Source: Vitrella brassicaformis CCMP3155 (taxonomy: Eukaryota > Protista > Chromerida). Taken from it: a stretch of DNA of 64,000 nt. The stretch lies in the NCBI GenBank assembly GCA_001179505.1, contig CDMY01000347.1, forward strand, positions 372,001-436,000, read 5' to 3'. Both the position numbers and the translations under genes were made by a program. Shown here one piece after another: positions 1-64,000 of the stretch (positions are counted from its first letter, which is position 1; each line of letters opens with the position of its first letter). The notes under the pieces were generated by a model, which saw only the letters and a program-made list of their open reading frames with translations, was not told the origin of the DNA and searched no databases.

Positions 1-78
1 TCGTCCCCATGCATTGCTGCGATGTCTCTGGAAAACACCGACATCACACACACACGCAGCGACACGCAGCCCAGAGCC

Positions 79-3218
<3,140 letters not shown>

Positions 3219-3306
3219 CAACCGACGGTTGGTGTTTGTTTCACGGACATACGGAGCCACAACTCTCGCATGTAGCGGGGGGCTGCCCCCCCTGCGTCTC
3301 AAACAG

Positions 3307-6300
3307 ATGAGGCAGCTGACGCGCCAACTGTGCGTCTTCTCCTTGGCCATCGAGATGCTGTCCCTCCCAGTCACTGCAGAGGCTTGTTCATCACGCTTCT
3401 TCGCGCTGGTCAGTGCTGCTCAAGTGCTTCTTGCGTCGCTGGCCGTGTCGATGCGAACCAGCCAATTGCGCCGCCTTCCCCACGCATTTGAAGCGCCGGC
3501 ATCGTCAGCTCATCCCGCAATACGGTTGCGCCGGCAGGGCGTCCTACGCATCGGGACGCGGCACCGCCGCTCTGTCGCCCTTCCCGCATTGCAAGCTGCG
3601 AACAGGGCGAAGACGATTCGCGGAGTCACGGTGCAATGGCGGACGAGAGGGGGGTTCATCAACGTCACACGTCAGCCTTCTGATGGTAAGATAAAAGACA
3701 ATCACCCCGGCTTATGCGCCCGGCTCGTCCTTTGCGCTCTTGTTCGTGTAGGTGCCAACAGTCCTGGATCTGGAGACAGTGCCGAGCATTCCGAAACGCC
3801 ACCAGCCGCAGCTGGCGGGCACGCAGAAAGCACCAGCACGCGCCTCTCAGAACACGAAGGCAGCCCGCCGACTCATGCTCTGGGAGAAGAGGAGAGTGTG
3901 GTTACCGGCAGTGCCACGAACGGGGAGACTCAGTCTGGTGTGGCACACCCGGAACAAGAACATGTCGCAAAAGAAACCAAGCATGAACTCACGGAGCACC
4001 ACGAGGAACACCCGGAGATGAAGGCTGCTTATCAACATGAACATCCGCCGACACCAGAGGGGGTTCGGCTCACAAAGGAGGGGGGCCATGGGGAGGTGCG
4101 TGCCCATCCTATGCCGGCATACTTTGAAATTCTTCGGCTCTTAAGACAGAGGCTGGCGACAAAGGAGGGGAAGGAGGGACACGACAAAGACAGAATAGCG
4201 CCGGAGGACCTGTCACGCGTCATCCACACGGCAGCAGCTTGCCTCAGGGGACAATGTATGTAAGCCATCATGCCAATAGATGCCAAATCTCTATTTGTCC
4301 AATGATTGTATGTCTCTTCCTTGCTTAATGGTCTTCAGCGTGCGATGCCGGCATTAAGCAACTCGATGGCCTGGAGAAAAAAATATGATGACAGCGCCGC
4401 AAAGAGGCTGTTGACCGACATAGAACGCGCCGTCGAGACCCTAGTAGCGGGACACGGAGAGAAACCGCAAGGACAGCCCGAACAGCCGTTGATGGAGAAT
4501 CATGGGGGAGAGGAGAGGAGAGGAGCACCGCCAAAGCAGCCCGAACATCCGGGGGAAGAAAAACCGTCGGAGTCCGCTTAGCATCGCGAGGCGGCAGTTG
4601 CTCGCCCACAAGAGGGCACGGACGGCCAAGAGACTGCAGGGGTGTCAGAGAAACCTCAAGAGAAAGAGAAACCGTCAGAGAGGGAGACAGGGCCGCCGGA
4701 TGACAAGTCACCACCTGCTGCCGCAGCGAGTGGCAGCGAGACGCCACCAAAGGAGCCGGCCCCAGTCCTTACTCCAGAGCAAGAGACGCCACCTGATGTC
4801 AACAACACGGAGTACGATGAATCAGGTGAAGGTAAGTACTCCCCAATCTGTCAGGCCGATGAGCGTATCTGCTCGCTGTTTTCATCGATCCTGTCTTTAG
4901 GTGAGCTTTCCTTTGTCAGCCTGGATGGACGTTTCAACAGACTGCAAGACCGGCCTCCGCCGGGAGAATCAGAGCACCCCGAGACCCCAGCAGCAGCAGC
5001 TGGCAATAATACAGCGAGCAGCAGCAGCAATACACCCCCCGCAGCACACGAAGGTCCCTCACTGAGTCATGCCGGGCGAGAGGAGGAGAGGGAGGCTCAT
5101 GCCAGGTCAGAGGAGCCCCATGGCGGTAAAAGCGCAGAGCTGCACTCGGCGGAAGAACATGTCTCAAAAGAAGTCAAGCAAGAGACAACGACAGTAACGG
5201 AGCACCACGAGACACAAGGGGGGGCCGAGGCTGCCGATGATAGCTACGGGCATCCACCGAGACCGGAAGGAATTGGGCCGACAAAGGGAGAGGCGCACGG
5301 GGACGAGTTGAGGGAGATGACGTTCCGCTTGGTCTTTGCTGGAGCCGACTGTAAGCGAATATTCTCCATGGTAACCAGTCCCATCAATCCCTCTCTCTGA
5401 TGCAGCTTACAGCTTGCGAGATTTCCGTGACCTAGTGCATGACCTCGGCAGATGGTACATGGAGGTGGCCGGCGAGCCTCCGCTGCTGCCGAGCAACTGG
5501 AGACAGCAGGACGAGAGGGGCGAGGTCAACCCCTTCGGGCCTCAGGGGGGCCTGCAGCTGACCAGGATGAGCGACTATGAGATTTTGAAGCTGATGGCAG
5601 TGATGAACCATGGACTGAAGAGTAAGTAGAGACCTCCGTATAGAAACACCATCGGGAAGGAACGGTCTGAGTCTGGGCCGCATACATACGCCCTCTGATG
5701 TGTTCCTCCTATTCCATGCAGAGGAGGCCGCAGCCCTGCCTGCAAAGGAAGAGCTACGCGAAGAGCATCAGGCGTTGCTGGCGCTATTGAGGGAGGAGGG
5801 TGTCGGAGCGTCAGCGCAGCTTCAGCAGCCGCCATTGGAAAGCCATGAGGGAGAAAATGCACATATGCAAGCGCCGAAGGAAGATATCTCATCAGAACCT
5901 ACAGAGCATCGCGAGGCGGCAGTTGCTCGCCCACAAGAGGGCACGGAGGACCAAGAGACTGCAGGCGTGTCAGAGATACCTCAAGAGAAAGAGAAACCAT
6001 CAGAGACGGAGACAGGGCCGCCGGATGACAAGTCACCACCTGCTGCCGCAGCGAGTGGCAGCGAGACGCCACCAAAGGAGCCGGGCCCAGTCCCTTCTCC
6101 AAATCAAAAGACGCCACCTGATGTCATCACGGAATACGATGAATCAGGGGAAGGTAAGCACTCCCCAATCTGTCAGGCCGATGAGCGTATCTGCCGCTGT
6201 TTCCATCGATCCTGTCTGCAGACGATGATGCCTTTGTCAGCCTGGACGAACGTTTCAACAGACTGCAAGATCGGCCTACACCAGGAGAATCAGAGCATTC

Positions 6301-8026
6301 CGAGACCCCAGCAGCAGCAGCTGGCAATGATGCGAGCAGCAGCACACCTTCCGAAGCGCACGAAGGCAGCCCGCCGACTCATGTGGGGGAAGGAGAGGCT
6401 ACCACTAGCGGCACTGCCACAGCAGGAGAGACTCATGGCAGTAGAAGCCCAGAGTCCCACTCGGAGCACGAGCAGCCGCCATTGGAAAGTCATGAAGAGC
6501 ATGAGAATGTGCACGCACACCCATCGAGACCAGAAGAAGTTGGCCAACACAACGGGGGCGGCCCGGAGGTTAGATCCTCCGATGTGATGGAGGCACTTGG
6601 CGAGCACACCATTGTCGAAACACTCAACGAGCTGGCTGGTCCTGCTCGCACTTGCAGCGAGAGACGCACGGAAACAAGCGTTCAGACATGATGTCTCTCT
6701 TTCGGCCACCTGTCTGTTTGACTGCATGCAGGCCTCGTCCCCTGCCAAGTCACTGTCTCAGATGGGGTCATCCAGAGAGGGGACTGCTACAGTGAGACCG
6801 CCTACTGTGTCCTTGGCGACTCCCGCAACACCGTCAGCTCCATCAGCAAGACCATCTACGGCCAGCGGCTGTCCCAATACCTGCAGTTCAAACACTTCGC
6901 TGACCTCGGGCGCGCACGTTGCAGGGCTACTGCGTCGAAAGACAGCGCATCGAGACACAGCTGGGCTTAGGCACATGTGCGACTCGCTACCCACAGGCGC
7001 TGTCATCTCAGTTCAGAGGTAGGCGTCAGCTGTCATCCCAGCGGCCCAAGCGTTCTGAGGTGGTGGTTTGGGTCTCTTGTAGGCAAGTCGTGCAATCGAG
7101 AGGAGGGCCGTTCCGCTCCTGAATGTCCTCTCGGCTTGAGCTGCATCTGCAAAGACAAGACCAACCCACACACCAACTGCGAGTGCATGCCTGGTGACCA
7201 CTGACATCACATCGAAATGCAAGACGAGCGGCGAATGGACTGAGAATGCTGTTCAGACCGCGAGGATCCATTCATAGGCTACATGGTGGTGAATGTGCAC
7301 TCACCCGCCGTCAAAGATGACGACGTGGCTGCCATCGTCCGCCAAGCGATCGAGAACGCCGTCAGGCTACGCAAGAGCGAAAAGAAGACGGCCACTCATG
7401 GGGGAGAGAAGGCGGCCGGACCTCATGAAGCGCCGGTGGACGAAGAGGCCCGCAAGCATACGGCATCCGAGGGGGAGAAGACGACAGCCGAAGCGATGGC
7501 CGAACACGAGAGCGAAAAAAAGGCCGAACACGTCGAGCCGCCAGCAAACGAAGAAACCCACAACCATCCTGCTGCCCGGGAGGGCACCTTTGTAGAGAAG
7601 CACGTTGCCTCCTGGTCGCTAGGCACCTATGTGGTGCCTGGCGGACAGGAAGCCCCAAAAGAACACCGAAGCCTGGCGAACTACCTGAGAAGCATCGGAT
7701 TCACACAGAGCGCTTTCCGAATCACTGATGTTTCGGTGATCCGCATCCACCCTGCCGGCGAGGCGGAGGCCGAGGAGGGTGCTGTTGAGAAACACGTCGT
7801 AGTAAGCTATCAAGTGCCTGGCCGCCAACTGAACCACGAAGAGCCAATTTTTCCCGCGGAGTGGTGGCTAAGCCAACTAGGAGATATTCATGAGGAGACT
7901 TCGAACGCGATTGTTAATGCCATAAGAGAGAACGTGAAGAAGAGACACGGAGTGAAGAAGGGAGAGAGTCAAGTTGGTGTGAACATCACCTGCGATATTC
8001 ATCACAGCGGTAGGAACACAACATAA
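3307..8026 (+). CDS. 5' part of a large multi-exon repetitive, acidic/His-rich, probably secreted protein; includes an EGF-like Cys-rich exon; in-frame TAG at 4579-4581
   Basis: Hydrophobic leader (FFALVSAAQVLLASLAV). GT-AG introns (e.g. 3686-3750) join long ORFs in frame. Repeats PPDDKSPPAAAASGSETPPKEP. Cys-rich exon CNREEGRSAPECPLGLSCICKDKTNPHTNCECMP at about 7085-7195. Start and gene limits uncertain. Confidence 0.55.
4580..5060 (+). repeat. Duplicated exon-intron-exon module, copy 1
   Basis: Near-identical sequence, including the intron gtaag.actccccaatctgtcaggccgatgagcg, recurs at about 5900-6450 and 10950-11470. Confidence 0.9.
5820..6450 (+). repeat. Duplicated exon-intron-exon module, copy 2
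   Basis: Same sequence as the copies at 4580 and 10870. Confidence 0.9.
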
Positions 8027-8076
8027 GTAGATAAGTGTTCCTCATTGTGTCCTCTCTTGCTTGTCGCCACAGCGGC

Positions 8077-10866
8077 TGATACAGCAGTGAACACTAAAGG
8101 CCATACCTTCTTCTTAATCACTTATCGGCCCGGAGTGAACTGCTTTCGCCTCTCTGAAAGTAAAAGGACACGACGTGTCTCTCTCTGTGTTGATTGACGC
8201 ATCTCCCACTGCCGTTTTCTGTGGGCATTTGCGAAATATTGTGTGTCGGCCAGACAGTGAGTGGAACAAGCGATTCTCCCGGGCTTGAGTCGACGCGGAG
8301 CGGCTGGGACTGCTGTATGACCACGAAGACAAGACATTCCGTGAGCGATAAGCAGGTGCATTCAGAGCCTCAGCTTACCTCCTCTTCTTCATTGTACGCA
8401 GCCTTCTTCACGGCCGTCGTGTCCGTCTCACTGCTGGAAAGAGACGGAGCGATGGCAGACAGGGAAAATGGCCATGACGGCCACATGATCTTCCTCTCCC
8501 TTGCGAACGACGCCCCCAAACTGACGGAAGAGCAGAAGCAGCTCATCAAGGACGGTCTGATGAAAGCCCTGTTGGCGTATGGCCCTGTGGGGGAGGTGCA
8601 GGTGGCCGGTGTGACTGATGTCTTCAACGATGCCGGCAATCAGACCGTGGCTGTCAAGATGGAGGTCAAGGTCACCGGGTCCAGGCACAACATGGACGTC
8701 AAAGCCCTTGAGCGCATCCTCAGTGAGCCGTCGCCACAGAAAAGAATGCAAAAAAGCCTCAAAGAGCACGGCCTCGACACCAGATCCTTGAAATACGGTA
8801 CCATTCACGTGCTGCGTACACGGTGCGGCACGGTGTGCCGACACATTCATAATCTTGTCCGGATCAGACATCACCGGGAGCAGCGAAGGCGAGGCTGCTG
8901 CCATGGGCAAATGCAAAGACGTCACTTGTGAGCCGTGCCGAGATCCCCTCTCAGGTACACACACACACACACACACACAACGGCGGGCGATACACACAAT
9001 TGCAAAGACGATCGTTGTGACCCACTCGATCAGGCAGGGTGATCCTTGATCGCGACTGGTGTGAGTCATTCCGGCAATGTGAGTGGCACACGCCCGTCTG
9101 TCCTTCTGCTGACGCCGGCTGCTCACCGAAAGGTCCACTGGGCAAGTGCTGCACGAGATATGAAAGGCTGGGAGACACGGCAGCAAAGAAACTAGCTCAA
9201 GGTACGAACAGCGGAAGACGCACAGACACACACAAGCAGCGGTGGTTGTGTGATGCACCAGAGCGCCACACTCGCGTGTCTCAAGGCGACAGTCTGTTCC
9301 CGCGATCCGCCAGCATGAGCCAGTTCGCCGCACGAGTCCTCTCCAACTTCAACCAGGCGCGCCGTCTCCACTTCACGAGTTTGGCTTTCATGCTACAGGG
9401 GCAGCCCCAGTGCAACATACAGGACCCTCGTGTCGACCCAGAGGCAGTACTCAGCGCTTCCGTAAGCCTGCTGGCAGGAAAGGAAGTGCAGAGTCCTCTG
9501 GAGGATTCGCACACATGCTAAGTGCAGGCATTCGCTCGCGGGGTGCTCGCCTTTGTCACACTGATCAAGTACGGCAGGTGCGAGCGGGGCGTCGTGTCTG
9601 AGGCTGCGGTTGAGCAGCAGATGAAACAGATATATCAGCTTGAAGCCATGCTGGCCGATGTCTACCGAGTAAACCAAGTTCATATCAGTGTGCTTGTCAA
9701 TGCATCGTATGTGTGTCGGTTTGTAGGAGCTGCTCGTGACGAAGGCTGCACGGTCGCACAGGCCAGCCAAAGGTGACAGTCTGTCTCTTCCATGCAGACA
9801 CACACAAAACAAAGGCTTGTCTTATTGTGTCCAGGTGCCATCTCCTTGGATGGTTCCTTGCACTACTTGCGAGAGCAATGCGATCGCAGCCGTCCATCCA
9901 TCTCCCCCGTCGCCCCTCCCATCACCACCCAGGATACAGAAGCCGACCGACGGATCGTCCTCGACAACTTCGCCAATGCGCTGGGCACTCTGCTGAAGAT
10001 GAGTGACGACACAGGCAGTTTCAACGCAGGGAGGCTCGACAAGACACACATAGCCATTCACGAAGAGGGTTCCGCTGCTGGTGCCACGACCTGCAATCGC
10101 AATCAGAGCGAGGCGACAACCAAGGTGTATTTTTCCATCCAGGAAGATCCCCAATCGACCAATGGCACTGACGGCATGGAGTTGCTGGAGGGTCTGATAC
10201 GCGCGCGGGACACACTGGAGGCAGAGGGGTTCGGCGACTGCGGCTGGGTGCTGGCGGACATCACGAATGAGACAGGTTCGAAAATGACACACGCGAGCCA
10301 AAGGTTGTGGCGTGACGGTAAGATGTCTCTGTGTGCGTGTGTGTGTGTTTGTGTGAAATGTGTCAGCGGACTACCGGAGTGACATCGAAGCAGACGGCCA
10401 TCTGTCGGGTGGGCGGTCGGCAGGTGCCTTCGTCAACAGAGACAGCACCAGCCGGAAGCACGATGCGACTCGGACAAGGATGGCAGCGTCAGCGACACTC
10501 TCGCCCTCCACTGTAATGAAGGCTCTGTCCGTGATAAATACGACGGCCGCATTGGGGGCTCGTCACTCCAGCTGCGATGCCCTCAGTAAGCTCAAAAACG
10601 AATAAGCGCTTGTGGGGGAGCTGTTGCTATATTTCCTGCGTGCAAGCACATCCCGAGAGGTACGAGAGCATTCTTCGATTCTTCCAGGAGAATCTCGAAC
10701 ACGGCCGACACACGAGTGAGACACGTCTCTGCTGGTTGATTGCCACTCCAACTGCTGGAAGATCGATTGGTGTTTGTCGTATCATGCAGCACTGGAGCGA
10801 TTCAAGAGGACTTTCCACGAGTCCTTCGGCGGAGAGGAGAAGGAAGAAGGAGCATCTCTGAGATGA
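8077..10866 (+). CDS. Middle part of the same locus or a separate gene: Cys-rich and globular exons of unknown function, ending at in-frame TGA 10864-10866
   Basis: Spliceable exons GHMIFLSLANDAPKLTEEQKQLIKDG, CKDVTCEPCRDP, CESFRQCEWHTPVCPSADAGCSPKGPLGKCC, TTKVYFSIQEDP and LERFKRTFHESFGGEEKEEGASLR*. May splice from 8009 upstream. Confidence 0.5.
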
Positions 10867-13800
10867 CTCGAGCAGCCGCTATTGGAAAGCCATGAGGGAG
10901 AAAATGAAGATATGCAAGCGCCGAAGGAAGATATCCCATCAGAACCCACAGAGCATCGCGAGGAGGCAGTTGCTCCCCCCCAAGAGGGCACAGGGGGCCA
11001 CGAGATTGCAGGCGTGTCAGAGAAACCTCAAGAGAAAGAGAAACCGTCAGAGACGGAGACAGGGCCGCCGGATGCCAAGTCACCACCTGCTGCCGCAGCG
11101 AGTGGCAGCGAGACGCCACCAAAGGAGCCGGCCCCAGTCCTTACTCCAGAGCAAGAGACGCCACCTGATGTCAACAACACGGAGTACGATGAATCAGGTG
11201 AAGGTAAGTACTCCCCAATCTGTCAGGCCGATGAGCGTATCTGCCGCTGTTTCCATCGATCCTGTCTTTAGGTGAGCTTTCCTTTGTCAGCCTGGACGAA
11301 CGTTTCAACAGACTGCAAGATCGGCCTACACCAGGACAATCAGAGCATGCCGACACGCCAGCAGCAGCAGTTGGCAATGGTGCGAGCAGCAGTACACCTC
11401 CCGAAGCGCACGAAGGCAGCCCGCCGAGCCATGCAGCTGGAGAAGAGGAACAGGTGGTCAGTGGCAGTGCCACGGCAGACTTAGCCTGGTTCGACAGGCT
11501 GACGGAGACAGAGTTCACGCAGAGTGACGACATATTCATGCCAGGTGCTGTTCCCCTTCTCTTGTCACTGACTGTCGTTGAATTCGTTGTTCATGTGTGT
11601 GTATGTGTGTGTGTGTGTCTGTGTGTGCAGATCCAGCTGCCCCAGAACAGAAAGTCGTGAGCCCCAAGATGTGCAACGCATCCCCAGCGAAAGTCATATT
11701 CATCCAAAAGGCGTTCTGGCGTGAGAAAGCCACAGACCTTCGCGCACAGCCCGCCCACATGCCAAATTCTCTTCTCACTATTGGCTGCAGAGCTGGCCTT
11801 TGAAGACGCTCAGTGGTGCATCGAACACCGTAACCGTGGCCAATGAAATGCACAGATCACGATTGTACTAGCTTCCATAACATTTCTGCAGGAAGTAGCA
11901 ACTCCCAGTCTGAGGAAGGCAAAGAGCGCTTCACGGAGACTCAGGGAGGGCAGCCTCCTGACGGGACGCCCCAGAGCGAGCCGTCAACAAAGAACACGAC
12001 AGCTGTTGCCGACACATCATCAAATCAACCCCCAGGTGGTGTCTCACAGCAAGGAGAGCGGCCCGCTGATACGCAGCCCTCCCCTGAGCCTGAGGAATCG
12101 TCTGGAGGGGGAGATTCTGTCGCCAGCGACTCTGTGGTGAGTGATGAGGCAGGCCAGCCAGCCAGCCAGCCAGGCGCACACCTATGACTAGTCTTACACT
12201 CGTTTCAATGTTGTTTCTATGAAAGGCAGCATCACCGGGAGAGATGGATAGTCCAGCGGGGACTGTTGCGACTCCGGACGGTGCGACAGAGCAACAAGTG
12301 GAATCCACGGGGGATGACGACTCAGAATCGGACCAGGACGAAGAATCTGAAAAGGGTACGTCCTGCGCCTGTTCAGTCGCAGTCCGAATCATGTGTTGGC
12401 TCCTGCCTTGCCATGTTGTCTGTCAGACTTCGTGTCGTTTACGGATGTCTCGTCCAAATCTCGCAACGACGGCGGCGATGTAATGACGTTCCACATCGAG
12501 GCGGCCCTGCTATGGTATGAAAAGGTCCCTCGCCTGGAGACGCAGTGGCCATCCAGCTACAGTGAGGGCCTGCATTTGCTGGCGCACCTTCTGGGGGAGG
12601 ACAAGAAGAGCGCGAGGGCGGCCCTCATGAAGCAGATAGGTAGGTAGCAGAGGTATGGGCTGTGTTATGTCAACCGTGTCGTTTGCATCAGCTTCAGGTA
12701 GTGACACCCTCTCGTTCGAGGCTTTCAGCATGCTGCACCCCGACCACATCCACAGCACACTCGCAGCCCTCGACCGTATGGACGGAGAGGCACACCAAAG
12801 ACAGGGGCCAACCCTCACCTCCCACTCTGTCAATGTATGTTCTCTTCTTCAGACATGGATCACTGCTCGCTGGATGTTCCGAAGCTGGTCGGCGGTGGCG
12901 GCATCGATATCACAGACATTGGGGCGGACGCATGCAACACAGACGACCAGTCACCCGCCGATCGCGTGTGTGTCCTGATGGGGGAGAGCGGTCCGGACCT
13001 CACGCAAGAGCAGCTGGAGGAAAGGCTGAGGACGGGATCGCTGGCGGGTGCAACGGCTGAGCTGAGTGGCGTGTGTCTGACGCGGGATGAGATTGCCGAG
13101 GGACTGTCTGAGTGTGTGGTGCCTGTCAAGCTGGGCAGCAGTGACTCGGCACATTATATGATCCGCCGCGATGGGGCCGGGAGGTGGGGATCTAAACAAT
13201 GCCCGTTTCCGAAAAGTAATTTCGATGCCCGATTCCGAAAATCGATGCATCTCGCTTGATTTCGTGTTCTGTTTGTCTGCAGCGTGGATATGGAAGCGGT
13301 ACGCCAGGCCGGAAGAGTACGCCGACATGCAGGACGGTACGCACACACACCCCGCTCGTGGTGTCCGCCACTCGTTGCCTGCTGTATGTCAGAGGAGATA
13401 GAGGTGCTCATTCACCGCCCCTACGCCGACTATAAGCATATCAAACCGACTCGTGTGTTGAGAGTCCTCAACGAGCTGGTGGCGCAGGCGGGTGGCAGCG
13501 GCGGCAAAGGCGAGCACGACATCAAGGTGCAGATCCACCCGACACCATATCAGCTTACGCATCTCTCGAGAGCCGCCAAGGGCCGACAGCCAGGCGCCTC
13601 TCCTTTTGAGCATCGCGAGGGAGAGATAGCGGCGGAGCAGGCCCAGCCATTGAAACATGAAGGAGACGCACTAGCGCAACATGAACCACAAGAGATACCT
13701 CAGGAGAAGGCCGAGGCCACACACGAAGAAGAGGCGGCTACGGGGATGCCGCCAGAGCAGGAGACTGGGGCTGATTTGGTGGATCATGCTCCAACAGACG

Positions 13801-15288
13801 AAGGTGTGCAGGGCGGCACGGCCGAGACAAGCGGACCTGAAGACATCAGCGCTCCTGCTCAAGGCCAGCCGTCAAGCGAGGACATGAAAGCTGCTGCTGT
13901 TGATATATCACCAGAGCAGCCTCCAAGTGGTGTCTCACAGCAAGGAGAGACACAGCCCTCCCCTGGCCCCGAGGAAGACAGTGACGATTCAAAGGACGGT
14001 ATGCAAAACAGCCCATCGAGCTTTTCTCCCATACTTGTCGCCACCAACGATATTCTGCAGAACTTATATCGTTCTTGAGCGTCTCATCGTCACAGTCACC
14101 CTTTCCTCAGCATCACCGCATCATACGCGCAAGGACGAGGCATCAAGAACACGCAGGCACAAACACAACGAGACGGAGATGGCAACGCACAAGGCGACGG
14201 CAGCCTCCTGGTGTTGGTGATGGCGATCGCGGCGTCCGGCTGCTTATCACGGTCTCTGACGCCAACAAAGCCGATATACTGCGAAGCATCTTTGCAAGGA
14301 GGAGTCCAGAAGAGGTCCAGAGGATTCTCAGCCGCGCGGCGAATCATGACGCCACGGTCGCCAGCACAGAGGCCTTTCAGAAACTAAGTGAAGCCATCAG
14401 CCAAGGGGCCGTGCACATGTTCGGCAAGCGCAGAGGGGCCATGGAGACACGTACGTCAAGACAGCGGCCAGCCTTCTTGTCTGTGTCTCTCTCTTTCTTT
14501 GTTTCTTTCTCAGATCCGTCGGAGGATTTGTCAATGGACGTGGACATAATCGAGGCAGTGTTGGAGGGCCGCACTGTCGGGACTGAGGAGGGGAGGCTGG
14601 TGGCGCAGATCATCCAGAACACGCCTGCGGCCAAGCTCCTCGCGGCACTGGTGGGGCTGCCACTGGCCATGAGAAATGTGAATATGGTGAGGAAACAAAG
14701 GATCCGTGTGGATGATGTGTCAGTGTCCTGCTGTCCTTATCTGTCTGTCTCTTCAGGATCTCACGGACCGGAGCGTATATAATGAGGGGACAGGTCAGCG
14801 AGCCGGCTGCATCGTGCGACACGTATGGCTTTTTCACAAACACCGAAAAGCCCCGTCTTTCTGCTTTGCAGGGAGTAGACAAAGCCCTCCTACGTCGACA
14901 GAGGACACATTAGACCAGGAGGTACGTACAGCATACACAGACAGTCGACAGCCACCGCTCAGATGTCTCTGTCGCCCTCTTCTGTCTGTGCACTCTCTCT
15001 TGTGTGTTTCTGCCAGACCTTCATGTGCTTCACGCTGCGGCTGCTGAGTGGGGTCAGCGGCTTGCCGGCACACGACACAAGGCTGCACGAGCTGGCCACG
15101 CAATTGACTATAGGGGTACGATCAAGACAGTGAAATGGAGCTACAGGTGTCAGTCATGTCTCTCTCGCGTCTGTCTGTCTAATCAGGGCGGTCTTGTGCG
15201 CTGGGAGGAAGTGTTTGAGAGGGAGCTCTATGGCAATGGCGGCGGGTTTTCGCCTGTCTGGGGCTACGGAAGCTATGCGACCACCTAG
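10867..15288 (+). CDS. 3' part of the locus: third copy of the acidic module, Q/P/S/E linkers and unrecognised globular exons
   Basis: Chain of phase-compatible exons (…KVIFIQKAFWQLAFEDAQWCIEH…, FHIEAALLWYEKVP, RLLITVSDANKADILRSIF, GCIVRHVWLFHKHR, GHAIDYRG) ending RWEEVFERELYGNGGGFSPVWGYGSYATT* at 15288. Confidence 0.55.
10870..11470 (+). repeat. Duplicated exon-intron-exon module, copy 3
   Basis: Same sequence as the copies at 4580 and 5820. Confidence 0.9.
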
Positions 15289-16282
15289 GAGTTACGTATT
15301 TGCTTGTGTGGGGGTGGCTGTGAGAGTGCTTCCTACGGATGTGCGTGTCGATAGGACCGACGCCTGACCGACAGAATGTGATCTATGGCTAATGCCATGA
15401 GCTTTGTGACTTAATGCATTGTGTTAGGGGTCAGTCAGTGTGTCTGTTGCGGTGGTGCGCCATTAATTGATTGTGACTCTTTACCAGCCACCCATACACA
15501 ACACACTCACACCCATTGTGGTCTACACACATCGTCCAAAAAGTGAGTGCACCCCCAGACATACATGTACACAGTAGTCTCCGCCCTCCCACACACACAC
15601 ACTCGTACGCCACCGGGGCGTCGGTCCTTCAGCCATGCATTCATCTCCCCTGTGTGTGAGGCTTCGATATGGAAGCCCGACGATTGGGGGTAAAGGCTCC
15701 GATTTCGTTGACAACGTGAATTTGCTCTCATGTGACACTGATGAAGCTGAACGGCATTAAGAAGAGAGGGTCATCTCTCCTCCCACGCCATTCAGCTGCC
15801 CCGGTGCCACTGGAGACCAAAGCCACGTCGACCAGAGACAACAGACAGATGGGTGTGTATTGTCGCGACAAAACTCACTCAGGAAAACTGCCTACGCTAC
15901 CCCATCATACCATACACACAGTCAAAAAGAGGCACTCTTCTCTTCTCTTCTCCCTCTTCACACGCACGCACATCCAGCCAGCATCGCATTATTCACACAA
16001 AGCAGCGGCAGCAGAGAGAAGGGAAAAACAGACTCAGTCTCCTCTCCAAAAGTAGTCTCGTCGCGGTGGCCACTAACTACCGTCCATCCATCCATCCATC
16101 CATCAATTAGTCTCCCTCCCTCCCTCCCTCCCTCCCTCGTGTCTGTCTGTCTGCACATCCATCACATGAACTAGAGCTTTGTACACGCACGCTGCCTGCC
16201 AAACAAAAGCAGGCACACCCAAACGAACGACAACCGAGCGAGCGAAAAAATCAATCTCCTTCCCTTCCCCCCATCACGTCAA

Positions 16283-17188
16283 TCAGCCCCCGCCCCGTCC
16301 ACCCATGATGTCAAACCCCACCGCCCCCACGCCCAGCCCCGGCCCCGCCAGCCACTCGGACAGCTCCCCACCACCCGCAGCAGCCGACAGTGGCCCATAG
16401 AACGCCGCAGTGTTCATCGGCCGAATGGCATCGTCGTGCCGCGACGAATGGTGGCCGGCCGAGACGTTGACGTATGGGAGCGATGAGAAGGTGTGTGAGA
16501 GCAGTGGGGGTAGCGATAAGAAGGGGTTGAACAAGTTGAAGGCCGGCACCGACCGAGCAGCTGACAGGGGCGGGGCGCGGGAGTAGGCGGCCGGTGTGGG
16601 AGGAGACGGCGAGGGGGAGGGAGAGGGAGAGGGAGAGGGAGAGGGAGACGGGGAGGGCCGCTGTCTCTCGCTGCTGCCCACCAGATATGACTCGTCGCTG
16701 CTGGCACGTGTGTCGCTGCTGCTGGTGGTGCTGGTTGTGTCCCTCGACGGGGGAGCAGCGGCCTCCACGGCGATGGGCTCCACCCATTGCCGCGGCTGTG
16801 TCTCGTTCCAGTCCATATCGGTGTCATCCACAAACGATGGCGGCATCAGCGACGGCAGCAGCTGCGGCACTGGCTGAGAGGTGGCGGCCACACCCTCGGG
16901 CGGGTCCTCCAGCGATGGGAACACGAATGCACGGTGCGGCTCGTACTGCCCCCCAGTACCCGCAGTGGTCTTGTCTTCTGCCGCCTTCTTGGCGTCGTTT
17001 CGCGCGGCGATGGCCTCGCCGTGGAGGGCCTCCATCCTGTCCAGCAGCGCGTGCAGGTCGCGGTCGAGGTCGAAGAGGCGGACCTCGAGATTGGTGAGCC
17101 GCGAGTCGAAGGCCCGCTCCTTCTCGTGCTCCAACCGATTCACCTCCGCAGCCTTCATGAACCTGACAGATACATGACATGGTGCGTG

Positions 17189-17222
<34 letters not shown>

Positions 17223-17796
17223 GCTGCCTGCTTTCGTGTGTAGGTCCCTACATACCTGAGTTTGAGTGAGACTGCGACGAGGCTGACCATGATGGTCAGC
17301 ACTATCAACTCACCCAGAATGTCAGCACCAACCTGCAACACAGACATCCATCCATTGCTTGCTCCCACGCCGTGTCGTGCGTCCGTCATCCCTCCCCCCG
17401 ACTACCCCAAGGCTCACTTACCTCGAGTGCCTTGTCTTCCTCGAGCATCTTCACGGACATGGTTACGCGTCCCTTGGCGGCCTCGCCCGTCTGGCCCGGC
17501 TTGGGCGAGAAGCCCTTGGCGGGATTGAACAAGGCGCTCAAAGTGAACCCACGACCCACATACTTCATCTGCACGTACATCCGATTCGTCAAGTGACCCG
17601 CATTTATCACGCCACGACGAAACCTGGACTCACCAACAGAACAGAACAGCCGGCCTGGTCTGCATTGCTCTCGACGCTTTCTGGTGCCTCTGACAGCCTA
17701 CCGGGGATGGTTTGTCGCAGCCTCGAGGATGCCATTGCTGACGCGGCGGCTCAGAGTGGCAATCACCGCCCTGGCGAACTCAAAGGCGATCTCCAT
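16283..17796 (-). CDS. OPA3: OPA3-like mitochondrial protein with a long low-complexity C-terminal tail
   Basis: Spliced product MEIAFEFARAVIATLSRRVSNGILEAATNHPR|FRRGVINAGHLTNRMYVQMK…VKMLEEDKALE|VGADILGELIVLTIMVSLVAVSLKL|RFMKAAEVNRLEHEKERAFDSRLTNLE fits the OPA3 pattern (HPxF, LxEExAxExGAxxLGE, TM segment, coiled coil). Confidence 0.8.
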
Positions 17797-18364
17797 GGCC
17801 TGGCGGCCGCCACGATGGTCACTCTGCGAGCAAGGCCGTCCCGCTTCACAGAGTGGTCACTCCCCGGCACCAGATACCAGCTGACGCACCGAGCAGAGCG
17901 GCGAAGATGGACAAACGCGCCCTTCCCAGCAATTCTGTGGAGAGAGCGGTTTCAGCAATTCCTCGCGGGGTGCGAGCTCAAGCTTCGGATCGCGGCTGCT
18001 GGCAGGACGTGTTTGTTTGTCTGTTTGTTTGCAGTGTTTGTCTGCCGCCAGCCAAGATCAAACAAACAGCATGGACACACAGCTCTTCACTCAGGATGAC
18101 AGTGTTTGTGCACTCACATAGACACAGACATAGACATACACATACAGACACAGACACACACATACAGACAGACAGTCAGACAGACTGAAAAAAGTGAGTT
18201 CAGGCTACTGTACAGACAGACACGAGTGAGAAGAACAAAGGACAGCTGTACTGTACCAGCCCAGCCAACACAGCGCCATAATGCCACTCACACACATAAG
18301 AGGGATCTCATTGACTGGCGACGGCTCGGTCCCATTGAACATATGGTCGCAGACGTGGCCAGCA

Positions 18365-19602
18365 TCAGCCGACCACCGTCTTGTCTTGTGGTGCGTCATT
18401 GGCTTGCTGCCTAGCCTTCCATTCGGCAACCGCCTGGTTCAGGATCTCCATGTAATGGTCCTTCAGACCGGCTCTCTCCAGGTCCTCCCACGAGGCCACC
18501 CCATCGCCGTCTATGTCGATGGCCTTGAAGTAGCCGAGCGGCTTCCGCTCCGTCGAGAGCTCCAATGATTTGCAGATCATCTCCTGATTGGTGGGTGAGG
18601 GAGGCAGCACACACACACACACACACACACATCCATTCTCGGTTGGTTGCTCAGTCACATTCAACAAGCGCTACCATGGCGCAGTTGAAGTCCTCTTGCG
18701 GCAAAGTGAGGTAGACGGGCTCGCAGATGTTCACCACCCAGTGCTCTCCTGCACAGCCAACAACAGACAGACAACACACACACACGGGGAATCAACGATA
18801 GCTGAACATTCATGTGTGCATGGAGGTGCCCTCCGTCCACAGCCCACCCTTGTCGAGCTCGCGCCACATGCCCTGATAGAAGTCCACGAATGCCCTATCG
18901 TCTTGGCAACACTTCTTGTGTGCGTCGACAAGCACTCGCAGCTTCCAGTCGAGCTCCTGAGTGATTGATGCACACGACAGACAGACACGTGTGTATGTGG
19001 GTGTGTGTGCATGTATCGCCCACACACCCACTCACCTGGTCGATGGGCCGCATCTCGATGATGGACGCGAGCGCAGCAATTCGGCCCTCTGTGTCTTCCT
19101 CGTTGGACGTCTCAATGTCCCTGAGAGAGAGACGTGGGCAGGGTCAGCAAGGCGCACACACATCCATCCATCCATCCGTGTCCTTGAGCATGGCTGAGGC
19201 TACAGATGCTGGTCTGTCTCACCAGCCATGCTGCCAGCCGCTGTTGAGAAGCGCATGCTCGACGAAGGCCTCGAACAATAGCGGGCAGCGGAGGCGCTCC
19301 ATCCGCATGGAGAAATCGATGCGCATGCTGTCGAGGTCCATGTCTTTCTCCACAGCCAGGCCTTGGTAGTCGTGTTGCTGCTGAATGAACCACCGTCGCT
19401 TTCCTGGTCTGAAGCGGAAGATCTTCCGGAAGAGCGCCTTCACAGGCCTGGGCAGTTGCTTGATGTTGATGGCATGATGCCGAGTGAGGGGCAGATGGCT
19501 GCTTGGAGGGGAAAGAATGTGGGTGTGCGGGGCGAAGGCAACGACCGTGGCCAGAGAGACGACCACAAGTAGAGCCAAGATGCCGCTACCCGCCATTCTC
19601 AT
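18365..19602 (-). CDS. EF-hand protein with a bipartite (signal plus transit) plastid-targeting-like leader
   Basis: N-terminus MAGSGILALLVVVSLATVVAF-APH followed by a basic, Ser/His-rich stretch. C-terminal loop DIDGDGVASWEDL is a canonical EF-hand. Five spliceable exons. Confidence 0.7.
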
Positions 19603-19924
19603 GGCCTGCAATGGAATGCACGTGCGTGAATGAATGACAAATGACAAATGACAGATACATATACAAATCTTTGTCTTACCGAGCGCTTGTGGTCTGATGG
19701 TACAGATTTTCAGGAGCGGGAGGGGCATTCGCGGAGTGGTTAGTCTTTGGCTGTCACCCAGCTGCGACCTGAAAGCTCGCAGCTGCTCCACTTTCGGACC
19801 ACTTTCGACGTGGGAAGCCCTGCAAGGGCGGCATTGTTTATGTGCCTGACTGACTGCGACGGCTATGATTTGCAAAAGAGCCTGTTGTAGTGACTCCCAT
19901 GAGAAGCGCCGCCTGTGACCGACC

Positions 19925-20559
19925 ATGGCAGATCTGAATGAAGTGAGCGAAGGAAGCAACGCAGAGTGGGACAACAGCGCACTGCCCACACTGGTGAGTG
20001 TTGAGCGTTGAGCCGATAGGCAGCAAAGATCCAGCCCCTCGGCTACTGATTTGATTGTCTGTCCTTCACGCGATGCTCTGTCGTGTCTGCCTGTCTGTCT
20101 GTCTGTGTGTCTGTGTGTCTGCAGGGCGTGCGGACCCATCGGGTGAGTGGCAGCAGCGTCAAGGTGACGCTAGAGACATGCCCACTGGGTGCCCGCTTTT
20201 TGGTCGCCGTGGCCGACGCGGTCGACGCTGCGGGCTGCGAAATCACTCACATCAAATATGACGCCAAGGTGAGTCAGTCGCGGCCTCCTTCCTGTCTTTG
20301 GCATCGATCTATGCATGCGCTGATGTGTGTGCTGATGCGTGTGCAGGTGGAGCCGCCCCGTCGGTACCCCTGGACGGCCAAGCTGTGTGTGACGGTTGAG
20401 GAAACACAGCCGCTGACCTACAGCAGCTGCAGCAAGGACAGGGAGGCCGTCAGGGAGGCCGTCCTGCGGGATCGGCTGGGAAGAGTCTGGCAGAAGTCGG
20501 CCGACCAGCCGACAGTGCACCCAGACGAACCGTTCTCGTAAGCAAGTCACACATTCACA

Positions 20560-20601
<42 letters not shown>

Positions 20602-21675
20602 CAGCAGCACACCACACCCACCACACCCTTAAAGTCTGTGTGCACATGGATGGGTATGCATATCAGCAACTGGCGTCGCAAGAAGCGTTCGATGATCGAC
20701 GCGCCCTCGGTGGTGCCGCATCGGCCATTTACAATGGAGGTGAGGGCGCTCCCGGCCCACCTCATGGCCCACGTGGCGGCGCAGGTGATGCACGTCGGCC
20801 TGTTGCCGACCGCCGTAGATCTGTCGTGTGCGGCCAAGGGTAACAACGGTGAGGGAATGGGGGGCCTGTGGGGCAGCATGACGCTGCGCAAGGGGGTGCT
20901 CGTGAAGATCGTGCAGCGGGAGGCCAGGGAATCTGACGATAGTGTCGCAGACAGACTCAACAAGGTCAGCGAGCAGATGAGCAGATGAGCATTCATTCAC
21001 CGCTTGTGCCTGCCACATTCCTTTCATGCGTCCATCCATACAGTCGATAGAGCGAGTGCTGGTGTCGCCCATTGAGATCTTCAGCCGAGACAGCCGGCCG
21101 CCAGCAGCCAGCGTATCCATCACGCCACAACGATCTGCCGTCGGGGGCTTCACTCGGTACGTAGGCCATCGGACAGCGATCGATCAGTGTTGTGTTCATC
21201 CGTCTGTTTCTCTCTCCCTCGCACACTCAGGAGTGCCGGCTCGCTGGTACGCAGTGTTGTCCGCGGCCTGTGTCGCCCACGACCTGCAGACGCCGGGACG
21301 GTGCCGCCCGCCACTTCGCGCGTCGAGGTGGTCGAGGTGGCCAGGAAGCACTCGCTCGATCTGCTGCGCCGCATGCGCAGCTTCTCCACCCCATCCGTCC
21401 GTCCACACAGGGAGAGAAGCCCGAGAAGTCCCAGCAAGGGCGGCAACACACTGGAGGCCGCCATCGACGCGCGCGAGAGTCGGTCAACAAGTGCGTCCAG
21501 CCAGCCAGCCGAGCTGCCGATCGAGCTGCTGCTGCGCGAGGAGCACCACGGTCATGAGGAAGGCGACACATCGCCGAGGGGTGCCAAGCGGACGCCGCTG
21601 GACGAGACAGGTCAGGAGGGGGCGGTGCAGACCGTGGGGGTCATTCCACTCAAACCCATGTGCAGAGGCGCGTAG
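19925..21675 (+). CDS. Hypothetical protein with two weakly ACT-like segments
   Basis: Phase-compatible exons MADLNEVSEG…|GVRTHRVSGSSVKVTLETCPLGARFLVAVADAVDAAGCEITHIKYDAK|VEPP…DEPFS|NWRRKKR…FTMEVRALPAHLMAHVAAQVMHVGL… ending PMCRGA*. Confidence 0.55.
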
Positions 21676-21699
21676 ACAGGACGGTGGGAGGTGGGGGAT

Positions 21700-24600
21700 T
21701 GGCTATCGGATGGAGGGAGGGTGGGAAGCGTTTGTTCGAAATTGACGATATAGGAGTATTCGTGGATCGGATCCCCTTTTTTATTTCTCCTCTGCATACG
21801 TGCGAGAGCATAGGGAGGCGCGCCGTGCCGCGTGGGAGGTAGGGTGTGGGCAATGAATGGGGCAATGGGGAAGGGGGTGTTGTGCTGTGATGGGTCTGCG
21901 GCCCTCTCTAATCACGAGAGAGTTTTCCACCGAGACACATACACGCAGACACGGACCTATCACGGGGGGATGGATGAATGGATGGATGGATGGATGGACG
22001 CACGCATCAGCTGTCCCCCCGTCCCTGATCAGGGTGTTTGCCTGCCTGCCTGCCTGCCTGCCTGCTGAATTGCTCCTTTTGGGTGTATTGAAGCGCGTAC
22101 AAGGTGGGTGTTTTGTTTCCCGTTGGTGTTTCTTGCGTATGCCCGTTGGAATGCATGGGATGGGATGTGTGTAGTTACGTGAGGTTACGGATGGCGAGTG
22201 CTTGAGTGTGCCATCCATCCTGCCTAGATCCGTAGTGGTTTATTGCCTACCTATACCTATCTCTCTCTCTCTCTCTGTGTGTGTGTCTGTGTGTGTGTGT
22301 CTGTTCACCAACCAGGTCGGGGTGCGACATGGTTGAGTATGCCTGACTGCCTGCCTGCCTGCCTGCCGTGTTGATGGAGGGGTCGATGGGTTGATTGGTT
22401 GATCGTGCAGTCAGCACATGGCTGGATGGCTGGATGGCAAATGTGTCGGTACCGATGCAAGAGTTCGCGTTGCGTTGTGCGTACGTACGTATGTCAGGCG
22501 GGAAGGCAGACACAATTGGGGGCTGTCTGTCTGTCTGTCCTACTCTCTGGGTCTCTGTCCCTCTTTGCCTGCCTGCCTGCCTGCCTGCCTGTGTGTCTAG
22601 CCTTTCGCCTGCTACATTTACTGATCGCACGCACGTGCCCGACTATCTTTCTCGGCGTGTATGGCTATCTGTCTGTCCGTCCGTCTGTGTGTCTGTGTGT
22701 CTGTCTGTCTGTCCATCGCTCCTCTGTCGGCGCCAAAGCTGCCATGGCTGCGCGGGTGTGCTTGCTTGGTATCGGGTCCACCCTGCTTGCTCGTCTGCCT
22801 GTATACGAGGCACGTTTACAACCTCTGCGCGTGTGTGTCTTTGCATGTGTGTTTGGTGACATGGGTCTGGCTGCGTAGGGCAGGGGGAGGGGGGAGGGGG
22901 GGNNNNNNNNNNNNNNNNNNNNNNNNNNNNNNNNNNNNNNNNNNNNNNNNNNNNNNNNNNNNNNNNNNNNNNNNNNNNNNNNNNNNNNNNNNNNNNNNNN
23001 NNNNNNNNNNNNNNNNNNNNNNNNNNNNNNNNNNNNNNNNNNNNNNNNNNNNNNNNNNNNNNNNNNNNNNNNNNNNNNNNNNNNNNNNNNNNNNNNNNNN
23101 NNNNNNNNNNNNNNNNNNNNNNNNNNNNNNNNNNNNNNNNNNNNNNNNNNNNNNNNNNNNNNNNNNNNNNNNNNNNNNNNNNNNNNNNNNNNNNNNNNNN
23201 NNGGAGGGGGTGGCCTAAGTACATGTAGTATAATCATGCGAGCCGTCAAGAAAGTATATCTGCGTGCGATTCCGTGTGTGAGAGTCGCGCACTGCAGTGA
23301 CTTACTTCATCATCGACCTGACTTTGTTGTGTGTCACGTGGAGGGTCGCGTCGCGTATGCGGTGGCGTGTGGGTACGTGGGTGTCGGGAGTCAGTCGTTT
23401 TTGCCTTATATGTCTGTCCGGTCGATCATGGTGTGGTGTGTCCATGTGTGTTTTTCTGATGCGACCGACGCAATGGACGGATACACGCACCTTCACCATA
23501 GTGCCCCCTGCCTCCCTCCCTCCCTCCCGGCGTGTGTGTGTGGTGTGGTGTTTATGCGACAAATTCACCGACTGCCTCCCATGCCATCCATACCACTACA
23601 TGTCATTCCATCAGCACACGTGTGTGTGTGTGGGCTTGCCTGTGGGCCCATCCATCCATCCATCCTTTCGCACACACACACACGTGTGCCCACGTTTTCA
23701 AAGAGAGCTAGCCTGGCTCCCTCTCCTCTCCTCTCCTCGCCTCGCCTTTATCTGGTTTTGTACACTAGCTACGCCACGCCACGCCACGCCCGCGACGCCA
23801 TAATACTCGGCACAATGGCATTCTCCCTGTCGCCGGCGCACCACACGCACCGGTTCGTCGGTGTCATTCATTCACCCATGCCATGTGTGTCAGTCACTAC
23901 TACGCTACTGGCCCGATAGAGAAGTGAGGTCAGCGTATCCATCCATCCATCCATCGTACACGTGTGTATGCCCGATGTGTGCTTCAAGGCGTTTTGCCGC
24001 CTTCATTCAGGCGCTCAGGCATGCAGGCGTGACGTGGTTGGTGTGCATCGTTGTCGTGTACCCACACGTGCGTGAGCACATGTGTGTCGTGATCCGTGAG
24101 CGAACCTGTGGACGACACCTATACCTGACGACCGTTCCATCGCGTGTCTCTCTGTCTGTCTGCCTGATAATGTCCACTGATCTGACTGACTCCCGCTTCG
24201 TGAAACGTGTTGACTTTTTATCCTCCTTGCTGACGTGTGTGCGTGTGTGCAGTTTTTGCGAGTGCTTGGTTGATGTCCCAGGGTCTGTCTGTCGGTCTGT
24301 CTGTCTAGTCAATGGGCAAAATGGATGGATGGATGGATCACAGACACGAGCTGCGCAAAGGGTGAGGTCCTGCCTGTCTGTCTGTCTGTCTGTGTGGGTC
24401 AGGTGAGGGCAGATAGGACAACGGACGCAGCTGTTGAACGGTAGGGAGGCAACGGGAGGGAGGGAGGGAGGGAGGGGAGTATAAGGGACAATCAGACACA
24501 CACGAGGCCTCGATTGTATTTGTCAGTCTCAGTCGATGCTGTCTGTCTGTCTGTCTGACTGTCTGTCTCAACTGCCCGTTGTCAATGGCTGCCTGTTCGA

Positions 24601-25900
24601 CTGCCTGGATGTGCCCTGCTTGATACAAACGAAGAAACAGCTGCGTGCAGCCGTCTTTGCTGCTTGCCGCAGCGGTCCCATGGTTGCGTGTCTCACTGAC
24701 TGACTGACTGACTGACTGACGAGACAGACTTGTTTGGATCGACGCCGCAACCAGCGTACCGACCGACGGCGGTGTGAGTTTTTCCGCGCTGTTGCGCGCG
24801 GACAATCCCCGGCCAGAGGACACGTATGTGTGGGGACACTTACTTGATTGTGTGGGTGTGTGGGTGGGGCGCTGTCGGTCGACATGTGCTCGACTGTGTC
24901 TGTATATCCATCTGCGTATCTGTCTGTCTGTACATGTGGGCAGAGAGAGATACGTACAGACATCGATCATACCGTGCCTGGATCGGGCCTTCGAGCACCG
25001 GTCTCTCTCTCTCTCTCTCTCGTGTGTGTGCGTGAGGGAGCTTGCAATGAGGAAAGCTTGTGTCATGCATGTCAGTCAGTCAGTCATGCATGCATGTGTG
25101 TGTGTGTAGGTGCCTACCTACCTATCCATTTGTACATCCATCCATCCATGCACCGATCGATCGATCGATCTTGCTTGAATGAATGAATGAGTGAATGCCA
25201 TGGCTTGCTGCCTTCGATCATTCCTTCCTTCGTGTGCCGTCCTTCCGCCCTGTGCACCTAGGCCTGCGTTTTGTGCCTCCACATCTAACTCACTCCAAGT
25301 GCTGGTCGGCCGGTGTGTCGGTCAGTTGATGTCCCCCCACCTCTCTGCCATAGCTAGCTCGACACCTCCCCTCATCCCTGACTCACTCACTCATCTGAAT
25401 GAGGTGAGTGGATTGCGTGCGTCTGTGGATTCCAGTACACAGACTGCCTGCCTGCCTGTCGGCTCAGCGTCACTCTGAGGACACTGGCTGTCTCTCTGGG
25501 TATGACGTCTCTCTCTGTCTCGAGTGAACTGGTCAATTCATTCACCTCACCGATCGGGTGGCCATGGCCGCAGCGCATTCAGCGAGACTAGGCATACACA
25601 CACCCCAACCAACACACGCAAGCCGTCTCACAGCCCACCTTCCCCCTGCAACACACATAACCCAAACAGCACAAGCACAGCTAGATGGACACACCTTCAC
25701 AGTCCAGCCGCCCTTGGCCGTCAGCACAGACAGACAGACAGACAGACGCAGTGACCAGTAACCGACCCACTCACGGCCAACGACCAACGGAGTGTAAGTA
25801 GTGCCCGACTGCCAAAAGCTGAGCTAGCACCAAGGACCAAAAGCGCAGAAAAGCGCCGAAAGAGAGAGGGGGGAGGGGTGAGGTGAGATCATGTGCACCA
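21700..25900. repeat. Microsatellite-rich intergenic tract
   Basis: Dense (GGAT)n, (GCCT)n, (GTCT)n, (GACT)n, (CA)n and (GA)n arrays; no coding-like ORF. Confidence 0.7.
22903..23202. other. Assembly gap (300 N)
   Basis: N run. Confidence 1.
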
Positions 25901-25934
25901 AATGCATCAACCAATCGGTCAGTCGCCCAGCCAG

Positions 25935-26894
25935 TCAGGACAGCAAAAAAAGCCCCAGAGCCAAATGAACCACCCCCAAGAGGAGGGCAAATGAGGGCCT
26001 CACACCAGCGGCAGCCCCCCGCTTTGCCGGCCTTTGTGCCACCTTTTGCCGTTCTTCCAGATATTTCGGCAGCTCCTTCATCTCGACAGCTAATTTCTCT
26101 TGCACTGCGGGATCGACCAGCTGCTCGACAATCTCATAGACGACGTAGAACCACCAGAAGTCGTTTTTGACGTCCGGCAGCTGCTCAAGCTGGTTCAGGG
26201 TGCCTGATTGGGTCATAATCAATCGGTGCATGCAGCGAGTACAGAAATGTTCCGTTCACATGAGGGGGGGGGGACCTACCGACGAGGTGGTAGCCGCCGA
26301 CCTGGCGGCCGTCGGATGTTTTGACGGGCGGCCACCAGTAGGCGAAGCTGCTGCCGAAGCCCTTTATGAGACAAACAAACAAGATGAACGACAATACACA
26401 CACAGGGATAAGATCTAATCAGGGCGCCCCTCACCTCGTGGCCGAGGATCTCGCCCATGTCCTCGTCGTCGAACTTGACTGCGAAGATACCAGACGAGTA
26501 CACGTTGTCCCACTGCCCCTGACAAACACCAAAGCGCAACACACACACACACACACACACCGAAATGCATTTTATGTAGCCGTACAAGCCAAGGCAACGC
26601 AGTCAATGCAACTCGACACCTACTTCTTTGACGTCGTAATCCACGTGCATATGAAAGGCATCCGGGCCAAAGAAACGCTGGACGGTTTCGTTGTTCTTGT
26701 AGAGGCCGCCCGGTCCTGGGCTCTCGAAGATGCCCCGCAGCACCTTGACGAGGTCCTCAGTGGTGGACACGAGCCCGCCGCCGCCCCATTCGGCGGTCTG
26801 CCGCTTGTGCGTGGACATGTCGATCTGCTCATTGCCATGGATGGCCGGCTTGCTCCAGTAACGATTCAATATCGGCAGAGAGCTCCTGCGGCCA

Positions 26895-26932
<38 letters not shown>

Positions 26933-28060
26933 TGGCGGCTTGCACATGTGTGTGATGTGATGTGCTGTCTCTGTCTGTGCCCATATGTGCAGCTGGCATA
27001 CCCACCGTGGTTTCTCTCTATAGCGCAGCCATGTGCTGGTCATGTTGAGGGGCTCGTACAGCCGCACCTTGTAAACGTCAGCCAGCGGCTTTCCCTCCAG
27101 CTCCTCCAACAGGAAGCCCAGAAGGACGTAGTTGGTGTCGGAGTAGTACACGGCATACTGGTCGTACTTCGCGAAGTAAGGCTCGTCCTCACCGGTGTGT
27201 GGCACGTAGTGGGCCTCCATCTTGGCGACGAACGGGATGACCTCTTCTGGCTCCCACCGGCGATTGATGTCGGCGAGGAAGGTCTTGTTGAAGTCGGGCG
27301 ACTGCCAATGACATACAGATCACTGACTGCCAGTGGTGTATCTATGTGTGTAGGGACCTCACATTCCAGTAGTCCGGGAGTCCCGACTTGTGGTTGAGGA
27401 GCATCTCGACAGTGATCTGGTCGGTGTAGTTCGTGCCGTTTATCTGATGTAGATTGGGGGGCACCCTTGTCTCATTCGGCACCAAATCCATTATCTTGTC
27501 TACAGACGGGCAGACAGACAGACAGACAGGCAATTGAGACGGTGGTTCGATTTGTCCACCCACGTGTGTACCTGATAGGTTGATCTTGCCCTCGTCGACA
27601 TACGTGAAAACCGTCGCCGCCTGAAGCAGACAGACAGACAGACAGGCATTATGAATTCTCTCTCATACCCCGTATTACCCACCGTGAGCATCTTTGAGAT
27701 ACTGGCGATCTCATAAGGATGCTTTCGGGTGACCGGAGGCGGGTTCGCGTTGCGACCCGGAGGGCCGCCATCATACGCCCCCTCCCACACCAAAGTGCCG
27801 TCGCCCTTCGCGATGCGCATCAGGCCCGCACCCCAACCAAGGTTCCTGTCAGTGGCCCTCCCGAGAATGCGCTCGAATCGCTCGTATGCAGGGGTATTGG
27901 GGTCGAATTCGAAGCTGTCTGTGTCGGTGAGGTACGGATCGTACACTTGGAGGCCACGCATGAGGAGACACGACGAGTCGCCCTCCTTGCAGGGCTCCTG
28001 GGGGGACTGCTGCTGGCCAACGGCGCCGTGTGTGAGGAACAACAGGGCGAGCAGCACCAT
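25935..28060 (-). CDS. Beta-lactamase-family (class C/DD-peptidase-like) serine hydrolase, secreted, with a GPI-like C-terminus
   Basis: Signal MVLLALLFLTHGAVG; SxxK motif EIASISKMLT; LLNHKSGLPDYW; YYSDTNYVLLG; GGGGLVSTTEDL; spliced ILGHE|GFG (HxG); hydrophobic tail FALLLGVVHLALGLFLLS*. Confidence 0.88.
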
Positions 28061-28366
28061 GGTCAACCGAAAGCGCCGCCATAAATGAATCCCGCTTGCT
28101 GGCCGTTGGATGGTGAGATGGATGGACGGGAAGGACGGTGAGCGAGAGCCCCAACGCGAGAAGGGGCTGGACCCTGTATAATAATTGACCCTGTGCGTTG
28201 GGCTGGAGCGGTGGGGTGTTATGATGGAAGTGGGGGGGAGGGGGAGGAATGGATGAAGCACGAGTGGCGGAAACGTTGGACGAGAGGAGGAGGGAAGGGA
28301 TAGTTTGAGCTCGCACCGGCAATTGGCACGGGTAGGCACAGTCTTCCGCATCCTGGATTTTACAGG

Positions 28367-29147
28367 ATGGCTCTCCTACCATCATTAACATGCATCGTTG
28401 TGGCTGCGCGTCTGGACCTTCTCTCCGCCTTTCGTCCCCCTCCCCTCCCACCAGCGCTTTCAACTCATCCATCGAGGAGGCCGACAACGTCGCTTGACGT
28501 GTTCAAGGGCTTCGGCGCTGCACCACCTGCGACGAGCAAGAAGAAGGAAGATCCGACGGCGGAGCACCTGGATGACGACTGCCCTTGTTTTGAAGGCAAG
28601 CTCTACAAGGACTGTTGCCGACCTCTCCACAAGGGCGTGGCGCAGCCTGCCGATGCGGAGCAGCTTCTGAGGGCACGGTGAGTGAGGGCGGCAGACGCTG
28701 ATCTGATCTGTGGTGTGTTCTTCTTGATTGTGGGTGCTCTCTGTGTGATTCCTTCTCTTCGTGTGTGTCCGTGATGCTCTTTGCAGGTTCTGTGCTCACG
28801 CCTTCAAGGTCCCGCGGTATATCCTGACAACCACGTCCATCGACAGCGACACCTACAAGGAGAACCAGGAGAAGTGGGAGAGGAAGACCAAAGAGATCCT
28901 CGACAAAGCCGAGTTTGAGAATCTGCAGATCAAAAACATCACCGACATTGACGGCGACCACACGTCCATCGAGTTCACCTACGACGTGTCGGGGCCCAAC
29001 CGGAAGACCGAGACCAAGAAGGAGAAGAGCTACTTTGTCAAGAGCGAGGGCGGCCGGTGGATGTTTCTGAGGTCGGACAAACCCAAGGACCTCACCGCGG
29101 ACAGTCGGATGAAGAAGCGTAAGGTTGCGTCAGGCGGACTGGTGTGA
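28367..29147 (+). CDS. ychJ: YchJ/UPF0225 SEC-C motif protein with a plastid-targeting-like leader
   Basis: DDCPCFEGKLYKDCCRPLHKG…AEQLLRAR|FCAHAF…FENLQI…IEF…EKSYFVKSEGGRWMF. Leader MALLPSLTCIVVAARLDLLSAF-RPP. One intron, about 28678-28787. Confidence 0.85.
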
Positions 29148-29493
29148 GTGAGTGAGTGATGGCGAGTCAGTCATTCTGTCTGCTGTGTGTCGGTCGGTGC
29201 GGGCAAGTGGCTATGTGATGTGTAAGCTAAGCGGCTGCTGGCAGTGTAGTTCACTGACTTCTGGATGGATGGACTGATGAAGAATGGGTGTGCTGTCGAA
29301 TGCCGCAGGCACATTGTCGCCTCACACTCGTTTAACGAATTACCAAGCAAGGCCACGCAAAAGTGGGTACAAATGACAAGAGAAAACCCTAGCTGTCGAT
29401 GCATGCATCACAACATCCACGTACGTCTACTTAGCCCCAGCTAATCGTCCCCTTGTGTGTACGGTAGAACACTGCAGGCAGCGGGTGCGCCAT

Positions 29494-29596
29494 TCACACG
29501 TTGAACGCACGCACATTCTGGATCAGGCGGTGCTCCCACTTCTGCACAGATACAGCCATCCACACCATCCACAGCATCCACAGCACAACACACACA

Positions 29597-29632
<36 letters not shown>

Positions 29633-30251
29633 TTAAATCGGTGATCCAGGCCTGGGTGGAGCTGGTGAGTGCAGTGCCGCGTACCTCTGACACCTGCCCC
29701 TCAATGCCGCTCACGACCTTCTTGATCTCAAATGGCATGGCGTCTTCGTCGGCCTGACAGCGATGACAGGCAATCATCATGGGACATGTGCCCGGTATAT
29801 GTGCGACTGACTGACGTCGCCCGTCCGCACCTGACCTGCATGTAGCTGTCCGTCACGCCGACGTAGAGGGCGAGTCGCAGCTTGCCCAGCGGCAGGCTCA
29901 TCTTGTCGTCAATGGCAATTTGCTGCTTCAAGTCCAGCGGCTTCCCCTCCTTGTTGGCAGTCTCCACTGCCTCTCTGAACATCCCCTGCAGTTATCACAC
30001 ACACATACACACACGATCCCTGTGTATGTGGTGGTGGTGGGGGGGGGATGTGGAGGGGAATGCAGACAGACCTACCTTCCAGTCGTCGAATCGCGTGCAC
30101 AGGGCGTCGAGAAACACGCGCTCCTCCTCTTGTGTCAGGTGTGGCAGCAGGCCCTGCTGCTCTAGACTGCGAAGCATCTCCTGACACCTGCACGCACCAA
30201 AAGGAGAGACGAGAGGAGAGGAGAGAATCAACTTCCTGATGGCATTGGTGC

Positions 30252-30302
<51 letters not shown>

Positions 30303-31042
30303 CGGCTGACTTGGTCGGGCTTCGTGTGGGCGCGGGTACGTCAGGGATGAGATGCAGCGCCTGTATGCCTCTGATGTTGGTGGGCGACTCACTGGCGCGG
30401 AGGTACTTGTTGCCCTTGACGTGGTCCTGCACGCGACGCTCCCACTTCTGATGAGTCAGTGTCGGCATGTTTGCAAAAGGTCACACCACATCACGACACA
30501 CAGACATGACACACATTCACACATGAGCTTCAGCTTCCCTCATGCTATCTGCTATGGTCATTTATCTCCCACCCACCTTGGACACTTGTCGCTCGATGCC
30601 ACTGACGCGCCGGGCGATGGCGAATTTGTCCTCAGACAGATCTTCGGGTTTGTCGACACCGCACAGGTGAGCGATGTACAGGGCATGACGCACGCGCCGC
30701 ACCGGGGCTGTCTGCATCACACACAGGCAAACAGACAGACAGACAGACAGACAACCGAGGCAGATCATGCACCCGTGGTGGGAATGGCCAAAGCCTGCGT
30801 ATGTGTGTTCGCACCTGCTCTCCGACAGTCAGGGCGTGTGCCTCGTCCAGCTCCTTGCCGGCCCTCTCGCAGTCGTCCACATAGAGGTCGAACGCCTGCT
30901 TCCAGTGGGCAAACTGCGGCAGCTTGAGAATGTTCTCGAACGTGTCGATATCCGAGTCGGAGGCGGCATGGATGAGGCCCTTCAGAGCCAGGCTCTTCAC
31001 AAGCCGCCGCAACTTAGACGATTCCATCGCTTTATTTCTCAA
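29494..31042 (-). CDS. Hypothetical protein with two internal repeats of about 100 aa
   Basis: Spliced exons give two units sharing W-K..F, R.ALY, VSGIExQVS and KWExR. Stop at 29494-29496. Confidence 0.7.
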
Positions 31043-31408
31043 GCGCCGGGTGGGGAAGCGTTGATCAGCTGAGTCTTGACGTCACAGGGTGCGATTCTCC
31101 GGGCGGAGCAGACAAACAGTAGGGGTGGGTCGGTTTCACGGAGCTTGTAAACACACGGTCCGTCCCGCCTCTTTTTCCGAAATCGTCCGCGGATCTTGCC
31201 CCTGCCGTGCCCCACCCCCTCACCAGAGCTTCAAATCAGTGGACCGACATCAAAACACCCCACGGTAAGGGCCGGATCTCGCCCATCCCGCAGTGAGCCC
31301 GGGAGAGCCCACAGGACACAGAAATCGGTCGGATTGGACACAGATCAGGACGTGTTCGTGTGGGTGGGGTGTATGGGCCGCTTACCGACACAGGATTGGC
31401 CGCCCGAG

Positions 31409-34400
31409 ATGAAGATCTTTGCGGTTTTCGGCTTCCTGTTGGTGGCGCGGCTGTGCGGCGCGTTCGAGCCGACCCCCGCCCAGATGTGCCCGTCGCCCAA
31501 GATCACGTCCAAGAAGGACGGCCAGCTCACCAAAATAGACTGCACAGAGGCCGGTAAAACCACAAAAACAGAGGGAAAGTGTCCGTCCACCCACCACTTT
31601 TGTGTGCCGGAATGTGTGTGTGGTGTGTCCCTGGATGGATGGTATGCAGCGCTGAAGAACGCGCTGGCCAAGGGCGGTGCATACCTGTTCAAGTGTGCCA
31701 GCAAGCCCGGCGTGACGACCATCAACCTTTCGTCCAAGGAGCTGTTCTTCAACACGGACAAGGGCAAGGACACCTACCTGGAGGGCAAGGGCAAGGTCAT
31801 CCTCAAGGGCGCTCGGTTCCTGCTCAACTCGTCCTTCGAGCGAGACTGGCCCAAGGTGACGGTCAAGGGCCTCGGCTTCACGGGATCCACGAGCCCCAAG
31901 AAGGACGGCATGCCCGACGACGGCGGCGCCGCCATCTTCCGGTCAGTGGACGGTGGGAGAGGGTGCCTGTGAACATGTCTCGGAGCGTGTTGTGTTGTGT
32001 GTGGGGTGTGTCTTTGTTGTGTGGCGCAGACGTGGTGGTCAGTTGGAGGTCTCCAAGTGCTGGTGGGTAGGAGGGTGGAGCAGGGCGGCAGACAGATGCT
32101 TTGATGGATGGATGGGCTGCATTCCCTNNNNNNNNNNNNNNNNNNNNNNNNNNNNNNNNNNNNNNNNNNNNNNNNNNNNNNNNNNNNNNNNNNNNNNNNN
32201 NNNNNNNNNNNNNNNNNNNNNNNNNNNNNNNNNNNNNNNNNNNNNNNNNNNNNNNNNNNNNNNNNNNNNNNNNNNNNNNNNNNNNNNNNNNNNNNNNNNN
32301 NNNNNNNNNNNNNNNNNNNNNNNNNNNNNNNNNNNNNNNNNNNNNNNNNNNNNNNNNNNNNNNNNNNNNNNNNNNNNNNNNNNNNNNNNNNNNNNNNNNN
32401 NNNNNNNNNNNNNNNNNNNNNNNNNNNCGGGGTCGCTTCAGGTTTTGGGATAATCAGGCGCCCACGACCGGTCAGGACGTGGCCGGCGGGGCCATCTCGA
32501 GCATCGGAGGAACATGGACCAAGGTGGGTGCGTCACTGGCTGCTGGCACAAAGATGAGGATCGACACACACACACACACGCATACACACTTGGTGTCTGT
32601 CTGTCGTTGCCCGCTGTGTGCGTGTGTGCAGGTGGACAAGTCAGTTTTCTTCAACAACAAAGCCTCGAACGGAGGGGCCATCGGTAGGCACATGACACAC
32701 CACACCACACCACACCACATCACACCACACACACCATTGACCCTCCCATCCACCCACCCACCCACCCACCCCTACACACACTGATGCGTGGATGTATGTG
32801 GTGCAGGCAATCTGCACAACCATCTTGAGGTGACCAACAGCTACTTCCTCGGCAACGCGGCGAGCGGCATTCGGGGCAACCCCGGCCAGGGAGGCAACGG
32901 CGGCGCCATCTCCATCGACGGCGTCGACAACGTCATGAAGTTCTGTGGCACCGTCTTCGCCGAAAACACAGCCAACTCCTTCGGTGGCGGCATCTTCAGA
33001 GTGCAGGTACGCACGCGAACACAGCACTTAGAGATTTGCCTTTTCCTCACACACCACACCCTTGCCGATCTGCGTGTGTGTGTGTATGTGTGTGTGTGCA
33101 GAACCGGGGCAGTGCGCCAATGGAGCTGCTCAAGTCGATCTTCTACAAGAACGTCATCATCGAGGACGACGAGCAGGGCTTCGCCGCGGGGGCGTACCTG
33201 CAGCTGGGGCCCTACAGCATCAAGGACGTCATCTTCAACGGCAACAAGGCCAAGGGCTACTCGGCCTTGTTCATCGGACCCAACTCACAAAACGTCGAAC
33301 TCACCAACGTCGCCTTCGTCAAGAATGTCGCCACAAAGGGGCTTGCCGCCGGTGAGGGAGTGAGCGAGCGAAGGGGTGGGAGGGAGGGAGGCATCCCTCG
33401 TGGGACGTGACCATGTGACATTGTCTGGTGTGTCTGTCGCTGTGCCTGCAGGTGTGGGCATATCAGGCGGGACCAGCGGCATCATGAACAAAATGACCTT
33501 CTTCCAGAACAAGGCGCTGGAGGCATTCGCTGCCGTCTCGACCGGTGAGTGAGTCGAACACACACACACACACACACATGGTTGGTGCGGCGCGAAGTGT
33601 CACCTGCACTGTGTCTTATTGTGTCGTGTGTGTGTGTGTGCACAGGCGGCCAGGATTACAAGTTGTCGAACTCTGTGATGACCAAGAGCGACGCCGGCAA
33701 CCCCTGGCCGCCCACCGGCTGCAAAGACACCTTCCTGGAGGGCGGCAACAACTACCAGGTACCCCTATCCTCTCCTCCCACACACAATCCATACCACTCC
33801 GCCAGCCACCCATGTGTGTGTGTGTGGTTGTGTGTGTGTATGTGTGTGTGTGATTAGGACTTTGACAAGCCCAAGGACGTCCAGGGCCCCGACCAGCAGT
33901 GCTCGCCGAAGGCCAAGGACTTCAAGAAGTCCAGTGGCACCAGCAAATGGATCACCGGCACGTGCCCACAGGTACCCTCGGACACACGAGCGGGTGGATC
34001 AGTGGATGGATGGATGGATGAATGGACACAATAGAGAGAGACGCAACATTTTCCGCCGTGCGTGTGTGTGTGTGTGTGTGTGTTGACGCCTGCAGATGTA
34101 CGTGAAGCGCAACAAGAAGTCTGTGGCCTGGGGCGCCCGCTGCTGGTCCATCCCCAAGTTCCGTGTCGACGGCAAGCACCCCCAGAAGCGTCTCGTCCTG
34201 CACATCGACGTCCAGGACGCCATCAAGAACGGCTTCGACAAGACCAAAGCCACCAAGCTGCGCAACCTCGATGAAGACGACAACGGCGATGAGGACCAGG
34301 AGGAGGAAAAGGAGGAGGAGGAAGAAGATAATGGCAACGGTGAGGAGGAGAGTGAGGGTGAGGATGAGGATGATCCCGTTGATGAGCTCCCCGAGGGGGC

Positions 34401-34769
34401 GATGCCCCAAGGCGAGGCGGAGGCCGCCGACGCACCCGAGCCCGAGACTCCCGACGCTGAGGAGGAGGAGGAGGAGGAGGAGGAGGCCGAGGCGCCCGAG
34501 GCCGAAGGTAGGTGACCCTACCCACCCCATCTCATGACATGACTGGTGGCTCTCTTGTGGTGTGTGGCGTCAGATGGTGCCGGCGACGAGGAGGCTGCAG
34601 AGGAGGACCCCGAGGCTGACGAGGAAGAGGTCGCCGAGACACCTGAGGCCCCCGAGGGAGCAGATGCGGCCCCCGAGGAGGAGCCGGCAGCAGCAGTCGC
34701 AGCAGGCAAGGGCAAGGGCAGGGCCGCCCTCGATGAGGCCACATCCGGTACATCACGAACGCATCACAA

Positions 34770-34800
<31 letters not shown>

Positions 34801-36748
34801 CGAACGGGCTTGTGCGTTACCTTCCTGGCTGGCTGCCTGTGTGCAGAGGTAGTGAATATGTTTGTGTCGGCGACGGCCGAAGTGTATGGGTCGACGCAGC
34901 AGGCCTTCAAGTTCGCCACACGCGGGAAGAAGATTGTCGACAAATGGGACCTCGACGTACGCCACAGACTCAGCCGAGCAAAGACACACACACACAGAGA
35001 GAGAGGGAGAGAGCCAGGCCTCCCACTATGTGTCGCGTCGCGTCTTGTGTGCACGCGTATTCAGGCGTTCTTGTCGAAGCGCATCAACCTGACAATGGCC
35101 AAGGAGGAGCAGGTGGGAAGGGGGGGTGGCTGTGGTGAGGAGAGGGACGAAAACACACGTGTGTGTATGTATGTGTGTGTAGGCCGAGCTCCTGGCCCAG
35201 CTGGACAGCGTCACCCCCAACGGCAAAGTGAGCTACAGAGAGTTCCGCAAACCCTTCCAAGGAGTACTGCCCGGTGGGCGAAGACGACACACACACACAC
35301 AACATGGATGCCTCTTTGATGCAACCATGTGTCCTTGCTTGCTTTGTCGATCTGCAGACAATGCCCGTCCGGTCTTCGCCTGCCCGAAGCCTCCCGTCGT
35401 GCTGAAGACCGCGGCCGGCAAGAACATCTTCGAAAAGATCTACCGCCTCTTCCCGGCCACTGACGAGGAGACCTTCGATGAGAACCTCAGCTATACCGTG
35501 ACCATCCAGAAATTCGACGCCAAAGGCACGAGATTACACACTTACACACATGGCGCCATGATGTTGCTGGTTGACCTCTGGCGCTCTCTGTCTCTGTGTG
35601 TGTGTGTGTTGATAGGTCTCCAGCTGGTGTACCAGCCCGACTACGACAAGCGTGTGCTGGGCCTCCTGTGCACCAAGGGTGTCGAGGCGCCGTCGACCGT
35701 CACAGCCTCGCTCGCCATCACCGTGTCTGACGACCGCAAGGTGCACGCCGCCAAGCCCACGGTGTGCAAGGTCAGACTCGTGTGCACGGCGGCTGCCGGC
35801 AAGGGCAAGGGCAAAGGAGGCAAGGGCAAGGGCGGCAAGGGCAAGCCCGAAGACGCCCCTGCGGACGACACCGCTCCCGAAGCCGAGGCCCCCGAGGCGC
35901 CTGAGGCCCCCGAGGAGGCGGCAGCCGGCAAGGGCAAAGGGGGCAAGGGCAAGGGCGGCAAGGGCAAGGGTGGCAAGGGCAAGGGCGAGCTTCGTAGCCT
36001 CACGGGCTACAGCTACGGCTACGGCTACGGCCTTGGCGGCCCCAGGAAGACTGCGAAGGGTACGGAAAGCGCAGAGAGGGCGGGATGGCCACTTCGATGG
36101 AAGCCGCTGGTGTGTTTGTGTGCAGAAATAGTGGATATGTTTGTGTCGGCGACGGCCGAGGTGTATGGGTCGACCGAGAAGGCCTTCAAGGTGGCCGCTC
36201 GCGGCGACGAGTTCGTCGACAAATCCGACCTCGAGGTAAGGCTAGAGCAAAGCGGTCGCTGCCAGATGGCTAATGTGTGTGCGTTGTGTGGGTCCGCGCG
36301 GTCCATGCATTGCACAATGAATGCAGCACTTTCTGGCGAAGCGCATCAACATGACGCTCAACGTGTACGAGCACGCCAAGCTGCTGACCGCCTTGTCCTC
36401 CATGACAGAGCCCAAGCTTGACTACGCCGTCTTCGAGAAAATCTTCAAGGGCAAGCTACCAGGTAGAGCGACGTCCATACCGACTCCACGCCATTAACCA
36501 CTGCTCTGCGTGTGTGCGTCAATCAGATAATGCCCGTCCCGAGTTCAAGTGTCCCAAGAGCCCCGTCGTGCTGAAGGCCACGGCCGGCAAGAACACCTTC
36601 GAGAAGATTTTCCGCCTCTTCCCGGCCACTGACGAGGAGACCTTCCACGAGGCCCTCAACTACACCGTCAAGATCAACAAATTCGACGGCAAAGGTGCGG
36701 CAGCAGCCGCTGACACACGACCGTGGCCCCCTTATCTGTTTCATCGGC

Positions 36749-36781
<33 letters not shown>

Positions 36782-38801
36782 TGTTTTGATAGGTCGCAAG
36801 CTGGTGTACCGCTCGTCCTACGACAAGCGTGTGCTGGGCCTCCTGTGCACCAAGAAGGTCAAGACCCCCTCCTCCGTGACAGCCTCGCTCGCCATCACGG
36901 TGGTCGACAAGAAGAAGAACAAGCACGCCGCCAAGCCCACGGTGTGCAAGGTCAAGCTCACCTGTGAGGCCGCCAAGTCCAAGGGCAAGGGCAAGAGCAA
37001 GGGCAAGAGCAAGGGCAAGAGCAAGGGCAAAGCAAAGGGCAAAGGCAAGAGCAAGCCCAAGAAGCCCAAGCTCCGCAATCTCCAAGACGAAGAAGAGCAA
37101 GAGGAGGATGAACCCTCCTACATCGAGGCACCAGAGGAGGACGAGGCCGACGACGAGAGTGAGGATGATGCCGTCGACGAGGCCCCTGAGGAGGCCGAGA
37201 CTCCCGACGCTGAGGAGGAGCTGCCCGAGGCCGAAGGTAGGTGACCCCACCCACCCACCCCATCTCATGACATGACTGGTGGCTCCTTTGTGCTGTGTGG
37301 CGTCAGATGGTGCCGGCGACGAGGAGGCTGCAGAGGACGACCCCGAGGCTGACGAGGAAGAGGCTGCCGAGGCACCTGAGGCCCCCGAGGAGGTGCCGGC
37401 AGCAGCAGTCGCAGCAGGAAAGGGCAAAGGCAAGGGCAAAGGAAAGGGCAAAGGAGGCAAGGGCAAGGGCGGCAAGGGCAAAGGCGCCGCCGATGAGGCC
37501 GCATCCGGTACACACAAGGGAGGTGCACGACCCCCCCACCCCCCACCACAACAAGCCCCATGAGTGGACTGCGCGTGCATGGTGGATGGATGGATGTGTG
37601 TGAACGTAGATGTGCTGGGTCTGTTCGTCAACACCACGGCCGCCACCTATCCGTCCATCAGAAAGGCCTTCATGATGCTCGCCCGGAAGAAGAAGGTCTT
37701 CGACAAAACCGCACTCTTCGTAAGCACACACACACACACACACAAACACACAAACACACAAACACACAAACACAAACACACACACACAAACAAGCCGCTT
37801 GACACGCACTGACCCCTGTGTGTGTGTGGGTGTGTGTGTGTGTGCAGGGTTTCCTGACGAAGCGCGTCAACCTGACCCTCACACGTGACGAGCGGGCCGA
37901 GCTGCTGGCCCAGCTGGACAGCGTCACCAACAACGGCTTAGTGAGCTACAGAGAGTTCCGACAGCCTTTTGTGGGCATCCTCCCAGGTAAGGTACCTTAA
38001 TGCAGCAAGAGGGAGGGCAACGCATGGATGGCCACGCAAGCCCTCTCCCTGTCTGCTGCACTGTGCGTGCGCCACTTCAGATAACTTGCCCCCGGTGTTC
38101 GCCTGCCCGACGCCTCCCGTGGTCCTGAAGGCCTCCGCGGGCGGCAATGCATTCGACAAGATTTTCCGCCTCTTCCCGGCCACCGACGAGGAGACCTTCC
38201 CTGAGGCCCTCAACTACACCGTCACCATCGAGGAATTCGACGGCGAAGGCACGTTATTGCACATTCACAGCCGCCCATCTATTGTGTCTCACTCACAGCC
38301 GCCTATTGCCTCTCATTGGCCTTTCTGTTTCTCTCCGTGTTGACAGGTCGCCAGCTGGTGTACCAGCACCCCTTTGGCAAGCGTGTGCTGGGCCTCCTGT
38401 GCACCCAGGCCGTCGAGATGCCCTCCTCAGTCACAGCCTCGCTCGCCATCACGGTGATCGACAAGATGGGCAAGCCGCACGCCGACAAGCCCACTGTCTG
38501 CCCGCTGACACTCGTGTGCACGGCGGCTGCCGGCAAGGGCAAGGGCAAGGGTGGTAAGGGCAAGCCCGAAGACGCCCCTGCGGACGACACCGCTCCCGAA
38601 GCCGAGGCCCCCGAGGCGCCTGAGGCGCCCGAGGAGGCGGCAGCTGGCAAGGGCAAAGGAGGCAAGGGCAAAGGGGGCAAGGGCAAGGGCGGCAAGGGCA
38701 AAGGCGACGCCGGCAAAGGGAAGGGCAAGGGCGACGCCCGCAGCCTCCTCGACACCGGCGTGACGGCTGCGGAGGGCAGCGAGGACCTGCTGCTCGTGTA
38801 A
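31409..38801 (+). CDS. Large secreted modular protein: right-handed parallel beta-helix (GGAI/FxxN repeats) plus three EF-hand/cadherin-like modules with acidic and GKG linkers
   Basis: Signal MKIFAVFGFLLVARLCGA; repeats GGAAI, GGAIS, FFNNKASNGGAIG, FLGNAAS, FAENTANSFGGGIF. Three modules (about 34845-35790, 36125-36970, 37600-38520) with LDSVTPNGKVSYREF, DNARPVF, FPATDEETF and KRVLGLLCT. Spans a gap. Confidence 0.8.
32128..32427. other. Assembly gap (300 N) inside the beta-helix gene
   Basis: N run. Confidence 1.
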
Positions 38802-39077
38802 GTAGGTACCCACTGGTCAGTGGGTTGCGTAGGTAGCATGGTATGGTAGCCCCGAGGGGGACGGGATGAGAGGGTGGGTGGCTGTGTGTCGATATTGGCC
38901 TTCTTGTAATGCATGGAATGATTGGATTGGATTGCATGACATGAGACGAGGTGGTTCCTTCGTACGCACCTATTGACCCCTCTCCCTCGACCCTCCCCCA
39001 CCTGCTGCTGTTTTTCAAGTCAGCCAGTGCCGCGGGGCGCGTGCAATTTTCCCCTTCCCGGCGACAGGCTGGGCAAA

Positions 39078-39112
<35 letters not shown>

Positions 39113-39997
39113 TGTGTATGAGTGCATCCATCATGGTGGGTGCATCTCGCATTTGCCTGAATTAGTTTTGCCCACCACACGGCACGGCCCAAGCCACACG
39201 CCATTTCACACCCGCATCACGGCAGTCATTGCACAAACAACCGAGCCTAAACGCTGGCCGGCCTTTCTTTGCCTCACACACACACACACACACACTCACA
39301 CACACACACACACAGAAGGGCCGTCTGTGTGGGGCGAAGGGGTGGGTGGGTGGGTGGGGTGGGGTCCGACGGAGCGAGTTTTGTCAAGGCTTTGGTCCTC
39401 TCTGACTCATTTCTAAGGCTGCTGTCATGATGCCATCCATGGTGCCTGCCTGGCTGTCTGCCTGTGTGCCTGTGCCTCGATCGACGTGACGTATGTGCGG
39501 ATACTCGTACATTTATAAGACAGACAGACGGACCGGCACTGACTGCAGTGGGGGGCAGGGCAGTTTTTGAAAAGGACCTTACACACCGACCGACCGACCG
39601 ACCGACCGACCAGCCGATATGTATACGACAGCACGGCAACCATCATTCTCACCAGGCCAGGTCCACACACTCCACTCCATGTCTGCCTTGTCCAGTCCCA
39701 CTCACTGGCAGAAAGGCAAACCCACCGATAGATCTCGCACATCTCACACGCGCCATGCCATGGGCACTGCAGCAGATATCGCCACAGCGGGTGATTTGAT
39801 GTATGGATAAATGAAGCTCTCTCACAGGACGTTCCAGAAAGACAGACACATGACACGCACACAGACACAATGTGATAAACGAGACCAAAGGACAGTGTGT
39901 GCCACGCCCGCCACACACGACGAGAAATGTGTGTGGGCCATCGCCCATCTAGAAACCGGCAAGACCTATGACCTACCAATCCCCTGGCTGTGGCCCT

Positions 39998-41273
39998 TTA
40001 CTGTGGTGTGGACGTCAGCATCTGGTCGGCCAGCTGCTCCACAGCCTGCACACCGGACAAGGCTTCCACGGGGTGCTCGATCACACCCACTTGGTGCCTG
40101 CACACGACACCCACAGATCGATGTGTTGATTGCCATGAGGTGACTGACATCCTGGCAGGTAGGTACTCACTGTATGGCTCCGACGACGCCAAATTGTCCG
40201 CCGAGGAGCCCCAGCGCGCCATCGCCGATGACGCCCAGGGCCAGGTCAAACTCAGCCCCGGTGTCGCCCTGCCGCGCCTTCTCCAGGCCAGCAAAGAACC
40301 CAAAAGTGGCCTTCTTCGGCTCAGCCTTCTCATCCCTCTGCTCGGCACCTGCACGACCACCAATGCATAGGCAGGCCGCATAGCATATCGGCGCATATGT
40401 GTGTGTGTGTGGTGTGTGGTGTGTGGTGTGTGTGACCTTCTTCCTCTTCTGGAATGTCTGGCTTCTTCTCTCGGAGCGCCTCGGCCACATCGGTCAGACC
40501 GAGGTCCATGACTTTGCCGCCGACAGCGCCGCCAATCATCGCTCCAGGGGCACCACCGAGCGGCGCGCCAATCAAGCCGAACACGAAGATGCCCGTCGTC
40601 CGTGTGGCAAGCTGCAGTGTCTGGGTCGCACCCTGACACAGAGAGAGAGAGGGAGAGGTGCGTGTGTGCAGGGGTGCTGCACGTACCGTACCTCAGTGTC
40701 GCCAAACCCCAGGTGTATCCCGGCGTTGAGATGGCCGACGACGGGGCATGCGTCGACCGTGGCATTGACCACCTTCCAAGTGCTCCGCAGGAACTCCTTC
40801 TGCGTCTGGGTGGCATTGTCACGCTGACCCAGCGACGCCTCTACCAGTGACCGGCACTGGGAGATCACCACAAAGCAAACATGGCATGGCGGGACCGCAC
40901 ACACAGATATATGGGATGTCGTTGACCGCTTAGCTTACTGCTCCTGCGTGTGCCGTGCGCCAGCAGTGTCGCCTCGAAGCGCCTGCAGGGGATGATTTGC
41001 AGGGAAGGGATGAATGAGCCACGCAAATCAAATCGGAGGGTGAGTCCATTGGATCATTTCACTCACTGCATGAGTGCAGTGCTGCTTTTTTTGTCTGCCT
41101 GACGTACCTGGTACGCCGACTTGACCTGGCTCACGAAGGGCAGGAGATCTGTGAGCGACTGCGTCGCCATCCCTCTCAGGCCACCAGCTCAGCTCGCGAA
41201 GGTTCCGTGAAACCGCTCTCGGAAGAGAAAGGGAAAAGAAGAAGAGGAGCAAACACCCGCCAAGCGCAACCAA
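39998..41273 (-). CDS. Secreted or membrane glycine-zipper protein
   Basis: Signal MVALGGCLLLFFFSLSLPRA; phase-compatible exons giving VNATVDACPVVGHLNAGIHLGFGDTE and TTGIFVFGLIGAPLGGAPGAMIGGAVGGKVMD (GxxxG zipper); last exon ends LTSTPQ* at 39998. Confidence 0.7.
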
Positions 41274-41497
41274 CCGTTGTCAACAAACCACCCAGCTGTC
41301 TGCTTCAGTTTGATCAAAAGAGCAGCATCTCTTTCCTTTTCTTGTTCGAAGAAACAGCCGTACTGTAACAGCCAGAGGCTCTGCCGCTCGTGGTGTATGT
41401 GCATCGTCGCCCATGGGCCCTTCGGACCGATAGCTGGCATTTCCGGCACTCTGTGAAGACTTGCCGAGGTGTCCCATCGCCGGCCCATCGCCACACC

Positions 41498-44400
41498 ATG
41501 GGCAGTTCAGATGTGGGCTGCGTTGGCCCCGCACGGCGGAGGAGGTCACTCGTCGACGACTGGGTAGCTGGGAGGGCCACTGAGGAGCACAGCACCGGAG
41601 GGAGCCATGCACCTACCGCAGGACGTGATCGATGCTCTCTGTTTGTGATGATGATGATGTTGTTGTTTGTGTCGGTGTAGTTCCGCAATGGTTGTCCTTC
41701 CCCCCTCCCTCCCTCTCCCATGTCGCCTGAACGCACTCAAGTGAGACGACTATGACCCGGGCACACACACGCACACGCACACACACACACGCTGTGGTGC
41801 GTTCATGCCTGTCGCTCTGTGTTCTTGTCTGTCTGTGGATCGCGCCACCATCGACCAGGCGCCAATGTCGCTCCCGAGTGCTCGGGTGAGACAGCAGAGC
41901 GAAGACACACGCACAACGAGCAGAGCAGCCAACGAGAGCACTACCACGGCACGGCAGACAACGCTTCGCTGTCTCTCTCTCTCCTGTCTGTGTTGCCTGT
42001 GGTGTGGTTACAGCGTCAGATGAGCCCCTTCGGCACCGACTGCCCCCGCCCGGTGGCGTCACGTTCTCACACTCAGGAGCCCGTCGATGGCGATGTCTGG
42101 TCTGGCGTTGGCAACTTCGAGGAGCATCTGCTGTGGGCCTTGATGCACCGGCGCGGCACGAGGCGGCTGCCGGGCTTTCGCCTGGACCTCAAAGTCAGAG
42201 AGGTGAGGAGGGAGAAAGGGAGAGAGGGAGGAAAAGCCATCCAGACACACGGAGGGAGGCACACAGGGAGGGAGCCATGTATGTGTTGGATGTGTGTGTG
42301 TTTCCGCACGCACAGCCTGGTGACCAGATCAAGACGGCCCTGTCGCGGAAGCTGCCCTTCGATGCGGTGCTGTATCGGGTGCCGGACCCCCCGCCCCTCC
42401 CCACGTCCCTCTCGTCGCCAGGCATCATCCCACACCCCTCACACCCGTCACTCGCCTCGCCGTGGAGCGACAGACCCACCCCTGCGGCCGACGCGGACCC
42501 CACCGCCATGTGGGCGTCGCAGGTGCCGTACCTGGCTGCTATAGACCTCACACAGGAGTGCAGCTTCCCCGGGCTCAAGATTCCCGCCAAAGGTGGGTGG
42601 GTTGGGTGAGAGAGAGAGCTTGGCGCGGATGGTTTGGTTGATGGATGGATGGATGGTTGTCTGTGTGTGTGCAGGCAGTGTGCAGCTGATACTGCAGAAC
42701 CCCGAGGGGACGCCTCTGCGGTGGTTTGTGGTCGACTACGACCTCACCGACATGCCAAAGGTGCGCACCGCAAGCCATCGGCAGGGCAGCCTGTGGGCAC
42801 TCTGATGCCTGTGGGCACTACTCTCTCTGTGTGTGTGTGTTTGGCTTGGCGGTCCTTGTTCAGGGCACCCACACTTTTGTGAGGCAACGAGTGATCGGTG
42901 AGAGAGAAAGGGGCACTCCACTGCCCTGCACCCACAAATGTAGTGTGCCTGCCACAAACGTTGTGCGTGTGTTCGTGTGTTCAGAGGACGGCCGTGAGTA
43001 CGCCTGCCAGCTGCACATTGTCTCGCCATCAACCAACCGGTAGGTACCATGGCCACTGCACTGCCACTAGGGGCCCATGCCATGTGGCATAGATATCAGT
43101 CAGTCCGTCTGTGTGTCTGTCTGTCTGTCTTTGTCAGATATTACATCTACGGCGTCCTCCGTCTGCTCTTCCACCTGCGCGTTGACAACGAACCCAACGA
43201 GCCGAGCTCAGACACCCCAAACATCCCCCGCGCCACCTCTCCCCCCTCCCACCCACTCCCCACACCAACAGCAGCAGCACCCGACTCGCCCCCGCCGGCG
43301 CGCAGACACCATCACCACCACCACCACCACCACCACAACCACCACCACCAGCACTATCCCACATCGCCGTTCAGGTCAAAACGCCCCGCGGCCATCAGAT
43401 TGCCGCCCGCGGCGGCAAAGAGCGGCGTGTGCGAGACTTCGGAGGGCGACACGAGCACCAACTGCTGCGCCGGCTATGACATAGAGCGGGTGGAGGACAG
43501 TGGGGGGAAGGGCAAGGGGGGCGTGTTCGTCGGCGGCAGCGGGACCCGCGTCAATCGTCGGGTCTTGTATGAGTACCCGACCACCAGGGGGGCTGGGGGA
43601 GGTGGTGGTGGGCGGTACTTGGCGATGCCGCGGCACGATGTGCGTGCGATGAAGCGGATGATCCTGGAGAAGCAGAAGAACAAGTGGGGCGGCAGCCACG
43701 CCAGCAGCACTTCCACCTCCACATCAGGTACCTGACGTGACTCCGGAAGGAAGATACACACACCAGACAGACGCCACACGAAGGAAGGGCCTCTCTGTTT
43801 CTGCCTTTCTGCCTGCCTGCCTGCAGCGGTGCCGTCATCTCCGTGTGAGACCTCGCCATTGTCGTCGTGGTCTCCTTCGCCATGCATCTCGCCCCCCGAG
43901 TCGCCAAGCTGGCCTCTCGACACATTCACCCTCCCCGGCCACGCACAGGCTGACACAGAGGGACCCGCCGCAGACGGCAAACGTAAGAAAAGACCTTCCT
44001 TCAACACAGACAGGGTGGACAGGGTGGATGCGGCTGTGCGTGTGTGGTGTCCCGTGGATCAGTGACGGATTTGTCCAGTCTGTGTGAGACCGACTCGGCC
44101 GACGGCGAGTCGCTGTGCTCACTCGGGCCGCCCTCCCCTCCCCTGTCCCTCTCATGTGCCGTCGATGCCGCCCTCTCACTGCCGGACGCGCAGATCCCGC
44201 CATTGCTGATCGACGGCGACACACAGGGGCAGGACAACGTGGTCATCACCATGACTGTCCAGCCCCACGTGCCCCTCCACCCCTTCGCCACGCCCCCTCC
44301 CTCCCGCCCCAATGACCCTCCCGCGGCCCTGGCAATGCGCGCCGAGTCAGAGGACAAAGTGGCCACCCGATGGTGTGGCGAGAAGGGGCGGATGGTGCGG

Positions 44401-44604
44401 CTGCAGAAGGGGCGGTCGAGGTCCTTCGAGGTCGAGACACCCCAGAGCAGCGGCGAGGGCCAGCAGGGACAGGGGAGAGGGCGGTCGGTGTGCAAAGGCA
44501 CTCAGTCGGTGTGTGAGAGCTGCACGGGGGGACTGCAGAAGACCATCATGGAGGTCACGCGGGAACTGCAGGAGGAGAGAGGACAGACAGACCGGCGGTC
44601 CTAG
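41498..44604 (+). CDS. ATOS: Atos/FAM214-like protein (DUF4210 plus Chromosome_seg-type domain)
   Basis: VGNFEEHLL, KLPFDAVLY, PYLAAIDL, IPAK|GSVQLILQNPEGTPLRWFVVDYDLTDMPK|GTHTFVRQR, YACQLHIV and YYIYGVLRLLF match the Atos conserved blocks. His-rich and low-complexity tail. Start uncertain. Confidence 0.85.
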
Positions 44605-45821
44605 ATAGATGCACTCACTGACTTAGCGTAAAGAAACTGCCTGTCGTGCGAGAGGACAGACCGGCGCTCCTCGGCGCCTATTTTTTGACAGACAGACGTG
44701 GATGGATGGATGGATGGATGGATGGAGATCAGACGGTTTTCCCGGGGCGGGGCGGGGTTGGGTGGGGCGGGTGTCTTCGCATGTGGGAGTGCGTCGATAT
44801 GGCAGCTGGCGAGACGTCGACATGAATTCGCGCGTGTGTGAGTGTGCGCATCGAGGAATATGGACCGACGATCCCCGTACGTGCGTGTGCCGGACTCTCG
44901 CTGCCCGATGGATGGCGGCTGTTCAAGTACACTTGACAGCAGCAGAACACGTGTCTGTTTGTAGTGTCTGGTTCAGTCAGCTTCGATCAGCACACGCTGG
45001 CACCACGTGTGCGTGAGAAATGAGCTCGGCCCTCGTCTGGTACTAGAGATGAGGCCGTGTGAAGTCAGAGCGAGTTGGTTGTGCAGTGTCTCAGCTGATC
45101 GATCATGCGGACGGACATCGGGACGCTCTCTGTGCGTGTGCGTATCTTTTTTGTAGTGTGAGGCCATGCATGTGCACACGTACACACACCAGGGGTGTCT
45201 GTCTGTCTCAAACAGAATCATTACAGTATCAATGACTCAAGGCCTCAATTGGCACGTGCAGTCCACACAGTCGACAAAGAGAGCGCAACATCCCCAGACG
45301 CACCCATGCCATCCATCCTGTCTGTCAACACACACAGCTTAATTGCCTTATGCGCTGCGCTGGTCTCTCCACTCCAGAAATTAATGGGAAAATCGACGTA
45401 CGGCAAAAATCCCCAACCAAGGTGCAGATGAAAAAGAGGTGCACGTCTCATGCACAGTTTCAGTGTCACAAGCATGCCCCACATGCATCACACTCCATGA
45501 AGCATGAAACTTACTCTCTGGCTCTACTGATGTTTCAGCATGCATATCAAGGCAACAGACAGAACAAGCATCCACAAGCAGAGAGGGAAGACATGGCCAC
45601 ACACATACATACTTACACACAACAAATATACATGTCCTGGGTATGGGACCCTGCATGACGGACGGCAAGTAAGGCCGCCACACGACGACAAACTCACTCA
45701 CTCGACAGCAAAAATCCGACTCACTAGAGGTAAAAACACACGTACGTAGACAGGGAGTGCATCCATCCTCCTACTACTGCATGGAGACCAGAGCGATCAC
45801 ATGCGCATGCACTCCACTCAG

Positions 45822-47372
45822 CTACGGCGCCATGAGCCCTTCCACGGCTTTCTGCAGGGCTTCAATCGGGCCCGGCGCTGCGTTGCTGCCACTGCTGCCC
45901 TGCTCCAGGCGAGAAATGCGCTCCAGTATGGCGTCATTGGCCTTCATCAGCTCTCCAATCGTCTCGTTCATGGCCTCATTGGCCGCCATCAGGTCCGCCT
46001 TGGCCCTCTTCAGGTCCTCAATCGTCTCGCTCTGGTCTTCATTGGCCTTGATGATGTCTTGTGTGACGCCCATTTGCGTGTAGAGCAGCTGTGTAAGGTC
46101 GATGGTCATCTCCTCAGCCGGAGCCTCGGCAGCGGCGGCATCTGTCGCCCCTTCGCCATTCCCTCCCTCCTCCTGCTCGTCATCATCAGCTTGACGCACG
46201 TGTGGCACGAACGTCTTCACAGCCGACGGGAAGATGTGCTGCACCTCAGCAGCGGCCAGGCCGAGCCGAGCGTCGCCGTCGGCGCGCACACGCAGCTGTC
46301 TGAAGGCCTCATAAGCCGCCGATCGGTCGCTGTCGCTCCATTCAGCCATGGAGGTCGGAAGCTGCTCGCTGTCGGCGCTGTGGATCTCGAACGCGCCTGC
46401 AACCGCCCGGCTGGTGATGACTCGAGATCCGCATTCGCACCTGTGAGCGTCCAGTGTTGGGGCGCGGAGTTCGTCTCGTGCAGTGACATCGTCAGCAGCT
46501 TGGACATCGTCATCGGACTGCACGTCCCTTTTTGCTACGACATCACCTTCGTTCACAACATACTCTTGGGGGTCGCCCGCCTGCACGCCTGAAAGATAAG
46601 CCATCTCAGGGAGCTCCAAAGAACACGTCTGGTCTGTGTAATGGAGCTTACGGCCGCCAATGACCCTTTCAAAGGCACGCACCACTGGTCCAGCGACTTC
46701 CGCACGGGCAATCACGTTCCCTTCCGACATGACGTGGGCACCTTTCGCCTCAATATTGAAACCGGCCACAATATTTCTCTCAGCAACGACATCGCCATGG
46801 TCCGCTGCTTGGTCAGGATCGCCCGCGATAAGGCCTGACCAAGCAGCGTGGAATAAGAGCTTCGTTCATTTGTCCGTTGAATTCGATCAGCTTACTGTCG
46901 AATGCCTTAACGTCGCCGATTGCCTCAACGTCGCCGAATGCCTTAATGTCGCGACCCCCAACGATGTCACCAGCCGCCCACATGCCGGCCTTCGCCGTCA
47001 CCATCCGGTCGGCGATGACATTCCCTTCAGCCACAATATCACCGTCGCCCACGAACGTATCGGGATTGCCCGCAACGATCTCTGCCAGCACAACCACCAC
47101 AAGCAAGTAGGTGCATCCAGCGGTGCGTCTGTCTTTCGTCCATTCCTCCGTTTGGCTCACTCTTGCAACCGCCGTCGTCCTGACGAATGCAAGCAGTCAC
47201 ACGTTTAGCCCACCCACATGGGTTCAGGCGTGCTCGTCCGGTGTGTTCACGTGTGTGCCGTTCCTCCGTCATCACTCACCTCTGGCTTCTCCGGGTCACA
47301 CACACTTTGTCCACGATGGACGGTGAAGGCGAGGCAGACACCGACGAGGAGGGCGAGGCGAGGAAAGGCCAT
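45822..47372 (-). CDS. Secreted phage tail-fibre-like protein: GDVxA repeats, degenerate S74 intramolecular chaperone and coiled coil; three exons
   Basis: Exon 1 MAFPRLALLVGVCLAFTVHRGQSVCDPEKPE|gtgagt. Exon 2 IVAGNPDTFVGDGDIVAEGNV…GDVEAIGDVKAFD. Intron 46835-46895 (GTAAG…TCAG). Exon 3 …GLAAAEVQHIFPSAV…MTIDLTQLLYTQMGVTQDIIKANEDQSETIEDLK. Confidence 0.75.
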
Positions 47373-47432
47373 TCTGTCGGAGAAAGGGATCGGCCGTTAG
47401 CGGCGTTAACGGCCAGATGTGCGCGTGAAGCG

Positions 47433-48444
47433 ATGATGAGAAGGGTGAAGGGTGACAGCTCGTGTTCCAAGGAATTGGCCCGATGAGATCCGCTACCTCG
47501 TCACGAGCGTCGCTGAAGATGACTCATGGGATGCCATACCCCGGCAACACATCCCTGCCTCCGATGGCCTGCAGGGGCTGCGCATCCAGGAGATAACGGA
47601 CGAGAGCCATCCGCTGGTGGGCGAGTAAGTGAGCGACGCACTCGATGGCCCATCGACGTGTGTCACTTTCGATGAAGGCTGTGCTGTGCGCTGCATGGTG
47701 CGGGGCGGTTGGTGTGTCTGCAGACGGTGCCTGGTCGCTGCGAGAAGGTCAACCAACTGCAATTAAGAGGAGAAGGAGAGCCACACAGGCTACTTGATCA
47801 TGGTTTCATGCGATGATTCCATTGTGTTGGGTTGGTTGCCTCCCTGCCTGTCTGTGTTCTCTTGCAGATGGGAGCCCTTTGAAGTGCTCGGCGAGTAGGT
47901 CTGACTGACGTCGATGGAGCAGTGGGTGGATGTGACGTGCTGCCCTGTCTGTCCCCCCGCCCTTTGTTGTGTTGTGTGCTGCAGGTACACGGGGTACCTG
48001 GTCCCGCCGTCACGCGATGGCCCATACGTCTGCAAAGTGAGCGGGTGGGCCGGCCACAGAGGGCCGACAGATAGAAGTGCTGCTGCTGATGACATGGATT
48101 TCTGTGCATTGGCCGCAGTTGGTGCAGGACGAGGCCGACTGGGAAGCTGTGTCGGTCGACGCATCCAAGTACGGCCGCTTGCTCATGCGCCCTCCTGTGG
48201 TCATCGGCATCCATGTGTGGTGTCCGTCAGGGCCGGGAACGAGCTCCGTTTTGTCAACGACTATCGCGGCATCGCGGAGCAGCCCAACGTCACGTTCAGC
48301 AGCTGCTTCATCGACGGGCTGCCGCGGACCCTGCTGGTGGTGACGAGGCCTGTGGCCTTCGGTGAGGAGTTCTTGGCCGATTATGGTCAATCGTATTGGG
48401 CGGCGAGGGGTGGTGGCTCAAAGGGGGGCGGGGCAGATGAGTGA
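47433..48444 (+). CDS. Small SET-domain protein
   Basis: Exons RNWPDEIRYL…ITDESHPLVGE, FEVLGE|YTGYL, VSVDASKYG and NELRFVNDYRGIAEQPNVTF…VVTRPVAFGEEFLADYGQSYW (RFxN and ELxxDY motifs). 5' end unresolved. Confidence 0.85.
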
Positions 48445-48688
48445 AGTGAATGGATGCGGCGAATGTATAGGACGTACAGTTAGCGATGGACGTGTGTGTA
48501 AAGGAAACAGATTGCTTGGCCTTCGTTTGGTGCATCTTGATTGACGGATTTCGCGAACAGCGTCAATAAGTCACATAAAGCATTCAAGGGGCTCTCTCTG
48601 ACATATGTGTAGCACAGTAGCATTATCACCATGTACCAGGGCTGAAGCTATGTACAATCACACGACCCCAATCTCATTCACCCCCCTG

Positions 48689-49954
48689 CTAGCTGATGTT
48701 GTGCTGTTGTACGGGTGGTGCGTCTGGGCCACTCCCCCCGTCGGGCACATCGACCAGAGCGACGACCGTGACGGCTTTGGTGTGTCCGGTGTAGTCGATG
48801 GCCGTCTGGCCCGTCTTAACCTCCCACAGCTTGGCCGTCGTGTCGGACGAACACGTCACCACATAGGCACTGTCGCTCGAGAAGATACCGCCCCACACCC
48901 ACCTGCAACGCAATGGACGGACGCATACGCACAGACACAGCCGGCCACGTGGCGGCCTGCCGTCACGCCGGCTGAATGTGTGACTTAAGTACCTGATGTG
49001 ACCGATGAGCGAGGTCTCCTTGGCGAAGCCGTCGACATGATAGCGCCACAGACAGGCATTGCCTGACACACAGACGAGAGGGAGTGAGCGACCATTCTCC
49101 CCTTCGCCGCCTCGTTGTGTGCGCCTCTCACTCACTGTCGGCCGATGTGGTAATCAGATACTGCGACTGAGGGCAGAACCTAATGCGCAGCACTGAACAC
49201 ACACACACCCAGACACACACACATTGACCTTAGACGTCGCTGCCTAGCCCCCTGCTGCCGTCCACCGTGTGCCACCATCCCATGCTGTCTGACCGTATGC
49301 GCTGTGGGCGTCGATTTTCTGCATGGGATCGAGAGTGTCTGGCAGGTACCGCCAGACAAACAGGGTGCCCTTGTGGTTGGCCGCGGCCGCCAGCCGCCCG
49401 TCGGCCGACAGCGCGACGGTCTTGATGGCCACGGCCTTGTCTGGCGCGAGCACCTGGCGGATGCGGTTGGCACTGAGGTCCCAGACCTGCACGCGGCCCT
49501 CCTGGTCGCCCAGCAGCACCTCTGCTTGGTTGGCATGCAGCGCCGCCCCGTGGACAGGCACCGGCGCGCCGGCCGTGGTGGCCATGGTGGCCGTGGAGGT
49601 GCTCTCGTTGTCGAGTGAGAGCTGGTAGCCGGTGCCGCGGCAGTCCCAGATCTTGACGCTGCTGTCCTCGCTGGACGAGAAGAACCAGCGGCCGGTCTTC
49701 TCGAACCCGACGCTCGTAACGTTGCTGGTGTGTCCGTCCATGGTGCTGACGGCCGTGTTGCTGGCGGATGCCAGGTCGAAGAGCTTCATGAGGGGGTTGC
49801 CGGCGCAGAGCACCTGGGTCTTGTCCGGGGTGACCTCCAGGCAGTTGATGTGTGAGTCATTGTAGGGGATGGTGCGGAAACACTGACCCAGGTGGGCATT
49901 CCAGTAGCGAAGGGTGTGGTCGTATCCGCCGGTTATCAGCAGAGGCAGATCCAT
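48689..49954 (-). CDS. LST8: TOR complex subunit LST8 (WD40), complete copy
   Basis: LITGGYDHTLRYW…CFRTIPYNDSHINCLEVTPDK…AGNPLMKLFD…GHTSNVTSVGF…SSSEDSSVKIWD…NQAEVL, then exons YVLRIRFCPQSQYLITTSAD and WVWGGIFSSDSAYVVTCSSDTTAKLW. Confidence 0.93.
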
Positions 49955-50050
49955 GAGTCGAATGAGTCTGTCAGCGGTGGCACCCGTCATAGATGCAGCC
50001 GCTTCGACAGCGAAATGTCGGCGTCATCGTTAGTATACCTCTTCGGTTCT

Positions 50051-50350
50051 NNNNNNNNNNNNNNNNNNNNNNNNNNNNNNNNNNNNNNNNNNNNNNNNNN
50101 NNNNNNNNNNNNNNNNNNNNNNNNNNNNNNNNNNNNNNNNNNNNNNNNNNNNNNNNNNNNNNNNNNNNNNNNNNNNNNNNNNNNNNNNNNNNNNNNNNNN
50201 NNNNNNNNNNNNNNNNNNNNNNNNNNNNNNNNNNNNNNNNNNNNNNNNNNNNNNNNNNNNNNNNNNNNNNNNNNNNNNNNNNNNNNNNNNNNNNNNNNNN
50301 NNNNNNNNNNNNNNNNNNNNNNNNNNNNNNNNNNNNNNNNNNNNNNNNNN
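50051..50350. other. Assembly gap (300 N) between two overlapping LST8 copies
   Basis: N run flanked by about 875 bp of near-identical sequence. Confidence 1.
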
Positions 50351-51129
50351 GAACCTAATGCGCAGCACTGAACACACACACACCCAGACACACACACATT
50401 GACCTTAGACGTCGCTGCCTAGCCCCCTGCTGCCGTCCACCGTGTGCCACCATCCCATGCTGTCTGACCGTATGCGCTGTGGGCGTCGATTTTCTGCATG
50501 GGATCGAGAGTGTCTGGCAGGTACCGCCAGACAAACAGGGTGCCCTTGTGGTTGGCCGCGGCCGCCAGCCGCCCGTCGGCCGACAGCGCGACGGTCTTGA
50601 TGGCCACGGCCTTGTCTGGCGCGAGCACCTGGCGGATGCGGTTGGCACTGAGGTCCCAGACCTGCACGCGGCCCTCCTGGTCGCCCAGCAGCACCTCTGC
50701 TTGGTTGGCATGCAGCGCCGCCCCGTGGACAGGCACCGGCGCGCCGGCCGTGGTGGCCATGGTGGCCGTGGAGGTGCTCTCGTTGTCGAGTGAGAGCTGG
50801 TAGCCGGTGCCGCGGCAGTCCCAGATCTTGACGCTGCTGTCCTCGCTGGACGAGAAGAACCAGCGGCCGGTCTTTTCCAACCCGACGCTCGTAACGTTGC
50901 TGGTGTGTCCGTCCATGGTGCTGACGGCCGTGTTGCTGGCGGATGCCAGGTCGAAGAGCTTCATGAGGGGGTTGCCGGCGCAGAGCACCTGGGTCTTGTC
51001 CGGGGTGACCTCCAGGCAGTTGATGTGTGAGTCATTGTAGGGGATGGTGCGGAAACACTGACCCAGGTGGGCATTCCAGTAGCGAAGGGTGTGGTCGTAT
51101 CCGCCGGTTATCAGCAGAGGCAGATCCAT
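50351..51129 (-). CDS. LST8: LST8 second copy (5' part, 3' end lost in gap); possibly an assembly duplicate
   Basis: 50351-51225 repeats 49177-50050 with only two visible substitutions (F to L at GFEK). Confidence 0.6.
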
Positions 51130-51351
51130 GAGTCGAATGAGTCTGTCAGCGGTGGCACCCGTCATAGATGCAGCCGCTTCGACAGCGAAATGTCGGCGTC
51201 ATCGTTAGTATACCTCTTCGGTTCTTCAGTATCCAATGAGGGAAGATAGGGACGATGCTGGTCAGGCAAAATTGCTCGACCCCTTCTTTTTGCCTGATCG
51301 GTTTAACGCAGTACCCCGCGCGCAACGGCCAACGGATTTTTTTTTTTGGCG

Positions 51352-53497
51352 ATGCCGGGGAGCTTGAAGGGCGAGGCCACAGCGCCCTCCAAGTGGTGGC
51401 TGCTGCAGGTCGTGGCCAACGCCACGTTCGGATCTTTTCAGGTGAGGCCAGCTCAATGAATGAGTGTGTGACACTCATTTGCTTGTCTGCTGCTCGATCT
51501 GGTCCTTGCCCCTTCTCAGTTTGGCTACAACCTGGCTGTCCTCAACACGTGTCTGAAGATGGTGGGCGGGGAGGGAGCAATAGAGTAGAAGCAGCTCACC
51601 ACATGTGTTTGTGTCGTTGCCGTTTTGTCTGTTCTTCTTCAGGTCGTGCTGCTGATGCGATGGTGCGGCGAAGACCAGCTGACAACAGGTAATTAAGTCG
51701 GTCACTCAACTACCAGAACTGCAAATGTGGGTGGGCAAATGTGTCGTCATTTGTCGTCAGAGTGCGATGCCGCCCGCAATCGTGACGGTGCCATCACCGT
51801 AGGGGTCTTCGTTGGCGCAGGTCAGAAGGGCACATACAGGAGCAGACAAGCGTGTATGCTTTCCTTGTTTCTGCAGCTGTGGGTTGCCTGCTGGGCGGCA
51901 AGTGGATGCACCGTGGCCGAAGGAGGACCCTGATGATGGCCCACCTCCTCTTCATTGTGGGGTCGTTGCTGTCAGCCGCGTCCGTCGACTTTGTGATGCT
52001 GCTGGTGTCCCGCGTCATTGTGGGTGTCGGTGTTGGCGTGGCGACCGTCGCTGTGCCCATGTACATATCTGAGGTCACCCCCGCCGAGAAACGGGGCGCT
52101 TACGGGTAGGGCAAGGGAGAGAGAGAGAGAGGGAGGGAGGGAAGTGGTCAATGCCTGGCTCTTCTCTGCCTGTGTGTGTGTCTGGCAGCACGATGAATCA
52201 GCTGCTGATCACTGTGGGCATCATGGTGGCCATCGTTCTCGGCAACGTCCAGCGCAACGATCCCCAGCACTGGCCATCGCCCGACACGGTCCCAACACGC
52301 GAGGCCATCTGGTGGCGCTTCATGCTCGGCTTCAGCGCCCTGCCCTCCATCGTCTCACTCTCCCTATTCCTCTTCGTGTTCCCCTTCGAGACGCCCCACT
52401 TCCTGGTGGAGGAGGGAAAGGCCGACCAGGCCCTGCCCATCCTCGAGAGAATGTACTGCACGTCGGGCGAGACCGATGCCGAGGCCCAGACCGCCCAGGC
52501 GAAGTTGGACGACATTCAGCGAAACGTGCAGGAGCGCAGAGCGTCCGAGAAGAGGACAGTAGGGCTGTTCAAGGCCTTCCGCGACCCTTGGTACCGTTAC
52601 GTCCTGCTGGTGGGTTGGGTGCTGTCCGCCTTTCAGCAGCTGAGCGGCATGAATGCCTTCATCGCAGCGTCTAATCACATCTTCGAGCAGGCGGGCTTCA
52701 CGGGCGGCCGGGCCACCCTGCTGTCGACGTGCATGGGCGTCATGAACGTCATCCTCACCCTGGTGACTGTCAAAGCCATCGACTGGGCGGGGAGGAGGAA
52801 GCTCATGCTGATCGGCACCCTTGGCCAGTTCGTCGCCACCGCCCCGACGGCCGTGGTGCTGCTGATCGGGTCGGGCGCCGTGAGTGAGGGCGTCATGATA
52901 TGGCTGCCAGTGGCCTCGGTGTTCGGCTACGTGGTGTTCTTCGCCATTGCGTACGGGCCGGTGCTGTGGGTGTATCTCAATGAGATATACCCGGTGGAGA
53001 TCAAGGGTCCTGCTGTGGGGAGTGCATCGGCACTCAACTGGGTGGCGTGTATTGCGGTGGTCTTCCTGACCAAAGTGCTCAACAACACACTCATCTTCTC
53101 CATCTCCTCATGTACATAAGCACACATACACACCGACCCACACGTGCCTCCATGATGCCATCCCTCTCTCTCCCCTCTGTGTGAGTCTGCAGGCTGCAGT
53201 CTCTTCGCGTGTGTGTTCGTCTTCGTGTTTATGTTGGAGACCAGCGGCGTCTCCATCGACGAGTCTCCCTACCTCAAGGGCCGCCCATCCGACTCCACTG
53301 CTGCCAGCAAGGCCAAGATCGACTCCCTCAGTGCCAAGCAGTCCACTGCCAAAAACATCCCAGCATCGGACGGCGACAGCATGCCCGCCCAGCCGTGTGG
53401 TGGGCTGGGCATTGCGCACCCCGACTCAGCCAGCAGCCGAGAGGGTGACTTGGTTGTACTGTCCTCATCCGTCGGTGTCTCGACGGGCGACTGCTAG
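51352..53497 (+). CDS. HT1: MFS sugar porter, hexose transporter of the apicomplexan HT1/GT1 type
   Basis: QFGYNLAVLNT, GRRRTL, SRVIVGVGVGVATVAVPMYISEVTPAEKRGAYG, NQLLITVGI, PFETP, FQQLSGMNAF, IDWAGRRKL, YGPVLWVYLNEIYPVEIKG, FMLETSG. Confidence 0.93.
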
Positions 53498-54712
53498 ATG
53501 GGGGAAAGCTGTCGGTTTCTAGTTAGGGAGGGGGGAGAGGGGACAGCGCCATGCAATTGCTGGACAGTTTGTCGTTGTGCAGATAAGCGCGTATGTGACG
53601 TATGTGACACAACCACTCCACTCCACTCGCTGAGCTGCCTCTCTGGCCACAACGACGATCGCAATCAATCTCACTGTCTGTGTCTATGTGTCGGCTACAC
53701 ACATAAGGGGAGGGAGGGTGCATGTTGTGTCTTCGCTGTCCAGTGGTCCTTCATATGAGGTCGAGAGCCGTGCACACGGCGGCGAGAGCGGGTGCATTGT
53801 CGTGTTTGTAGTGTTTCGCGCGTGTGTGATGTGAGGCTGACAGTGAGGACCTGGGACCCCGAGACACACACACACACGTGTACCACACATATTTGGGCAG
53901 AGAGCCTGCCAGCCAGCCTTCATCAGTCGACCAATGGATGGACCAATCCTCCGTCGAGTCGACCTTGTTATGTGATTGATTTGTGCCCGTGCGTGTTCAC
54001 GTCAGTCAGGGATTCACGTTCATGCGACGCGACACCGATCAGGGATGAATGGAATGGATCGGTGGGTAGGGGATTTTGTCTGTTTCTTGTGAGGGCTTTA
54101 GTCAACGGAAGAAGGAGGGAGGGAGAGAGGGACAGTGCAATCACTGGACTGTTTAGTACGTCGCTCTACCACCACTGAGCTGCCTGCCTGCCTGCCTGCC
54201 TGGCCACAGTTGACGACTGCAACCTCGCTGTCTATGTGTGTGTGTATGCGTATGGGATGGAGCGAGGGGTGCATACGTCATCCATCGTACATTAGACACA
54301 GATGGGGAGACAGAGACACACACGACCGGAGAGCTATGTCATTGGTGACAGGTCGTGGATTGGGGGGTAGGGGGGTGGGTGGGGGAAGGCATGGAGCGTA
54401 TGTGTGTGGCACAGCGTCCATGCCTCTGGTCTCTGATTTATCAACACTAGGTCGAGTTTTGCTGTCGACTTTCCCCCACGTCAGTAAGTGCCATTGTGCT
54501 TAGAGTGTGTGAATCGTTGTATGCCGAGACTTCGATGGATGGATTCCTTGACGCGACAAGAGAAGCAGACACAGGCTAGGTAGGGGGTTTCTCGCATGGA
54601 TGGATGGCTGTCAGACACAACTACAACTACCTGGCTGGCTACAAGGACGCACTGACGCACGCATCGATATCACCACCGTCTGTCTGCTTGGTCCCGTCTC
54701 TTGGTTTCTTTC

Positions 54713-57098
54713 TCACGCAACGCAGTGGCACAGCGAGGGCAGGATCTGCTCGTGCAGCGTCCGCCAGCCCACCTGCCTCACACGCCACTGCCGTCCCCTC
54801 CTCCTGGCCCTTCTTCGTGGAAACCCTCTTCTCCGCCTCACGCCTATCCCCCTCCGTGCTGTGGCCATTCTCACAGGGGGACGATATAGCCCGTTTCTCA
54901 CGTCAGTCCGCCACATGCACTGCACGTGAGCGGCCGTCACGTGATGCACCTGAAGAGTGGAAAGAAAGAGGCATGATGCATGTTCGTGTGTGTCTGTAGT
55001 CTCCTGTGCGATAGATAAAGCATACCATCCACGTGTTGTTTTGTATCGGTGCCCACGGACTGCCGCATTTAGGCTCGAACGCCATGCGCGTCCGATCCCT
55101 GTCGTCCAGCTGCAGGAAGGAACAAAGGACAGAGAGAACAGCAGATAGCAGCGTGCCGATCGTCCTTGAATGTGTGGGCGAGGACCTGACCTGCAGGCCC
55201 GTTTTGTTGTGCTTGAAAACGAGAGTCCACAGCCACAGCCCAATCGTGATGTCGTCGTACTGCAGCAGCGGGTAGGAGCTATCACTGCTGCCCGCCTCCA
55301 CCAGCAGGCCGACAATGTCTCGTGAGAGGGCAAAGCACGGCCCCAGGGCGAAAGGCGGATAAACATCACGCGGCTCGGGAAAGGCCTGTGTATGTGGCAG
55401 GGCAGAGTGGGAAAAGCGTGTGACCAGCAGTCTATCTGCTTTGCTCACGTCTAGAGTGATGTTGTTTTCGGAGCTGGGCTTGCGCACGACATGCGAGCCG
55501 TACTCGATGAACCTGACACACACACACACAGAAATGGAGACGAGACGACTATTTGTCGCTGTCTCGCTTGGTGTCTTACCCCCATAAGTACTCGGCCCTC
55601 GGCGAATGCTGTAGCCGCTCGAGCAGATACAGCGGGCGAAGATACACATCGTCGTCAACTATGGTGAGGTACGACCAATGCCCGCTTCCGACCTTGCCCC
55701 TGGTGCCACGATTGACCTCTCGAAAGACCACCATCTGCCCGTTGTGTGGGCTCTCAGCCTCGCTGATCGACTTGACGTAATCGGCGGACCCCATATGGAC
55801 GTATCTAAGGATCTCGATGGTCTTCCTTGTCACGTGCCACTCATAGCCATCGTTCGCCCACACCATAACGATATCGCGGTGCTGCCGCTGCTCCTCCAAA
55901 AGCATGCTGGCCTCATCCGTTGTCGCATTGGCGGATGATGTGTCGTTGGTCAGGCCGACGAAGAAGATCAACCGAGAGTTTTTGAGAGAAGCCTTGCCCA
56001 CGATGCCACGGAACAGCCGACCCCATGACATCCGAATAGCATCTCGACGCCCTCTGTGTCCCACCGCCGACTTCACTGCGAATATCGCCAGGTGCCGATC
56101 AGCCCCCATCGCCCTCTCTTCACACAAGGCCGTGGCGTGTCTCATGAGCCGCTCGTGGTGCGACAGACGGTAGCGGTAGCGCATCAGCAGCGACACCATG
56201 TGAGCGGCATTCCTCCTCGCCCACACGTGGTGGGGGCTAAGCTGAGAGCCCAGGTATACGATGGCCCTGTCAGGCCTGAAGTTTTCGATGGGCATCACGG
56301 CAAACGGTAGGAAGAAGCTGATTTGTTTGAGGGATAGGAAGTCGTGGTTGCCGTCGACCAGAGGAATGCCTCCATACATGATGCATGTGATGAAAGCTGG
56401 GAGGAGGGCGTGGGAGCGGGAATCGCCTCTGCCGGGCAGCAAGAAGCTGAACACTGCCTTGGAAAGAAACAAAAACAGACACAGAATACACATAAGACAG
56501 AGAAAGACTCTCTGTTTCAACCCTTACCGTATCTCTGGCAGGCTTCTCTGAGGCTATCCGAGCGTGCTAGTGAGCTGCCAGCCTCCGCCACATACACGGC
56601 ACCAGGCATGACCACAATGGATGCCTCTACAATCTGATGTGCATCGAGACCTTCCCGTACTGCAATGGTCGCTCGCGCCGATGCTGGTGCTGAGGCCTTC
56701 ACTGGCACCAACAACGACAGAACCTGGGTCCTGTTGCCATCAAATATGACGCCGCTCCTGCTGGTGTCGAACGCATCCAGCATCTTGAACAGACCTGGCT
56801 TCGTGTGGGTGAGAGAGGTCGGGACGAATGGCTTCTCGAGATAGTACAGCCGCTTTGCCCCGTCGAAGGCCATGAACGGCACCAGGGCGGGGCGCTCCGT
56901 CAGGACTGCATCGAATTGAAGATGCTGGGCCATCGCATCTCCAAAGCGGTCCACGAGAATGCGGCATGATGTGGGTGAAGCCGACGGATGGCTGACATTG
57001 CCGAGAGGACGAAGTGAGCCGTCCGGTGTGATCAATGAGAGGTCGATTGATGGCGCAGCGGCTGCAGCCGCGAGGAAACAAGCGATAAATCGATGCAT
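54713..57098 (-). CDS. GT31 beta-1,3-galactosyltransferase-family protein with an extended N-terminal region
   Basis: IFAVKSAVGHRGRRDAIRMSWG, IFFVG, IVDDDVYL (DxD), YLWG, YPPFALGPCFALSRDIV, DDITIGLWL. Upstream exon MHRFIACFLAAAAAA…ACQRY can splice in phase (donor 56528, acceptor about 56459). Confidence 0.82.
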
Positions 57099-57115
57099 GG
57101 GAGGGTGTCTACAGA

Positions 57116-57415
57116 NNNNNNNNNNNNNNNNNNNNNNNNNNNNNNNNNNNNNNNNNNNNNNNNNNNNNNNNNNNNNNNNNNNNNNNNNNNNNNNNNNNNN
57201 NNNNNNNNNNNNNNNNNNNNNNNNNNNNNNNNNNNNNNNNNNNNNNNNNNNNNNNNNNNNNNNNNNNNNNNNNNNNNNNNNNNNNNNNNNNNNNNNNNNN
57301 NNNNNNNNNNNNNNNNNNNNNNNNNNNNNNNNNNNNNNNNNNNNNNNNNNNNNNNNNNNNNNNNNNNNNNNNNNNNNNNNNNNNNNNNNNNNNNNNNNNN
57401 NNNNNNNNNNNNNNN
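57116..57415. other. Assembly gap (300 N)
   Basis: N run. Confidence 1.
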
Positions 57416-59300
57416 CTCCCAGCCACCCACTCACCGCCGTCAATGAGGTCCTTGTCGATGTTGAGGTAATCATAGATCTTGCCAATGATGTCGATGTCGG
57501 TTTGGTTCTTGACATCAAGGTCGATCAAATCCTTCACCAGGTCATAGATCTTGCCGATGATGTCGATGTCGGTGTAGTCCTTGACATCAAGGTCGATCGA
57601 ACCCTTCACCAGGTCATAGATCTTGCCGATGATGTCGATGTCGGTGTAGTCCTTGACATCAAGGTCGATCAAATCCTTCACCAGGTCATACACCTGCACA
57701 GACACCAGACGCCACACAGCACACGAATCATGGGGGAGGGGTGTCGAGGGGAGGATTCGGTGGCTGACAGACCTTGTCAGGGATGTTCCCGGTGATGTTC
57801 TTGGCGATGTCAAGGTAGTCATAGAGCTTCTCCGCCAGGTCTGCACACACATACACGCACACACACACGCAGGCAAGGAACAAGGAAGGAACCATTAGAG
57901 CACACACATGTGTCTCCGTTTCTGTCTGTGTCTCTATCTCTATCTCTCTGTGTCTCCCAGCCACCCACTCACCGCCGTCAATGAGGTCCTTGTCGATGTT
58001 GAGGTAATCATAGATCTTGCCAACGATGTCGATGTCGGTGTAGTTCTTGACATCAAGGTCGATCAAATCTTTCACCAGGTCATACACCTGCACAGACACC
58101 AGACGCCACACAGCACACGAATCATCGGGGAGGGGTGTCGAGGGGAGGATTCGGTGGCTGACAGACCTTGTCAGTGATGTCCCCAGGGATGTTCTTGGCG
58201 ATGTCAAGGTAGTCATAGAGCTTCTCCGCCAGGTCTGCACACACATACACACACACACACACACACGCAGGCAAGGAACAAGGAACCATTAGAGCACACA
58301 CATGTCTCCGTTTCTGTCTGTGTCTCTATCTCTATCTCTCTGTCTCCCAGCCACCCACTCACCGCCGTCAATGAGGTCCTTGTCGATGTTGAGGTAATCA
58401 TAGATCTTGCCAATGATGTCGATGTCGGTTTGGTTCTTGACATCAAGGTCGATCAAATCCTTCACCAGGTCATAGATCTTGCCGATGATGTCGATGTCGG
58501 TGTAGTTCTTGACATCAAGGTCGATCGAACCCTTCACCAGGTCATAGATCTTGCCGATGATGTCGATGTCGATGTCGGTGTGGTCCTTGACATCAAGGTC
58601 GATCAAATCCTTCACCAGGTCATAGATCTTGCCGATGATATCGATGTCGGTGTAGTCCTTGACATCAAGGTCGATCAAATCCTTCACCAGGTCATACACC
58701 TGCACAGACACCAGACGCCACACAGCACACGAATCATGGGGGAGGGGTGTCGAGGGGAGGATTCGGTGGCTGACAGACCTTGTCAGTGATGTTCCCAGGG
58801 ATGTTCTTGGCGATGTCAAGGTAGTCGTCGGGCTGCACACGAGCACATGACAAAGAATCATGGGGAAGGTGTGTGGAGGGGAGGATTCGGTGCCTGATAG
58901 ACCTTGTCAGGGATGTCCCCAGGGATGTTCTTGGCGATGTCAAGGTAGTCATAGAGCTTCTCCGCCAGGTCTGCACACACACACACACACACGCAGGCAA
59001 GGAACAAGGAAGGAACCGTTAGAGCACACACATGTGTCTCCGTTTCTGTCTGTGTCTCTATCTCTATCCCTATCTCTCTCTGTCTCCCAGCCACCCACTC
59101 ACCGCCGTCAATGAGGTCCTTGTCGATGTTGAGGTAATCATAGATCTTGCCTGTCTCCCAGCCACCCACTCACCGCCGTCAATGAGGTCCTTGTCGATGT
59201 TGAGGTAATCATAGATCTTGCCAATGATGTCGATGTCGGTGTAGTTCTTGACATCAAGGTCGATCAAATCTTTCACCAGGTCATACACCTGCACAGACAC
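57416..59300 (-). repeat. Nested tandem repeats: 72-bp coding units within exon-intron units of about 400-700 bp
   Basis: 72-bp period (catagatctt at 57471 and 57543). The intron text cacctgcacagacaccagacgccacacagc recurs at about 57690, 58085, 58700 and 59285. Confidence 0.92.
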
Positions 59301-60250
59301 CAGACGCCACACAGCACACGCGTGTGGGTGTACCCCCCACACTCACGACTCACTCACCCCATCAAGGTCGGGCGAGGTGGTTTCCGCAAGCACCTTCAAA
59401 TCCTCATAGATATCCTGTGGCCGCCGAGACACACACAGAAGGCACAATTGACTGAGATGACAGGCTCAGCCCTCACCCACCCACCTCGATCTTGTCGATG
59501 ATCTCAATGTCGTAGATTTTGTCGAGGCCGTCGTCGACGATGCCCGCGACACCGTCAACCACCTTGTCGCCGACATCCGTGGCTATGTCATCGACCCCTG
59601 ATAGGATGGCACACAACGCAGCAGGTCAGGATGGATGTGAGGCGCGCCCATCAGTCAGTCTGTCTGTCCCCTGTCACGCGTCTGTTTCCCTGACTGACTC
59701 ACCGTCGACCACGTCCTTGACGTCGTCATAGATCGAGTCGAGAACGTCAACATCTGCCCAGCACAGACGCGCACAACCACCATGAGTCTTCCATGACCAT
59801 CAACCAGCTCATCCTGTTGGCTCACCGGTGGTGTTTTTGTCAAGGTCGATGATGTCGTCCAGGTAGTCGTACACCTTGTCAACCGTGTCAGTGACATCGT
59901 CATGCACCTGCTCTCACACACCGTACACGACACACGAACGACACAAAGGTGTATGCAACCGCGCATACTGTGAGTGGGAGGAAGCCAAGGCCCAGCTGAC
60001 CACCCCCCCGGTGCAGGTGAGTGCGCAGGTGGGAGGGGCGGCCGGCCGGTCACGCACGCACACACGCCTGCCACGCCCCTCCCCTCACCTTGTCGGGGTC
60101 GATAATGTCCCTGATGATGCCCAGAATGCCGTCGATCATAATCTCTGTCTCGTGCCCCTGCAGGCGGCGCTTCTCGCTGCTGCTCAAGAATGCGTCATTG
60201 GCGTGGCAGACCACGCACAGCGCGGCCAGCAGAGAGAGCGCCCTGATCAT
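57416..60250 (-). CDS. Secreted tandem-repeat protein (24-aa DLVKDLIDLDVKDYTDIDIIGKIY units); 3' end in gap
   Basis: Signal MIRALSLLAALCVVCHA, then SSEKRRLQ. Repeated exon pair DLAEKLYDYLDIAKNIPGNIPDK | VY(24-aa unit)n DYLNIDKDLIDG, with the introns duplicated too. Confidence 0.8.
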
Positions 60251-60537
60251 TCTGTCTGCTGACGGACGGGGCGCGGAGGGAGGAAGGGGCAGGCTGGAAG
60301 AGGGAGGGTCGACGGTCAATGGGGCTTCCTTGTGGCGCCAGGCACTCACCGCCGCTCTCTTAAAAAGGGAACATACAGGGACACTACGCAGCGCGCGTCT
60401 TTGATGGTTTTTGAGTGAGACGAGCAGCCTGTACGGGGAAACCCTAGGTCAACATGCAGCCGTTCAAGTTGTAAATTGACTCGCTTTTGACTTTGGGAAG
60501 AAGGGGCAGCGACACCGCTCACACGAGGCCACGATCG

Positions 60538-62344
60538 ATGATGCGGCGAGGCGTCGCGTTGCTCCTCGTCGCAGCGGCGGGGCTGACGCTCGCCACAGAC
60601 GATTTCATGAACAAGCAGAAGCAGCCACAGCAGCAACAGCAGGCTGGAGAGGGGCAGCAGGTGGATCAGAGGCGTCTGCAGGAGATCAACGCCAGCCGGG
60701 CAGTAGAGGAGAGGAAAAACCGAACGGCCATGTACAAGTAAGCAGCTCGGCTCACCAGGCAGACACCGGAACTTAACTCGCTGTCATTGTGGCGTTGATG
60801 CTTATGCAGGTTCATGCAGAATACGATGCCCCTTGAGGATAGGAAGAAGACACTCGGCCTTATTATGACGTGAGATCGATGCACGAGGGAGGGAGGGAGG
60901 GAGGGAGGGTCTTCACTCACTCACTCGCTCGCCTCCCTCGGCGTGTGCGTGCATTGCTTGTTGTGTGGGTGCGGTGCAGTGACTCGGCGCTGCGGACGCC
61001 TCAAGAGAAGGTGACCGACCTGCTGGATCCTATAAATCTGGCTCCGACCGATGTCAAGTTCCTTGAGGACTTCTATGCCCTCATCGACGGCACGTACAAG
61101 GACGACGAGCTCATCTTCGGTCCGCCACACGCCGCACGCCACACACAAACCGGCACCTGCACACACGAGGACAAGCCATCACGCGCGTGTGTGTGTCTGC
61201 GACTGCTTGCAGGTCTGTTGCCAAAAGGATTCTTCAAGGGTTTGCCCGGGTTTGTTTTGGGCCTTCCTGCTGCCTTAGTTGACGCGATACCCGTGCTCGA
61301 GGCCATCGAAAATCCCCCATACCCCGGCTTCATCACCATCTCGACAGAAGAGCAGTGCCTGACTGAGAAGGAGGGCACCACGGAGCTTGTGGGGTACGAC
61401 CTGAAGCTCAACGAGTGCTTCCTCAAGTGTCAGCTCCGGTCTGGCTGCACGGGCATCACATACGAGCAGACAGACGAGGACGGTCAGTGTGCACACACGA
61501 GTGAGAGACGTGTCTGTCCAGTGAGTGAGTGTATGTGGATGTGGCGCTCTCGTCGCTTGGCCTGTGTGTCTGCAGGGGTGGCGATTGAGCAGTGTTATGT
61601 CCACACCAGCAAGGTCACCGGATCTGATCCCGTGACGTGCTTCGAGAGGATTTTCTTTGACGGCGACACAGAGACGGGCTTCAACGAGACGTTCGTTGAG
61701 ACCGGCCAGGGCAAGTGCCGGCTGTCAGACGGAACAGACTCATCGGCACCCAAGCCACCCAAATTCAGTCAGTATTCCACCGCCCGACACCAACACAGCC
61801 TGTGCACACTTCGGTGTGGGTCTTTTCTGTGTGCTGGCTGGTTTGAATGAACAGTTGAAGAGTCGGTCGAGGTTGAGGACATTATTGCGTGTGCGGAGCT
61901 CTGTGTGGAGGCGGGCGAGAACTGCCAGGGCATTGAGTTCCTCGGCGAGGTCGAACTCGATGAGGACGAAAATGCCAGCAGTGGCGCCGGCAGATGCAGT
62001 AAGTGCACTCACTGCACACCACGGGGTGTGCAGGCCAGGCCAGTCAGAGAAATCAAGCAAGGAAGGAACAAGCCGACAGACAGATGGACGCTAGCTACTA
62101 ATGCTGGAATCTTCTGTGTCTGTCTGTCTGGCTGTCTGTCTGTGTATCTCTGCCTAAGTCCTTCAAAGCCACGGGCCGCCCAGCCGCTTTGCCGTCCCGC
62201 AATGCTACGTCAACGTAAGAAAGAGAAACACCGGCAGCCCAGCCCGTGTGTGTCACTCACTTCCGTCCGTTGGTTGTGTCTGCCTGGTTGCAGCTGCCCA
62301 CGGGCCTATTCGGCCTCGGCAAGCTGGGCCTCGATTATGTCTGA
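60538..62344 (+). CDS. Secreted protein with two PAN/apple-like domains
   Basis: Signal MMRRGVALLLVAAAGLTLA, RRLQE; ECFLKCQLRSGCTGITY…CYVH; IIACAELCVEAGENCQGIEF…GRC; spliced end PQCYVN|LPTGLFGLGKLGLDYV*. Confidence 0.75.
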
Positions 62345-63061
62345 GCCATCCCAGCAGCTCAACAACGCCCTCTACAATGCTTCCTGTGTATTACCATGCT
62401 CTTTGCCTCCCCCACCGTCCCCTCTCTGCCGACTCTCTTGGCTGTCCCTCCCTCCCTCCCTCACTCCCTCCCCCTCTCTCTCTCTCTCTCTCTCTGAGCA
62501 CCTGATTGAGTCTTGTCAGTGTCAGTCAGTACTTAAAGCTAGTGTGCGACGGTGCGTGCGTCTATGTGTGCGTGGATGAGCCAGGTCCCTTTCGCGAGTA
62601 AGGCCCCTGATTGCTGTGGCAAAGTTCGGCAGCCACCAGGGGCCGGTACGTTCGCGGGCACCTGGTAAGGTGACGAGTCAGTGACAAGTGAGTGCATGAG
62701 TAGTGAGTGGCACGTAGGCTTCGCTGTCATGTGGTGTGGTGCATGTACGTGCGTGTGCCTGTGAGTAATGGATGGATGGATGGATGGATGTGACAGACAT
62801 TGGATGATAGCATTCTTAATGTGTCGCGCGTCCAGCCCATCAGCCATCCTGCATGTCAGTCAAACAATAAATCAATCAATCATGGGTCATTGTCATTCAT
62901 TCATTCAGTGATTCACTGCAGACAACTCCCTCGGTTGCTTCGCTTGGGAGACGGCCGTAATCCTGGCCTGACTGGCCACGAGGTGGCCGGCCATGGGTGT
63001 CTCACATCACCCATTCATGGTCAATATAGCCGGCCACCCTATATAGAAACACCCACCCACC

Positions 63062-63180
63062 CACCTCCCCCGTCGGGTCTTCCGGCGGAAGAGCCGACGG
63101 GAGAGGTGTACGTATACATGTATTTGTACGAATGTGTACCCTGTAAAGGGTATACGTACACCTCTCCCGTCGGCTCTTCC
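63062..63180. repeat. Nested inverted repeats (perfect 31-bp arms at 63087-63117 and 63150-63180, plus a degenerate third arm at 63062-63083)
   Basis: ggaagagccgacgggagaggtgtacgtatac is the exact reverse complement of gtatacgtacacctctcccgtcggctcttcc. Confidence 0.9.
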
Positions 63181-63480
63181 NNNNNNNNNNNNNNNNNNNN
63201 NNNNNNNNNNNNNNNNNNNNNNNNNNNNNNNNNNNNNNNNNNNNNNNNNNNNNNNNNNNNNNNNNNNNNNNNNNNNNNNNNNNNNNNNNNNNNNNNNNNN
63301 NNNNNNNNNNNNNNNNNNNNNNNNNNNNNNNNNNNNNNNNNNNNNNNNNNNNNNNNNNNNNNNNNNNNNNNNNNNNNNNNNNNNNNNNNNNNNNNNNNNN
63401 NNNNNNNNNNNNNNNNNNNNNNNNNNNNNNNNNNNNNNNNNNNNNNNNNNNNNNNNNNNNNNNNNNNNNNNNNNNNNNNN
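63181..63480. other. Assembly gap (300 N)
   Basis: N run. Confidence 1.
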
Positions 63481-63963
63481 ACTGAGGTCCCAGACCTGCA
63501 CGCGGCCCTCCTGGTCGCCCAGCAGCACCTCTGCTTGGTTGGCATGCAGCGCCGCCCCGTGGACAGGCACCGGCGCGCTGGCCGTGGTGGCCATGGTGGC
63601 CGTGGAGGTGCTCTCGTTGTCGAGCGAGAGCTGGTAGCCGGTGCCGCGGCAGTCCCAGATCTTGACGCTGCTGTCCTCGCTGGACGAGAAGAACCAGCGG
63701 CCGGTCTTCTCGAACCCGACGCTCGTAACGTTGCTGGTGTGTCCGTCCATGGTGCTGACGGCCGTGTTGCTGGCGGAGGAAAGGTCGAAGAGCTTCATGA
63801 GGGGGTTGCCGGCGCAGAGCACCTGGGTCTTGTCCGGGGTGACCTCCAGGCAGTTGATGTGTGAGTCATTGTAGGGGATGGTGCGGAAACACTGACCCAG
63901 GTGGGCATTCCAGTAGCGAAGGGTGTGGTCGTACCCGCCGGTTATCAGCAGAGGCAGATCCAT
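63481..63963 (-). CDS. LST8: LST8 third copy (diverged paralogue; 3' part not visible)
   Basis: Same exon 1 with several substitutions (LASASN to LSSASN, AGAPVP to ASAPVP, plus synonymous changes). Confidence 0.8.
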
Positions 63964-64000
63964 CAGTCGAATGAGTCAGTCAGCGGTGGCACCCGTCATA

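Follow-up and report, generated by a model that had tools for sequence, protein, structure and literature searches.

Gene structure and domain organization

The analyzed window is a 64,000-nt stretch of the Vitrella brassicaformis CCMP3155 assembly GCA_001179505.1 (contig CDMY01000347.1, positions 372,001-436,000, forward strand). A single gene occupies window positions 31409..38801 on the + strand, as do all of its features described below; its 25 exons form a single open frame of 1615 aa. The encoded protein begins with a signal peptide of ~18 aa (31409..31462, immediately upstream of 31463), read from the sequence and seen in a hydropathy scan as the only notable hydrophobic segment. It continues with a ~520-aa β-helix head, followed by three modules that each combine an EF-hand-like half and a cadherin-like half, with charged linkers between these parts. 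The hydropathy scan showed no transmembrane or GPI signal at the C-terminus, and assignment as a GPI-anchored surface antigen was dropped. The original prediction had placed the gene at 34096-38801, which covers only its last two thirds; the real start lies 2.7 kb further upstream, at 31409, and the N-terminal third comprising the signal peptide and the β-helix head had been overlooked.

The gene is spliced and expressed. Its predicted GT-AG joints are present in RNA-type contigs, one of which joins the exons at 32807 and 34096 with an offset that equals the 770 nt of the gene model exactly. Two introns are of the GC-AG type (donors at 35526 and 38249), and a gap of undetermined bases (32128-32427) falls inside an intron. 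With a 33-nt mini-exon (32030-32062) and an acceptor ahead of 32442, the model matches a paralogue and fits the RNA depth and offsets.

The β-helix head

The head (aa 19-537; 31463..34236, including the mini-exon) is a right-handed parallel β-helix with GGAI/FxxN repeats and a small C-terminal part. It is homologous to bacterial surface proteins of PF13229, a family of >2700 members, many of them labelled Myxococcota. The homology spans the β-helix, with 35-50% identity exon by exon. The alignment extends to residue 419 of the bacterial protein and so falls short of its choice-of-anchor Q domain (residues 444-496; NF041518), and compared with these bacterial proteins the Vitrella gene adds introns, an ER signal and a eukaryotic tail. 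No solved relative of the bacterial PF13229/choice-of-anchor Q family was found. The head is a bacterial-type surface domain put to eukaryotic use, presumably gained by transfer. The part shared with the Vitrella paralogue on C617 ends where the head ends, and there the paralogue continues without any RxL motif and carries a GPI-like tail.

The EF-hand-like and cadherin-like modules

The three modules proposed originally are indeed present, each 196-197 aa long and 58-68% identical pairwise. They share intron positions, and module-to-module DNA identity is 57-82% in exons and 31-63% in the introns compared; the modules therefore arose by intragenic duplication. Searches and structure predictions for the modules were run on single exons or in the natural reading frame.

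The helical half is formed by a degenerate EF-hand pair in module 1 (34847..35273, three exons), an EF-hand-like pair that has lost its loop ligands in module 2 (36126..36462), and a degenerate pair in module 3 (37610..37986). Its claimed EF-hand likeness is borne out for the module 3 copy. Atlas features gave 0.95 to EFhand_Ca_insen and 0.90 to EF-hand_7, with 9/10 family matches belonging to one clan, and a helix-loop-helix was found in the second half of module 3, the part that this test covered; the predicted model of the module 3 exon has two helices (pLDDT 62). The Pfam EF-hand_7 match had an E value of 0.16 (model 28-64), and Foldseek with the EF exon returned no EF match. The canonical 12-residue Ca loop (D-x-D/N-x-D/N/S-G...E) is absent from all modules. 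The first loop of module 1 has no acidic residue at positions 1, 3 and 5 and is equally degenerate in the other modules, while in modules 1 and 3 the second loop retains D, T, N, G and E and is one residue longer than the canonical form. The predicted EF-like loop is lost in module 2. The EF-hand pair probably has a structural role, or at best binds Ca weakly.

The cadherin-like halves are located at 35358..35785 (module 1, a predicted β-sandwich with four Cys), 36527..36965 (module 2) and 38081..38519 (module 3). The β half was predicted as an all-β model of low confidence (mean pLDDT 45) that included a 30-aa intron insert; its structure matches were Ig/cadherin-like, with Z up to 6.1 and TM 0.54, and against cadherin-like domains in particular it gave TM 0.51-0.54 and Z 5-5.6. 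Foldseek returned only weak Ig-like rows (E above 0.005). A cadherin/Ig-like fold, as claimed, is suggested by the structure matches at low model confidence. With EC repeats (PF00028), bacterial Cadherin_4 (PF17803) and the cadherin-like domains of dystroglycan and RET, the module shares a predicted all-β domain of ~110 aa, a DN..PxF start, an A-T-D-x-E motif and an F-strand ending in D. Only parts of the cadherin Ca-binding motifs named in the original prediction occur: DNxxPxF lacks the preceding DxN, and ATDEE stands in place of AxDxD. There is no LDRE either, the corresponding position reading VEAP, VKTP or VEMP. The PF00028 profile gave no match exon by exon, in the natural reading frame or in a genome scan; split exons lower the sensitivity of these scans. 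In contrast to cadherins, the Vitrella domain has four Cys, is solitary and follows an EF-hand pair; its copies are 280-350 aa apart and never adjoin, so that no tandem EC-EC junction occurs. Classical cadherin identity was rejected given the missing PF00028 match, the incomplete Ca-linker motifs and the non-tandem arrangement. With most canonical ligands missing and the cadherin-like domains never side by side, calcium binding as originally stated is doubtful.

No relative of the module was detected by word search, by full HMMER search of 1.84 billion representatives, or among metagenome contigs and PDB sequences. Atlas features gave none for the β half, and no module exon had a significant match in Pfam or NCBIfam. 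The Vitrella genome yielded no further copy with single exons or three-copy profiles, and no paper that names cadherin-like proteins in chromerids turned up. The suggestion of an undescribed family agrees with these results, but the absence among eukaryotes carries little weight because the HMMER search did not return the protein itself; chromerid proteins may be missing from, or masked in, the library searched. A unit that joins EF-hand-like and cadherin-like parts would add a new building block to the extracellular repertoire.

RxL motifs and linkers

All four predicted motifs are in frame at the positions first reported. RNLDE (aa 546-550; 34261..34275) lies ~10 aa past the head, where the likeness to the C617 paralogue stops, which counts for cutting, and is followed by an acidic linker rich in E/D/A/P (34270..34747), which as a whole carries a net charge of -60. 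A Lys/Gly-rich linker with EAP repeats (35786..35992) leads to RSLTG (aa 951-955) and, directly behind it, a short Tyr/Gly/Ser stretch with 4 Tyr (site and stretch together 35993..36031). A basic Lys/Gly/Ser-rich linker (36966..37073) precedes RNLQD (aa 1205-1209; 37074..37088), behind which an acidic linker (37083..37507) aligns as a paralogue of the first and ends in Lys/Gly repeats. The last segment (38520..38801) comprises a Lys/Gly and EAP linker, RSLLD (38739-38753), a 17-aa tail and the stop codon.

Each of the four low-complexity linkers contains exactly one R-[NS]-L and none occurs outside them, each site standing right at a switch of composition. The linkers total 489 residues with only 6 R and 15 L. 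Within-linker shuffling gave a product P of 3.4e-6, with all four sites recovered in 0/200000 shuffles; this test was framed after the motifs had been seen, and the linkers are pairwise paralogous, so that about two independent events remain and P is near 3e-3, which counts against cutting. The predicted placement of RxL at module boundaries thus holds for R-[NS]-L, but the folded parts hold six more RxL (a single one in the head, an RVL per module, RKL and RQL), which also counts against cutting. Sites 2 and 4 share RSL in different flanks, and elsewhere in the window two secreted genes encode a signal peptide and RRLQ; both observations count for cutting. No orthologue was found in which to score motif conservation.

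Proposed processing and alternatives

Sequence and analogy suggest, with a probability of roughly 0.45, a secreted precursor processed at RxL into wall or matrix pieces, as are the diatom frustulin and silaffin and the Eimeria GAM precursors. An aspartyl protease of the plasmepsin V/ASP5 clade would cut after Leu in the ER/Golgi. Four large pieces of alternating charge would result: the basic head (57 kDa, pI 9.4), an acidic piece with module 1 (43 kDa, pI 4.3), a basic piece with module 2 that begins with the Tyr/Gly stretch (28 kDa, pI 10.0) and an acidic piece with module 3 (41 kDa, pI 4.6). A peptide of 17 aa would be left over. Presumably the pieces could co-assemble outside the cell, in the laminated wall or surrounding matrix, drawn together by their opposite charges and by Ca2+ that bridges acidic tracts. 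Cadherin-like domains might serve as rigid contact units and the β-helix as a glycan-binding or surface-contact unit, and the Lys/Gly and Tyr/Gly stretches would provide cross-linking handles. Vitrella walls are laminated (PMC6492006). Against a wall destination, the sequence has no feature tying the protein to the wall over other secretory destinations.

A β-helix followed by Ig-like repeats is the usual order in bacterial adhesins, and the protein might instead remain an uncut or only tail-trimmed extracellular adhesin or matrix fibre, with a β-helix tip, three EF/cadherin-like units and flexible charged spacers in which RxL motifs are duplication remnants. This alternative, which we regard as somewhat unlikely, is favored by that domain order, by the duplicated linkers, by the RxL in folded parts and by a crude genome-wide test, which took in more than secreted proteins, in which RxL before acidic tracts was not enriched (40 versus 46 for the swapped control LxR). 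It accounts poorly for two motif types, RNL and RSL, in four linkers, each at a composition switch, and for KLRNL, which both site 1 and site 3 retain despite wholly different upstream contexts; moreover, no anchor would hold the full-length protein.

In ciliates, the proteins of the granule lattice are acidic, bind Ca and arise by cleavage of precursors. A condensed lattice of this type would agree with the acidic tracts, the alternating charge and the EF-hand-like pair, and the processed precursor might be stored in a secretory granule or in an extrusome and triggered by Ca2+ at release instead of being built into a wall. The loss of most EF ligands argues against a Ca switch, and no Pfam or NCBIfam family similarity was found; we consider this alternative improbable. 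About equally improbable is that an enzyme other than the plasmepsin V-clade protease, of subtilisin/kexin type or another kind, cuts in the Lys-rich linkers or at Arg rather than after Leu. The Lys-rich linkers, the lack of RRL and the fact that no protease has so far been named for diatom RXL cutting (PMC5525289) speak for such an enzyme; against it, no site has a dibasic RR/KR pair, and the invariant R at -3 and L at -1 form the PMV/ASP5 recognition pattern (PMC4764566).

Comparison with known precursors

Reading the protein as a processed wall or matrix precursor invites comparison with diatom silaffins (Sil1p), frustulins, cingulins and silacidins. The repeats of these diatom proteins end in RXL (PMC4557024), and the Vitrella protein shares with them a signal peptide, RXL at the C-terminal ends of repeats, acidic and Lys-rich segments and a presumed extracellular structural role. 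It differs in that no module exon matched any family or protein that would indicate silaffin or frustulin homology, and its repeats are 200-aa folded two-domain units accompanied by a β-helix; Vitrella is an alveolate in which a silica wall is not known. Eimeria GAM56 and GAM82, from the same wider lineage, are cut into wall pieces and have Tyr/Ser/Gly regions flanked by RxL/RRL (PMC5718062). By analogy, site 2 stands directly before a Tyr/Gly/Ser stretch; however, this spans 9 aa with no closing RRL, whereas GAM proteins have a long Tyr-rich domain and lack EF/cadherin-like or β-helix domains. No homology to them was detected.

The Vitrella sites resemble PEXEL/TEXEL substrates in R at P3 and L at P1, with E/D at P2' in three sites (PMC4764566). 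The proposed pentamer RxLxE/Q/D is found in RNLDE, RNLQD and RSLLD but not in RSLTG. The four sites are internal, the first only at residue 546 rather than shortly after the signal sequence, and all read RNL or RSL. TgASP5 requires RRL (Arg at P2) and left RELLD uncut (PMC4764566). Internal cutting by TgASP5 has a precedent in MYR1 (PMC4764566). TEXEL substrate identity was rejected, since ASP5 needs Arg at P2. Vitrella, a relative of malaria parasites, is moreover a free-living alga with no host-export step. Its genome encodes a protease of the plasmepsin V/ASP5 clade, the candidate enzyme (G000:C688), which matches plasmepsin V at E 4e-39 against 3e-7 for the next best match; its presence counts for cutting. 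It is rather unlikely that this enzyme is a general pro-protein convertase of Vitrella, turning secreted polyproteins into folded wall subunits, the new EF-hand/cadherin-like module among them, by cuts at several internal RxL sites; if so, this role would represent the free-living, wall-building ancestral job of PEXEL/TEXEL and would link that system with the RXL cleavage of diatoms and Eimeria. The gene bears on the origin of the malaria PEXEL-cleaving protease and on the enzyme behind algal RXL wall-precursor cutting, and four candidate sites between folded, antibody-friendly domains, together with a candidate enzyme, make the proposal directly testable in a culturable free-living relative.

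Gene structure and transcript support

The gene (31409-38801, forward strand) lies in intron-rich eukaryotic DNA and comprises 25 exons with a single open frame of 1615 amino acids, separated by GT-AG introns and two GC-AG introns. The original prediction covered residues 491-1615 and left out the remainder. The two GC-AG donors, at 35526 and 38249, correspond in position between modules 1 and 3; the equivalent donor of module 2 is GT. The match to a paralogue is recovered once a 33-nt mini-exon (32030-32062) is included, which places the assembly gap (32128-32427) within an intron. Predicted exon joints were seen in contigs from sequencing runs that are probably RNA, as introns are skipped. 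A single 1918-nt contig connects the exon at 32807 to the one at 34096 at the offset of 770 nt predicted by the model, and implies ~20 nt upstream of the ATG. The joining of exon 1 to the mini-exon rests on this offset and on homology, because both lie outside the stretch compared with the RNA contigs. In runs X2 and X7, contig coverage was more complete over the 3' modules than over the head, which may reflect repeat collapse or 3' bias. An upstream gene (30632-31042, reverse strand) is arranged head-to-head with this gene, their starts being ~370 bp apart.

The repeated modules

The three predicted modules were confirmed as units of 196-197 amino acids with pairwise identities of 58-68%. They have intron positions in common, the introns themselves being more diverged. 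Database searches and fold predictions used exons or natural reading frames as queries, and the genome-wide searches an assembly of 72.7 Mb in 1064 contigs; the joined gene model served for counts and description. No relative of the module was found in any collection searched, the Vitrella genome included. This accords with the proposed undescribed family, but the same searches did not return the query protein either.

For the second helical half of module 3, language-model features matched a Ca-insensitive EF-hand family at 0.95, with nine of ten family matches in one clan; the Pfam EF-hand match is weak (E 0.16) and the predicted fold consists of two helices. Read by eye, the first EF-like loop lacks Ca ligands. 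In modules 1 and 3 the second loop keeps some of them and is one residue longer; in module 2 they are lost.

For the beta half of module 1, fold prediction on the natural genomic frame, which includes a 30-aa intron insert, gave a low-confidence all-beta model (pLDDT 45). Its top shape matches are Ig/cadherin-like: intimin (Z 6.1), the RET cadherin-like domain (5.6), dystroglycan (5.2) and Fat4 (5.0), with TM 0.54 to bacterial Cadherin_4. Because these scores fall within the range of common arrangements, a cadherin-like fold is consistent with the model but not proven. The motif spacing suits a cadherin domain; the DxN and LDRE motifs are absent from the beta halves, and cadherin-like domains never adjoin one another in the protein. 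For these reasons, a classical three-Ca linker would be unable to form. By analogy with E-cadherin, the top of the domain may still hold one partial Ca site.

The beta-helix head

An 18-aa signal peptide precedes a head domain of ~520 amino acids with GGAI/FxxN repeats, which matched Chlam_PMP in a profile search (E 9e-4). A bacterial surface protein is a homologue of the head: local alignment of the joined head exons with one bacterial protein gave 44% identity over 265 amino acids, and repetition exon by exon gave 50% and 35% for two exons. This relative belongs to a family of at least 2753 members, in which PF13229 is joined by a choice-of-anchor Q domain and the label Myxococcota is frequent. 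The structure search found no solved structure related to the head. The only further copy of the bacterial-type head found in the Vitrella genome is a paralogue on contig G000:C617 (~12600-14900, minus strand), in which the same head is followed by a Ser/Thr stalk and then by a hydrophobic tail of GPI-like type, with no RxL downstream of the head. Similarity between the two stops ~10 residues upstream of site 1.

RxL sites in the linkers

The four linkers (489 amino acids) contain 15 leucines and only six arginines, four of which fall within R-[NS]-L, one per linker: RNLDE (34261-34275), RSLTG (35993), RNLQD (37074-37088) and RSLLD (38739-38753). Per-linker shuffle values were 0.053, 0.065, 0.019 and 0.053 (product 3.4e-6). 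Since linker 1 is paralogous with 3 and linker 2 with 4, the fair figure is that for two events, about 3e-3. KLRNL is conserved between two copies, one after the head and the other after a Lys/Ser/Gly tract. The predicted boundary placement holds, but not exclusively: six additional RxL lie within folded parts and would have to be structurally shielded if the sites are cut. The PEXEL-like pattern RxLxE/Q/D fits three sites but not RSLTG. A crude genome-wide comparison revealed no RxL enrichment (40 versus 46 for the control).

An intron in the two acidic linkers (34508-34573 and 37237-37306) is 89% identical between copies, versus 31-63% for other paralogous introns, which may mean that this segment was duplicated later than the rest or underwent recent gene conversion.

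Proposed processing

The feature is real, and the protein is probably cleaved at two or more sites. Proteolysis after each leucine would yield products calculated at 57 kDa (pI 9.4), 43 kDa (4.3), 28 kDa (10.0) and 41 kDa (4.6), and a 17-aa peptide. The full reading, cleavage by a plasmepsin V-clade enzyme and assembly into wall or matrix, is put at roughly 0.45. The genome encodes a clear aspartyl protease of the plasmepsin V/ASP5 clade (G000:C688:132600-133343, minus strand; E 4e-39 to PDB 4zl4), and Vitrella is a free-living photosynthetic apicomplexan relative with laminated cell walls (PMC6492006). TgASP5 requires RRL (PMC4764566), which occurs at none of the four sites. Processing by a different protease appears improbable, about on a par with the protein being cargo of a granule or extrusome. 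An uncut modular adhesin, the strongest of these alternatives though still unlikely, would leave the linker sites intact.

Processed as proposed, the protein would work like an RxL-processed wall precursor. Diatom precursors carry RXL at the ends of repeats (PMC4557024), a layout similar to that found here, and in Eimeria GAM56/82 Tyr/Ser/Gly regions are preceded by RxL (PMC5718062), as site 2 directly precedes such a stretch, albeit a short one, in Vitrella. The novelty lies in the cargo, which consists of folded two-domain units with no known relatives and a bacterial-type beta-helix. Judged against the defining criteria of each family, the protein does not belong to the silaffin, GAM, PEXEL, TEXEL or classical cadherin families.

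A second TAXi_N-type match lies on Vitrella contig C231. Two secreted genes of the window, arranged head-to-head at 60089-60250 (reverse strand) and 60541-60738 (forward strand), each encode a signal peptide followed by a short pro-piece that ends in RRLQ; the former extends into an Asp/hydrophobic exon array (57416-59900). Read by eye, a spliced gene at ~26600-28100 (reverse strand) resembles a secreted serine hydrolase of the beta-lactamase fold, with SISK and GGG motifs.

What the first reader, a model, noticed from the sequence alone, without database searches (positions are those of the whole stretch)
45822..47372. Intron-containing secreted eukaryotic protein built like a phage tail fibre, with an S74-type chaperone
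Seen: signal peptide, then about 170 aa of roughly six-residue G-D/N-V/I-x-A repeats in three blocks each opened by AG(D/N)P, then AGAFEIHSAD…GLAAAEVQHIFPSAV…TIDLTQL, and a heptad coiled coil. The gene has spliceosomal introns. Established: phage fibres and endosialidases use a trimeric beta-helix followed by a peptidase S74 chaperone (SDxRxK, GxIAQEVxxxxPExV, then coiled coil); the well-known eukaryotic S74 proteins are MYRF/MrfA transcription factors. Inference: a domesticated phage-derived trimeric adhesin or filament. The catalytic SDxRxK is degenerate (S-A-D-S-E-Q-L), so the chaperone may stay attached.
Basis: partly seen in the sequence, partly recalled or inferred. Interest (0 to 1): 0.85.

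Follow-up and report, generated by a model that had tools for sequence, protein, structure and literature searches.

The report
Algal secreted fibre with dead phage-type cap
The coral-associated alga Vitrella brassicaformis expresses a spliced five-exon gene for a secreted repeat-built fibre protein whose tail is a distant, no longer self-cutting relative of the trimerising "chaperone" cap of phage tail fibres. It is one of at least 11 paralogues in this alga, none of them studied.

Summary
A minus-strand gene at 47372-45822 encodes a 415-aa protein (P0001, Vitrella brassicaformis CCMP3155). It has a signal peptide, about 175 aa of six-residue repeats in three AG(D/N)P-opened modules, and a CxC. 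An S74/ICA-like domain, ten uninterrupted heptads and a conserved GLMAP end follow.

Correction: there are five exons and four GT..AG introns, including a 19-nt microexon. All four joints are seen in spliced contigs from three studies.

S74 homology is real but remote:
- Pfam gives no hit for this protein.
- It hits the C-terminal end of a phage tail-fibre PHROG (E 3.8e-5).
- The family profile aligns to a canonical S74 paralogue (hhalign 96%, E 3e-9).
- Without that paralogue, it aligns to four phage S74 domains (94%, E 9e-8).

The Ser-Lys motif S-D-x-[RK]-x-K is absent from all relatives examined except P0021, so the cap probably stays attached.

Host neighbours, shared intron positions, a syntenic orthologue (dN/dS 0.37) and transcripts show a domesticated host gene.

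Not shown: a phage rather than eukaryotic-virus donor, a trimer or triple beta-helix, or adhesin function.

The scan has already noted this S74 family repeatedly elsewhere in this genome, with similar readings.

The parts
47280..47372 (-). Exon 1 (93 nt, aa 1-31): start codon, signal-peptide-like N-terminus and the first conserved Cys (C25). The transcript contig reaches at least 47387, which is 5' UTR.
   Evidence: Paralogues have equivalent N-termini and the same 93-nt first exon.
47161..47179 (-). Exon 2: a 19-nt microexon encoding DDGGCK, with the second conserved Cys (C36).
   Evidence: It is present in annotated protein P0001, is joined in the spliced contigs of X1 and X6 and is mapped exactly. 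Paralogue P0004 has the same 19-nt exon.
46896..47081 (-). Exon 3 (186 nt, phase 1-1): beta-solenoid module 1, opened by AGNP and built of six-residue x-D/N-V/I-x-A-x repeats.
   Evidence: The AlphaFold2 model has short strands here with pLDDT 74-87.
46652..46834 (-). Exon 4 (183 nt, phase 1-1): beta-solenoid module 2, opened by AGDP.
   Evidence: pLDDT 83-88.
46440..46588 (-). Start of exon 5: beta-solenoid module 3, opened by AGDP, with very acidic DDV-type hexads.
46431..46439 (-). CxC motif (C211-E-C213), 8-10 residues before the S74-like domain. It is conserved in 13 of 18 relatives. Inferred to be an inter-chain disulfide staple.
   Evidence: The disulfide role is inference only. A cysteine annulus in the P22 tailspike autochaperone is a precedent (PMC3357383).
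46035..46409 (-). S74/ICA-like intramolecular-chaperone domain (aa 221-345). It lacks the Ser-Lys dyad and carries a 30-aa acidic insertion (aa 289-320) before the TIDLTQL strand.
   Evidence: phrog_1980 tail fibre, E 3.8e-5, aa 265-364. hhalign 96%, E 3e-9 to P0021, which carries PF13884. hhalign 94.4%, E 8.9e-8 to phage S74 domains with P0021 left out. No S-D-x-[RK]-x-K motif.
45894..46106 (-). Ten uninterrupted heptads (aa 322-392). They continue the last helix of the S74-like domain as a long coiled coil.
   Evidence: AlphaFold2 helix 325-391; heptad register.
45822..45872 (-). Conserved C-terminal motif GPIEALQKxxxGLMAP, followed by the stop codon. Its role is unknown.
   Evidence: 9 of 18 relatives end in GLMAP.

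Best explanation
This is a domesticated host gene of Vitrella brassicaformis. It is one of at least 11 paralogues in this genome.

It encodes a secreted, very acidic fibre protein (76 Asp+Glu against 38 Lys+Arg). The proposed mechanism follows established S74/ICA biology and is inference:
1. In the ER, the C-terminal S74-like domain and its 70-residue coiled-coil extension associate first, into a parallel trimer.
2. This sets the register for folding of the upstream hexad-repeat beta-helical shaft, which is built from exon-sized modules.
3. The catalytic Ser-Lys dyad is gone, so the cap is not cut off. It stays as a permanent trimerisation base.
4. A conserved CxC just upstream probably adds inter-chain disulfides.
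5. The mature product would be an extracellular or wall-associated trimeric fibre, with a fast-evolving shaft as the interacting surface.

Shown: gene structure, expression, family membership, remote S74 homology, loss of the motif, purifying selection, and a beta-solenoid in a monomer model.

Inferred: the trimer, lack of cleavage, the disulfides, the location and the binding role.
For: - Gene and splicing.
- Family: all named members are Vitrella, and only 22 hits at E<=1e-3 appear in 1.8 billion representative proteins.
- S74 homology: (lead only). The top Foldseek hits for the domain model are the MyRF ICA domain (7dc3) and phage chaperone 3gud, though weak. The model's secondary-structure order resembles the helix-rich ICA layout described for MyRF.
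- Dyad lost.
- Trimerisation of ICA domains is driven by the C-terminal triple coiled coil, and cleavage needs S587/K592 in MyRF (PMC8326128).
- Solenoid: pLDDT 70-88, fitting right-handed beta-helices at 3.1-3.7 A over 172-177 residues.
- Host context.
- Shared exon layout, with phase 1-1 module exons in P0001 and P0004.
- Syntenic orthologue with dN/dS 0.37 over the last exon. The gene ends are 87-90% identical in DNA, while the middle shaft modules are not alignable.
Against: - Pfam PF13884 does not hit this protein even at E<=10.
- Family profiles find no solved S74 chain by sequence.
- The S74 part is modelled at pLDDT 30-56 only, and the fold matches are not significant (E 0.2-3.8).
- No multimer model could be run, so the trimer and the shaft type (three single-chain helices or one intertwined triple helix) are open.
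- The exact alignment of the former cleavage site is uncertain: MAFFT and hhalign place it differently.
- Asn alternates with Ile at heptad position a. This does not by itself indicate a trimer.
- No localisation or functional data exist.
Confidence: 0.6

Rival explanations
1. The repeat region is a bactofilin-like polymerising beta-helix. The protein would then form long homopolymeric filaments rather than discrete trimeric fibres, as UniRef's name 'Polymer-forming cytoskeletal' suggests. The tail would only bundle them.
For: The UniRef name. The model is a right-handed three-sided solenoid with inward V/I and A. There are weak FapA beta-solenoid hits in paralogues (E 0.03-0.5) and a weak ESM lead to bactofilin clusters (0.84).
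Against: No PF04519 hit in any of the 16 relatives scanned with Pfam (six at E<=10, ten at E<=1), nor in the exon pieces of this gene. Bactofilins are cytoplasmic, whereas this protein has a signal peptide, paired cysteines and an S74-like tail. The FapA hits are far below the cut-off (10-14 bits against 31).
Confidence: 0.12
2. The S74-like domain still cleaves itself using substitute residues, for example Ser231 or Ser234 with a neighbouring His or Arg. The chaperone would then be released as in phage fibres.
For: Ser residues persist at about the right distance (18-21 aa) before the first conserved helix. One paralogue (P0021) keeps an intact SDEKFK.
Against: No Lys at the motif position in any of the 17 other relatives. 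In MyRF, S587 and K592 are both indispensable (PMC8326128). This segment is the least conserved part of the domain and fails to align to phage S74. The long coiled coil and the conserved C-terminal motif are under constraint, which suggests they are part of the mature product.
Confidence: 0.1
3. It is a fibre gene of an integrated virus (polinton-like virus, virophage or giant virus) or a decaying remnant of one. It would not be a host gene with a host function.
For: S74-capped fibre genes are reported as ubiquitous in polinton-like viruses integrated in protist genomes (PMC12220804).
Against: Four spliceosomal introns and spliced transcripts in culture-derived runs. Neighbours within 10 kb are a galactosyltransferase, a sugar transporter, WD40 proteins and a SET protein, with no viral hallmark gene. 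Paralogues are dispersed on different contigs. A syntenic orthologue has dN/dS 0.37. No relative was found in IMG/VR contigs.
Confidence: 0.04
4. Contamination or mis-assembly: a bacterial or phage gene wrongly placed in a eukaryotic assembly.
For: The protein has a phage-like architecture.
Against: GT..AG introns are removed in transcripts from three studies. The contig is 475 kb and carries eukaryotic genes. The gene's DNA occurs in several independent runs.
Confidence: 0.01

Closest known systems
C-terminal intramolecular chaperone (Peptidase S74 / ICA, PF13884) of phage tail fibres and tailspikes, such as K1F endosialidase and T5-like and T4-like tail fibres
   Same: The position is the same: the C-terminal end of a beta-helical repeat protein. 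The order of elements is also the same: a helix, a hairpin, a G-x-x-A-x-x-V-x-x-x-x-P-x-x-V segment, an I-D strand, then a long helix continuing as a coiled coil. Profile-level homology was found.
   Different: There is no Ser-Lys dyad, so release is unlikely. The domain carries a 30-aa acidic insertion and a much longer coiled coil, plus an extra conserved C-terminal motif. The gene is eukaryotic, intron-bearing and signal-peptide-led. It does not reach the Pfam threshold.
MYRF / Dictyostelium MrfA
   Same: These are eukaryotic host proteins carrying an ICA domain whose C-terminal triple coiled coil drives trimerisation (PMC8326128, PMC3742443). MyRF ICA (7dc3) is the top, though weak, fold match.
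   Different: MYRF has an Ndt80-type DNA-binding domain and a transmembrane helix, and it cleaves itself through S587/K592. This protein has none of these features. It is secreted, repeat-built and apparently non-cleaving.
S74-capped fibre proteins of polinton-like viruses and algal giant viruses
   Same: These are S74 domains at the end of modular fibre proteins encoded in protist-associated DNA (PMC12220804).
   Different: Those are virus genes with laminin-G, collagen-like or adenovirus-fibre modules. This gene is a spliced host gene among host genes, with a hexad beta-solenoid and a dead dyad. No viral relative was found.
Vitrella paralogue P0021 (CEM34855.1), already labelled 'Peptidase S74 domain-containing protein' by UniProt
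   Same: Same genome, also with a signal-peptide-like N-terminus. It is homologous over the S74 part and the start of the coiled coil.
   Different: P0021 keeps SDEKFK and passes Pfam (57.5 bits). It has no hexad solenoid, and five of its six introns fall at or within its S74 part.
Bactofilin and other right-handed triangular beta-helices (antifreeze protein 3p4g, tapirins, two-partner-secretion domains)
   Same: The monomer model of aa 40-223 fits these at 3.1-3.7 A over about 175 residues. The repeats have an inward V/I-x-A pattern.
   Different: There is no sequence-family match. The shared shape of a repeat solenoid does not show kinship.

Membership tests
Peptidase S74 / ICA domain (PF13884, MEROPS S74) | Match to the Pfam model above its gathering score | tested here: not met
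   No PF13884 hit for P0001 or its exon pieces at E<=10. Paralogue P0021 does pass (57.5 bits against 22).
Peptidase S74 / ICA domain (PF13884, MEROPS S74) | Demonstrable homology to bona fide S74 domains | tested here: met
   P0001 against phrog_1980 tail fibre, C-terminal end: E 3.8e-5. Family profile against P0021: hhalign 96%, E 3e-9. Family without P0021 against four phage S74 domains: 94.4%, E 8.9e-8 over 83 columns.
Peptidase S74 / ICA domain (PF13884, MEROPS S74) | Catalytic Ser-Lys dyad in S-D-x-[RK]-x-K | tested here: not met
   The motif is absent from P0001 and 16 other relatives and present only in P0021. This segment does not align to phage S74.
Peptidase S74 / ICA domain (PF13884, MEROPS S74) | ICA fold | tested here: inconclusive
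   The domain model has pLDDT 56. The top Foldseek hits are 7dc3 (MyRF ICA) and 3gud (phage chaperone), but at E 0.2-3.8 and TM 0.37-0.42.
Peptidase S74 / ICA domain (PF13884, MEROPS S74) | Trimerisation and autocleavage | not testable with these tools
MYRF / MrfA transcription factors | Ndt80-type DNA-binding domain and a transmembrane anchor flanking the ICA domain | tested here: not met
   No such Pfam domains. The only hydrophobic stretch is the N-terminal signal peptide.
Bactofilin (PF04519) | Match to the bactofilin profile, in a cytoplasmic protein | tested here: not met
   No PF04519 hit in any of 16 relatives. The protein has a signal-peptide-like N-terminus.
Left-handed hexapeptide-repeat beta-helix (PF00132-type) | Hexapeptide profile match and a left-handed helix | tested here: not met
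   A six-residue period is present but there is no Pfam hit. Left-handed helices fit the model only at about 11.5 A rmsd, against 3.1-3.7 A for right-handed ones. This rests on a monomer model.
Integrated viral element (polinton-like virus or giant-virus fibre gene) | Viral hallmark genes nearby, and no host-type gene structure | tested here: not met
   Host neighbours, four introns, spliced transcripts and no IMG/VR relative.

The most novel reading that the evidence does not exclude
A eukaryote has taken a viral fibre module into its own secretory repertoire and re-engineered it. The self-cleaving S74 chaperone has become a permanent, disulfide-stapled trimerisation base. The shaft is built from phase 1-1 exon modules that are gained, lost and diverge quickly. 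The family has expanded to a dozen or more secreted fibres. They might serve as surface adhesins, wall fibres or decoys against viruses that use similar fibres. Outside MYRF, this would be a separate and mechanistically different domestication of the S74 domain by a cellular eukaryote.
Probability: 0.3. Interest if true: 0.75.

Novelty: new variant of a known kind. Interest (0 to 1): 0.55.

Why it matters
The S74 chaperone is the textbook example of a folding cap that cuts itself off. In cellular eukaryotes it is known essentially from MYRF, where the cut releases a transcription factor.

Here an alga uses the same module in secreted fibre proteins and has lost the cutting residues. That gives a natural test of whether the domain can act as a permanent trimerisation base.

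It is also a clear case of a virus-type structural module becoming an ordinary, intron-bearing, expanding host gene family. The biology of Vitrella's cell surface is almost unknown, so these proteins are candidate wall, adhesion or virus-interaction factors.

The value is tempered. UniProt already auto-labels several paralogues as S74-containing, and this scan has met the family many times in this genome.

Tried and rejected
- Single-sequence Pfam on the exon pieces and on 16 family proteins found no S74 (except in P0021), no bactofilin and no hexapeptide family. Only coiled-coil noise and sub-threshold FapA hits appeared.
- phmmer and two family profiles against all PDB sequences gave only coiled-coil noise, or nothing.
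- Foldseek on the full-length model gave nothing significant. The ESM Atlas shape search gave TM <= 0.41 for matches spanning the protein.
- The ESM feature search of the repeat part alone gave weak leads at 0.85.
- A word-seeded search with P0021's S74 region found only P0021 itself.
- Scans of IMG/VR viral contigs and JGI metagenome contigs with the family's most conserved peptide pattern gave no confirmed relative. No donor or wider distribution could therefore be shown.
- A second paralogue in this window was sought and not found (tblastn).
- The left-handed hexapeptide-helix reading was rejected on rmsd.
- Contamination was rejected because of splicing.
- The sequence beyond the contig break at 47447 was searched in the window and is absent.
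Full report
WHAT IS THERE

The finding lies on the minus strand. Reading 47372 down to 45822 and splicing gives a protein identical to database protein P0001 (415 aa, 'unnamed protein product', Vitrella brassicaformis CCMP3155, on a 475-kb contig). Exact mapping of P0001 on the window gives five exons:

| Exon | Window coordinates | Length |
|---|---|---|
| 1 | 47372-47280 | 93 nt |
| 2 | 47179-47161 | 19 nt |
| 3 | 47081-46896 | 186 nt |
| 4 | 46834-46652 | 183 nt |
| 5 | 46588-45822 | 767 nt, stop included |

The four introns are 100, 79, 61 and 63 nt and are all GT..AG. My own first attempt without the microexon had to use a non-standard acceptor.

EXPRESSION AND SPLICING

Contigs of public runs laid on 45600-47600 include intron-less records. 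In X1 and X6 they join 46587|46651, 46833|46895, 47081|47161 and 47178|47279. X8 shows one of these joints. The skipped ends read CT..AC on the plus strand, which is GT..AG on the gene's strand. The runs come from three studies.

A contig of X7 runs unspliced across 46486-47112, as expected for DNA or pre-mRNA. The transcript contig reaches 47387 at the 5' end and continues about 500 nt below 45600 at the 3' end. Paralogue P0004 also has intron-less transcript contigs that translate to it exactly (L003, L004).

ANATOMY OF THE PROTEIN

- aa 1-31: a signal-peptide-like N-terminus. This is read from the sequence and from equivalent N-termini in paralogues, since no predictor was available.
- C25 and C36: these bracket an acidic stretch. 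The pattern C-x(5-10)-C-x-[KR]-[IL]-[IV]-A-G-[ND]-P recurs in paralogues.
- aa 39-210: three modules, each opened by AG(N/D)P at aa 41, 103 and 164.
  - They are built of six-residue units of the type G/x-D/N-V/I-x-A-x.
  - The six-residue period is far beyond chance: lag-6 identity 0.236 against 0.087 +/- 0.021, z 7.2, with none of 5000 shuffles reaching it.
  - Modules 1 and 2 are exactly exons 3 and 4. Both are phase 1-1, and module 3 opens exon 5.
- aa 211-213: CEC. A CxC at this place occurs in 13 of 18 relatives.
- aa 221-345: the S74-like segment, interrupted by a 30-aa acidic insertion (aa 289-320).
- aa 322-392: ten heptads without a break (a = TLTNIKNINIS, d = LQIQLLMLIL).
- aa 400-415: GPIEALQKAVEGLMAP. 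Nine of 18 relatives end in GLMAP.
- The protein is very acidic, with 76 D+E against 38 K+R.

IS THE TAIL AN S74/ICA DOMAIN?

Direct tests were negative:
- Pfam gives no PF13884 hit for P0001 or its pieces, even at E<=10.
- Neither P0001's C-terminal part nor family profiles find a solved S74 chain by sequence.

More sensitive tests were positive:
1. P0001 alone matches the last 80 positions of PHROG 1980 ('tail fiber protein') at E 3.8e-5 (aa 265-364 against profile 364-444 of 449).
   - Paralogues hit the same end of the same family: P0009 at 9.3e-8, P0004 at 4.5e-5 and P0021 at 3.9e-14.
2. An exhaustive profile search of 1.84 billion representative proteins with the family's C-terminal part returned only 22 proteins.
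   - One is P0021, which carries PF13884 at 57.5 bits (cut-off 22) with an intact SDEKFK.
   - hhalign of the family against P0021 gives 96% probability, E 3e-9, over 103 columns.
3. P0021's S74 part finds T5-like and T4-like phage tail fibres at about 30% identity, with E down to 2e-7.
4. To avoid leaning on P0021, I aligned 11 family members without it against the S74 ends of four phage proteins (L008-L011).
   - hhalign gives 94.4%, E 8.9e-8, over 83 columns.
   - The alignment runs from the first conserved helix (AYEAFRQLRV) through G-L-A-A-x-E-V-Q-x-x-F-P-S-A-V and T-I-D-L into the coiled coil.
5. Weaker, concordant signals:
   - 39 of the 40 nearest ESM Atlas clusters are PF13884 (top score 0.91).
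   - The low-confidence domain model (pLDDT 56) has the order helix, hairpin, helix, strand, strand, long helix.
   - Its top Foldseek hits among 350,000 chains are the MyRF ICA domain 7dc3 and phage chaperone 3gud, but at E 0.2-3.8 and TM about 0.4.

I conclude that the tail is a remote homologue of the S74/ICA domain. It is not a member by Pfam's own threshold.

THE CATALYTIC MOTIF

A regular-expression scan of 18 relatives finds S-D-x-[RK]-x-K only in P0021.

The segment where it should lie, about 18-21 residues before the first conserved helix, reads H-S-A-D-S-E-Q in P0001. It varies among paralogues, for example S-D-S-R-N-Q and S-D-T-D-N-Q.

MAFFT and hhalign place it differently, and it does not align to phage S74 at all. 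Under either placement no Lys is present.

In MyRF, S587 and K592 are indispensable for cleavage, and the C-terminal triple coiled coil is the main force for trimerisation (PMC8326128). Loss of self-cleavage with retained trimerisation is therefore the most economical inference. It is not shown.

THE SHAFT

A monomer AlphaFold2 model built on a 6-sequence alignment gives a regular solenoid for aa 45-219 at pLDDT 70-88, with loops at the AGDP openers.

An all-against-all structural search fits right-handed beta-helices at 3.1-3.7 A over 172-177 residues:
- antifreeze protein 3p4g, Z 13.5, 20% identity;
- tapirin 4wa0;
- HxuA 4i84;
- a phage Andhra tail protein, 8egr.

Left-handed hexapeptide helices score high Z values but fit only at about 11.5 A rmsd, which I read as a handedness mismatch. 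A monomer run cannot produce an intertwined triple beta-helix, so the true shaft type is open.

There is no bactofilin or hexapeptide Pfam hit. Only sub-threshold FapA solenoid hits occur in four paralogues.

A HOST GENE FAMILY

- All named relatives are from Vitrella brassicaformis CCMP3155, on different contigs: P0001, 2, 4, 6, 7, 9, 10, 12, 15, 20 and 21, plus P0024, a gene model that also contains a tubulin-tyrosine-ligase-like part.
- UniProt already names six of them 'Peptidase S74 domain-containing protein', while P0001 is named 'Polymer-forming cytoskeletal'.
- Genes within 10 kb of P0001 are a galactosyltransferase, an MFS sugar transporter, two WD40 proteins and a SET protein. No viral hallmark gene is present.
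- P0004 has the same 93-nt and 19-nt first exons, followed by phase 1-1 module exons of 150, 156 and 33 nt. This fits a shaft that grows and shrinks by exon-sized modules.
- P0021 has six introns, five of them at or within its S74 part.
- A metagenome contig (ENA ERZ893784, L006) carries a syntenic orthologue of P0004, next to the same diphthamide-synthesis gene.
  - The last exon is 82% identical in protein, with dN/dS 0.37.
  - The gene's ends are 87-90% identical in DNA, while the middle shaft modules cannot be aligned at DNA level.
  - The cap and coiled coil are therefore constrained, and the shaft changes fast.

ORIGIN

No close relative exists outside Vitrella-like sequences in the representative library, in IMG/VR or in JGI metagenome contigs by pattern. 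'Phage-derived' is not shown.

S74-capped fibre proteins are reported as ubiquitous in polinton-like viruses integrated in protist genomes (PMC12220804). A search also surfaced papers on algal giant viruses that mention the domain. A eukaryotic virus is at least as plausible a donor.

HOW IT MOST LIKELY WORKS

The protein enters the ER. The S74-like domain and the long coiled coil trimerise first and set the register for the shaft. No cleavage follows. The CxC next to the domain may form an inter-chain disulfide ring. As a precedent, reactive C-terminal cysteines take part in the autochaperone step of the P22 tailspike (PMC3357383).

The product would be an acidic extracellular trimeric fibre. 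Its function as an adhesin, a wall fibre or a virus-interaction factor is open.

Confidence:
- About 0.8 for 'expressed host gene encoding a secreted solenoid plus remote S74 homologue plus coiled coil'.
- About 0.6 for the full non-cleaving trimer model.
- About 0.3 for any specific role.

RELATION TO EARLIER NOTES OF THIS SCAN

Thirty-two notes in this genome mention S74. They include follow-ups on other paralogues that also report a Vitrella family and loss of the lysine. One reports a giant S74-capped fibre family said to be shared with dinoflagellates and Perkinsus. I used these as leads only. The lysine loss was tested here on my own set. The wider distribution was not tested.

VERDICT

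The gene is a new variant of a known kind of module. It is interesting but not unique within this genome, and databases already flag it automatically in paralogues.

Noticed in passing
window 47447-47600: In all four runs, contigs match this stretch with 1-3 differing letters and then break at 47447. In each run one contig runs on for 79 nt of sequence absent from the whole window. A near-identical copy of this segment probably lies elsewhere in the genome.
   Followed up: partly
window about 47695-48444, + strand: The divergently oriented neighbour is a small intron-containing SET-domain gene (131-aa annotated product, weak PF00856). Its start lies about 320 bp from the fibre gene's start codon, so the two may share a promoter region.
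   Followed up: no
window below 45600 (3' side of the gene): The spliced transcript contig of run X6 continues about 500 nt beyond 45600. That is more than 700 nt past the stop codon, so there is either a long 3' UTR or read-through toward the next gene.
   Followed up: no
P0007 (CEM27653.1), another Vitrella contig: This paralogue repeats the coiled-coil-plus-terminal-motif unit three times (GPIEALRKVAVG, then LLQGLMAP, then IVEGLMAP). The GLMAP-type end therefore behaves as a module of its own, with unknown role.
   Followed up: no
P0024 (CEL94505.1, 1154 aa), another Vitrella contig: This annotated protein joins a tubulin-tyrosine-ligase-like 9 protein to a family member's S74-like tail. 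The MMETSP transcript (P0008, 188 aa) has only the tail, so the long model is probably a fusion of two neighbouring genes.
   Followed up: no
L006 and L007 (ENA metagenome assembly ERZ893784): This metagenome holds a second Vitrella-like organism. Its orthologue of P0004 is syntenic, 82% identical in protein over the last exon and has the same exon layout. The prokaryotic gene caller split the eukaryotic genes into fragments.
   Followed up: partly
L001 4001-5223 (P0021 gene): P0021, the one relative examined here that keeps an intact SDEKFK, has seven exons. One intron falls right after the catalytic motif (aa 122/123). It sits next to a leucine carboxyl methyltransferase gene.
   Followed up: partly
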